Origin: Ruditapes philippinarum | Lineage: Eukaryota | Assembly (NCBI RefSeq): GCF_026571515.1 | Contig: NW_026866079.1 | Location: forward strand, 1-64,000 | Direction: 5' to 3' | DNA: 64,000 nt | Shown: one piece after another, positions 1-64,000 of the stretch | How the letters are laid out: the number at the start of each line of letters is the position of its first letter | Position numbering within the stretch: the stretch's first letter is position 1 | Made by a program: the position numbers and the translations under genes | The notes under the pieces: generated by a model | What the model was told of the DNA's origin: nothing | The model's input: only the letters and a program-made list of their open reading frames with translations | Database searches by the model: none

Positions 1-226
1 ACCGCTAGACTGACCAACCACCGAGTGACTCTTATATACTCCCCCTAAACTTGTTTCGGGGTATAATAAGCCAATAGGCTTTATATAGTCTTAACATAAT
101 ACTTGGCCAGTGTACTTCATTGAGCTAAGGAAGAGAAACTATTCTGACCAACATAATAATTATATTGTATGTTGCATAATATTATATCAATATCTTTAAA
201 ATATAAATTTTGTTTTAAAAACATAC

Positions 227-391
227 GGCAAGAAGGTGAATCTGACCAGGCTCCACTCTGTAAACATGTCACTTCAGCTTCTCCAATCATGTGATAATAA
301 TCAGCACACTGTACAGTAACGTATGAAGTAGATCCATTAGAAGTCATGGTATATGAACTACTTGAAATCGTCGGAAACTGCTCACATAATT
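227..391 (-). CDS. Sushi/CCP-domain exon of a multi-Sushi protein
   Basis: ttctag|AA TTA TGT GAG...TCT TGC C|gtatgt; 165 bp, phase 1-1; LCEQFPTISSSSYTMTSNGSTSYVTVQCADYYHMIGEAEVTCLQSGAWSDSPSC has the 4-Cys + Trp CCP pattern. Confidence 0.92.
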
Positions 392-752
392 CTAGAATAA
401 TAATTCATAATCCTGCATTGAATGTTAAAATCAAGAACGCACAAATCGGGAGGTATATTTTGATATATTTTTATACAGAATTCTGTAATGAAAATTGAGA
501 CTTTGCAAAGATCCTGCCCTGCAGTGACAGTCAGATAGTAAAATCTTTGCACTGCCATTTGGATTATCACTGGCCATACTGGTACCAAAACAAAATCTCT
601 GCATTGACCTAGCAATAATATTCCTGACATCATTAAATTTTGCTGTGCATATGTAATAATAATTGCATAATTATGTGCTTCTTGTGCCTGACTACCTTGT
701 CTGTTTAATAGGAGAATAATGTGAAGGGTGTGAGAATCTTTAATTATAATTA

Positions 753-1052
753 CCGTAAAATTCCTCATAAACGCCCCTCCCCTAAAAAAGGCCCCCAGGC
801 CTTTTGATAAGAAAAACAATCTACTCATCAGTGCTGAACTCATGAGTAAATCCATAATTTCATTCAAATCATTCAGAATCCATTTTATTTTATAGTATGA
901 ACTTTAAAATCTTAATACTTTTTAATGTTATTACCAACACTTGCTAACACTAAATGTATTTACAATGGTTTTTGGATTTAGGAAAAACTGTGTTGTAATA
1001 TTAGCCCCCCTTTTGGAAAATGTTTAGCCCCCGTTTAATAGGAATTTTACGG
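753..1052. mobile_element. MITE with TA target-site duplication (Tc1/mariner superfamily-like)
   Basis: ta|ccgtaaaattcctcataaacg ... cgtttaataggaattttacgg|ta. Confidence 0.8.
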
Positions 1053-1157
1053 TATATACAGTCTTGCATTTTCATTTTCAAACAGAGTTGATGTATAAGG
1101 TAAGTAAACTTAACAAGAAGAATAAATGTGAAAACTTAAACTGAACATGAAACTTAC

Positions 1158-1325
1158 GGCATGTTGGTACATCAGACGACCATGAGCCATCAGAGAGGCA
1201 ATAAGACAGTTCTGCTCCCTTCATGGAAAAGCCAACATCACATGTAAATGTTGCAAATGTTTGTGCTGCATTTGATGATAACGAAATACTTCCGTTGCTT
1301 GGATCTTGTAAAGGCTGACACTCAA
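1158..1325 (-). CDS. Sushi/CCP-domain exon (not in ORF track)
   Basis: ttcaag|TT GAG TGT...ACA TGC C|gtaagt; 168 bp, phase 1-1; ECQPLQDPSNGSISLSSNAAQTFATFTCDVGFSMKGAELSYCLSDGSWSSDVPTC. Confidence 0.93.
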
Positions 1326-1636
1326 CTTGAAAAAATATATTTCTCCAGAATTATTTAGTAGGTAGAAAAGTTGTACATTTCTTAATGAATCAAAACATAT
1401 GTATCTAGATACTTGTGCAATTTTTGAAAATATGTTATCCTTGTCTTAAAATGCTTGTTAGCACTAAAATCTTTCATTACTGATATTTCTCATGAACATG
1501 TCAAAATGAGACTGTAATTTTGATATACTTCTCTTCAATTTGTTTGGAAGGAATTTTAGAAATCCAAATCCTGACTATGGAATACTTAGTATATTAAGTG
1601 AAATATATCCCTTAAGACTGGGACTAAATTTTTTAC

Positions 1637-1804
1637 CACAGGAAGGCACTGTATAGTCATATGTCCCATCGGACTGACAAGAAAGTGATGTTGCTCCTGC
1701 CGAAGTAAAACCTACATCACAAGATACTGAAACATATGTTACAACACCATCTGTTGTGATATCTAGGGAACCATTAGCTGGTGTTGTCAAAGTGTCACAG
1801 GTTA
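1637..1804 (-). CDS. Sushi/CCP-domain exon
   Basis: tttcag|TA ACC TGT...TCC TGT G|gtaaaa; 168 bp, phase 1-1; TCDTLTTPANG...SCDVGF...SCQSDGTYDYTVPSC. Confidence 0.92.
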
Positions 1805-2093
1805 CTGAAATTACAGAACAATAATATACATATTTCTATTCTTTTATTTCAAATAACAATATTTATATACCTTCATTTATATAACTTCATTTTGCAAAGG
1901 TCATTAAGTAAATGAAAGCCTGGAAGATAAATAAAATGCAGTCTAAAATAATACAGTATTGACACATTTGTCTCATTATTGTTGTTTTTATTTTATTAAT
2001 TAATTTTGTAGGATTTTATGTCAATGAAATGATCCCTTTCAAAACCAAAATAGAACTGCATTTAATGTTAAATGATGCCAGGATAATCTCCAG

Positions 2094-2537
2094 GCCCCGT
2101 GTTCACTAAGAAAAGATCAGGATCAGGATCAAGTGATCCTGATTTTATTTTCATTGTTTAATGTTACTAAAAGTATTTGTGTTTTGTTGAATTAAATTGT
2201 AAATATTCAAAATGTAAAAGTATGCTGATTTGCAACGAAAAAAAACTATTTTGGGATAAAATCAACAAATAACAAAACAAATACAAAAATATTTGGATCA
2301 AAATAAGGATCAATTTTAGGATCAGGATCAATATTTGGATCAACTGTAAAATGCCCATATCTTACAAAATTAACAATTAATTTATTCTAAAATTTCATAT
2401 ACTTGCTATTTCAAGTCCAGTTTTATCATATTTATAATCAGATATTTATCTATGAGGATAAACAATGAAGAATATCAGGGTTTTTATATTTGATCCTGAT
2501 CTTGATCCTGATCCTTAAATCTTTGTGAACACCGGGC
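2094..2537. mobile_element. MITE with 3-bp TSD (CAG), PIF/Harbinger-like
   Basis: cag|gccccgtgttcactaag ... ctttgtgaacaccgggc|cag; internal inverted GATCAG repeats. Confidence 0.75.
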
Positions 2538-2574
2538 CAGTACTCAATAAAGTACCATCATCTTGTGTTGACTT

Positions 2575-2790
2575 TTTTTAAGGTTGGCTTTTACATCACA
2601 TCAACACAGTCTAGATCATATTGCAACTTTTCAGCTTTATTGGTGGAGAAAGACCTCAGGCGCTCTTCATTATTTCAGGCAGGAATGGGCACCTGAGTAG
2701 AACCACCAATGTCCAGAAGCTAAAGCTGTATAGCTTCCTCACATTAAAGAATTCAAAGTCCCTGTCGGGATCTTGTCGGCAGGATGGGAA
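2575..2790 (-). mobile_element. tRNA-derived SINE fragment, core and tail (family 1)
   Basis: Shares the core (ggtggagaagacc...gagtagaaccacc...agcttcctcaca) with copies near 7680, 12865, 20530 and 37490. Confidence 0.7.
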
Positions 2791-3468
2791 ATCATGACAG
2801 TCAAGGTCAAAAGTTCAAACACACTGTCCTTAATTACACTGTCCCTGGAGCACTTAACAAAATCTTTTTAATGTGTGTTTTACTTCTTGTATCATAAGTC
2901 AGAGAGATGATGAACAAATCATTTGTATTGGCTTTTTTACAGAGCAGTTGTGCTTTCAAACTAAAGCCAACCTTAGAGAAAAATAATTGCCACTTTCAAT
3001 TCATACACTTATGTTTGGTAAGGTAGGTCTGCAATTTCTTTTGTCTGTCAAACAACTTAACTTAAGGTTAAAGAATACTGGTTGTTTGAACTAAAGTGAC
3101 ATTATGCCAATCCAAGGGGATATTGTGAGTGTACAGGTAAAAATCAAAAAAAGTTTACATTTTGCTTTAATTCCTTTCAATTTTATAATTTACTTCTCAT
3201 GAACAATAGATAATTCACATTGCCAAAGGAAATGTCTACAAATATCCATCTGCATTTCCCTGTAAGTGAAATTAATAAAAATAGTGGGGCAATCTTTTTA
3301 TATTTTAGACTGATTTATATTTTATCCCAAACATTTTCCAATTTAAATTGTTAGTCAATTACCATCAAAACAGTCAATCTGCAGAAATTTATTGTCAATT
3401 CAGCTCACTTTGACAATGAAAAGATTAGCATGATTTTACTTAAAATTGTAAATATCGTAAAATGTTAC

Positions 3469-3630
3469 CACATTGTGGAGTTGTTCCATTCCAACCAGAT
3501 GCATCAGCCGCACAATATCGTTGAATATTACCATTAAGTGTATACCCGACTTCACAGCTGTATGTTGCTATGGACTGGTCAGTTGATATGGTAAATGAAC
3601 CATGGGAAATTGATGATGGTGTGTCACACA
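3469..3630 (-). CDS. Sushi/CCP-domain exon
   Basis: catcag|TG TGT GAC...CAA TGT G|gtaaca; 162 bp, phase 1-1; CDTPSSISHG...YSCEVGYTLNG...CAADASGWNGTTPQC. Confidence 0.92.
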
Positions 3631-3656
3631 CTGATGATAATAAAATTTATGTTTTA

Positions 3657-4600
3657 ACTAGAAATGTGTCCAATAGGACACAGGTGACCCCTGGCTCAGA
3701 CTCAACCGATTTGTCAATCTTGTGTCTCAAGGTCAAATTTTTTTTTATGCCCAAGTTGAAAAACTAAAAATCTTTCATTAAGTAAAGGGCAAATACTACA
3801 AATACTGAATAGATCCACAAAAAAACCCCAAGGTGCATAAGTACACATGCTGACCAACATTCTTGTAAACTTTCAGGCCTACACTGGTCAAATACTTTTT
3901 GAGTTACGTGCAACACATGTTGAATATTGTAAATTTTTCTAAGTCAAGGGCAATAACTTTAAAAATACTAAAAATATCCGCACGAAAATACCCAGGTGCA
4001 CAACTACACATGCTGATCAACATTCTCGTAAGGTTTCATGACTCTAGGTCAAATAGTTTTTGAGTTACATGCGACACAAGTTGAAAATTGGAAATTTTTA
4101 CAAAGTCAAGAGCAATAACTCTAAAAATACTAAGTATATCCACCTGAAAATACCCAGGTGCACAACTGCACATGCTGATCAACATTCTTGCAAGGTTCCA
4201 TGACTCTAGGTCAAATACTTTTTTAGTGACGTGCGACACAAGTTGAAAATTGGAAAGTTTTACTAATTCAAGGGCATTAACTCTAAAATTACTAATAATA
4301 TACAAATGAAAATACCCAGGTGCACAACTACACATGTTGATCAACATTCCTGTAAGGTTTCATGACTCTAGGTCAAATATTTTTTGAGTAACTTTAGATA
4401 GAGTTATGGTTCTTGTGCACTGCACTTCCTCTTATTGTGCTTGACCATTTTATGAAGTTGTTTTGAATTCCAACCTATACTTTTCAAGTTATGCTCCGGA
4501 CATGGAAAAGCAACAAAGGAAATAACTCTGTAATTACTAAAGATGGAGTTATTGTTCTTGTACACTGCACTTCCTCTCAAATGTGCTTGACCATTCTAAA
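3657..4600 (+). mobile_element. Non-autonomous element with internal ~158-bp tandem repeats (Helitron/Helentron-associated type)
   Basis: Starts aactagaaatgtgtc, like 21063; about 4 units of tgctgatcaacattc...catgactctaggtcaaata, then a second unit type. Confidence 0.7.
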
Positions 4601-5363
4601 TATATTTTCCCTTTAAAAACAAGGAAAAACTTTTTAGGGGATTAATTAAATTAAAACAATGAAACAAAAAAATCACAAAGTATTTTTAAATTTCCCGTGT
4701 CAAAATGTTTCCCAAATATTTCTCTTTTACAGATTAACATTTAAAATTTAAAATAAAACAGAAAAAACACTTTAAAGTAAAAAGAATAAGGAAGATAACA
4801 CTGAAGTGGAAAATCATTGTTTTAAAATTTTTGGGGCACTCAGAAAGTGAGTGTTAAAATAAGAGTCCCCAATTTTTATGTTTAAGTAAAATGTGTTTTG
4901 TAAGACGCCCCGAATTGTTGAAATATCATCCTGCTACATGTATATAAAACTGAGAGGAAAAAATAAACTGAAATATTTTTGTCTTGATTTTTAATTTGAT
5001 GTTAAACTACTTTATTGAAAATGCCAAATTTCAAATTTTCACTGAACAAAGACATGTCTATGAAAACTGTAAAAAAAAAATCCGTGGGGAAACTTTAAAA
5101 TAAAGCTTTTACGTGGGAGTGCAAACAGAAAAAAAAATTAACCAAAGAATTTTTGTACATTCGGGTAATTTTGAAGATTTTTTAAGTAAACAAAATAAAT
5201 ATACTTTAATGATTTACAAAAAATTTTCATTTTGAGAATCTTTAAGAAAAAAACTAAAAGTTCCCAAAAAATTTCTACTATATTTGGAAATGTTTATGCA
5301 CGGCTGTCATATTCACATGTATATAAACTCTATAAGTAAGGTATTATGTTTAAGCAAACATAC

Positions 5364-5531
5364 CGCATATTGGGGTGGTAGAGTTCCATAAACCATTATC
5401 CATGCAAGCACTTAAGGCATCTCCGACAACATGATAGCCTGTTGCACAGGTAAAAACAGCTGTACTTACAACACCATCTGTTGTGATACTGACAGAACCA
5501 CTGTCTGGATCAACCACTAGCGGACATTGAA
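5364..5531 (-). CDS. Sushi/CCP-domain exon (not in ORF track)
   Basis: tcacag|TT CAA TGT...ATA TGC G|gtatgt; 168 bp, phase 1-1; QCPLVVDPDSGSVSITTDGVVSTAVFTCATGYHVVGDALSACMDNGLWNSTTPIC. Confidence 0.93.
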
Positions 5532-6145
5532 CTGTGAATGATATTTATTGAACCTATAATACTTAAATATTTAATGAATACAAAGTATTGAATACAAAGA
5601 TTTTTGCATTTTTTTTTTTTCAGTCAAAAAATGACTGTTTTTTCATTAGAAAATTTATATAATAATGATATTTATTGAACAGGACACTGTGTTTAAACAT
5701 TTAGCATATTTAGAGATTTCATTGTTGTTTCTGACATGTCAATTTATAAAATGATATAGATCTAATTGAAAGCATATTTAGAAAACTTATATTCCTTTAG
5801 CTAAAGTTCCAGTGTTCAAAAAAACCACCCTTCATGATATACACTGCATGGGTCCTGAATTTTGCTATTGACAATTTTTTCCTCTAACCATAAGGTGTGG
5901 CCTTGACCGTTGGCCTATTTACTTATTTTATGCCTAATAATAGTAAACACTTTTTATCAAGTAATTATAAAATCGCTTTATGCACTAAGATGACATACCC
6001 CTGTCAAAATATAGACATTTTGTCATCTCTAGTGACCTTGACCTTGGCCAAAGCAACCTGCATTGTGTATGCAACTGGTTGTGTTGCTGACCAAGATCCT
6101 TCTAAAGGGTAATCATTTTAGATAAACATGTATATATTTACATAC

Positions 6146-6313
6146 CACATTTTGGTTGTGACTTTGACCAAGATCCTAAAGAAGAGCATGTTGCACTAGA
6201 TGAACCTGATAAACTGTAACCTTCATCACATTCATATGTTACTTGTGTAGTTTCTCCATCTGTACTGTAACTGTATGAGCCACCATCTATGACCAATAAA
6301 TTGTCACAAAGTA
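6146..6313 (-). CDS. Sushi/CCP-domain exon
   Basis: ttacag|TA CTT TGT...AAA TGT G|gtatgt; 168 bp, phase 1-1; LCDNLLVIDGG...YECDEGYSLSG...CSSLGSWSKSQPKC. Confidence 0.93.
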
Positions 6314-6384
6314 CTGTAATATGAAAAACAATGTTAAACATAAAATCTTTCTTCTGCAAAATTACTGTTAAAACAACATATCTT

Positions 6385-7468
6385 TGTAAAACATGTATGC
6401 CCCCTATCAGCAGCCAATTAGTCATGTGGCCAGTTTATTGTGAGTGTGTTTTGACCTAGTGACCAAAAAATCAACAGGGGTTAGCTACTGGTCATGACTA
6501 GTCAGAAGGTCATTGAGAACGTAAAGGTTTTGTGCAGCAATTTTATGACAAAGTTTTCATAAATCCTACCAAATAATATATGCATAAATTTAAAAAATCA
6601 TGGACAGCCAATTTGTTTTATTACATTAAACCTTAAAATGTGTATATAAAATAAATCAACCAAGGCAACTTGAGTTGTTGAGTTATTGGTCAGAAACAGT
6701 TTTTTCATACAAGATTAATGTGACTTTGATCTTTGACCCTTAAATCAATAAGGGTTATATACTTGCCAAGACCTATGCACCTGTGAAGTTTGAAGATAAT
6801 GGGCCCATGAGCTGTTGAGATTTTCATTAGAAACTGTTTTTACCTATGAGGTCAAAGTGAACCTCTGACCCCTTGACCCAAAAAATCCATTGAAGTCATC
6901 TTCTGACCATAAGCAATTCTTTGTGAAGTTTGATGGTCAAGGGTCCATAGGTTGTTAAGTTATTGATAGGAAACTGCTTTGACATACAATGTCAATGTGA
7001 ACTCCTTAATCATTGACCCCTGACCCCAAAATCAATAAGGGTCATCTACTAGCCAAGACCAATGCACCTATGCAGTTTGCAGGAAAAGGGCCCCTGGGTT
7101 GTTAAGTTATTGATCAGAAACCGTTTTTACCTACAAGGTCAATATGACCTTGGCCTTTGACCCCAAAATTAATAGGGGTCATCTACAGGCCAAGACCAAT
7201 GCAACTGTGAAGTTTGAAGGTCAAAGTCCCATGAGTTGTTATTAATTGGAAACCATTTTGACATTCAAGTCAATTTGGCCTTGACCTTTGACCTGGAGCC
7301 TGAAAACAATAGGGGTCATTTTCTGGTCATGAACAATCCCCATACCATGTTTGAAGTTCCTAGGCCTATTTAGCGTTCATTAGTTGTTGATCGGAAACCA
7401 TTTGGTCTATGGACAGACAGATGCAAAGCAATATAACCCCACTTCTTTGATATAGGGGGCACAAAAAT
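6385..7468 (+). mobile_element. Non-autonomous element with ~150-bp internal tandem repeats
   Basis: Repeated tgaccccaaaatcaataggggtcatc units; gacagacag microsatellite; 3' ataacccc...gggggcacaaaaa end. Confidence 0.7.
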
Positions 7469-7679
7469 TAGATGCTGTTTATGTAACCTGCATTACCAGC
7501 CTTGGCTACTATTTTGAGTGTCATTCCCACAATATTATATACTTTAGATAAAAAATATCTCTCAATTCTATCAACTATATGACAGCTGATTTAAAGCTTC
7601 CTAATATTGATGCTATATGGCAAAGTTTTTCTTTACACCTGTAAAATAACTTCAACAACTAACCTAAATCATCTGTTTA

Positions 7680-7872
7680 CTTTACTGGTGGACCTCAGAT
7701 GCCCCACCTTGCATTATTTCAGACACAAACAAGCACCTGAATAGAACCAGACTTTCAGTAAGCTAGATGGATAGCTTCCTCACATGAAAGAATCAAATGT
7801 CCTTATCAGGCTTTGAACCCACAGAAGTGAGGGGCAAGCTGTTTGAAGTCAACGACCTTTACCACTCGACCA
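7680..7872 (-). mobile_element. tRNA-derived SINE (family 1)
   Basis: Reverse strand gtggtcgagtggtaaagg (A box) ... gggttcaaagcc (B box), followed by the shared core. Confidence 0.75.
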
Positions 7873-8930
7873 CAGAATGTATTTCTCAGCAGAAGTTGCA
7901 CTGTATTTTATCAATCTCAATCACTTTTGAGATCACACATCCACCCAGTAACGCACCTGATCTGAACCATTTGGCCATTTATGCATTTTCATCATTCTCT
8001 AGATCATATCTTAGGTTTTTACATGCTATAAGTGATGACTTTAAAGACTGACCAGTCTATTACTAATGAGCCAGCTTCCTCTGATCCCAAAAGTGATTGT
8101 AGTTGATAATTTATTAATAATATATTTATCAAGCTTCAAATTCCTAATGTCTCAGTAAGTCTTCTTATTATTCCGCCAAAAACCATAATAAAACCTTAAC
8201 AATGTGAAGCTAAAAACAATGTTTTTAATACAAGTTGGATAGTCTTACTCACAACATATAAATTCAATAGTTTTTCCCACAAAAGGCACTTGTATAAACT
8301 AAATAAATAATTGACATCTTTCCGGTTTGAACATGCTACTTTACAATCATACAATGTAATCAGTGTTAACAAGGAATTAAATATCAATATCAAAGTCCAC
8401 ATATCCAATATCAATAGCAAAATATTAAGAGACAAGTTGAGGATTAAGATTTCAAGGTACAATATTTTTATTAAATATCTTAATGTCTACAAAAATTACT
8501 CTCTAACAAATACAACTTAGTGAGCATTATTATTTTATTATGCTTTTTTTAAAAAAAGGAAGTTAAATATATTTTGATACACAAAGTCATGGGTCCATTG
8601 GGTTGGAAACAATTTTGACAACAGGTCTACAAGGATTCAGGATAAAAAATTAGTTTTCTTTTTAATTTTGTCCTCTTTATTGATATGAAAGTAAAAAAGA
8701 AAAAAACTGATTAAGTAAAATTGGTATGGTGAAGAAACACCTAAAAGTTATCAGTGGTGGTTTAAGTAAGCATAAATTGAACAAAGAAATATAAACAAAA
8801 CTATCAACATGGACAATGTTTTAAAAAAAACAAGGTCACAGTTACCTTGACCTTTGACCGCTCCACCCAAAATTCATTAAGATTCATGTGGAATTTGAGG
8901 GCCAAGAGCCAAAGGGTTGTGATGTTAGTA

Positions 8931-9456
8931 CAGTAAACTCTGCTTATAACAAACTCATTGGGACATTCAAAATCTGTTCCTTATATCTGGAGTTCCTTGT
9001 ATGCATATATAGCAAATTAGTTCCTTATATCAGGAGTTTTTATAGCAAACAGATTTACATATAACAAACTGATTGTGTATCACTGTCCTCCATTCTGAAG
9101 AGCATTTGGTTAAGAAAAATAAACTCATTTGGACTCATCATTGTTGTCTCCCTTATATTGATTAAGTAAAGAATAAAAAAGAAAAAAATGCAATGTTTTT
9201 TGGATTTTTTTAAATATATCTATCTACAGATAGTCAGTATTTTGGAGTTTCTTATAAAAGTGTAATTTCCTGTACTTTTAACTTTATAGGGACTTAATAC
9301 TGAGTTCCATATAAGCACTAATTCCTTATAAGCGCGTTTACTATACAACTGTTTTTTTTTATATCAAATAAAGAATGGCAAAATTTGGGCAAAAATAATT
9401 GTTTCTTATTACCGTAAGTTCACTATAACCATATCAGCTATAAGTGAAGTTTACTG
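8931..9456. mobile_element. pogo/Tigger-like MITE
   Basis: ta|cagtaaactctgcttataac ... gctataagtgaagtttactg|ta. Confidence 0.8.
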
Positions 9457-9699
9457 TAGTCAAAAACCAAGGGCCCATTAATTGTTGAGTTATTAGTCAA
9501 AAACTGTTTTGACAGCAGTCAATGTGATCTTAACCTTTGACACTGCAACCAGAAAATCAAAAGAGGTCACATAAGAAATTAATTACACTTTGCCATTGTT
9601 TCAAATCATCTTTGAATCTTGAGTTTTATGTATTCACTAAAGGACATTTGACAAACATGTAATACATATAAATCTATTATAATACATTTTAGGTAAAAC

Positions 9700-11450
9700 T
9701 AGACAGTCTCAGGAAAGAAAGCATCAAAAAAGTTTTCATCATCTACAACATCCATGGCATCAGATGAAGATCTTCAAATTTACTGCCAGCCTTGTGACAA
9801 GAAAGGAACTAGACATCCTACCCATGGTTACTGTACTGACTGCAAGGAGCACCTTTGCGAGACATGCTTTCAAGCCCATAAAATAAACAAGTTTACCAAA
9901 AGGCATACATTTCTGGATGCAACAAGTATGGCTAAAGTTTTGCAGCAACTCTCAACACCCACCCACACAGGCCAGTCTGATGTCCTGACCTCACCATGCC
10001 ATAAACATCCACAAGAAATGATCAAATTCTACTGCAATGATCATACAGAATTACTCTGCAGTGTTTGTGTTACCCTTGAGCATCAAGTTACATCCTGCAA
10101 AGTCAACTATATACCAGACATTTCTGGTGATATAATAGACAGCAAAGAATATCAAGTTATCTTGAATGCAGTAAATACCACTTCTGACAAATTTCAACAG
10201 ATATTTAAAGATGTTAAGGACATGACACACAAATCAAACAGCTCTCTCAAAGATGCATTAATTGACATTAAAAAGTTCCGCCAAGAAATCAACCAAAGAC
10301 TAGATGAACTGGAGAGACAGGTTGAAGATGCAGCTAAAGTCATAAAACAAGAAAACAAAAAACATCTAAAAGCAGCAGAAGAAATATGTGAAGATATAAC
10401 CAAATCTTTGAAGAAATCATCAGACAAAATCAAACAACTTAACACAACAAAACAAGCTGAAAAACTCTTCATTGATTTAAAACTTGCAGAGAAAACAATC
10501 AAAGATATGGAGGAAAAACTACAAACCTGTCATCATTTGATATCAAAGAGCACAACTTTCAATCAAATGATGTAATATTAAATTTGCTTAAAACAAAGAA
10601 GTCACTGGGTGCATTGACACAGAAAGCTTTTAATAAAGAATGTCAATCTGTACAAATAAAGTCTAGACACTTTTCATGTCAAGGAGAAATTTGTGTGATG
10701 GCATCAAAAGATAAAATAACATGCTATATAACAGGAATGACTCTGCTGACTCCTGATCTTCTTATCATCACTGACTACTTTAACAATGCTGTAAAGATGG
10801 TGGACACCAGCAGTCAATCTGTGTCTGATCAACTACAACTAGATGCTGGACCACAGGATATCACTAGATTCACCAGTTCTGAACTTGCTGTCATACTTCC
10901 AGACATACAAACAATACAATTTATATCAATCTCATCAAACAAACTCATAAAGAAGCACACTATAAAGGTTGGTGGAGAATGTCGTAGTATAAGCTGTTAC
11001 CAAGGTAAACTTGTTGTGTCATTACGATCTCCTGCAAAACTTCAGATCCTTGATATGAATGGCACTATACTGACAACAATTGATGGAAAAAATATTTTCA
11101 AAGATCCATGGTATATCACATGTAACAGAAGTTCTATCTATGTATCTGACTGTGACATGAAGACAATAACAAAATTAAACTGGCAAGGTGAAGTGATTGG
11201 TAGTTATAGTGGTATGGGTTACCCTACAGGAATGTCACTGTCAGATGATGGTACTGTCTTTGTGTGTGATAATGGAAACTGTGTTATAGAAGAGATATCA
11301 GGAAACTGTTCTACAGGAAAGGTGGTGCTGCAGGATCTGAAAAGACCATGGGCTGTATGTTGGTGTGGAAAAACAAAGAAGCTGTATTATAGCTGCTATG
11401 CTTGGGGTGAAAAATATGGCAACTACCTTCACATCTATAACCTGTCATAG
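9700..11450 (+). pseudogene. B-box/coiled-coil/beta-propeller (RING-less TRIM-like) copy 1, frameshifted
   Basis: Near-identical to 16833-18584; the first ATG is TAG at 9700; a 1-nt deletion near 10523 splits it into ORFs 9754-10575 and 10584-11450. Confidence 0.85.
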
Positions 11451-11856
11451 AACTGAACAGAGACTTAAACAGAGTTGATCACAGTTCTTTAATGAGGGAC
11501 AGTAGTGAATAACCTCCCCTGAGTACTCCCTATAAATAGATAGGTCCTAAGCTATTGGATTACTCGGACTTTATCGCCTATTTCTTTGTAGCAAACTGAA
11601 TTAATTAGGGCTAATTATGATCATTTGTAATATTCAGATTAGATATTGCGATAAGATGTAGAATCTGTTGACATAAATTAATCATTTTTTCCTTAAGGTT
11701 TACATATTTGTTGATGCATGTGTAAATAATTGATTAAGACATATCAACATGTCTTAAAGTGAAAGCATGATGAAAACTTAGCAAGATACTTTTATGCTAG
11801 ATATTTTTTTTAATTCTTAAATGTTTAGTAAAATCTTTGAAAACTTAGCAAGATAC

Positions 11857-12142
11857 TTTTATGTCAGAACATATTTTCATCTTTAAATGTTTAGTATAAT
11901 TTTATGTTATCAAGATGAATGATTTAATCTATTGCATTTTTATAAATGGTTCTTTTATGTCAGAACATATTTTCATCTTTAAATGTTTAGTAAACTTTTA
12001 TGTTATCAAGATGAATGATTTAATCTATTGCATTTTTATAAATGGTTCTTTTATGTCAGAACATATTTTCATCTTTAAATGTTTAGTAAAATTTTATGTT
12101 ATCAAGATGAATGATTTAATCTATTGCATTTTTATAAATGGT
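11857..12142 (+). repeat. 96-bp tandem triplication downstream of TRIM-like copy 1
   Basis: atgtcagaacatattttc at 11861, 11957 and 12053; single copy in the paralogous flanks. Confidence 0.9.
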
Positions 12143-12864
12143 TTGATGAGAAACTAGGAAACTTCTAGGGTGATGCTGAGAATAAACTGAATAACGAAGT
12201 CTGATATGGGCAATTACTATCAATGACGATGTTTATAGATATTTAATGTTGAAAATGGTCATAACTCCTAAAAATATTTCTTTTTGGATAAGATTTATGT
12301 TGAATTTTTTATAGCCTTAAAATCATACTAACTTAATAAGCAATTTTGACAAAAGTTTAACAAAAAGGGGCATAACTACAAAATGTAGCTTTGAGTATAA
12401 TGCATTTCTAATAATAACTAGTCTATTAACTGTATCTTCATAACAAGTTGACAACATTGTGCATCAAATGAAACAGTTCTTTTTTTCAAATCAGACACAC
12501 TAAAAATGACAACTTTGTGTCCATTTATATGTAATAGGTTGCATCAATTATAACATTTAAAACTAAGATTTAAAAATTTCTATATTTTTATTTTACATAA
12601 TAATATGATACATATGGTGTTCTTGTTTTTTCTTTTGTTATTATCAAATGCACTTAATATTTTATGTAACCTGTCCTGTTTCTATTCATATTTTGTACTA
12701 TAAGCATTTTGTAACATTTTAAAATTATTCAGATTGCATCAATAAAAGTCATTTCTCTGACTACTTAGTACCAATAAATTATTGTTGTTTTGGGCATATA
12801 TTTTGCATGATTATGTACTTTTCAGGGTGTAATTCATTCAGCTTTTGGATTGACAGTCTGATGC

Positions 12865-13138
12865 ATACTTTTTTTACATCACACTAATACAGTATAGGTT
12901 ATATGGTGACATTTCAGCTTTTCTGGTCAGTGGTGTAGGAAAACATCAGGTACCCTTCTATGCATTATATCTGGCACTAATAGGCACCTTAGTAAAACCA
13001 CTGACATTCTGTTAAAGCAGCTTGATAACTTCCTCACACAAAATAATCCAAAGTCCCAACTGGGATTCGAACCAAAAGCCTTCAGGGGCAAGTGGTTTAA
13101 AGTTAACAACCTAAACCACTGGACCATAGAGTCGTCCC
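12865..13138 (-). mobile_element. tRNA-derived SINE (family 1), co-duplicated at 20530-20797 and 37490-37750
   Basis: Reverse strand tggtccagtggtttagg ... ggttcgaatccc A and B boxes; same position in three duplicated blocks. Confidence 0.8.
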
Positions 13139-15153
13139 AAATGCATGATACATGTTCTCCTCATGACCAAATTGAAAGTAAAATATACACTGTATACAAC
13201 ATCAGATGTGTCTCAATACACAATTATTTAACAATAGATCTACCTATCTGACTTTTGTCCAACAGGTTTTATTCAGATAGCAATAACTTATTATATGTGG
13301 TTCATGAACATGTCAACCAGCCAATACAGTCAAACTTGTCAACAAAGGCCACCAAGGGGAAAGTGTAAAAATGGTCTTTGTTCACAGTGATCTCTGTTCA
13401 GCAGATAATGAATAATGATTTTTTTTTTTAAATAATGGATACCAATTTTTTCAGTTATTAGTATATAAGACAAAAAATCACTATTTCTGCCAAAGGGACC
13501 AGAGATCTAGTTCGAGAGTTTGAGTTATACCAAGGTAGAACACAACATAAATTATATAGGAATTTTGATGGTAATGGTCAGTGAGTTCGAGCAAAAGGAG
13601 GAATTCAAGCAATCCAAGTTCGAGCAATCAGAGTTTGAGTGAAAAAAGTTTAACTGTAGTTCTGAAAGACTCGGCTGGTATCTCTTGAGAAATGTACAAG
13701 TTAAGAGTATACAGTCAAACAGAAGATCACCTCTGAATGAAGACCACTTTTAGAGAACCTTTTTATAGTTTAAGCAGAACAAAGTAACCTCGAAATGAAG
13801 GCCATTTGTCTGTTAAAGCCATTTGTTTGGTCTCTCTTTAGGAGGATCTTTGCTCAAAGGTATGAATGTATCTCTATAATTATACAGTGTAACCTGTGCA
13901 AAGCTTTCCTCTTCCAAGCTAATACCATTTTACAGTATTAAAACTCTCTTAACTAAGACTGAACACTTAATGTAATCTCTCTAGGGCAGCACCTCTCAAC
14001 AACAACCTAGATCTTTGTCTTTGAGAGGTCACCGTGTTGCTAGCAGAGGTTGTACTGTATTTTATATAAATCTCAATCACTTTTGAGATCACAAACTCAC
14101 CCTACCTATTATGCACCATATCTGAACTATTTGATCATAAATGTGTTTTTATTACTAGATCATCTCTCAGGTTTTTACATGCTCCAGTGATGACTTTATA
14201 AAGACTGACCTGAGTATATAACTGATAAGTCAATTTCCTCCCTCTACAATTATGTGACCCTAAAATTGTAAGTCTTATTAAGTCTTCCAATTAGTCCACC
14301 AAAAAAACATCATAAAACCATTATAACAATGTGAAGCTGAAAACAATGTTTAAAATACAAGTTGGGAAGGGAAGTCTTAATCATTCTGTTTTCAATGCAG
14401 TAACTGAATAATTTAAAACCACTTATATATCATTTTCTCAATACAGTTAATAATCCTCCAACTAGGTCAACATAAAGTTTAAACATTTACACACCGATAA
14501 ACTAGGGGAGATAACAATTAAAATTTTAAGCACTGTGGGATGAGAACAACTTTAAATTTCAAAAATCGGGACTTTATTTAAATTTTGAACAGTCAAAATA
14601 CTGACTGACAAACACAACACTAACATGCACACTATGCACTAATTATAAGCTAAATAAACAATTGATATCTATTCAGTTTAAACTCGTAACTTTGTGTTGT
14701 AACACAAGGAAGTAAATATCAATTTCAAATTCCACGTATCCAGTGAATATCAACAGCAAAATATTTTTACCTGTGAGACAATTTGAGGATTACAATTTCA
14801 AGGTACAATATTTTTTATTAAATATCTTAATGTCTACAAAAATGACTCTCTTATAAAGGAAACAAGACTGAGAATTATTATTTCATTATGCTTTTTTTTT
14901 TTTTTTTTAAAAAGAAGTTAAAATACATAATATATTTTGATACACAAAGTCATTGTATTATGCACTAAATTAATAGTTGTACTGTTGTTGGCTTGAATCA
15001 CAACACAATGTACCGTTTTATCATTTATTGTTTCTTTCTCAGTGGAATACTGCAAATAATACATTGAATTTTGCACAGGTTATCCTGACATTAACAAATA
15101 TAATATTAAAAAGCAGTAACAAATATTTCTTGTGGGAGAGCCACAATGTTATC

Positions 15154-15733
15154 GGGATACGGACAAAGTGACAAGGTGGACAAAAGCCCCCCCCCCACCA
15201 TGAACTTTACACGTAAGACAAAAGCACCCCCATCAAAAATACAGGTAGGACAAAAGCACCCCCCCCCCTCCCAGTCCATCAAACAATTGTTATTGAGAAT
15301 CTTGTCAGTAGTTTAAATCCAGAAACTTGATGTATTGAGACAAGTCAAAATCGGTATGTTTAATTTAACAAATAAATGCAACTGTTTTAAAAGATAATTT
15401 ACATTAAGATTTAAATTTAAAGGTACAAAAGTTCTAATTTGATTTATTGTGAAATTTGTATATATATTTCATCGATGATATGAATATTTTTATGTTTACT
15501 TTATTATATATTGTGCAGTACAAATGTAAATGAATATTTTCAGAGAATTGCTTATCAACACTTATCAAAGGAAATTAAAGTGAAAGGCGCATACTTGTTT
15601 AAATAAACCTTAGGGGGGCTTTTGTTTGATGGACTGGGAGGGGGGGGGCTTTTGTCCAACCTGTTTTTAATGGGGGGGGGGCTTTTTGTCCTATGTGTAA
15701 ATTTAATGGGGGGGGGGCTTTTGTCCCACACTC
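15154..15733. mobile_element. Mutator-like non-autonomous element
   Basis: 9-bp TSD aatgttatc on both sides; inverted termini built of repeated gacaaaagccccc motifs. Confidence 0.8.
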
Positions 15734-15749
15734 AATGTTATCACTTACT

Positions 15750-16711
15750 AAGAACTGTGTCCCCACTGACAACATATATATGGAATATAGTGAAAAAATC
15801 AACAAAGGGCCATAATTCTGTTAAATTTGGTCGCAGCAAAAAATCCTTCCTTTACTTCCATCTACACATTAAATGGACTCCACTGAGGTTTTTTGACATG
15901 ATGGGAATGAAAATATTTTTTCCAGATAAATGTACCATTTGGTGTAGGTTTAGACCACTAATCTTTGTGCAAAATTTCAAATCATTTGCGCACTTTGTTT
16001 TTCCAGAATAATTATTCAAATTGTAAAAAAAATGACCCAAAATGAAAAGCGTTTAAACACTTTTCACTCAAATCGGGCTAAGAAAAGCATAATAATACGA
16101 TTTTCAGTTTATTTCAAAGTATACATTTAACTATCTTTGCATGTATTTCTATTTAAAGTGCCCAAACTCATTGATGTAAGAAATTCAAATGTTATGTTTT
16201 TAGGCTTTTAAACCTCAGTGGAGTCCCTTTAAGGGTGTGCATCCCTGGAAGTTTAAGCAAAATCTGCAATCCGGTTTAAGAGGAGTTGCATTCACAAAAT
16301 TTCTATATGGTATATAGTGAAAAAATCAACAAAGGGCCATAATTCTATTAAATTTGGTCGCAGCAATAATTCCATCCTTAACTACCTGATCTACACATTA
16401 TGGTTGTTCATCCCTGGAAGTTTAAGCAAAATCTGCCATCCAGTTTAAAAGGAGTTGCGTTCACAAAATTTCTACATAGTATATAGTGAAAAAATCAACA
16501 AAGGGCCATAATTCTGTTAAATTTGGTCGCATCAAAAAATCCTTCCTTTACTACCATCTACACATTAAGGTTGATCATCCCTGGAAGTTTAAGCAAAATC
16601 TGCCATCCATTTTAAGAGGGGTTGTGTTCACCAGATTTCGGGACGGACAGACATACGGACGAACTGACAAGTGCAACGCTATATGCTCCCCACTTTGTTG
16701 GGGCATAAAAA
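15750..16711 (+). mobile_element. Non-autonomous element with internal tandem repeats
   Basis: Three units of atatagtgaaaaaatcaacaaagggccataattc; gacg microsatellite; 3' hairpin ccccac...tgggg then cataaaaa. Confidence 0.75.
15873..16228. mobile_element. TTAA-flanked TIR element (Kolobok-like), nested in the previous element
   Basis: ttaa|atggactccactgaggttt ... aaacctcagtggagtccct|ttaa; the uninterrupted host unit reads cacattaaggttg. Confidence 0.8.
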
Positions 16712-16832
16712 GGTCATAGAAGAAATTAGCAAGACTTTGCCATTGTTTCAATTCATATATGAATCTCAAGTTTTATGTATTTGACAAACATGCAATACAT
16801 AGTAATCTATCATATTACATTATAGGTAAAAC

Positions 16833-18584
16833 ATGGCGGTCTCAGGAAAGAAAGCATCAAAACAATTCTCGTCATCAACAACATCCATGGCATCAGATGA
16901 AGATCTTCAAGTTTACTGCCAGCCTTGTGACGAGGAAGGAACTAGACTCCCTGCCCATGGTTACTGTACTGACTGCAAGGAACACCTTTGCATGACATGC
17001 TTTAAAGCACATAAGATAAACAAGTTTACCAAAAAGCACACACTTCTTGATGCAACAAGTATGCCTAAAGTTTTGCAGCAACCCTCAACATCCATTCACA
17101 CAGGCCTGTCTGATGATTTGACTATGCCGTGTCCTAAACATCCAAAAGAAATGATCAAGTTTTACTGTAATGATCATACAGAATTTCTCTGTTGTGTTTG
17201 TGTTACCCTTGAACATCAAGCTACTTCCTGCAAAGTCAACTATATACCAGACATTTCTGGTGATATCATAGACAGCAAAGAATATCAAGTTATCTTGAAT
17301 ACATTAAATACCACTTCTGACAAATTTCAACAGATACTAAAAGATGTCAAGGACATGACACACAAATCAAACAGCTCTCTTAAAGATGCATTAGTTGACA
17401 TTAAAATGTTTCGGCAAGAAATCAACCAACGACTAGATGAACTTGAGAGACAGGCTGAAGATGCAGCGAAAGTCATAGAACAAGAAAATAACAAACATCT
17501 GAAAGCAGCAGAAACAACATGTGAGGAAGTTACCAAATCTCTTAAAATATCATCAGACAAAATCAAACAACTCAACACAACAAAACAAGCTGACAAACTC
17601 TTCATTGATTTAAAACTTTCACAGGAGACAATCAAGGATATGGATGAAAAACTACTAAAACTGTCATCATTTGATATCAAAGAGCACAACTTTCAATCAA
17701 ATGATGTAATATTAAATTTGATTAAAACAGAGAAGTCACTGGGTACATTGACACAGAAAACTTTAAATAAAGAATGTCAACCTGTACAAATAAAGTCTAG
17801 ACAATCTTCATATGAGGGAAAAATCTGTGTGAAGACATCAAAAGATAAAAACACATGCTGGATAACAGGAATGACTCTGCTGACTCCTGATCTTCTTATC
17901 ATCACTGACTGCAATAACAATGCTGTAAAGATGGTGGATACCAGCAGTCAATCTGTGTCTGATCAACTACAACTAGATGACAGATCATGGGATATCACAA
18001 GAGTAACCAGTACTGAACTTGCTGTCACACTTCCTAACAAACAAACAATACAATTTATATCAATCTCATCAAACAAACTCATAAAGAGGCACACTATAAA
18101 GGTTGGTGGAGAATGTCGTGGTATAGTCTGTTACCAAGGTAATCTTGTTGTGTCATTTTGTAACCCTACAAAACTTCAGACCCTTGATATGAATGACACT
18201 ATACTAACAACAATTGATGGAAAAAATATATTCAAAGATCCATGGTATATCATATGTAACAGAAGTTCCATCTATGTATCTGACTGTAAAAAGAAGACAG
18301 TAACAAGATTAAACTGGCAGGGTGATGTGATAGGTAGTTATAGTGGTATGAGTTACCCTACAGGAATGTCACTGTCAGATGATGGTACTGTCTTTGTGTG
18401 TGACTGGGAGAGAGGTGTTATAGAAGAGATATCAGGAGATTGTTCTACAGGAAAGGTGATGCTGCAGAATCTAAAAAGACCATGGGCTGTATGTTTGTGT
18501 AGAGAAACAAAGAAGCTGTATTATAGCTGTTATACTTTGGGTGAAAAATATGGCAACTACCTTCACATCTATAACCTGGCATAG
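16833..18584 (+). CDS. RING-less TRIM-like protein, 583 aa: two B-box zinc fingers, coiled coil, NHL-type beta-propeller; intronless CDS (copy 2, intact)
   Basis: CQPC...CTDCKEHLCMTCFKAH...H and CPKH...YCNDHTEFLCCVCVTLEH B-box patterns; helical heptad region; repeated blade motifs (PWYI..IYVSD, PTGMSLSDDGTVFVCD); splice acceptor ttatag|gtaaaacATG conserved in copies 1, 2 and 4. Confidence 0.92.
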   Translation: MAVSGKKASKQFSSSTTSMASDEDLQVYCQPCDEEGTRLPAHGYCTDCKEHLCMTCFKAHKINKFTKKHTLLDATSMPKVLQQPSTSIHTGLSDDLTMPCPKHPKEMIKFYCNDHTEFLCCVCVTLEHQATSCKVNYIPDISGDIIDSKEYQVILNTLNTTSDKFQQILKDVKDMTHKSNSSLKDALVDIKMFRQEINQRLDELERQAEDAAKVIEQENNKHLKAAETTCEEVTKSLKISSDKIKQLNTTKQADKLFIDLKLSQETIKDMDEKLLKLSSFDIKEHNFQSNDVILNLIKTEKSLGTLTQKTLNKECQPVQIKSRQSSYEGKICVKTSKDKNTCWITGMTLLTPDLLIITDCNNNAVKMVDTSSQSVSDQLQLDDRSWDITRVTSTELAVTLPNKQTIQFISISSNKLIKRHTIKVGGECRGIVCYQGNLVVSFCNPTKLQTLDMNDTILTTIDGKNIFKDPWYIICNRSSIYVSDCKKKTVTRLNWQGDVIGSYSGMSYPTGMSLSDDGTVFVCDWERGVIEEISGDCSTGKVMLQNLKRPWAVCLCRETKKLYYSCYTLGEKYGNYLHIYNLA

Positions 18585-19845
18585 ACTTGAGACTAAGTTA
18601 ATTAAACAATGTCAGTAGTTCTTAAATTCATCATTCATTCTTCTAAAACTGGTCTAAATGTGAAAGCATGATGAAAACTTAGCAAGATACTTTTATGCTG
18701 GAATTTTTTTTCATCTTTAAATGTTTAGTAAAATCTTATGTTATATGGATGAATGATTTAATCTATCCATTTGTTGTATAAGTCTTATAAATGGTTTGGT
18801 GAGAAACTAGGAGACTTCAATGGTGATGCTGAGAATACACTGAATAACAAAGGAACATAATGCAGTTATAAGGCTAATGACCAATATCTGTTAAAATGGG
18901 TCATAACTCCTAAAAATATTCCTTTCTAGTTAAGGTTGATGTTGAATTTTTCATAGCCTTTAAATCATTATAAACTAAGATTAATAATTTTCTATATTTC
19001 TATTTTATATAACAATATGATTTCTGGTGAGTTTTTTTATTTATTTATTTTTTTCATTTTTTTTATTTTATGTTATCTGTCCTGTTTCTACTCATATTTT
19101 GTACTATAAGCATTTGTAACAGTTACAATTATTCAGATTACATCAATAAAAGTCAGTACATGTATCAGGTGCTTGTTGTTGTACAAAATAAGTTAAAACA
19201 TAAGAATACTATATAGGTTAAAAAAAGGGACTGCATACTTATAGGAGATAAAATTGTAACGTAACTGTTTGATAAAAAATTTGTCTTTGTGTTAGACTCC
19301 ATTAGGAGAGAAATTATATTATACATGTATATGGAAGAGATACCAGGAGGCTGCTCTACAAGAAAAAGGTGTTGCAAATCTGTCAAGTTTTCCCTGATCT
19401 TAATGTTTATGTGGTGAAATGAAGAAGCTGTACACTACAGTTGTTGAAGTACATGGTGAAAATTTTGCAAACTTTGTTCATGTCTATAAAATGACAAGAC
19501 TTAACCCATGTTCAAACACTGTCAAAAGTTTATGATTTTTTAAATATTTAATTTGATTTAAAAACATTTAAACATTCATTATCCAGACTCTCAAACATGA
19601 TTTAGTCATACTTGAACACTTTTATGGTCATATGGCCACTGCTTGACAAGTGGAGTAAAACCACAGACATTCTGTTAATTAGCTGAACAAATACCTTGCC
19701 TATAGAAATACAAAATATTTGACAATATTTGAAACCATATCATCAAAGGTCAAGTGGTTTGAAGTCTGGACAACCTTAACTGCTCAACTGTCATTAGGAG
19801 GCTTTAAACTGAATATTTAGTTATTCAAATATTAATTTAAACAAT

Positions 19846-20088
19846 AAATGAGCCGCGTCACGACAAAACCAACATAATGGGTTTGCGACCAGCATGGATC
19901 CAGACCAGCCTGTGCATCCGCGCACTCTGATCAGGATCTATGCTGTTCGCTTACTAACCCTGTTACAAGTAGAGAAACTGATAGCGAACAGCATGGATCC
20001 TGATCAGACTGTGCGGATGCACAGGCTGATGTGGATCCATGCTGGTCGCAAACGCACTATGTTGGTTTTGACGTGACACGGCTCAAAT
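19846..20088. mobile_element. Nearly palindromic MITE
   Basis: tgagccgcgtcacgacaaaaccaacata...ttgcgaccagcatggatcca mirrored by tggatccatgctggtcgcaa...tatgttggttttgacgtgacacggctca; absent from the paralogous site near 37265. Confidence 0.85.
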
Positions 20089-20157
20089 AATGATTCTTAA
20101 ACATTAATTGCATTTCTTTTCACTGTGTGAAATTTTAATCAATTCATGTAATTTTTG

Positions 20158-20376
20158 TTTTGTTTGTTTGTTTCATTTTACGCCTTTTTCCCAACAGTAT
20201 TTCAGTCATATAGGCGGGTAGTTTCCTAACCATTGTTCCTGGAGAGTTACACCAGTACTAGACTACCTTCCTCCGCGCTAAACTACCAAAGCATCTCCTG
20301 GGGATCGAACCCACGCCAGAGAGGTAACTGGATTAGAGGTCATCGACTCTAACCCCTCGACCACGGAGGCGGTTAT
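20158..20376 (-). mobile_element. tRNA-derived SINE (family 2)
   Basis: A and B boxes on the reverse strand, (AAAC)n tail, TSD atgtwatttttg; empty site near 37330; homologous to 60837-61078. Confidence 0.88.
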
Positions 20377-21062
20377 ATGTTATTTTTGTAGTATATTAGC
20401 AAGAAGAAAATTCATTTCCCTGATTACTTAGTACCAATAATTGTTGTTTTGGGCATATATTTTGCATGATTATGTACTTTTCAGGGTGTAAGTCATCCAG
20501 CTTTTAGATTGACAGTCTGATACATACTTTTTTTACGTCACACTGATGCAGTATAGGTTATATGATGACATTTCAGCTTTACTGGTCAGTGGTGTAGGAA
20601 AACATCAGGTGCCCTTCTATGCATTATATCTTGCACCAATAGGCACCTTAGTAGAACCACTGACATTCTGCTAAAAGTAGCTGGATAACTTCCTCACACA
20701 AAATTATCCAAAGTCCCTACTGGGATTCGAACCAAAATCAGTCAGGGCCAAGTGGTTTAAAGTTAACAACCTAAACCACTAGACCATAGAGTCGCCCAAA
20801 ATGCATGATACATTTTCTCCTCATGACCAAATTGAAAGTAAAATATACACTGTATACAATGTCAGACGTGTCTCCATACACAATTATTTAACAATAGATC
20901 TACCTATCTGACTTTTGTCCAACAGGTTTTATTCAGATAGCAATATGAGGTTCATGAACATGTCAACCAGCAAGTTTTACTGCCTTTTTGTGTTCGATCA
21001 AAAAAAGTATGATTTTAATATACAGTCAAACTTGTCAACAAAGGCCACCAAGGGGAAAGTGT

Positions 21063-23596
21063 AACTAGAAATGTGTCATCATGCCACGGATGCCCCCGCA
21101 TGCAGCCAAAATTTCAGATGTTATAATATTTAGTTCCAAATTTGTTTGCACAAATTATTTTTTTCATTTTAAGTTCAAAGCCCTTAAAACTTTTCAATGT
21201 TAACACAAACCATTTTCATACAATGTTCAAGGCACTGAAATTATTCAGTCTTAACCTTTTAAAAATAGAATATTTCATATTTGTAGCCCAAAATAATGGC
21301 TTCATACATTTCCAAACTAGAAATGTGTCATCATGCCACGGATGCCCCCGCATGCAGCCAAAATTTCAGACGTTATAATATTTAGTTCCAAATTTGTTTG
21401 CACAAATTATTGTTTTCATTTTTAGTTCAAAGCCCTTAAAACTTTTCAATGTTAACACAAACCATTTTCATACAATGTTCAAGACACTGAAATTATTCAG
21501 TCTTAACCTTTTGAAAATAGCATATTTCATATTTGTAGCCAAAATAATGGCTACATACATTTCCATAAAAGTATGAGTGCTGAAACTGAAAGTTCAAAAT
21601 TTGTCCAATATTCAAGAAAGATAAGTTTGTCCAAAATCATTGAACCACGACCAAATTCAAACTTAAACTGCTTATTTCTAAGATGTATCTATATTATTTT
21701 CAAAGTGAAAGGGACATAACTCTGCCAAAAAATCATCGAACCATGACCAAATTCCAACTTGACCTGCCCATTCCTTTGACATACCCATATGTCAAATTTA
21801 AGTTGAATATGTAACAATGTTGGGTAGATAATGAACAGAAACTGTAAATTTCATATTATTTTCAAAGTGAAAGTATTACTCTGCCAAATATCATTGAACC
21901 ATGACCAAATTCGAACTTGGCCTGGGCATTCCAAAAACATATCCATATGTCAAATTTGAGTTGAATGTGTTGTACTGTTGGGGAGATAATAAACAGAAAC
22001 TGAAAATTTCATATTATTTTCAAAGTAAAAGGAGCATAACTCTGCCAAAAATCATCGAACCATGACCAAATTCGAACTTGACCTGTATTTTCTCATGACA
22101 CATCCATATGTCAAATTTGAGTTGAATGTGTTGTACCGTTGGGGAGATAATGAACGGAAACTGAAATTTTCATATTATTTTCAAAGTAAAAGGGGCATAA
22201 CTCTGCCAAAAATCATCGAACCATAACCGAATTCAAACTTGACCTGTATTTTCTCATGACATATCCATATGTCAAATTTGAGTTGAATGTGTTGTACCGT
22301 TGGGGAGATAATGAACGGAAACTGAAAATTTCATATTAGTTTCAAAGTAAAAGGGCATAACTCTGCCAAAAATCATTGAACCATGACAAAATTCAAACTT
22401 GACCTGTATTTTCTCACGACATATCCATATGTCAAATTTGAGTTGAATATGTGCAACCGTTACTAAGATAATGAACGGAAACTGATGATGACGGAATGAC
22501 AGAATGACGGAATGACAGAAGGACGGAAGGACGGAATGACGGAAGGACAGTACAGGGTAACACTATATGCCCCGGCCATTACATGGCGGGGGCATAAAAA
22601 GTATGAGTGCTAAAACTGAAAGTTCAAAATTTTTCCAACATTCAAGAAAGATAAGTTTGTCCAAAATCATTGAACCGCGACCAAATTCAAACATGAACTG
22701 CTTATTCCTAAGATGTATCTATATTATTTTCAAAGTGAAAGGGACATAACTCTGGCAAAAAATCATCGAACCATGACCAAATTCCAACTTGACCTGCCCA
22801 TTCCTTTGACATATCCATATGTCAAATTTGAGTTGAATATGTAACACAGTTGGGTAGATAATGAACAGAAACTGTAAATTTCATATTATTTTCAAAGTGA
22901 AAGAGGCATTACTCTGCCAAAAATCATTGAACCATGACCAAATTCAAACTTGGCCTGGGCATTCCAAAAACATATCCATATGTCAAATTTGAGTTGAATG
23001 TGTTTCACCGTTGGGGAAATAATAAACAGAAACTGAAAATTTCATATTATTTTCAAATTGAAAGGGGCATTACTCTGCTAAAAATCATTGAACCATGACC
23101 AAATTTGAACTTGCGCATTCCTTTGACGTATCAATATGTCAAGTTTGAATTGAATGTGTTGTACCGTTGGGGAGATAATGAACGGAAACTAAAAATTTCA
23201 TATTATTTTCAAAGTGAAAGGGGCATAACTCTGCCAAAAATCATCGAACCATGACCAAATTCGAACTTGACCTGTATTTCCCCATGACATATCTATATGT
23301 CAAGTTTGAGTTGAATGTGTTGTACCGTTGGGGAGATAATGAACGGAAACTGAAAATTTCATATTATTTTTAAGTAAAAGGGGCATAACTCTGCCAAAAA
23401 TCATCGAACCATGACCAAATTCGAACTTGACCTGTATTTTCTCAAGACATATCCATATGTCGAATTTGAGTTGAATGTGTGCAACCGTTACTAAGATAAT
23501 AAACGGAAAGTGATGATGACGGAATGACAGAATGACGGAAGGACGGAACAGGGTAACACTATATGCCCCGGCCATTACATGGCGGGGGCATAAAAA
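21063..23596 (+). mobile_element. Non-autonomous element with ~159-bp internal array, partly tandem-duplicated
   Basis: Inserted without TSD into the A-run of aagtgtaaaaatggtc (empty site near 13365); 252-bp 5' duplication; two copies of the gacggaat microsatellite and atgcccc...ggggcataaaa end. Confidence 0.85.
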
Positions 23597-24012
23597 TGGT
23601 CTTTGTTTAGAGTGATCTTTGTTCAGCGGAAAATGAATAATGATTTTTTTTCTAAATAATGGATACCAATATTTTCAATTGTTAGTATATAAGACAAAAA
23701 ATCACTATTTCTGCCAATGGGACCAGAGATCTAGTTCGAGAGTTTGAGTTATACCAAGGTAGAACACAACATAAATTATATAGGAACTTTGCTGGTAATG
23801 GTCAGTGAGTTCGAGCAAAAGGAGGAATTCAAACAATCTAAGTTCGAGCAATCAGAGAAAAGTTTCACTGTAGTTCTGAGAAGACTCGGCTGGTATCTCT
23901 TGAGAAATGTACAAGTTAAGAGTATACAGTCAAACAGAACATCATCTCTGAATGAAGACCACTTTTAGACAACCTTTTTATAGTTTAAGCAGAACAAAGT
24001 TACCTCGAAAGG

Positions 24013-24769
24013 AAAATTCTGGAAACAAAGTGATCCCTTGGAAGCATTAATCACAACAAAATTACATAAGAATTGCAGACTTGGTTTGATTGAGTCTGTA
24101 CATGAGAGATTATGAATAAGTGCAACACCCCTCACGCCCCCTAGCACTGGCTTAAGCGGTACTCAATTCTCAACACTTAATAGTGCTGGCATCAATGATC
24201 CCGAAGGACCAGAAAATATAACAACACTGAAGTGAAGTACGGGGCAACTTTTTACAGCTGCCACACGGCACTTGACACCTGCTGTTGTGAAGTACAAAAT
24301 TCTGGAAACAAAGTGATCCCTCGGAAGCATTAATCACAACAAAATTACATAAAAATTGCAGACTCGGTTTGATTGAGTCTGTACATGAGGGATTATGAAT
24401 AAGTGCAACATCCCTCACGCCCCTAGCACCGGCTTGAGCGGTACTCAATTCTCAACACTTAATAGTGCTGGCATCAATGATCCCGAAGGACCAGAAAAAT
24501 ATAACAACACTGAAGTGAAGTACGGGGCAACTTTTTACAGCTGCCACACGGCACTTGACACCTGCTGTTGTGAAGTACAAAATTCTGGAAACAAAGTGAT
24601 CCCTCGGAAGCATTAATCACAACAAAATTACATAAAAATTGCAGACTCGGTTTGATTGAGTCTGTACATGAGAGATTATGAATAAGTGCAACATCCCTCA
24701 CGCCCCCTAGCACCGGCTTGAGCAGTACTCAATTCTCAAAACTTAATAGTGCTGGCATCAATAATCCCG
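24013..24769 (-). mobile_element. Head-to-tail 283-bp structured repeat, 2.7 units (retrozyme-like)
   Basis: attctggaaacaaag at 24016, 24299 and 24582; absent from paralogous sites near 13795 and 38450; many hairpins on the minus strand. Confidence 0.8.
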
Positions 24770-27197
24770 TTTGTCTGTAATGGCAGGAAGACCATTTGTC
24801 TGTAAAAGCTATTTGTTTGGTCTGTCTATAGGAGGATTGTTGCTCAAAGGTTTGAATGTATCTCTATATACAGTGAAACCTGTGCAAAGCTATCCTCTTC
24901 CAAGCAAATACCATTTTACAGTATTAAAACTCTCTTAACTAAGACTGAACACTTAATGTAATCTCTCTAGGGCAGCACCTCTCAACAACAACCTAGATCT
25001 TTGTCTCCAAGAGGGTGTTGCTCAGCAGAGGTTGTACTGTATTTTACAAATCTCAATCAATCACCCTACCTATTATGCACTATATCTGAACAATATGATC
25101 ATTACTAGATCATCTCTCATGTTTTTACATGTTCTAGTGATGACTCCTGAGTGAGTGTTACTGATAAGCCAATTTGCTCCCTCTATATGTGATCCCAAAA
25201 GTGATAGTAGTTGATAAATATTGATCAAACTTCAACTTCGAACGTTATGTTAGTCTTATTAACTTTTTCAATTAGTCCACCAAAAACCATCATAAAACCA
25301 TTATAACAACGTGAAGCTGAAGCAATGTTTAAAATACAAGTTGGAAAGGAAAGTCTTAATCATTCTGTTTTTAATGTTGTAACTGAATAATTTAAAACCA
25401 CTTATCATTTTCTCAATACAGTTTATGATTGTCCTACTAGGTCAACATAAAGTTTAAACATTTACACACCGATAAACTAGGGGAGATAACAATTAAAATT
25501 TTAAGCACGGTGGGATAAGAACAATTTTGAATTTCAAAAATCGGGACTTTATTTAAATTCTGAACAGTTAAAATACTGATTGACAAACACAACACTAAAA
25601 TGCACACTATGAACTAGTTATTAGCTAAATAAACAATTAATATCTATTCAGTTTAAACTTGTAACTTCGTGTTGTAACACAAGGAGGTAAATATCAATTT
25701 CAAATTCCACGTATCCAATATCAAAAGAAAATATTTTACATTAGAAACATGTGAGACAATTTAAGGATTACAATTTCAAGGTACAATATTTTTTTTATCA
25801 AATATCTTAATGTCTACAAAACTGACTCTCTTATAAAGGAAACAAGTGAGCATTATTATTTCATTATGATTTTTTTTTTTTCAAAAAAAAAGGAAGTAAA
25901 ATATACATATATTTTGATACACAAAGTCATGGTATTGAAAAACGTCTGGACAGAGCACTCCACTTTTCTCATTGCTATATTACAAATATAACTTAGAAAA
26001 GAAATTTTTTTTTCTGCAAATGAGTTAAGCAGACATACATGTCATTGATAGTCTACAAGAATTTCAAGTTTAAAGTAAATTCATATTTAGTTATAAAATA
26101 ATTTAAAGATTATCTGCCCTTTTGAAAATTAATGGTGTCCTTTCATGACAATAACAAGTACACCAAGTTTGAAGTGAATGACAAGCTATTATACTTGCTG
26201 ATAAAATGGACCTTAGCAAAAATGTTAACCAATGTTTATGTCTGAATGTTAATACTGACAAAAGAGTCATGATAATAACTCCACTTTTTTCTTTGAAAAA
26301 AGAAAAAGTTTAACCTTAATAAAATACTGTTTGCACTAGATCTTTATTAGCCCATAACCTGCTGAACTTCCAGCCCACCTTCTAGAACAGTCCATGATCA
26401 ATTTTGTCGATAAATACTGCATGGACATGACTAGTCACAAGTTTGAGGCCATAGAGCCACTGGGTTGTGAAGTTATTAGTCAAAAACCCATTGGACCTTG
26501 ACCCTAGACCCTGCGAGAGGTCATTTTCTGTCGAAGACAAATGCTTCTACCAAGTATGGTTTTTAAGGTCTCAATGGTTGTTACTGATAAAAAATTGTTC
26601 TGATATTCAAGGTGAATGTTACCTTGAGATTTAAAACTGCAACCCTGAAAGCAATAGGGGTCATGCAGAGGCCAAAACCAATGTACCTACGGCATTTGAC
26701 AGCAAAGGAAACAAAGAGCTATGCCTATTTTTCTTTTTCCATATGATCAAGAGAGAACTGATTTTATCCAGTGATTCTTTTAAGATTTCTATTCCAAATG
26801 GGAAATGTCAAAACAATTCTGGGTATGTCTGCTGTAAATATACTTGCAGACAACTTTGATCTTTGACATCATCTCATCATAGATGATATATATCAATGTA
26901 TTGATATAAAATACATACATATGAGACATACTCTATAATATAGTAATAGCTAATAATCAAAAGAACATCATACATGATAGCAAAATATGTTTTTGATAAC
27001 TAACATGTAATCAGATTCATTTAAACCAGTTTTTTTTAATAATCTTGAATTACTTTACAAAAAAGCAGTATTGAATGAAGATAAACGTAGGATGGTAACG
27101 CCCCCGCCCCTATCCCCCATCTACAAGTACTCACGGCATTAAAGCTTTTAATAATTACACATTATGACATCAACTTTCATCACAATTAAAACAAGTC

Positions 27198-27330
27198 NNN
27201 NNNNNNNNNNNNNNNNNNNNNNNNNNNNNNNNNNNNNNNNNNNNNNNNNNNNNNNNNNNNNNNNNNNNNNNNNNNNNNNNNNNNNNNNNNNNNNNNNNNN
27301 NNNNNNNNNNNNNNNNNNNNNNNNNNNNNN
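27198..27330. other. Assembly gap (133 N)
   Basis: Run of N; the paralogous block has 68 bp (40792-40859) between the same flanks. Confidence 0.99.
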
Positions 27331-27760
27331 TCAATGAACTCTCCCTACAAAACATTATCATAAGCTATAGCATTTACATTCTTTCTGCTGTATGACAAAA
27401 GGTAACAATAACATATTAAATCAAATCAGATTTAATGATCAAAACAAAGATCATAGGTCGGCAATTTTGAAAACAATATGTCATCATTTAAATCGCGACA
27501 TATGGTGTTACACCTTATTTTTCATGTTTCAGTAAAAATTACAAACTGTTATATTGTTGAATTTCAAATTAAAACTAAAACTACCTTTACTTTGAAACAA
27601 AAAAAAATATTTTTTAACACACAAGAACATCATAAAATGATGAATGTTTCATATGTGTGTACACATTTTAATTGACGACTGTGGCTTTTTGCAGAAATGA
27701 GTAAGAAGTTGTTTTGTTTTATGCTAAAGACTACAGATTTAAAATATTTTGTGCAAAAAC

Positions 27761-28373
27761 TTAGATGATGGACCATGGGATATCACTAGATTAACTATTA
27801 CAGAACTTGCTGTCACTATTCCTCTCAAACAAACAATACAGTTAATATCATTTAATCAAACAAACTCATAAAGAGGCATACTATAAAGGTTGATGGAAGT
27901 GTTATGGTATAAGCTGTTATCAAGGTTAAACTTGTTGTGTTATTCCTTAATCCTACAAAACTTCAGATCCTTGATATGAATGGCACTATACTGACAAAAA
28001 TTGATGGAAAAATTAATTTCAAAATCCAGAATATATCACATGTAACAGAAGTTCTATCTATGTATCTGACTGTGGCATGAAGACAGTAACAAGATTTAAC
28101 TGGCAAGGTGATGTGATTGTTAGTTATAGTGGTATGGGTTACCCTACAGGAATGTCACTGTCAGATGATGGTACTGTCTTTGTGTGTGACCAGGGCAGAG
28201 ATATAATAGAAGAGATATCAGGAGATTGTTCTACAGGAAAGGTGGTGATGCAGGATCTGAAGAGACCAAAGGCTGTGTGTTGGTGTGTAGAAACAAAGAA
28301 GTTATATTACAGCGGTCATGCTTCTTGGGGTGAAAAATATGGCAACTTCCTTCATATCAATAACCTGTCATAG
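27761..28373 (+). pseudogene. TRIM-like copy 3, 5'-deleted and frameshifted
   Basis: Flank homologous to 41012-41262 is fused directly to mid-propeller sequence (LDDGPWDI); several indels; residual ORF 28077-28373. Confidence 0.9.
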
Positions 28374-28887
28374 ACTTAAACAGAGACTAATTAAACAGAG
28401 TTGATTAAACAATATGTCAACAGTTCTTAAATTCATCATTCATTCTTCAAAAACTGGTCTTAAAGTAAAAGAATATTTAAAATTAAGCAAGATGGTTTTA
28501 TGTTAGTTTTTTTTAAATTTTCAAATGTTTAGTAAAATCTTTGGAAGTTAGCAATATACTTTTATGTCAGAACTTTTTTTCATCTTTAAATGTTAAGTAA
28601 AATCTTATGTTATGAGGATGAATGATTTAATCTAGCCATTTGTTGCATTCTTATAAATGGTTTGGTGAGAAACTAGGAAACTTTTAGGGTGATGCTGAGA
28701 ATACACTGAACAACAAAGGAACCTCATGCAGTGATAATGATTGTCTGATAAAGGCTTATGACCAATTTATTAATATTCAATGTTAAGAAGTTACATAACT
28801 CCTATTAATATTGCCTTCAGGATAATGCCCCATGTCTGATAACGGCAATGATTATCAATGACCAATGTTTATAAATATTAAATGTTA

Positions 28888-31800
28888 AACTAGAACTCCG
28901 AGAGTCGGATGTGTCCCCTTGTGAACAATATAGTTTAGGAGAACGGCCAGGACAAAAATAAAATATGAAAATTAACAAAGGGCAATACCTAAAAAAAATA
29001 AGAAATGCAGAGCAGCAGTTTCTGTGCACTGCACTTCTTATCAATAAGATCTTTCATCCTATGAAGTTTTAAGTATATAGCTTTTATAATTTATGAGAAA
29101 TGGCCTGGGTAAAAATAAAGTATGAACATCAATAAAGGGTAATAACTGAAAAATAAGAAGTGCAGAGTACCAGTTCTTGTATACTGCACTTTTTCTTAAT
29201 AAGATCCATCATCCTATGAAGTTTAAAGACCAAAGCTTTTATACTTTAGGAGAAATGGCCTGGACAAAAATAAAATATGAACATTATCAAAGGGCAATAA
29301 CTCAAAAAATAAGAAAATTTATTGCAGAGTACCAGTTCTTGAGCACTGCACTTTTTCTTAACGAGATCTATCATTCTATAAAGTTTCGTGTCCATAGCTT
29401 TTATACTTTAGGAGAAATGGCCTGGACAAAAATAAAGTATGAAAATTAACAAAGGGCAATTAGAACTATCGCTGAATGCGATTCATACCCCCACCAATGT
29501 CCTTGACAGAAGACGACTTGGAAAGGTGGTTAAGGGAATAACTTTAGTAGCACAAATACATATACATAAAAGGAAATTATCTCTTGTGAAAAAAAGACTA
29601 ATTGTACAGGTAAAAGTATAAATATATATTGTCAAATCATGTTCGAAACACTTAAAAATAACCTTTCATTGTCCCAATGTACTAAACATTTGAGTAAAGT
29701 TTGAAGAAAATCCTTCCATTAGTATATAATTTATAGAGCGGACACAACATATTGTCTAGTATTGATTGTATGTAAATCTAAAGACTTAAAAAGGGGCATA
29801 ACTTTGCCGAAATGCAATACAGAGTTATGAAACTTGACCAGCATATCTTAATTGTGACACCTCATATATCTTTTAAGATTCAAGCAAATACCTGTGCTAG
29901 TTTCAGAAATATTCAAGTACGTGTTAAAATTTAAGAACATTTTCTAAGTAAATTTTAGACCTTCAAGTGTGACCTTGACCTTTAGCGGGCACAAAGGTAA
30001 CATGAACCCAGCACATAACCTTGTTGAGATGAACATTTGAGTAAAGTTTGAAGAAAATTCTTCTATTAGTATAGGATTTATAGAACGGACACGACATATT
30101 GTCTCATATTTGATTGTATGTAAATTTGAAGACATAAAAATGGGCATAACTTTGTTAAAATGCAAGACATAGTTATGACACTTGACCAGCATATCTTAAT
30201 TGTAACACTTCATATGTGTTTTAAGTTTCAAGCAAATATTTTTTCTAGTTTCAGAAATATTCAAATACATGTTTAAATTGAAGAATATTTTCTAAGTCAA
30301 TTTTTTACCTTCAATTGTGACCTTGACCTTAAGCCGACAAAAAATGTGACATTGGTTCTGCACATCACCTTGTTGAGGTGAACTTTTGATCCAAGATTAA
30401 AGAAAAGCTTTCAATCAGTGTAGGACTTACAGAGCGGACACGACATACTGTCTAATATTTGATTGTTTAATATTTGACCTTCAATTATGACCTTGACCTG
30501 ACACATGGGAAACATGGATTCTGCACATACCCTTGTTGAGGTGAATATTTGAGCCAAGTTTGAAGAAAATCTTTAAATAAGTGTAGGACTTAAAGAGCGG
30601 ACACGACATACTGTCTTATATTTGATTGTTTGATATTTGACCTTCAATTGTGACCTTGACCTTTTGAGCTGACACATAGGCCACATGGGGTCTGCACATA
30701 CCCTTGTTGAGGTGAATATTTGAGCCAAGTTTGAAGAAAATCTTTAAATTTGTGTAGGACTTACAGAGCGTACGCGACATACTGTCTAATATTTGATTGT
30801 TTGATATTTGACCTTCAATTGTGACCTTGACCTTTTGAGCTGACACATGGGAAACATAGATTCTGTACATCCTCTTATTGAGGTGAACATTTAAGCCAAG
30901 TTTGAAGAAAATCTTTCAATTAGTGTAGGACTTCAAGAGCGGACACGACATACTGTCTTATATTTGATTGTTTGATATTTGATCTTCAATTGTGACCTTG
31001 ACCTTTTGAGCTGACACATAGACAACATGGGTTCTGCACATACCCTTGTTGAGGTGAATATTTGAGCAAAGTTTGAAGAAAATCTTTAAATTAGTGTAGG
31101 ACTTACAAAGCGTACGCGACATAATGTCTAATATTTGACCTTCAATTGTGACCTTGGCCTTGAGCTGACACATGGGCAATATAGGTTCTGAACATCCCCT
31201 TGTTGAGGTGAACATTTGAGCAATGTTTGAAGAAAATCTTTCAATTAGTGTTGGACTTACAGAGCGGACACGACATACTATCTTATATTTCATTGTTTGA
31301 TATTTGATTTTCAATTGTGACCTTGACATTGAGCTGACAAATGGTCAACATAAGTTCTGCACATCCCCTTGTTGAGGTGAACATTTGAGCCGAGTTTGAA
31401 GAAAATCATTCCATTTGTGTAGGACTTACAGAGCGGACACGACATACTCTCTAATATTTGATTGTTTGATATTTGACCTTCAATTGTGACCTTGACCTGA
31501 AACATGGGCAACATAAGTTCTGCATATCCCCTTGTTGAGGTGAACATTTGAGCCAAGTTTGAAGAAAATCCCTCATTGGTATAGGATTTTTAGAGCGGAC
31601 ACAAAAATGGAGACGGACGGACCGACGGACGTGACACAGCGAATCCCATATAGTCCCTACCCTAACATTTTGTGATGGGGGTATAATAACTCAAAAAATA
31701 AGAAATGCAGAGTACCGGTTCTTGTGCACTGCACCTAATCTTCATGAGATCTATCATCCTATGAAGATTCAAGACCATAGCTTTTAAACTTTATGAGAAA

Positions 31801-32213
31801 TGGCCCAGACAAAAATAAAGTATGAAAATTAACAAAGGGCAATAACTCAAAAAATAAGAAGTGCATAGCACCGGTTCTTGTACATTGCACTTTTTCTTAA
31901 TGAGATCTATCATCCTATTTAGTTTCAAGTCCATAGCTTTTATACATTAGGAGAAATGGCCAGGACAAAAATAAAGTATGAAAATTAACAAAGGGCAATA
32001 ACTCAAAATTTAGGAAGTGCAGAGTACCGGTTCTTATGCACTGCATTTCGCATCATTATAAGAAGCATGCATACCAAGTTTGAATTCAATCCGACTTATA
32101 AAGACTGACTATTGCTCCGGACAAGCTAAAGGTGACTCCGACGCCGACAACGACGCCGACACCGTCGACAAAAGTAACCCCTATATGTCGCCTTTTTCAA
32201 GGCGACACAAAAA
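28888..32213 (+). mobile_element. Tandem-repeat-bearing element with a second one (about 29459-31688) nested inside
   Basis: aactagaactccgag ... tgtcgcc-ttttcaa-ggcgaca caaaa end; the outer acaaagggcaataactc array is split by an inner array of ~180-bp tgaccttcaattgtgaccttgacc units. Confidence 0.8.
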
Positions 32214-32294
32214 GGGTCATAAATCCTAAAATTATTCCTTTCTGGATACGATTGATGTTGAACTTTTCATAGCCTTAAAATCATTCTTACTTAA

Positions 32295-32911
32295 TCTTTT
32301 ACCCCATGAGCATATTTCTAAAAAAATGGCCGTTTTCATTGAAAAGCTTCCTGTGACAAGTTCAAACTACTATAAAACTATAAAAAAAAATGCTTCAATA
32401 CTGATAAAACTTGGTGGAAATGTTGACAAGACCATACCCTATGTAACAGCATGCTCAATTGTAAATTTCCTATTACCATGGCAACAGGAGGACGTCTCAA
32501 AATTGCGAAAAAAATCACTATTTTGCATTGTTTTTTTCTATCAAAACTGATTTCAAAGTGCTGCAACTTCTCAATGAATTGAGATAGAGTAAAAGGCTTT
32601 TCAGCGTCGGTTACTAGTAACCCTATGATCGACCTGAGGCCATTGTTAGTCTGTCACATGTCCAAAATTTTCTTGGCGATCAGGGGGACTACCGCCCCCT
32701 TCAAACCCCCCAAGAAGGGGGAACATCCCCCTTCTGGCAACCCCCTGATGTAACATTTGGATGGGGGACGGCGCGGAAAAAGTGGTCACTTTTTTAACAA
32801 CATTTCTCAAACGAAAAACAGTGTTTTGGGCCTAAATAGGGCATTTTTTCACTGTTTTAGGCCTCCAAAAAGGGGGGGAGCCCAAGAAACACGTCTATAT
32901 GAGGGAAAAGG
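32295..32911 (+). mobile_element. piggyBac-like non-autonomous element
   Basis: TTAA TSD; TIR tcttttaccccat / atgagggaaaagg; empty site acttaataagc at 12331; related inverted copy at about 45610-46155. Confidence 0.8.
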
Positions 32912-33387
32912 TTAATAAGCAATTTTGACAAAAGTTAAAAAGGGGCCCAACTGCAAAAATGTAGCTTTGAGTATAAAACCCTTCTAGTCTATCAACTTTA
33001 TCTTGATGACAACATTGTGCATCAATTGTTATAATTCTTTTTTTTTTTCAAAACAGACATACTGTAAATGACAACTTTCTATTCATTTATAAACTGTCTG
33101 TAATAGGTTGCATCTATTATAACATTTAAAACTAAGATTAAAAATATCTATATTTTTTATTTTACATAACAATATGATTCACCTGGTGAGTATTTTTCTT
33201 TTGTTATTATCAAATGCAATTTATATTTTATGTAGCCTGTCCTGTTTCTACATAAGCATTTTAACATTTTAAAATTATTCAGACTGCATCAATAAAAGTC
33301 ACTATAAACTACTTACTGTTGTAAAAAAATAAGGTAAAACATAAGAATACTATATCGGTTAAAAGAATTAGTGACAGCGTACTTATA

Positions 33388-36300
33388 AGAGAGGTGCCAA
33401 ACTTATTTTGAACAAAAGAAATATCTGCATTGTAAGACACATGCACGCGATTATCATGATTGTTGTGTATAATCGGTTTTGGTTTAACCTATGTATACAT
33501 TTACATGAACTTTAACTTGATTGAGGAAACGGTACATACAAAAATAAGCGACAAAGTTGAGGGTATAGTTGTAGGGTTTTTGAAGACTAACCGCAGCTAC
33601 AGAAGTATTCAAAAGTAACAAGAATTTGTACCAGAGTAACCATCGCGCCCCGCCTCCGGAAGTTTTAAATGAAGCATAAAATTGAGCTTTTTCAAAAGCT
33701 CAAGACTTTCAGTCCAAAATTATGATCAATGCTAGATCAGCAAATGCAACAATAAATTTATTAAAGAAATAAAATGAAACACGGAATTTAAAAATCTATC
33801 ATATTAAGCTTTGACCTCTAAGTGTGACCTTGACCTTAAAGGTAAATGTGCATGTGTTGTGCATGACATATTGTCTTATTATTGTAACTATTTGTGCTAA
33901 GTATTTTCAAAATCCCTTGAACTATGAAGAAGTTATTGATCGGACACAAAATATACCCAATAACAGACTATGTTAAATCTTTGACCTCTAAGTGTGACCT
34001 TGGAGGTAGGGACCAATGTTTTGCGCCTGACATATCGTCCTTTTATTGTGATTATTTGTGCAATGTATTTTTAAAATCCCATGGGCTATGAAAAAGATAT
34101 GGACTGGACACAAAATATACCCTATAACAGACTATATAAATCTTTGATCTCTAAGTGTGAGCTTGACCTTGGAGGTAGGACAGCAAGTGTTGTACTTGAC
34201 ATATCATCTTATCATTTTGACTATTTGTGCCAAGTTATTTCAAAATCCTTTGAACTATGAAGAAGTTCTAGATTGGACACAAAATATACCCTATAACAGA
34301 CTATGTTAATATTTTACCTCTAAGAGTGACCTTGACCTTAGAGGTAGGGATGCAGGTGTTACGCATGATACATTGTCTTATTATAATGACTATTTGTGCC
34401 AAGTATTTTCAAAATCCTTTGATCATTGAAAAAGTTATTCACCAGACACAAAATATACCCTGCAACAGACTATGTTAATCTTTGACCTCCAAGTGTGACC
34501 TTGACCTTGCAAGAAGGTGAAAGGTTGTTGCGCATGACACATCGTCTCATTATTGTAAACAATTTGTGCAAGTATTTACAAAATCTCTTGTAGGATAAGA
34601 AAGTTATGGACCAGACATGACATACACCCTCAAATATACAAAAAGGCCATGATGGCCCGAGATCTCTCACCTGACCCATCAAACTCATCCGAACAATTAC
34701 CTAGACAAGCATTTTGACGAAGTTTCATGACAGGTGAATCAAAAATGTGACCACTAGAGTGTTAACAAGGATTATCCATATTTGAGCAGAGTGACCTAGT
34801 TTTTGACCCCATGTATCCCATATTAAAACTTGACATAGAAATCATCAAAACAAACTTTCAGACCAATATCAAGGATATTTGGATCAAAACAGTTGCCACT
34901 AGAGTGTTAACAAGATTTTTATATCTTTAGCTCCTGTGACCTAGTTTTTCATCCGAAATGACCCATGTTCGAATTCGTCCGAGCAATTTCCTAGACAAGC
35001 ATTCTGACCAAGTTTAATGATAATTGAGTCAAAAATTTGACCAAAAGAGTGTTAACAAGCTTTTTCTTTTTTAAGCTCCTCTGACCTAGTTTTCAACCGA
35101 GATGACCAATGTTCGAACTTGACCTAGAATTCATCAAAACAAACTTTCAGACCAATTTCCAGGATATTTGGATCAAAACAGTAGCCACTAGAGTGTTAAC
35201 AAGATTTTTATATCTTTAGCTCCTGTGACCTAGTTTTTCATCTGAGATTACCCATGTTCGAACTCATCTGAGCAATTACCTAGACAAGCATCCTGACCAA
35301 GTTTGATGACGATTGAGTCAAAAATGTGACCACTAGAGTGTTTACAAGGTTTTTCTATTTTTAGCTCCTGTGACCTAGTTTTTCATTCGAGATGACACAT
35401 GTTCGAACTCATCCGAGCTATTACTTAGATTAGCATCCTGGCAAAGTTTGATAATGTTTGAGGAAAAAATGTGACCGCGAGAGTGTTAACGAATAACTGT
35501 CGACGGACGACGGAAGACAGACAACAGACATTCAACGATCCTAAAAGCTCACCCTGAACTAGGTCAGGTGAACTAAAAATGTTGACCTTGAATGAGCAAG
35601 TGCGACCTTGACCCTGGAGGTAGGGGTCCGGTTGTTGCGCATGACACATCGTCTTATTATAACAAATATTTGTGCCAAGTTAATTCAAATTCCTGTGATA
35701 ATTGACAAAGGACAACGAAAGTGTGACGGACGGATGTATGGACGGAGCCGTTTTCAATATCCCCCTTTTTCTTCGAAAAGGCAAGGGAGAACATCAATCT
35801 ATGGGTTATAGCATTTCATTGGGCTCCATTAGGAATATTAGCTACCAAATAGGGTTACAACGCAGCGTTACTTCTCTTCGAATTTTAAAGGGGGTACATT
35901 TACAAAACGACCAATGGCAGCCACACCTGACATCTTAAGGAAGGTTGGTTGTTTCATCGCCAAAGTGAACCTGCCTTCTAAAGAAGAAATGGCTTCAAGA
36001 TTAGGTGTGTCAAAGGCACCTATCTATAGCATTATAAATAAAATTCTGAAAGCAAAATTACGAAAGAAATGCAAAGTTCATGAACATCGCATGGCACAAA
36101 TAAAGAAGCGCAGGGCCAGATCTTGGAAGCTTTATCTGAAATTAAAATGGAACCAGTGGAAAAAACTTTGTCACTTTGGATGAGGCTATGTTTTTGGATC
36201 ATCGATAAAGGTACAAAGGTGAACTCTGAGTACTATATCAACAAAGTGCTCAAGCCATTTTTGGAGAAAGATGTTCTGAGACTTTTTCCTGAGGGGCAAA

Positions 36301-36686
36301 AGTAACGACATTCCACCAGGAGAGTGCATCTAGCCACACATCTAAAAGAACGCTTTCATTTCAAACAGACAAATTAACTTTATTACCCCCGAGGAGTGGA
36401 GGCCAAAGTCCCCTGATGCTGCACCGATGGACTTTGGTATCTGGGTGTTCTAAAACGTCGGCTGCAGAAGCAGCAAATAAACACGATTGTCGGTCTCAAA
36501 AGGGCACTGAAGGACGAGTGTCGCAAACTTGACCAAGCAACTATAAATAAGACTTTAAAATGGTGGCCAAAGCGTCGGAGGATGATTTACAAATGTCAAC
36601 CACTCATATTTACTACAATAAATTAGTGTTTCCTGAGAATTAGCTGAAATTTTCTGTTTGTTCAAAAATAAGTTAGGCACATCTCG
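33388..36686 (+). mobile_element. Decayed Tc1/mariner-superfamily transposon with nested insertions
   Basis: TA TSD; ~30-bp TIRs gagaggtgccaaacttattttgaacaaa / tttgttcaaaaataagttaggcacatctc; transposase remnants KVNSEYYINKVLKPFL, FHQESASSHT and WRPKSPDAAPMDFGIW; empty site near 19240. Confidence 0.9.
33617..35790 (+). mobile_element. Tandem-repeat-bearing element inside the transposase, containing another at about 34638-35579
   Basis: ~165-bp tttgacctctaagtgtgaccttg units; inner element ggccatgatggcc...gctcaccctgaactaggtcaggtgaact with its own array. Confidence 0.8.
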
Positions 36687-39600
36687 TATTGGATACAATT
36701 GTATGATAAAACATTTGTCTTTGTGTTAGACTCCAAGGATAGAAATGATACATGGTATATGATATATGGAAAAGATAGCAGGAGGTTGCTCTACAAGAAA
36801 GTGGTGTTGCAGTATGTCAAGTTTTCCCTGATAAAATGAAGAAGCTGTAAACACTTCAGTTGTTGAAAAACAGGTGCAAACTATGTTCATATCTACAAAT
36901 TGACAAGACTTAACCCATATTCAAACAATGTCAAAAATTTATGATAAATAATAAATTTAATTTGATTTGCAAACATTTAAACATTCAAGATCTTACACTA
37001 TTATGGTCATATGGCCACTGATTGACAGGTGGAGCAAAACCCCTGGTACCCCTGACATGCATTATTTCAGGCAATTAAGTAGAACCACCAACATTCTGTT
37101 AATTAGCTGAACAAATTCCTTGCATGGAGGAACACAAAATATTTGGCAAAATTTGAGACCATATCATCACAGGTCAAGGGGTTTGAAATCTGAGCAACCT
37201 TAACTGCTCAATTGTTATTTAAGAAGGCTTTTAGCTGAATAAATTAGTTGTTCAAAAATTGAACGAGATATTAAAATGATTCTTAAACATGATTGTATTT
37301 CCTTTACTGTGTGAAATTTTAATCAAGTCATGTAATTTTTGTAGTATATTAGCAAATTTGTATTAGACGAAAATATATTTCCCTGATTACTTAGTACCAA
37401 TAAATGTCGTTTTGCGCACATATTTTGATGACTATGTACTTTTCAGTGTGAAAGTCATTCAGCTTTTGGATTGACAGCCTGACATATACTTTTTTTACAT
37501 CGCACCAATGCAGTATAGGTTACAGGGCACGATTCAGCTTTACTGGTCAGTGGTGTAGGAAGACCTTAGGCGCTCTTCTATGAATTATATCTGGCACCAA
37601 TAGGCACCTTAGTAGAACCACTGACATGATGTTGGATAACTTCCTCACACAAAATCCTCACACAAAATCCCTACTGGGATTCAAACCAAATGCCATCAGG
37701 GGCAAGTGGTTTGAAGTTAACAACCTAAACCATTGGACCACAGACGCCCCCGATGCAGATTTTTATCCTGATATGAGTGAATTTTCTCCTCATGACCATG
37801 CTAAAACTGTATACATAATTAGTGTCTCCATACATAATTATTTTACAATAAATCTACTTACTTTTGTCCAACAGGTTTTATTCAGATTCTTGAGCATGTC
37901 AACCCGCAAGTTGACCAAAAAGGTGTGATTTTTAATATTCAACCAAACTTGTCAACAAAGGCCATCGAGGGGAAAGTGTTAAAGTTCCCTTTGTTTGGGG
38001 TATGATTATCATTTTGCTTGATGAGCAATTTTAAAATCGCGGGCGCACAAAACACATGTATCTTTTAAAATCATGTTAACTGATATTTTTAATTATAAGT
38101 ATTAAAGCCAAAAATACAATATTTCTGCCGAACGACCAGAGATCTAGTTCAAGAGTTCGAGCAACCAGTGTTTGAGTGAAACTTAGGTAGAACAACATAG
38201 ATTATATAGGAAAATTTGCTGGTACTGGTCAAGAGTTTGAGAGAAGTGGGGAATTTAAGCAATCCGAGTTTGAGCGATTAGTGTTTGAGTAATATCGTAG
38301 TTGTGAGAAGACTTGGCTGGTATCTATTGAGAAATGTAAAAGTTAACAGTACACGTATGCAGTCAAACTTGTCTTAAAGATCACCTCAGAACAAAGACCA
38401 GTTTAAGACAACCTTTTTTAGTTTAGGCAGAACAAAGTAACCTCGAAATGAAGGCCACTTGTCTGTAAAAGCCAATTGTTTGGTCTCTCTATAGGTTGCT
38501 CTTTGTTCAAAGGTTTGACTGTATCTCTATATACAGTGCCACCTGAACAAAGTTGACCTCTTCAGAGCAAATACAAGTATTAAAACTCTCTTAAATAAAA
38601 CTGAACAATTAATGTAATCTCAATAGGACAGCACCTCTAAGCAACAGCCTACACCTTTTTCTTCGAGAGGGTGTTGCTTAGCAGAAGTTGTACTGTACAT
38701 GTATTTCAATAATCTCAATCACTTTTGAGATCACGCACTCACCGGGTACCTATTATGCACCATATCTGAAGTATTTGATCATATATGTGTTTTTATTACT
38801 AGATCATCTCTTAGGTTTTTACATGTTCTAGTGATGACTTTAAAGACTGACCAGTATTACTCTATATGTGATCCCAAAATTAGTATTTGATAAATATTGA
38901 TCAAACTTCAACTTCTTTATGTAAGTCTTATTAAATCTTCCTATTAGTACACTAAAAAACAACATAAAACCATAAAAACAACGTGAAGCTGAAAACAATG
39001 TTTAGAATGCAAGTTGGGAAGAAAGTCTTAATCATTCTGTTTTTTAATGTTGTAACTGAATGATTTAAAACCACTTATATATCATTTTGTCAATACAGTT
39101 TATGATCATTCTACTAAGTCAACATAAAGTTTAAACATTTACACACCCACAAACTAGGGGAGATAGCAATTTAAATGTTAAGAATTGTGGGATAAGAACA
39201 ACTTTAAATTTCAAAAATCGGGACTTTATTTAAATTTTGAACAGTCAAAATACTGACTGACAAACACGACACTAAAATGCTCACTATGCACTAAAAACAA
39301 TTGATATCTATTCAGTTTAAACTTATACATTTGTGTTGTAACACAAGGAAGTAAATATCAATTTCAAATTCCACGTATCCAGTATCAACAGCAAAATATT
39401 TACATTAGAAACCTGTGAGACAATTTGAGGATTACAATTTCAAGGTACAATATTTTTATTAAATATCTTAATGTCTACAAAAATGACTCTCTTATAAAGG
39501 AAACAAGTGAGCGTTATTATTTCATTATGCTTTTTTCAAAAAAAAGAAAGTTAAATATACATTATATTTTGATACACAAAGTCATGGTATTGAAAAACGT

Positions 39601-41496
39601 CTGGACAGAGCACTCCACTTTTCTCATTGCTGTTTTACAAATATAACTTAGAAAAGAAAGGATATTATCCTGCAAATGTGATTAGCAGACTAACATGTCC
39701 TTGATAGTCTACAATAATTTCAAGTTTAAAGTGAATACATTTTTTTAGTTATAAAATAATTTAAAGATTATCTGCCCTTTTGAAAATTAATGGTGTCCTT
39801 TCATGACAATAAACAAGTACACCAAGTTTGAAGTGAATGATAAGCTATTATATTTTCTGAGAAAATGGACCTAATAGCAAAATGGTTAACCAATGTCCAC
39901 GTCAATGTTGATGCTGACAAGAGGGTCATGATAATAACACTAATAAAGTTTAACCAAAATAAAATATTGTTTGCACTAGATCTTTATTAGCCCCTAACCT
40001 GCTGAACTTCCGGTCCACCTTCTAGAACAATCCATTATCAATTTTGTTGATAGATACTAGACATGACTTGAAGCCATAGAGCTACTGGGTTGTGAAGATA
40101 TTAGTCAAAACCCAATTGGATCTTGACCTTTGACCCTGCACACAAAAAAATCAAATGAGGTAATTTTCTGCCAGAGATAAATGCTTCTACCAAGGTCCAT
40201 TCAAGGTCAGTGTTACCTTGACATTTAAAACTGCAACCCGAAAAGCAAAAGGGGTCATGCAGTGGCCAAAACCAATGTACCTACGCAATTTGACGGCAAA
40301 GGAACATAGAGCCAGGACATTTTTTTTCTTTTTCCATATGATCAAGAGAGAACTGATTTATTCTATGCAGTGATTCTTTTAAGATTTCTGATCCATTAAG
40401 TGTGAAATGTCTGCTGTAATTATACTTGCAGACAACTTTTACCTTTGGCATCATCTCACATACATGGCTGGTTAATCATATTAATATAAAATACATAAAT
40501 ATGAGACATACTCTATAATATAGTAATATCTGATAATCAATAGAACGTCCTACATGATAGCGAAATATGTTTTTGATAACTAACATGTCCTCAGAGTCAA
40601 TTTAACCAGTTTTGTTTTGTATTTTAATTTTAAATAACCCTCGAATTATTTTTAAAAAAAGACAGTATTAAATGAAGATAAACGTAGTACGCACCTCCAA
40701 CCCCTTTCCCCCATCTGCAAGTACTGGTGGCATAAAAGCTTTTAATAATTACATAGCATGACATCAACTTTCATTACAATTAAAACAAGTCATAAATATG
40801 AAATGAACAATATATATACTGTGTCTTCATAGTTCACAGAAGTTCAAGAAAGAAAACAATCAATGAACACTCCCTATAAAAAAATTGCCATAGGCTATAG
40901 CATTTACATTCTTTCTGCCTGCTGTATGACAAAAGGTAACAATAACATATTCAATCAAAATCAGATTTAATGATCAAAACAAGATCATAGGTCGGCAATT
41001 TTGAAAATAACATGTCATCATTTAAATCGCGACATATGGTATTACACCTTATTTTTTCATGTTTCAGTAAAATTACTAACTGTTATATTGTTGAAATTCA
41101 AATTAAAACTAAAACTATCTTTACTTTGAAACTAAAAATCAAGAACATATTAAATGTTTCATATGTATGCATACATTTTAATGGACTACTGTGGCTTTTT
41201 GGAGAAATGAGTAAAATGTTGTTTTGTTTTATGTTAAAGACTACAGATTTCAAATATTTTGCGCGTTTAGGAGTATGACTTAATGACGTAAAATTATTGA
41301 TGTTGAGTATAATTGCTTGAATATTTTTCCAACCAAACTTTTATCCACAAAAAGGTCATACAATGTATTAGATATCAACTACACTTTGCCATTATTTCAA
41401 ATGATCTATAAATGTCAAGTTTTATGTATTCACTAATGGACAACATGACAAACATGCAATACATAGTAATCTATTATAATACATTTTAGGTAAAAT

Positions 41497-43249
41497 ATGG
41501 CTGTCCCAGAAAAGAAAGCATCAAAACAATTTTCATTATCAACAACATTCATTGCATCAGATGAGGTTTCTCAAATTTATTGCCAGCCTTGTGACGAGGA
41601 TGGAACTAGACTCCCTGTCCATGGTTACTGTACTGACTGCAAGGAACACCTTTGCAAGACATGCTTTAAAGCCCATAAGATAACCAAGTTTACCAAAAAG
41701 CATACACTTCTGAATGCAACAAGTATGCCTAAAGTTTTGCAGCAACCCTCAACATCCATTTACACAGGCCTGTCAGATGATTTGACCTTACCGTGTCTTA
41801 AACATCCAAAAGAAATGATCAAGTTCTACTGCAATGATCATACAGAATTTCTCTGTAGTGTTTGTGTAACCCTTGAACATCAAGCTACTTCCTGCAATGT
41901 CAACTATATACCAGACATTTCTGGTGATATAATAGACAGCAAAGAATATCAAGTTATCTTGAATGCAGTCAATACCACTTCTGACAAATTTCAACAGATA
42001 TTAAAAGATGTCAAAAACATGACATTAAAGTCAAACAGCTCTCTCAAAGATGCATTAGTTGACATTAAAAAGTTCCGCCAAGAAATCAACCAAAGACTTG
42101 ATGTACTTGAGAGACAGGCTGAAGATGCAGCTAAAGCCATAGAACAAGAAAACAACAAACATCTGAAAGCAGTAGAAATCACATGTGAAGAAGTTACCAA
42201 ATCTCTGAAGATATCATCAGATAATATCAAACTACTCAACACAACAAAACAAGCTGACAAACTCTTCATTGATTTAAAACTTGCAGAGAAAACAAACAAA
42301 AATATCGGGAAAAATTTCTAAAACTGCCCTCATTTGAAAAAAACAGCACAACTTTTAAAACAAATTTTTTAAAAAATCAAATTTTTTTAAAAACAGAGAA
42401 AACCACTGGGGACAAATTTAACACAAAAAATTTCAAAACCGGATTTTAAAACTGTACAAATGAAGTCTAGACAATTTTCACATGAGGGAGAAATCTGTGT
42501 GAAGACATCAAAAGATAAAATATCATGCCAGATAATAGGAATGACTCTGTTGACTCCTGATCTTCTTATCATCACTGACTGTGACAATAATGCTGTAAAG
42601 ATGGTGGATACCAGCAGTCAATCTGTGTCTGATCAACTACAACAAGATGATGAACCATGGGATATCACTAGATTAACAAGTACTGAACTTGCTGTCACAC
42701 TTCCAGACATACAAACAATACAATTTATATCAATCTCATCAAACAAACTCATAAAGAAGCACACTATGAAGGTTGGTGGGAAGTGTCATGGTATAAGCTG
42801 TTACCAAGGTAAATTTATTGTGTCATTCTTTAACCTGGCAAAAGTTCAGATCTTTGATATGAATGGCACTATACTGACAACAATTGATGTAAAAAAAACA
42901 TCTCAAAGATATATGGTCTATTACATGTAACAGAAGTTCAATCTATGTATCTGACTGGGGCATGAAGACAGTAACAAGATTAAACTGGCAAGGTGATGTG
43001 ATAGGTAGTTATAGTGGTATGAGTATCCCAATGGGAATGTCACTGTCAGATGAAGGTACTGTCTTTTTGTGTGACTGGGAGAGAAATTATATAAAAGAAA
43101 TATCAGGAGATTGTTCTACAGGAAAGGTGGTGATGCAGAACCTGGAAAGACCAAGGGCTGTATGTTGGTGTGGGAAAACAAAGAAACTGTACTATAGCTG
43201 TCTTGCTTTTAATGATGACAACTTCCTTCAAATCTATAAACTGTCATAG
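41497..43249 (+). pseudogene. TRIM-like copy 4, full length but frameshifted (possibly through sequence error)
   Basis: ORFs 41497-42321, 42460-42930 and 42962-43249 are collinear with copy 2; breaks fall in a garbled homopolymer-rich patch (42290-42450) and an A-run near 42891. Confidence 0.75.
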
Positions 43250-43360
43250 ACTTAAACAGATACTTAATATTAAACAATGTGAACAGATCTTAAATTCAGC
43301 ATCAATTCTTTTAAAACTGGTCTTTCAGTGAAAGCATATTGAAATACTAAGCAAGATACT

Positions 43361-43658
43361 TGTATCTCATTTTGGCATGAAGACAGTAACAAGATTAAAT
43401 CGGCAAGGTGATGTGATAGGTAGTTATAGTGGTAAGAGTAAGCCTACGGGAATGTGACTGTCAGATGATGGTACTGTCTTTCTGTGTGACTGGGTGAGAA
43501 ATGATATAGAAGAAATATAAGAAGACTGTTCTACAGGAAAGGTGATGCTGCAGGAACAAAGGCTGTATGTTGGTGTGTAAAAACAAAGAAGTTGTATTAT
43601 AATTTATAGCTGTGAATTTATAGATCAAAATTTTCTTCACCTCTATGAGCTGTCATAG
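43361..43658 (+). pseudogene. TRIM-like copy 5, 3'-terminal remnant
   Basis: Matches the last ~95 codons of the family (MKTVTRLNRQGDVIGSYSG...), with an in-frame TGA and indels. Confidence 0.85.
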
Positions 43659-43709
43659 TCTTCAACGCAAATATTATCAAAACAATTTGAAAAGTTCTTA
43701 AGGTCAACA

Positions 43710-44200
43710 TTTTTTTATTATGCAATCTACAATAGATAAATACAGAATCCCCAAAGAAAGCCCAACACGGCAAAATTGAAAATGTTGCAGGCTCGGTTTG
43801 ATTGAGCCTGTTCATGGACAGTACTGGAAAGTGCAAGTTACCGTCCACGCCCCCTAGCACCGGCTTAAACAGAATTCAACATTTAAACATGAAAATACTG
43901 AATTTTGAATAATATAGAAATATCAGCGGATGTGTTCATACGGCGGTTATCATGGAACCTTCAATGTGACACTTCCGTGCCATTCCATGAAAAGCGGCGT
44001 AAGGGTCCAAGTAATAAAAAGCGTGTGCCCTAAACGATAAAACAATGGGCGGAACTAAATAAAATGGAATTTTGAAAGGGGATCAGAGGATATGAAGCCT
44101 GCGTATCACAGATAAGACGTCAAAAGACAAATTTAAAAAGCAGGCAACATATCCTAAGGGTGATTCAACATTATTCAAGTAGGAATATTGGAACCACCCA
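43710..44200 (-). other. Structured ~490-bp insert sharing a module with the 283-bp repeat
   Basis: Hairpins gggtg/caccc, ggatatg-gcctgc/gcaggc-catatcc and tcatggaa/ttccatga; shared module at 43785-43868; ends taataaaaaaa on the minus strand. Confidence 0.6.
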
Positions 44201-45060
44201 ACTAGAAAATGCCTAACTACAAAACCTGTGCATAAAAAATTTGCAACTTGCACTCTGTCACAATTAAATCTTTCAAAATTTCAAACTATGAAGTTTAAGT
44301 TACAATTAAATAGAAAATATTCTTTTTGACCTATGGTCTGGACAAAAAAGGAGCAAGAAAAATAACAATAACAAAGGGCAATAACTCAAAAAAAGGAAAA
44401 GTGTAGAATTTATAATTCTTTAGTTTTGCATCTTTATTTATGCAATCTATCTACCGGTGAAGTTCCATGTTGAAATATCAAGTTGTTCAAGTTATGCTCC
44501 AGAAAAAAAGGGACGCACACAAGGACTTTAGCATAACAAAACTGCTGTACTCAAAGTTTTAACAAAACATATTTTGTTATAATGCACGCCTTGCATAACA
44601 TAACATTTGTTACCTTATATTCAGATGATTTCAATAAAAGTGAGAAACAGCCTTTTGTTGTGGTGGTGAAAATAAATGAAAAGCTTTCTTTTAAAAGAGT
44701 GTATTATTTCAAGGTAAAACTAACCATAACTCTTTATCATCTATATATGAGAGAGACTAAAAGAGAATTGGAACGCCACACAAAATACCGAATTCCGGTA
44801 ATACCGAATTAAATGCTAAAATATCGACTTTTCACCTAATGGAATGAACTTTAAAATGACTAATTCATCACTTCACACCAATTTATTTACGATAATAAAT
44901 GGAAAATGTAAGAATCAGCAAAAAAGAGATTTTTGTCTATTTTGTGATCATAATTTCTTCAAACGTCTAGAGGTACTGCTCCAACCCTGTATTGAGTTCA
45001 GTAATCTATTTATACACACAGATTACTTTTATCTTTAAAGGTTATACAAAATTGTCAGAC

Positions 45061-45228
45061 TACATGATGGTTTATTAAAATCCCATGTCCCATCACTACG
45101 GCATTGTAATGCTGACTGCCCGTCCATGCTAAACCCAGCACTGCATGTAATATTGGCGAATGTGGATTCACTATTACTCCACAGCTCCATAGAACCTCCT
45201 GTTACTGATCTTAATGTTTCACATAAGA
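45061..45228 (-). CDS. Sushi/CCP-domain exon with a weak donor
   Basis: ttttcag|TC TTA TGT GAA...TCA TGT A|gtctga; 168 bp; LCETLRSVTGG...TCSAGFSMDG...CRSDGTWDFNKPSC; donor GTCTGA is atypical. Confidence 0.8.
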
Positions 45229-46750
45229 CTGAAAATATTGAATATGTAAGATTTTTGCTCCTGCTACTAAATGTAATGTTTCGCATAAAATTTGAAATAA
45301 AGAATAATTTTTGTAATCTTTTTCCTTCTGTTACTTAACTAAATATTTCACATGAGACTGAAAATATAAAAAATGTAATATTTTTGCTTCTGTTACTGAA
45401 TGGTTCACACAAAATTGAAAATATAGAACATGTAATCTTTTTTCCTCTTGTTACTGATTGTAATGTTTAACATAAGACTGAAAATATAGAAAATGTAATA
45501 GTTTTGCTCCTGTTAATGAATGGAATAACTCACATAAATCAGAAAATATAGAATATGTATTTTTTTTTTTAGATTTTTTACTACACCAACATGCAGCCAT
45601 TACGCGGCCTTTTAACGCCTTCCCCCCCCCCTTTTTATTGTCTCAAATGATGAAAAAATGCCTTATTTAGGCCCCCAACACTTGTTTATGTTTGAGAAAT
45701 GTTGTTAAAAAAGTGACCACTTTTTCGGCGCGGCCCCCAACCAAAAGATACATCAGGGGGTTGCCAGAAGGGGGATTCACCAAGAAAATTTTGGACTTAA
45801 GAGAGGCTAAAATGGCCCAAGATTGATCATAAGGTAACGTGTAACCAAAGCTGAAAAGCATTTCACTCTATCTCAATCCATTGAGAAGTTGCAGCACTTT
45901 GAAATCAATTTTGATGAAAAAAATCAACGCAAAATAGTGATTTTTGGCAATTTTGAGATGTTCCCTCGTTGCCATGGTAACAGAAAATGTAAGCCTGAGC
46001 ATGTTGTTGCAAGGGCAATGGTCCAGTCAACATTTGTGCCAAGTTTGATTAGTATATTGAATCACTTTTTATAGTATTATAGCAATTTGAACTTGAATCG
46101 GGAGACTTTTCAATGAAAACAGCCATTTTTCACAAAATGCTCATGAAGTAATGGGTTAAGAATGTTATGTTTCAAATGAGACTGAAAATACAGAAACTGT
46201 AAGATTTTTGCTCCTAGTTACCGAATGTCATGTTTCATATAAGACTGAAAATATAGAATAAGCAAAATATTTTTGCTCTTGATACTGAATGTTATGTTTC
46301 ACACAAGTCTGAAAATAAAAAATATGTAAATATTTTTGCTCCTGTTATTGAATGTTATGTTTCACATAAGACTGAAAATAAAGAATATGTAATATTTTTG
46401 CTCACTGTTAATGAATGTAATGTTTCACATAAAACTGAAAATACAGAATATGTAATATTTTTGCTCCTGTTACTACACTTAATGTTTCACATAAGCCTGA
46501 AAAGATAGAAAATACAATAGTTTGCTTCTGTTACTGAATGTTATGTTTCACATTAAATTGAAATACAGAATATGTAATCTTTTTGCTCCTGTTTCACACA
46601 AGACTGGAAATATAGAATATGTAATATTTTTGCTCCTGTTACTGAATGTTATGTTTCACATAAAATAGAAAATACAAAATATGTAATTACTGAATGTAAT
46701 GTTTCACATAAAATTGAAAATACAAAATATGTAATTTATTTGCTCCTAAA
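45196..46750. repeat. ~62-bp minisatellite derived from the Sushi exon acceptor junction (about 16 units), split by a piggyBac-like insert
   Basis: Unit ctcctgttactgaatgtaatgtttcacataagactgaaaatatagaatatgtaatatttttg; the first unit is the exon start itself. Confidence 0.88.
45610..46155 (-). mobile_element. piggyBac-like non-autonomous element (relative of 32295-32911)
   Basis: Reverse-complement homology; ends aatggg|ttaa; left boundary approximate. Confidence 0.7.
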
Positions 46751-49330
46751 AACATGAAATATTTAAGCTGTTGGATATTGTTAGAGTATTATAACAATTT
46801 TCTAGGACTGACTGATAGAAGATCACTGATTCACCTACATGCAATACAAAACTGCTGGATAAAGAAATCAGAATTATTTTTGTTAAGAAATTAAGAATAT
46901 TTTATGATTTTTTTTTAAACTTTGCAAATGTAAACAATTATTAAATAAATTATTTATGGTATGTAAACATGTGTCATTTTTACAAACCATACAAATTTGT
47001 TTATTTACCACTGTTCTGTAATTAGGTAATAAGATTTCCTCTCAAACTATATTGCATTATTGTCATTTTTACTTAACAACAGGTTCATACATTCTTCAGT
47101 AATTGTCAACGAAATTATTGTGTAAGAATTATAATTTATGTTATGTGTAATGTTTGCCTGAAAGCACTTTTTCTATACTTCATATATATTGTTGTAAATC
47201 AAGTTTCTTTGAAAAATATTATTTTTTACTGTTTCTTATTTATTTTCTAAGGGATCAACTTCAAATATATGTTCATTATCATTAACCACATGTTATATGA
47301 CAATGTTCATAAATCTAGCACCAATATTGCAAGAATTATCTCCTCATGAACTTAGATTTTTTTTTACTTAAAAATATTATTTTTTACTATAACTTCTTTA
47401 GTTTTAAAGGTATTTACCTAAAACTTAAAATACATATTCCTTATCATCAATTACATCATATAAGACAAGGTTCATAAATCTTGAAGCAATATTTTCAGAT
47501 TTATCTCCCTTTGAACTCAGGATTTTTTAAAGAAATATTATTACTTCTTTATTTTTTAAGGTATCTACTTTAAATAAATATTTATCATTATTCACATGTG
47601 TGACAAGGTTCAATGTTCTAGTGAGACTTTTTTCCAGAATTATCCCTTCTTGAACTTGGAATTTGTGTTAAGAAATGTTATTTTTTTACTGTAACTTAAT
47701 ACATATTTATACATAATTAATTTTTATTTCATAGTTTTGTCTTCCTTACTGCGTCCAGTATTTCATTAGTCAAGCTTTGCTGTCTCCTGTGACAGCTCTT
47801 GTTTATATCTTAGTTACAAACTTTGTAATTTTAGTTCATATTAGGTTGAAATAGTGAAATGTTACAATTTTACACATTAAGAGTTATGTTGCAAATTTAG
47901 TAATATTACAATATTTAGATTTATATTCCTTTTACAGATTAAAGATGAACATTAAAATTTACAAAAAAAAATGCTTTAAGTAGTAATTGACTTTTAATCA
48001 TTCTTATGTATTTAGATATGTTTTTGTAAAAATACTTTTCAAATTTAAAAATGTCAAATAAGAGTGTTCTTTATACTCATAGGATTTTCTATTTATAATT
48101 AAATTCAATTAGTAATATTTTTGTTTAAAAAAAATGATCTCCAGTATTTTTTAAACATTTCTGTGTTTTTCATGTACCTGTTGAGTACTTTGTATGTAAT
48201 TCATACCATTCCCCACTTTAAATAATTTGTAAGAATAATAATGAAATAATGAAGAGATATTACTTCATCTTGGTATCAATCTATATTGTTTTTTAGATTT
48301 AGAAATATCTGAAATAAATGAAATGTGTGAGTAAAATTATGAAATCCTTTACAATATAGATAGTTTCAGATACATATACATTACTTGTATGATTTCTTTA
48401 TGAATGATGTTTTGTGTTTTGTATTGTATTTGACACACATTAAATAGACTGAAAAAGAATAAATCTACCACAGATCAAATATTGTCTACTTATTAATACA
48501 GGCACAAGTATCTCAAAATCAAATTTTACACAACTTGGATATTTTGTAAAATTATAATCTGAAATCCTTACATGTAAAAACTTCATGACTTTTCCACGAC
48601 TGTTTTTTAATGTTTTGCCCTATTAGAATTAAAAATAACTAGAAATTGTCACAAGTGCCTAATACCCCCGGCACTCTCTTGTCAGAGAAAATGCATTTTA
48701 GTTAATAATTTGCACATAGGGAGAATGCAGTAGTTGATAGATTTTTTTTTCAAATGTTTTTTAATTATTTGTCCTACATCAATAAGATAAATTGAAATTT
48801 GGATTTGAAGTTTTCATGACTTTTTTTAAGGGCAATGCGTTCTTTCTCCCTGAGATTTCTGCACTTCTACTCAGTAAGATCTATCTACATACATAGTTTC
48901 ATGTTGATACCTTTCATAGTTCTCAAGCTATGTCCAGGACAAAGTTGAAAGTACGAAAAAATGGACAAAGGGCAATAACTCAATAATTAGGATAGGGAGG
49001 GTTCAAATGAGATTCGCGTGTAAAAGGAGTATAATTTCTCGAAATTGAGTTACTTGAAAGTGTTAGAGCACTATTTATCTGACAAGTTGCTTGAATGATT
49101 AAAATCTCGCCTTTTCAAATGCCAAGAAGACAGCTTCATATTTATCTTCTTACATCGATTTATATACGATTATGAATGATTAAGAATGTAAGAATTGCCA
49201 AAAAAGCGATTATTTTTCTACTTGTGATCATGATTTCTGTTAAGCGTCTAGAGGTACTGCTCCAACACTGTAGTGAGTTAAATCCATCTAAATTTCATAC
49301 TTTTATTCAATTAGACAATTAAATTTTATT

Positions 49331-49492
49331 TACAAGAAGGTTTCTGGTCACTCCATCCAGAGCCATCAATACCACAAGACCTCTGAGATACACCATTTAA
49401 TGTATAACCTGTATCACAGCTATATGTTGCCATCATAAAGTCATCTGATCTAAAAAATTCACAATTTGCTGGAGCAGTTGGAATGTTGCAAA
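49331..49492 (-). CDS. Sushi/CCP-domain exon lacking the expected GT donor
   Basis: acacag|TT TGC AAC...CCT TCT TGT A then aataaa rather than gt; CNIPTAPANC...YSCDTGYTLNG...CGIDGSGWSDQKPSC; same 162-bp subtype as 3469-3630. Confidence 0.75.
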
Positions 49493-49997
49493 CTGTGTTA
49501 ATTGAAACAAGAGGGACATGATGGCCCTGATTCACTCACCAGAAACATTTTGTTTTTCAGTGTTAGAAATTATTTTTCAAATGAACTTGCCGAAATGCAA
49601 GTCCAGCTCTACTTTAACTTGCCCCTCAATTTATATACTTTCACAACACTGATTGGTTTTATTCCCTTTATAATAAACAATAGGGCCAAGATGGCCTTAG
49701 ATCACTCATCAGACCCATCATTTCATTGTTCACTATATAAATTGAAATATCTTGTCCGAATATTTCGGAAAGGCTTTATTAAAAATATTTATGATGCAAG
49801 TGTGTTCCTATGATACTATAAATGCAGAATAAATGACCACTACAGCAGGGTTAGTTTTGATGGGACAATTTTATATAAGTTTTGTGAATGAATACCCAAA
49901 ATGTCACATGCAAAATATGTACTGTAAGGTGTAGATAAGTATACAGTTCGGGACAACAAACTTTTCATACATTCTATATGGAAACATAACTGTACCT

Positions 49998-52275
49998 AAA
50001 CAAGAGGGCCATGATGGCCCTGAGGTCGCTCACCTGTATATAGGCCCCCCAACCCCAACCCCCCCAACGTTGCAGGGCCAATTTAACCCAAGGGCTTTTA
50101 TTTGCACAAACTCGGTAGACACCCATAAGAAGATGTTTCACGCTAAACATCTAAGCTCTAGCTCATTGGGCTTTATTGAAAGAAGATTTTTTTAAAGTTT
50201 TTACTATACACATATAGTTAAAAACAATGACACCCCTGGGGCCGGGCCAGTTTTGACCCCAGGGCTTTTATTTGAACAAACTTTGTAGACACTTACTAGA
50301 AGATGTTTCATGCTTAATATCTAAACTCTAGCTATTTGGGTTTTTTTCAAAGAAGATTTTTAAGATTTTGCTATACACATATAAAGAAAATCAATGACCC
50401 CCGGGGCAGGGCCAATTTTGACCCCATGTCTTTTATTTGAACAAACTTTGTAGACACTCACTAAAAGATGTTTCATGCTTAATATCTTAACTCTAGCTAT
50501 TTGGGTTTTTTCAAAGAAGATTTTTTAAGTTTTTGCTATACACATATAAGGAAAATCAATGACCCCCGGGCGGTGCCAATTTTGACCCCAGGGCTTTTAT
50601 TTGAACAAACTTGGTAGACACCTATTAGAACATGTTTGATGCTAAATATCTTAGCCATAGCTCTTTGAGTTCTTTAAAAGAAGATTTTTTAAGTTTTTAC
50701 TATATGCATATAGGGAAAATCAATGATCCCCCGGGGCGGGGCCAATTTTGACCCCAGGGCTTTTATTTGAACAAACTTGGTAGACACTTATTAGAACATG
50801 TTTCATGCTAAATATCTTAGCTTTAACTCTTTTGGTTCTTTAAAAGAAGATTTTTTAAGTTTTTACTATATGCATATAGGGAAAATCAATGACCCCCTGG
50901 GGTGGGGCCAATTTTGACCCCAGGGCTTTTATTTAAACAAACTTGGTAGACACCCATTAGAACATGTTTCATGCTAAATATCTTAGCCATAGCTCTTTGA
51001 GTTCTTTAAAAGAAGATTTTTTAAGTTTTTATTATATGCATACAAGGGAAAATCAATGACCTCCGGGGCGGGGCCAATTTTGACCCCCAGGGCTTTTATT
51101 TGAACAAACTTGGTAGTCACCCATTAGAACATGTTTCATGCTAAATATCTTAGCTCTAGCTCTTTTGGTTCTTTAAAAGAAGATTTCTTACGTTTGTACT
51201 ATATGCATATAGGGAAAATCAATGACCCCCCGGGGCGGGGCCAATTTTGACCCCAGGGCTTTTATTTAAACAAACTTGGTAGACACCTATTAGAACATGT
51301 TTCATGCTACAAATCTTAGCTCTAGCTCTTTTGGTTCTTTAAAAGAAGATTTTTTAAGTTTTTACTATATGCATATAGGGAAAATCAATGACCCCCCCCC
51401 CCGGCGGGGCCAATTTTGACCCCAGGGCTTTTATTTGAACAAACTTGGTAGACACTTATTAGAACATGTTTCATGCTAAATATCTTAGCTTTAACTCTTT
51501 TGGTTCTTTAAAAGAAGATTTTTTAAGTTTTTACTTTATGCATATAGGGAAAATCAATGACCCCCCTGGGGCCGGGCCAATTTTGACCCCAGGGCTTTTA
51601 TTTGAACAAACTTGGTAGACACCTATTAGAACATGTTTGATGCTAAATATCTTAGCCATAGCTCTTTGAGTTCTTTAAAAGAAGATTTTTTAAGTTTTTA
51701 CTATATGCATATAGGGAAAATCAATGACCCCCCGGGGCGGGGCCAATTTTGACCTAAGGGCTTTTATTTGAACAAACTTGGTAGACACCTATTAGAACAT
51801 GTTTCATGCTAAATATCTAAGCTGTAGCTCTTTTGGTTCTTTAAAAGAAGATTTTTAAAGTTTTTACTATATGTATATAGGGAAAATCAATGACCCCCCG
51901 GGGCGGGGCCAATTTTGACCCCAGGGTTTTTATTTGAACAAACTTGGTAGACACTTACTAGAAGATGTTTCATGCCAAATATCTAAGCTCTAGCTCTTAT
52001 GGTTTTTTAAAAGAAGATATTTAAAGTTTTTTCTTTCGGTTGCCGTGGCAACCAGAGTTCTGCATGGAATTAAATTCTTTGAACAATTTTTAAAGGTGAC
52101 CACCAAAGGAACATTCCTGTGAAGTTTGGATGAAATTGGCTCAGTGGTTTATGAGGAGATGTCATTTAAAGTAAAAGTTTACGGACGGACGCCGGACGGA
52201 CGGACGACGGACGGACGCCGGACGAAAAGCGATAACAAAAGCTCACCCTGTCACTTTGTGACAGGTGAGCTAAAA
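49998..52275 (+). mobile_element. Young element with about 12 near-identical ~166-bp internal repeats
   Basis: aacaagagggccatgatggccctgaggtcgctcacctg ... gctcaccctgtcactttgtgacaggtgagctaaaaa; unit gaaaatcaatgacccccggggcggggccaattttgacccc; related units at 56820-57283. Confidence 0.88.
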
Positions 52276-52389
52276 ATAAACCTATCACTGAAAGTGATTA
52301 ATACCCCCTCAAGCAACTTTGACTTTTTGAAAAATAAAACAAATTTGAGCTCAACTTATAGTATAATGAAGTATCAACTGTGTACAAAG

Positions 52390-53130
52390 AATTATTTCAT
52401 ATAATTGCAATCCCAACCAGGGTCTTCATATAAGCTATATACCAAGTTTGATTACAAAATCTCATTCCTAACTCTAGTTATTGTCCTGAAACAATTTTTC
52501 TATTTTTTGTAATGGTTACCTTGGCCTTGACCCCAGGGGATCTTAATGCAATACCAGCCGGGGTCTTCATATAAGCTTGTTATACACCAAGTTTGATTAC
52601 AATATCTCATTCCAAACTCTAGTTATTGTCCTAAAACCATTTTTATATTTCAAGTTATGGTGACCTTGGCCTTGACTCCGGGGGGGGGGGTCTTAATGCA
52701 ATACCAGCCTGGGTCTTCATATAAGCTTGCTATACACCAAGTTTGATTACAATATCTCAGTCCTAACTCAAGTTTTTGTCCTGAAACCATTTTTCTTTTT
52801 TAGTAACGGTGACCTTGGCCCCAAGGGTTGAAATCCAATACCAGCCGGGGCTCTTCATAGAAGTTTGCTATACTCCAAATTTGATTACAATATCTCATTC
52901 CTAACTCTAGTTATTGTCCGGAACCATTTTTTTATCATAGAAACTTTGGCCTTGACCTCGGGGGGTCCAAATGTAATACCAACTGGGCATTTCATATAAG
53001 CTTGCAATACACCAAGTTTGATTACAAAACCTCTTTCCTAACTCTAGAACTATCCAAAACTTTTTTTCTATTTTCAGTACTGGTGACCTTTACCTTGAGC
53101 CAAGGAAGTCTAAATGATATACCAGCTAAG
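52390..53130 (+). repeat. ~125-bp tandem array
   Basis: Recurrent caagtttgattacaatatctcattcctaactctagttattgtcc. Confidence 0.8.
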
Positions 53131-53300
53131 GTCTTCATATATGTTAGGACAATAATAAGAGTTAGGAATGAGATATTGTAATCAAACTTGGTGTTTAGCA
53201 AGCACATATGAAGACCTCGTCTGGTTGTTTATATGTCTAATGTCTTTTTTTCTATTTTCAGTTCTAGAGACTCCTAAAAAGGGCCAATCAAAATAATATG

Positions 53301-55492
53301 AAACAAGGGTGCCATAGTCACAAAATACGCCCGTTTACGAAAGCTTTAGATGGAGATGGGGGCATTATGGATAAGTGTTATCTAGCAAGCAAGTTTTTAT
53401 TCTTGGCACTGTGTTGTTAAATGAACCTTAAAACAAATCAGTAGGGAAGATATGCACAGGATGTGTGACCTTGACCTTGGTTGCAGGGACCTGAATTTTA
53501 TGCACGGCACTCAGCCTCACAATGATGAACATTTGTGCCAAAATATATTGAAATCCCTCTATGCATGTAAAAGTTTTGCTCCAGACAAGCGTTTTTCTAT
53601 GAGCTCTAACTGTGACCTTCACCTTTGACCTAGAGACTTGGTTTATGTGCAGGGCACTACGTCTCATGGTGGTGAACAATTCTATAAAGTAACATTAAAA
53701 TTCCTCCATGCATGTAGAAATTATGCTCCGGACAACATCTGGATATTTAATCATCTCCAGTGACCTTGACCTTGCAAATATTAACCTATATTAAATGTGT
53801 CACACCTGTAGTCATGATAGTTACCATTTGTGCTACAATCCATCAATAAATGATGACTAAATGGTCCCTATACACATCTTCAAATTTTTATCTGAACTTT
53901 GACCTCTATGTGTAACATTGACTTTGGTCGCAGGGATCTGAATTTTGCGTGCGACACTCAGCCTCACAATGGTGAACATTTGTGCCAAGTTATATTGAAA
54001 TCCCCCTATGAATTTAGAAGTTTTGCTCCGGACAAGCGTTTTTCAATGAGCTCTAAGCGTGACCTTGACCTTTGACCTGGAGACCTGGATCATGCATGGA
54101 GCAATACATATCATGGTGGTGAACATTTCCATAAAGTATTATAAAAATTCTTCCATACATGTAGGAGATATGCTCCAGACAAAATCTGGATATTTCACCA
54201 TCTTTAGTGACATTGACCTTGCATATATTGACCTAAAGTACATGTGTCACAGCCGTAGTCATGATAATGACCATTTGTGTTACAATCCTTCAATAAATGA
54301 TGATTAAATCGTCCCTATACACATCTTCATATTTTTATCTAAACTTTGACCTCTATGTGTGACCTTGACCTTGGCCGCAAGGACCTGAATCTTGCGCGCG
54401 ACACTCCACCTCACAATGGTGAACATTTGTGCCAAGTAATATTGAAATCCCTCTATACATGTGGAAGTTTTGCTCCGGACAAGCATTTTTCAATGAGCTC
54501 CAAGTGTGACCTTGACCTTTGACCTAGAGACCTGGTTCATGTGCGCGACACTGCTCCTCATAGTGGTGAACATTTCTATGAAGTTTCATGAAAATCTCTC
54601 CATACATGTAGGAGAGCTGAACTGATATTTACTTGAAAATTAAAATATAATTAAATTTCTATGAGAAAGTATTTACATTTGATAAGGTAATTACTGTATG
54701 ATCTTTATGAACAAATACCAAGTCTACAGAACACCATAGTTATCACAGTTAAGAATCTTGACCAATGAATGAAACATGTGTAAATAAATGTTACATTCTT
54801 TAGAACATACTCGAGTCCAAGAAAGAGGATTATTTTATGCCCTTTGATTAAATTCTATTTTTAGAATTGAAAGTGAAAGTAGATCAAGGGGAGTAATTGT
54901 GTAAGTCATTTATGAACAAAGTAATAACTTTGTTGTCGCCCTTTGATTAAATTCTATTTACAAAATCTGGATATTTCATCATCTTTAGTGACCTTGACCT
55001 TGTATATATTGACCTAAATTATATGTATCACAGCCATAGTCTTGATAATGACCATTTGTGTTACAATCCCTCAATAAATGATGACTAAATGGTCCATATA
55101 CACATCTTCATATTTTTATCTGAACTTTGACCTCTATGTGTGACCTTGACCTTGGCCGCAAGGACCTGAATCTTGCGCGCGACACTCTGCCTCACAATGG
55201 TGAACATTTGTGCCAAGTAATATTGAAATCCCTCTATACATGTGGAAGTTTTGCTCCGGACAAGCATTTTTCAATGAGCTCTAAGTGTGACCTTGACCTT
55301 TGACCTAGAGACCTGATTCATGTGCGCGACACTGCTCCTCATAGTGGTGAACATTTCTATGAAGTTTCATTTAAATTCCTCCATACATGTAGGAGATATG
55401 CTCCGGACAAAATTGGACGCCGCCCGCCCGACCACCCGCCCGCCAGGGGCGTTCCCATAATACGTCCCGTTTTTCAAACGGGCGTATAAAAA
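53301..55492 (+). mobile_element. Tandem-repeat-bearing non-autonomous element with higher-order units
   Basis: aaacaagggtgcc ... cgcc microsatellite and tacgtcccgttt-ttc-aaacgggcgta hairpin end; 54180-54615 is repeated at 54960-55397. Confidence 0.8.
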
Positions 55493-56125
55493 TTGATAAA
55501 ACACTACCTAAGAATGCTACAGACAAAGCTTGGTGACCATCAATCAATTAGTTCTGTAGAAATGGATGTCTTAAGGTTTTTTTTTCTATATTTAGCTCTA
55601 GAGACCCCTAAAACGGGCCAATCAAATTATTATGAGCAAATTTGAAAAAAACACTAGATAAGAATGCTACAAAGTTTGGTGATCATCTATCATTTACTTC
55701 AGTACAAGATAATGTCTTAAGGTTTTTTTCTATTTTACCTCTGGAGGCCCCTAAAATGGATTTGCAAAATTTGTAAAAGGCTACATAAGAATGCTACAGA
55801 CAAAGTTTGGTGATAATCCATTAATTAGTTCTGTAGAATAAGATATCTAAAGGTTTTTCTATTTCTAACTCTAGAGACCCTCAAATTAATGAGCAAATTT
55901 GAGAAAAGACTACCTTAATAGAATGCAACTGAAAACGTTTGAGGATCATCAATCAATTAGTTTTGTATAAATAGATGTCTAAAGGTTTTTCTCCTCTTTT
56001 AGCACTAGAGACCCCTAAAAGGGGCCAATCAAATAAATATGAGCAAATTTGATTACAGACTACATAACAATGCTACAGACAAGGTCTAGTGATCATGAAT
56101 CAATTAGTTCTGTAGAAGATGTCTA

Positions 56126-56583
56126 CAGCACTATTAAGTGTTGAGAATTGAGTTCTGCTCAAGCCGGTGCTTAGGGACGTGAGAGATGTTGCACTTATTC
56201 ATTATCCCTCATGTATAGACTTAATTAAACCGAGTCTGCAATTTTCATGTAATTTTGTTGTGATTTATGCTTTCGAGGGATCACTTTGTTTCCAGATTAT
56301 TTATACTTCACAACAGCAGGTGTCAAGTTCTGTGTGGCAGCTGTAAAAAGTTACCCATACTTCACTTCAGTGATGTTATATTTTTTTGGTCTTTCGGGAT
56401 CATTGATGCCAGCACTATTAAGTGTTGAGAATTGAGCAGCGCTCAAGCCGGTGCTGGGGGGGGGGGTGAGGGGTGTTGCACTTATTAATTATCCCTCATG
56501 TACAGACCCAACCAAACCGATTCTGCAATTTTCATGTAATTTTGATGTGATAAATGCTTCCGAGGGATCACTTTGTTTCCAGA
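56126..56583 (+). mobile_element. Second insertion of the 283-bp structured repeat, 1.6 units
   Basis: Reverse complement of 24013-24769; interrupts an unrelated tandem array; agatgt occurs at both junctions. Confidence 0.8.
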
Positions 56584-57900
56584 TGTGTTTCTATTTCAGC
56601 TCTCTTGACCCCTAAAAGGGGCCAAAAAATTTTGCAATGGTAAGAGCAAATTTAGGTGTGACAGTCACAAGGATGCTACAGACCAATTTTGAAGTGAATC
56701 TGTCCAGTTGTTTCAGAGAAGAAGATGAATGCATGTTGACGAATGACAACGGACGCCTGAGCATCCCCTTTTGATACTAATAGCTCACCCTGAACCTTCG
56801 GAACTAATGAGCTAATACGGACAAAGGAAAATCAATGATCCCCCTGGGGCAGGACCAATTTTGACCCCGGGGCTTTTATTTGGGCAAACTTGGTACATTT
56901 ACTAGAAGATGTTTCATGCTCTAGCTATTTGAGTTTTTTTAAAAGAGATTTTTTACGTTCTTTTTATATACATATAAGGGAAATCATTGACCCCCGGGGT
57001 AGGGCCAATTTTGACCCTAGGGCTTTTATTTGAAAAACTTGGTAGACACTCACAAGAAGATGTTTCATGCCGAATATCTAATCTCTAGCTCTTTGGATTT
57101 TTTTTTTAAAGAATTCTTTTTAAGTTTTTTTCTTTAGCCTGCCATGGCAACCAGAGTTCTGCATGGAATAAAAATCTTTGATCAATTTTAAAAGGTGACC
57201 ACCAAAGGAACATTCCTGTGAAGGTTGGATGAAACTGGCTTAGTGGTTTATGAGGAAATGTCATTTAAAGTAAAAGTTTACGGCTTACCTTGTCGAAATA
57301 ACCAAATCTTTCCAGTCTCATGATAAAACCAGATTAAGTCTTTTAATTGAATGGGATAAATTTTCTCTAGATTTAGCAGACAACAACCAATCCACATTAA
57401 TATCTACACTTTTTCTTTAAAAAATAAAACAAACATAACAATAGAACTAATATTTCACTAAAGATGACACAGGATTGCCAAATTGATACCCCCACATGAC
57501 ACAGGGTATTAAGTAGTGCAATTTATCATTTCGTTTAAAAGTTAATATTTTAGGGCAGAAACAAAATGTTCAAATCATGACCTTCAAGGGTGACGTTAAG
57601 CCTGCATTATTGCAATCAGAGTGTTTGAACATTGCCTTGCTGAGTTGAACTTACACGCCAAGAGATTGAAAAATCTTTCCAGTCTTATAGGATTTATAAA
57701 GTGGACATGATGAGACGGATGGACCGAACAACTGATTGACCGACATGACATATTCATTCCAGTATCCCCTCTTCCATATCATGTTTAGGGGAAGTAATAA
57801 TTAAACAAACATAACTTTGTATATATAAGACTTTAATGTTTACAAATATCAAAAAAATTAAATTAAATTACACGTACATGTAATATTAATACAAAAATAA

Positions 57901-57906
57901 TTTATT
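57901..57906 (-). terminator. Candidate polyadenylation signal for the TM/tail transcript
   Basis: AATAAA about 160 nt after the 58068 stop, followed by T-rich sequence; a common hexamer in AT-rich DNA. Confidence 0.45.
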
Positions 57907-58067
57907 CACTGAATGCTCTTAAAAGCTGAAAAAAAGATCAGTGAAACATTGACAATTATTTATCTTTCATCTTTTTCTGTCGCAAAGAAGTAGACATACA
58001 ACTAGAAAAGTTTATCCCTTAAACACACTGATGTACACTTAAATATATGACAAGCATAATTAACCCA

Positions 58068-58837
58068 TCAAACTTCAATGTCAGAAATTTCATTATCTTG
58101 TTCATAACCCGCTAGCTTCTGATACTGCGGGGAAGATATTCCTGGTGTCGGAGAACTTGTATCCTTCCCGCTATATATTTTCAATAAGTTTTTATCTTTA
58201 TCAATGAGATCACCTTTTGGTTTCTTTTCACGCTTTCTTCTCGGTTTATCTTCTGCACTATTTTTTGCCTGTTTAAGCTCTCTGGTAATATCATCAGCAT
58301 TTCTTGGTGTAAGAATCTGCTGAGGTAATGGACTACCTTCACGATATACAGGTGTCTCCTTAATTGGCATGAATGGTGACAATTTTCCGGATTTCGGTTC
58401 TGTATCCTGATTCCTTGCTTTCTTTGCTACTGTTTTTGGTTTTGAGTCTTCGATCTGGATTTTTGGTATATCTAGAACATTTGATGCTGGCGATGATGTG
58501 TCTCTTGGAGAACCAATCTGTTCTGGTAGAAATGATCCTAGACTGATTGATCGTAATGATGAAGGCGTGGCAGACATTGACGGGTACATGGTAGGAGAAC
58601 GACGACCAATCATCATAGGTGGTCTTTGAAGTTCAATATTTCTGGTGGTAAGTGGGGCTGGGGAATTAGAGCTCATCTTGCCCACTGTATCAGTCACATG
58701 TTTTAGATGGGCAAGTGGTGCCAATGAGGAGTCAGCACGTCCCATATCTGTCACATGGCGCTGATGGCCTAAAGGTGCTCTTGATGGAGTAATTTTGTCT
58801 CGGTCAATCTCGTCAAATAATGAACTTGGTTTCACAT
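58068..58837 (-). CDS. Terminal exon encoding a Ser/Pro/Lys-rich cytoplasmic tail (about 255 aa, ends ISDIEV)
   Basis: ttattcag|AT GTG AAA; joins in frame to the TM exon (CAA G|AT = Gln-Asp); long open frame with higher GC than flanks; stop at 58068. Confidence 0.85.
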
Positions 58838-59281
58838 CTGAATAAAAACAACAATACATGTATAATAATTGCCAGCAACATTTCTCCATCAGTTCCTATA
58901 TCTGTTAAATGTATATACAAATGTACCTTAAATTAGTTCACCCTTGGTAACAGTAACTAAGTTTTTTCAAAATGACACAAAATGTACAAAAATGTATTCA
59001 ATATTGCATTACATACATGATACAAATATTGAAGGCAAAACCAATTAATGGCTTTATTACTTAAACCTAATTATCCTTCTAAATCTATGAAATTGTCCCA
59101 CTAGGCTTGAATGCGAAAAAAGTCAAAAAGTACATTAAAGGAGTTCTGTAACTGAGAAGCTTGCCCTAAAGATACCTTGTAGGGATGTGCAGTCTGACCT
59201 GGCTTTATACTGATGCTAAAAGATCTTTTATTATTATTTATAACAACCAGAATCCAAAGAGTTAAGAAAATTAAAAGTTAC

Positions 59282-59652
59282 CTTGTATATAAGTGCTAGC
59301 CTTTGCTCCACCCACTGACTTGTATTTCTTCCACAATCTCCTTGCAATAACAGCAAGAATTATAGCCACTATTGTGGCAATACCAAACAAGACACCAAAG
59401 GCTATAGCAACGCCAGAGCTTGTACCATCATTGCTACCCTGCTGACCAGCTTCGACCGATGTTTTGGTTTAAACATATTTATTTAAGCTCGATTGCGAAA
59501 CAAGTTCTTGCAACTTATATTAATCACTTTCGAGTCCGCTTCCTGGAACCAACCAGTACTGGTGTCATGTGGAGAAACATGGTCGTGACCCGAGTAGGGC
59601 TCGAACCCATGATCTCTGGGTTGAGAGGCAGACACCTTAACCGATGTTTTAA
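59282..59652 (-). pseudogene. Transmembrane exon interrupted by a SINE
   Basis: Removing the SINE plus one TSD copy restores a 186-bp phase 1-1 exon, ttggcag|TT AAA ACA...CAA G|gtaact, encoding KTSVEAGQQGSNDGTSSGVAIAFGVLFGIATIVAIILAVIARRLWKKYKSVGGAKASTYIQ (hydrophobic helix followed by basic residues). Confidence 0.85.
59466..59639 (-). mobile_element. 5'-truncated tRNA-derived SINE (family 3) inside the TM exon
   Basis: B box ggttcgagccc; perfect 11-bp TSD accgatgtttt at 59455-59465 and 59640-59650. Confidence 0.9.
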
Positions 59653-60836
59653 CTGCCAATAATAAAACAAGCTAAGTAAACGGCAAACTCTCATTTAATA
59701 CTGATATTTTAAAGGCCCATAATGCCTCAGAAATGCTGTTATTTTTATTTCTGGAAAGCTTTTTAATTTTGTTGTACTTTTATAAAATCCCAAAAGTTAT
59801 TCACTGGAAATTTACCAGAACAATCTTTTTCATCTGTTGCTTTTTTGCAATAAGTATAGTTATAGTGAATTAGTATTTTGTATGAAAGTCAAAATACTAC
59901 TCTGTTTACATTTTGTTTCTTTTATGACAAATTATTTGACATTTTTTCGCTGCTTTTTTAAAGATAACAAACATCAAACATTCTTTAAAACCATTATTAA
60001 ACATTATAAAATTAATGTTTGCCCTTTCTAAAGGCGTAAAAATTTTCTAAAGGCGTAAAGATTTATTTGTTTATGTGGCCTAATGTACCTTCAATTATTC
60101 TCTTGATTCTACATATCAAGTCTTCTACTGGTACAGTTTAAATTTACAGTGTCAGTTAGGGTAATATGTATATAACAACGACTAAAGAGCCTGCTGAAAC
60201 AGAACAGATCTTTACCACTTAAAATTATAGTTTTACTAATTAAAATGAAAGGTTATTTTCAATGTAAAGCAATGCACCTGTCAATTTTACAAACAATTAC
60301 TAAACCTTTGGCACCAAGTGCACATGCAGATGAAACATTCCATGCTTAAACTGCTCCTACACTGCAAGTCTGAGCATACATGTATTACCTGCCATTGTGG
60401 CTTACAAAACAAAATTCAAATTACCTGACACCTGAGGGGACTAAATATTTTAAGAGCTTGGCTTATCTTATTGGAGAGGTCATCAGACCTCTCCATAGTG
60501 TTCAGACTGATTGCTGGCGGCATCCATTTTTGCGTATCTGATTGTAGTGAATGAATCTCATTTTAAGCATAAAATCATTAGGAGCAGTCTACAAAAATTG
60601 TTTTGCGCATGCCCCGTTTCAAAATACGGCTTAACTTAAACGAAAAATTAACATCGAAGTGATAGAAAAATCGGAAAATATCATTTACGTTACTTAGAAC
60701 TACGTGGATGTTTCATTCCGTTTATTCTTTTAAACTGTATAAATCGATTACATTATTGTTTTCTGAATAACGTTTTACTATTTCGTGTTCCGATAAATAG
60801 TAACAGTGAACATTGTAGCTACAATATAAACCATGC

Positions 60837-61078
60837 ATAATACGCCTTCGTGGTCAAGGGGTTAGAGTCGATGACTACTAAACCAGTCATCTCTCTGACG
60901 TGGGTTCGATCCCCGGGAGATTCCTTTTTTTTTTTTTTTTTTTTTTGATAGTTTAGCGGGAGGAAGGTTGTCTAGTACAGGTGTAACTCTCCAGGAACGA
61001 TGGTTAGAAAACTACCCGCCTATATGACTGAAATACTGTTGGGAAAAGGCGTAAAATGAAACTAACAAACGAACAAAC
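60837..61078 (+). mobile_element. tRNA-derived SINE (family 2)
   Basis: tggtcaagggg A box, ggttcgatccc B box, aaac-type tail, internal poly-T expansion. Confidence 0.88.
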
Positions 61079-62381
61079 ACTATTATATGACCAAGTGAAC
61101 CGTGTATTGAACCCACAGTATATACACGATTTGAACCCCAACCGTATCTTGAGAAGATGTCAGTGTCAACCATTTTCTGACGCTTAACCTGTTTAATATA
61201 TTGGTATTTATATTGATACTTATGGACGTTAGGTTAGTGAATCTATATTTGTATCGTAGAAGAGAAACTTTAAGCGTTTAAGTTATACAACATCTAAATG
61301 TTAATAATCGAAACTCACGAACTGATTTCAGGTGATCAACACTGAACACTAGCAAAAATCCGTCTTATTTCAAGGTTTATTTAGTTAAACATTGAATTGT
61401 GATATCGAACTACTAAAATGATCAATAACAAACGATAATTTAGTCATCTGCAAAAAATATTGCTGTATTTTGAACATTAAATTAAGAGTTTAACAAAGGA
61501 GGTCAATTCCGTAAACTGAACGTTACTTGCTGGTGATTGTGAACCCTACTTGTGAGTTTACGAATTTTATCTGTACCCTGACTTGTGAGTATTTTTAAAG
61601 ATTAAATGGAGAGAACGTTAATTATTTAACGTATTTATTTGTTTATTGAAAGGCAAAATGGAATAATTTAGTTGTCTTCATTGCCCCCTTTCTCTTCAAA
61701 CATAATCGGAACGCTATTGTTCATAATTTGGACATCAGAACAAAAGCTTAACATAACAATTTCTCAGCTTGACAGCAATAACAGAAACATTAAAATCATA
61801 CTCAAAAGACTTTAGAATTATTCCAAAAGAACTGAAAAAAGGACTTTAAAAGCAAATGATATTACAAAAACAGTAAAAATTTCAAGACAAGAAGGAATTG
61901 AAAAATAATCTCCAATCAAGAAATGTCATAAAATTAAAACGCCTGTTAAAGATGTTCACACATCGACAAAAGATACGTTTTTTAGTACAGATGACGTAGA
62001 GATTAAGTTTAAACTTGGTGTCAACTTATTCCACAGATCCAACATTTATGTTGCGTTTTCAGGGGAGTGTTTGTTACATGAAAGCTACTGCCAAGACCCT
62101 CTACTACAAATGATTCATCCAAATCCATCTGAAATACATGTATATGGCAATTTATAGAAAGGAACTGGATTTTTATATATATCTTTTGACTTAAGATAAC
62201 TTATGATAGCCAATGATAGCCAACTTTTTAAGTTGTGTGAAAAGAAAACTAACTAGTTATCTTAGACACCGACAAGACTGTAAACTATTTTTAAAAAATA
62301 AGTGGAAATAAACTTGCAAGAGTGAAAACTACCTTTTAGACATTTAACAAAAATATGCAGGAAACTCCTTAAAATGTTTTA

Positions 62382-63230
62382 CAGTCCAACCCCGTTTATT
62401 CGAAGTGCCTGGGACTGAGTATTTACTTCGAATAATCGATGGGTTCGAATAATCGAAATCGGAATATTTTGATAGACGAAATCTACTCCACTTTGACCAA
62501 TCATAGCAAAACTACCGTTTACAACACACTTACTTCCTGTAATAAATTGAGGAAAATAAATATTAAAGAAAAGATGCGTAAAAATTATTGTGTTGACATT
62601 GAAGACATAAATACTTGCATTTTATTCTACATGATTATCGTTTCGCTTCGCGTAAAGCCTTGATAATGGCCGTGTTGTCACTACGGTATTTACAGCTAAA
62701 CTCTGGTATTTTCGATTAGGAAAAAGGCTCTCATGTAGCGTTACAATTAATGAAAAAAATGTGTTGGATGTTTTGACAAATTTACATATACAGTATGTAT
62801 GAAAATAATTGCCGTCATCTTCAAGCAATAACAGTAACAAAATCGGACACGGTGCATTGCTTTTCATTTTCGGTAATTAAAGTTGATTGAAGAACACACA
62901 AAGAGTTATTATCATGACTGTCTAAATGCACGCATGACTGTTGATATTTTTCACATGTCGACCGGTCAGCGAGTGGATCTGCGCCAATTAGTCTGGCTTC
63001 GAATAATAATTAGACTGGCTTCGAATAATAGGTTGTGAAATTCTTCCATAATTGTATAATCGGGACCGGAATTTATCTTCGTAAACTAGGAGGTATTCGG
63101 ATATGCATTTCGAATAATATGTACTTATTAATATTAACTTATATAGAGATAAAAATGTGACCACCATCTTCTTCGGATAAAAATGCCTGGTATTCCAATA
63201 AAAGGGTTGTCGAATAACCGGGTCGGACTG
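62382..63230. mobile_element. pogo/Tigger-like non-autonomous element
   Basis: ta|cagtccaaccccgtttattcga ... tcgaataaccgggtcggactg|ta; subterminal ttcgaataa repeats. Confidence 0.82.
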
Positions 63231-64000
63231 TATTAAGAGTGTAGTCGTGCATGTTAGAAAAAGAAAGTCAAGGCATTACTGAGAATATAAAACCGTGTTT
63301 CAAAAAGCATATTGAAATCAACGGTAGGTGTAAAGCTTTCAACATGTTGAAATACTAGTAAGTAATATGCAAAAAAAAACTGTGATGATCTGTCGAGGAG
63401 GATGGATTGATATGTGACGTTATACAACGGTCACGTCAAAACCAACAACAATGTTGTTAAACTTAATAGAAGAAACGTTTATAGTACTTCTGTTATATCT
63501 TAGCTTTATATCTTTTCAAAGAAAAATGAATGGTAAATGAAGATAAGATTTGTTGATTGATAATTCCTGTCAAGAAATATTTTTTTTCCTAATTCGTATT
63601 ACCAGCTACTTCATGCTAGTACATTGTATTTCCATGTAAAGTGAAAACATGATGAAGGTGCAGTATTGGTTACTTATGTAGAACTAAAAGATGTGTCATG
63701 CTCTTGTGACACAATAACTTCATATTCTGTAAGATATAATTTGGAACATAGGACAAAAACAATAAAAATCATCAAAAGTGACTCGCAAGTTATGGTTCAG
63801 AGAAAACACAAGTAGGGTACAGATCATTAAAATTGTTTTAGCAAGACGGGTACCGTTATCAGAAAGTTCGCCTCTATTTTTACTATGTTATTATTAACGG
63901 TCACACGAGGTAAGACAATAAAGTTAAGGTTCAGAAGATTCAGATATTAGTTATAGTGAAATAAAACAATTTAAGGCATAAATATGCGTGTGTAATCGGC

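Follow-up and report, generated by a model that had tools for sequence, protein, structure and literature searches.

A young 283-nt non-coding repeat family of the Manila clam that inserts as head-to-tail arrays with one fixed end and no hammerhead

Insertions of a 283-bp unit in the window

The window analysed here, the first 64,000 nucleotides of contig NW_026866079.1 of the Ruditapes philippinarum assembly GCF_026571515.1, contains two head-to-tail arrays of a 283-bp unit, hereafter family A, and one copy of a related element, family B. The first array (the 24k array, 24013-24769; period 283, 2.7 copies, 97% matches by Tandem Repeats Finder) lies on the minus strand and consists of a 5'-truncated first unit that forms the ragged 5' end of the insertion (24579..24769, unit positions 94-283), a full middle unit that serves as the 283-nt reference (24296..24578; on the RNA sense strand it starts with GUACUUCAC and ends with CCAGAAUUUU), and a full 3'-most unit (24013..24295, unit positions 1-283) with its fixed 3' end ...CCAGAATTTT at 24013. 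The older array (the 56k array, about 56126..56584, plus strand, 1.6 units, 91-93% identity) sits within a 132-bp tandem repeat and is resolved by BLAST into two pieces, 56126-56296 (unit positions 109-278) and 56304-56583 (positions 2-278). Tandem Repeats Finder and BLAST agree on the period and copy numbers that an earlier note on this DNA had given for both arrays.

That note also held that the two arrays, read on the minus strand at 24k and on the plus strand at 56k, start at different points and end at the same one. The starts do differ (unit positions 94 and 109), and both arrays reach ...GGGATCACTTTGTTTCCAGA, but only the 24k array continues to ...CCAGAATTTT; the 56k array ends ~5-7 nt earlier, in ...CCAGAT. 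The flanks of the 24k array are repeats, and they are joined directly in two paralogs of the site (13795..13797 and 38448..38450, joined at 13795/13797 and 38448/38450); therefore the 24k block is an insertion and the unit is mobile, as had been proposed. Comparison of the filled site with the two empty paralogs reveals no target-site duplication of more than 2 nt. The empty sites lack a 16-nt filler (24770..24785) that occupies the 5' junction, and of this filler 11 nt copy target sequence 13 nt away. The family B copy in the window (43725..44216, minus strand, positions 144-633) is 5'-truncated and has in common with family A a structured 3' module.

The unit had been described as lacking both a credible ORF and terminal inverted repeats, and neither was found: no ORF reaches 100 amino acids, and a search for terminal inverted repeats was negative. 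ARAGORN identified no tRNA-like part in family A. A coding element, a terminal-inverted-repeat transposon and a tRNA-derived SINE were rejected on these respective grounds.

Abundance, ends and sizes of family A insertions

A search of the Manila clam assembly (1.41 Gb, 15,874 contigs) with the unit (GC ~0.40; on the sense strand, minus at 24k, it begins GTACTTCAC and finishes CCAGAATTTT) gave 2972 first-look candidates, and all scored matches are 95-98% identical. In two DNA-like libraries ~0.3% of letters match family A, corresponding roughly to ~10^4 units, and depth over the 3' half of the unit is ~2x that over the 5' half, as expected from 5' truncation.

Array ends were read in two samples, the first selected for full-length units and the second drawn with a 65-nt 3'-end probe. 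Almost all arrays of the first sample (27 independent loci, 0.75 to 7.8 units) end at unit position 281-283, with scattered starts. In the second, 24 of 32 places are a single 127-bp fragment (positions 157-283) inside an unrelated amplified transposon-like family, and the seven remaining independent insertions (0.30 to 2.25 units) end again at 281-283. The tally of copy ends across the genome that the earlier note had recommended, carried out here on a census of ~38 pooled independent insertions and not on the whole genome, thus gives one end fixed at unit position 281-283 and the other random, over sizes of 0.3 to 7.8 units. The 5' starts of 37 insertions are uniform over the unit (chi-square p=0.28); two of the 37 lie at unit position 1, and this lack of excess argues against a monomeric linear template. 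Insertions longer than one unit make up ~27 of ~38 (5 of 8 in the less biased sample alone), and insertion lengths are continuous, not whole-number multiples of the unit.

One end fixed to the base and the other random is not what would be expected of an element copied at the DNA level, either as satellite DNA via extrachromosomal circles or as a tandem repeat borne by a Helitron or Helentron. Helitrons and Helentrons have 5'-TC and 3' hairpin plus CTRR termini and insert at AT or TT. Family A lacks defined 5'-TC and 3'-CTRR termini as well as terminal inverted repeats, and the strand asymmetry and compensatory changes of its predicted fold, described below, point to selection on RNA. A DNA-level origin, for which the very high DNA abundance in two libraries and the profusion of 130-170-bp tandem arrays in the window and in bivalve genomes generally can be cited, is therefore regarded as highly improbable.

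Unit junctions, terminal T-runs and target sites

Of 52 unit-to-unit junctions 51 are invariant, reading AA+T4 in 41 of 42 cases in one subfamily and A+T5 in 10 of 10 in the other, whereas the outer 3' terminal T-run varies from T3 to T10, with at least two extra T at the outer end of 10 of 28 insertions versus 10% expected (P=3e-4). Separate linear RNAs with ragged U-tails would give variable junctions, so the invariance of the junctions indicates a template that is continuous across them. This points to a concatemeric transcript or a circle, with a variable terminal T-run that reflects the target; the data fit the circle as well as the concatemer. Other U-runs inside the unit are unused as array ends. 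The positioning of the enzyme must thus depend on a further feature, for which the adjacent conserved structure is the most plausible candidate.

Three target sites were resolved, none of them with a duplication: that of the 24k array, that of a family B copy within the 3' UTR of a Penelope element, and that of a family A fragment in another transposon, the carrier described at the end, for which the same contig supplies an empty paralog. The last two lie at target T-runs, with overlap and without duplication.

Fixed 3' ends and 5' truncation are also a signature of LINEs, and microhomology priming at a homopolymer run resembles that of L1; family A could accordingly be a LINE-dependent, SINE-like element, its 3' module recognised by a LINE reverse transcriptase and its multimers produced by template jumping or by later unequal crossing-over. 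Bivalves are reported to have SINEs in tandem arrays (PMC11481361), and no Penelope partner was found among the seven canonical families sampled. Several features of the arrays speak against a LINE: ~27 of ~38 insertions exceed one unit with continuous lengths; the junctions are exact, without the bases gained or lost that are usual for end-to-end jumps; there is no tRNA, 5S or 7SL head (ARAGORN, Rfam), and poly(A) and microsatellite tails are lacking, as are target-site duplications; and unequal crossing-over cannot yield a common 3' end together with a random 5' phase. Dependence on a LINE is judged unlikely.

A different account, closest to that of the earlier note, makes family A a hammerhead-less retrozyme: an unrecognised self-cleaving motif, or else a nuclease of the host, would cut tandem transcripts to 283-nt monomers, which would then be circularised and reverse-transcribed by rolling circle. 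Invariant junctions with no excess of position-1 starts fit an endless template, and the units of two arrays (L007 and L021) are 100% identical within each array and unlike those of all other loci, as one re-read template would give. The arrays reach 7.8 units, and copying of only linear concatemers should shrink the family. The longest array itself (L025:332-2547) fits less well, for it is an irregular mix of two variants (296 nt and 282 nt, each internally identical, in the order X Y X X Y X Y from the 3' end) that a single circle does not explain. The remaining evidence on this account comes from the fold, the ribozyme searches and the transcripts, which are taken up in turn below.

Family B copies repeatedly carry nested arrays of family A (L026:1218-1981, L027:1501-1918, L018:1467-1783, L011:3148-3228), at the same two spots of family B, a CTTTCTTT tract near its 3' end and a GGTTTGATTG loop on its antisense strand. 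An apparent recurrent break at unit position 211 results from this nesting. The upstream flanks of family A are family B sequence in at least seven of 43 cases.

Predicted RNA structure and the related family B

The strand that the earlier note had chosen as the sense strand folds far better than its complement (-104.8 versus -73.2 kcal/mol; z -7.2 versus -2.6 against dinucleotide shuffles), and circular folding gives the same asymmetry (z -7.6 sense versus -2.4 complement). This compact, strand-specific fold would also suit a circular RNA. Of the six hairpins proposed from inspection, five appear in the minimum-free-energy fold, in which G-U pairs account for 12 of 95; the UGGUCC/GGAUCA and CAGCACU/AGUGUUG segments go instead into a longer-range helix.

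Family B is a 630-nt relative (629/630 nt) with the same architecture and 3724 first-look candidates, and it occurs at many family A loci; both families are young (97-98% identity). The two have in common a 5' module (family A positions ~25-110) and a 3' module (~128-283), between which family B has ~370 nt extra, so that family A is nearly a minimal form, consisting of these two modules. The families diverge in their last 30 nt and their first 20 nt. Three stems are kept from A to B with changed sequence: GUGAGGGAU/AUCCCUCAU becomes GUGGACGGUA/UACCGUUCAU, CAGACUC/GAGUCUG becomes CAGGCUC/GAGCCUG, and UGGUCC/GGAUCA becomes CGAUC/GAUCG. An alignment of family A, old family A, family B and two older relatives has 31 consensus pairs, of which 10 show changes on both sides that preserve the pair. 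These compensatory changes provide good but not overwhelming support for an RNA under selection, the independent lineages being few. Several single-stranded blocks are also conserved in sequence across A and B; they would fit a protein-binding site, and taken alone they leave room for a catalytic core.

Older relatives of the 3' module of A and B, 65-75% identical, occur at L071:12-176 (minus), L023:455-600 and L012:20-150 (minus); thus the superfamily predates the young families A and B.

Searches for ribozymes

Rfam gives no match at gathering thresholds on the whole window, and neither the family A array nor a family B tandem has a relevant match at E up to 10. The known self-cleaving classes that the earlier note had listed for such a search (twister, twister-sister, pistol, hatchet and HDV-like) found no match at this level, nor did the hairpin, VS and hovlinc ribozymes. 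This search has limited sensitivity to minimal variants, as seen from its failed positive control, an obvious minimal hammerhead of Penelope elements that went unreported at the gathering score in two families and at E up to 10 in one. It was consequently replaced by a hand-written descriptor (CUGANGA / helix II / GAAA), which recovers the hammerheads of Penelope families i and ii and detects none on either strand of A or B, even when one core mismatch is allowed. Since the descriptor finds the Penelope hammerheads, the absence of hammerheads from A and B is real, and the earlier statement that family A has no CUGANGA...GAAA arrangement on either strand stands. An HDV-like fold starting from unit position 1 was rejected by eye: positions 1-6 can pair with 23-28, and the 16 nt between are too few for P2 and P3.

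The Penelope-like elements of the clam carry, in at least four families, a minimal type I hammerhead 45-80 nt before the 3' end, composed of CUGAUGA or CUGAAGA, a 5-6-bp helix II, GAAA(C) and a palindromic loop (L033:2570-2610; L040, about 2540-2580; L061, reverse strand, 1204-1235; L062-L069).

These negative results, for both A and B and with a descriptor that detects the Penelope hammerheads, weigh against a circularised monomer. So does the junction context, which is unconserved between A and B except for the U-run and thus speaks against a common cleavage site there. The specific proposal of the earlier note, a circular RNA template cut by a different self-cleaving motif, is unsupported.

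Transcript evidence

Two of four raw-read runs were usable as RNA-seq, with 590 and 1151 family A reads, ~0.01% of reads, a share ~50-fold under that of family A in the DNA-like libraries. Between 85 and 89% of the matching reads continue into unrelated sequence, often one specific flank, and the signal looks like passive transcription of copies within host transcripts. The strand-specific transcript expected from the earlier account did not appear: the two runs, in which small and circular RNAs may be lost as they are from poly(A)-type libraries, show neither strand bias nor pile-ups of molecule beginnings or ends. Within that limit, low, flank-linked reads without molecule ends add to the case against 283-nt circles, and the account in which tandem transcripts are cut to monomers and circularised seems quite unlikely overall. 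In its broader form, with RNAs of 283 and 630 nt released from concatemers and circularised by an undescribed motif or a host pathway, and both A and B as hammerhead-less retrozymes copied by rolling circle from a start at an internal U-tract, it is doubtful to at least the same degree; if it were true, the conserved blocks AAGCCGGUGCUAGGGGCGUG and CUCAAUCAAACCGAG would be a new catalytic or ligase-recruiting core and not merely a binding site for reverse transcriptase.

The other two runs, X21 and X22, are recorded as transcriptomic cDNA. Their reads are broken at every GATC and rejoined to unrelated or opposite-strand sequence, with equal strands and very high depth, and they behave like proximity-ligation (Hi-C type) DNA libraries; they were left out of the expression evidence and used as the DNA-like libraries. 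Joints in reads that step back 283 nt were dismissed as an artefact of a 60-nt overlap in the reference, without meaning. Fourteen assemblies guessed to be RNA (9 studies) contain ~60% of sampled words.

Penelope-like elements as possible partners

Frequent 5' truncation together with partial tandems is a hallmark of Penelope-like elements. Family A displays a fixed 3' end with frequent 5' truncation and partial head-to-tail tandems of the pseudo-LTR type. A Pfam search identified 531 GIY-YIG candidates in the genome, and the search for a partner covered seven canonical (C-terminal GIY-YIG) Penelope families. Among these seven families no autonomous partner was found: the A/B module is absent from their 3' regions (BLAST; alignment versus shuffles, p ~0.08; covariance model R1), and family A has no 3'-terminal similarity to any of them. 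The 3' ends of four of the seven were read, and all four have a minimal hammerhead there, which A and B are without. An inverted 5'-truncated copy adjoining the 5' end is frequent, not universal, in Penelope insertions; an inverted 5'-truncated partner copy accompanies 0 of ~38 family A insertions, and one head-to-head case is known for family B (C5814).

Family A or B sequence near Penelope elements was in each case set aside as a nested or neighbouring insertion and not a part of the element, and where the family B tail appeared to resemble Penelope family i, the similarity was not significant. Most copies of Penelope family iii (L047:2443-2544) end ~85 nt before a period-2 self-complementary simple repeat, which suggests that the insertion of this family is associated with microsatellites.

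Proposed mechanism

The template of family A is the structured RNA of the strand picked out in the earlier note, and synthesis begins at the U4 tract that ends the unit. The explanation favoured here is that family A is a non-coding, non-autonomous retroposon with a structured RNA template and one cDNA start, copied probably by a Penelope-type enzyme; as a whole this is considered likely. Its parts differ in strength: the attribution to Penelope, taken alone, is about evenly balanced, and RNA-mediated copying with a fixed 3' end is much firmer.

From the U4 tract closing the unit, reverse transcription proceeds along a continuous template for one unit length or several and stops anywhere; one start and a random stop together produce head-to-tail arrays, a fixed 3' end, a random 5' end and no target-site duplication. 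Priming may come from the bottom strand of a T-run target, nicked so that its A-rich 3' end anneals to the U-tract, in a form of target-primed reverse transcription, and the template would be either a concatemeric transcript or a circle. The hairpin modules common to A and B are candidates for the structure recognised by the reverse transcriptase. This enzyme may be supplied by a Penelope-like element, as suggested by the partial tandems with 5' truncation that are the hallmark of the class.

Comparison with known systems

The defining features of metazoan non-LTR retrozymes are a type I hammerhead in each unit and an abundance of monomer RNAs, both circular and linear (Cervera and de la Pena 2020, PMC7229834). 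Family A shares with them dispersed head-to-tail arrays, from dimers to multimers, of a non-coding, AT-rich unit of ~300 bp (within the ~170-400 bp of retrozyme units), a highly structured RNA and, in a bivalve, thousands of copies, but differs in having no hammerhead and no sign of unit-length RNA in two RNA-seq runs, which are possibly blind to small or circular RNA. Animal retrozymes have been proposed to be non-autonomous Penelope derivatives (2026 preprint, 10.64898/2026.07.22.740005).

Penelope-like insertions exhibit 5' truncation and partial tandems, Naiads are without hammerheads, and non-autonomous Chlamys elements form multicopy head-to-tail insertions (PMC8557442). Similar to the Chlamys-derived MRC1 and to Naiads (Craig et al. 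2021, PMC8557442), family A combines 5' truncation, partial tandems and multicopy head-to-tail insertion with the lack of a canonical hammerhead and, as in other invertebrates including clams, very high copy numbers. In lacking a hammerhead it resembles this Naiad/Chlamys branch and its non-autonomous derivatives, not the classical animal retrozymes. Unlike family A, for which none was found, MRC1-type elements have the 3' ends of an identified autonomous family; their target bias is towards microsatellites instead of T-runs, and inverted partner copies are rare or absent in A and B. The tandem-like SINE arrays of bivalves (PMC11481361) are likewise direct arrays of short non-coding retroposons in clam genomes. 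Those SINEs, however, are tRNA-derived, have conserved central domains and occur mostly as single copies, with arrays ascribed to recombination, whereas family A is without a tRNA head and forms its multimers as it inserts.

Family A lacks the hammerhead that defines retrozymes, has the architecture of Penelope insertions and shows no sequence kinship to the seven Penelope families sampled; the most fitting place for it is among Penelope-type non-autonomous elements, as a variant without a hammerhead. Added here to what is known of such elements are a near-minimal family of 283 nt, exact internal junctions versus variable terminal T-runs, a preference for T-runs, hammerhead controls, and passenger copies in a transposon. 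Animal retrozymes and Penelope-like elements both insert head-to-tail, and the need for RNA circles made by hammerheads is still debated; family A, a tiny element of 283 nt that is also very young and very abundant, produces such strings with no hammerhead at all. Testable rules for the start of reverse transcription follow from the exact junctions between its units and from the variable T-run at its end, and A and B together narrow the cis-acting RNA to two short structured modules, a handy substrate for finding the reverse transcriptase and for probing whether any circle takes part. Family A with its passenger copies also makes up a noticeable share of those clam repeats that would go unclassified, or be labelled satellite DNA, with standard libraries.

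The carrier transposon and other tandem arrays

The passenger copies derive from a transposon-like carrier family (L073:212-1231; L105, G000:C15089:51366-58800), whose coding region holds the 127-bp piece of family A (positions 157-283; L073:775-901) at a T6 run, with no duplication. An inverted paralog of the carrier on the same contig is without the family A insert. The broken carrier copy has been amplified and, with the same flanks and 96-98% identity, accounts for 24 of the best 32 matches to the family A 3' end.

The window also contains tandem arrays of 130-170-bp units at 21691-23548, 50075-52031 and many other positions (Tandem Repeats Finder), and short (ATGACGGA)n or (ACGG)n microsatellites come after some of them. 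This layout of array plus microsatellite recalls the Helentron-type elements of oysters, which reportedly carry satellites.
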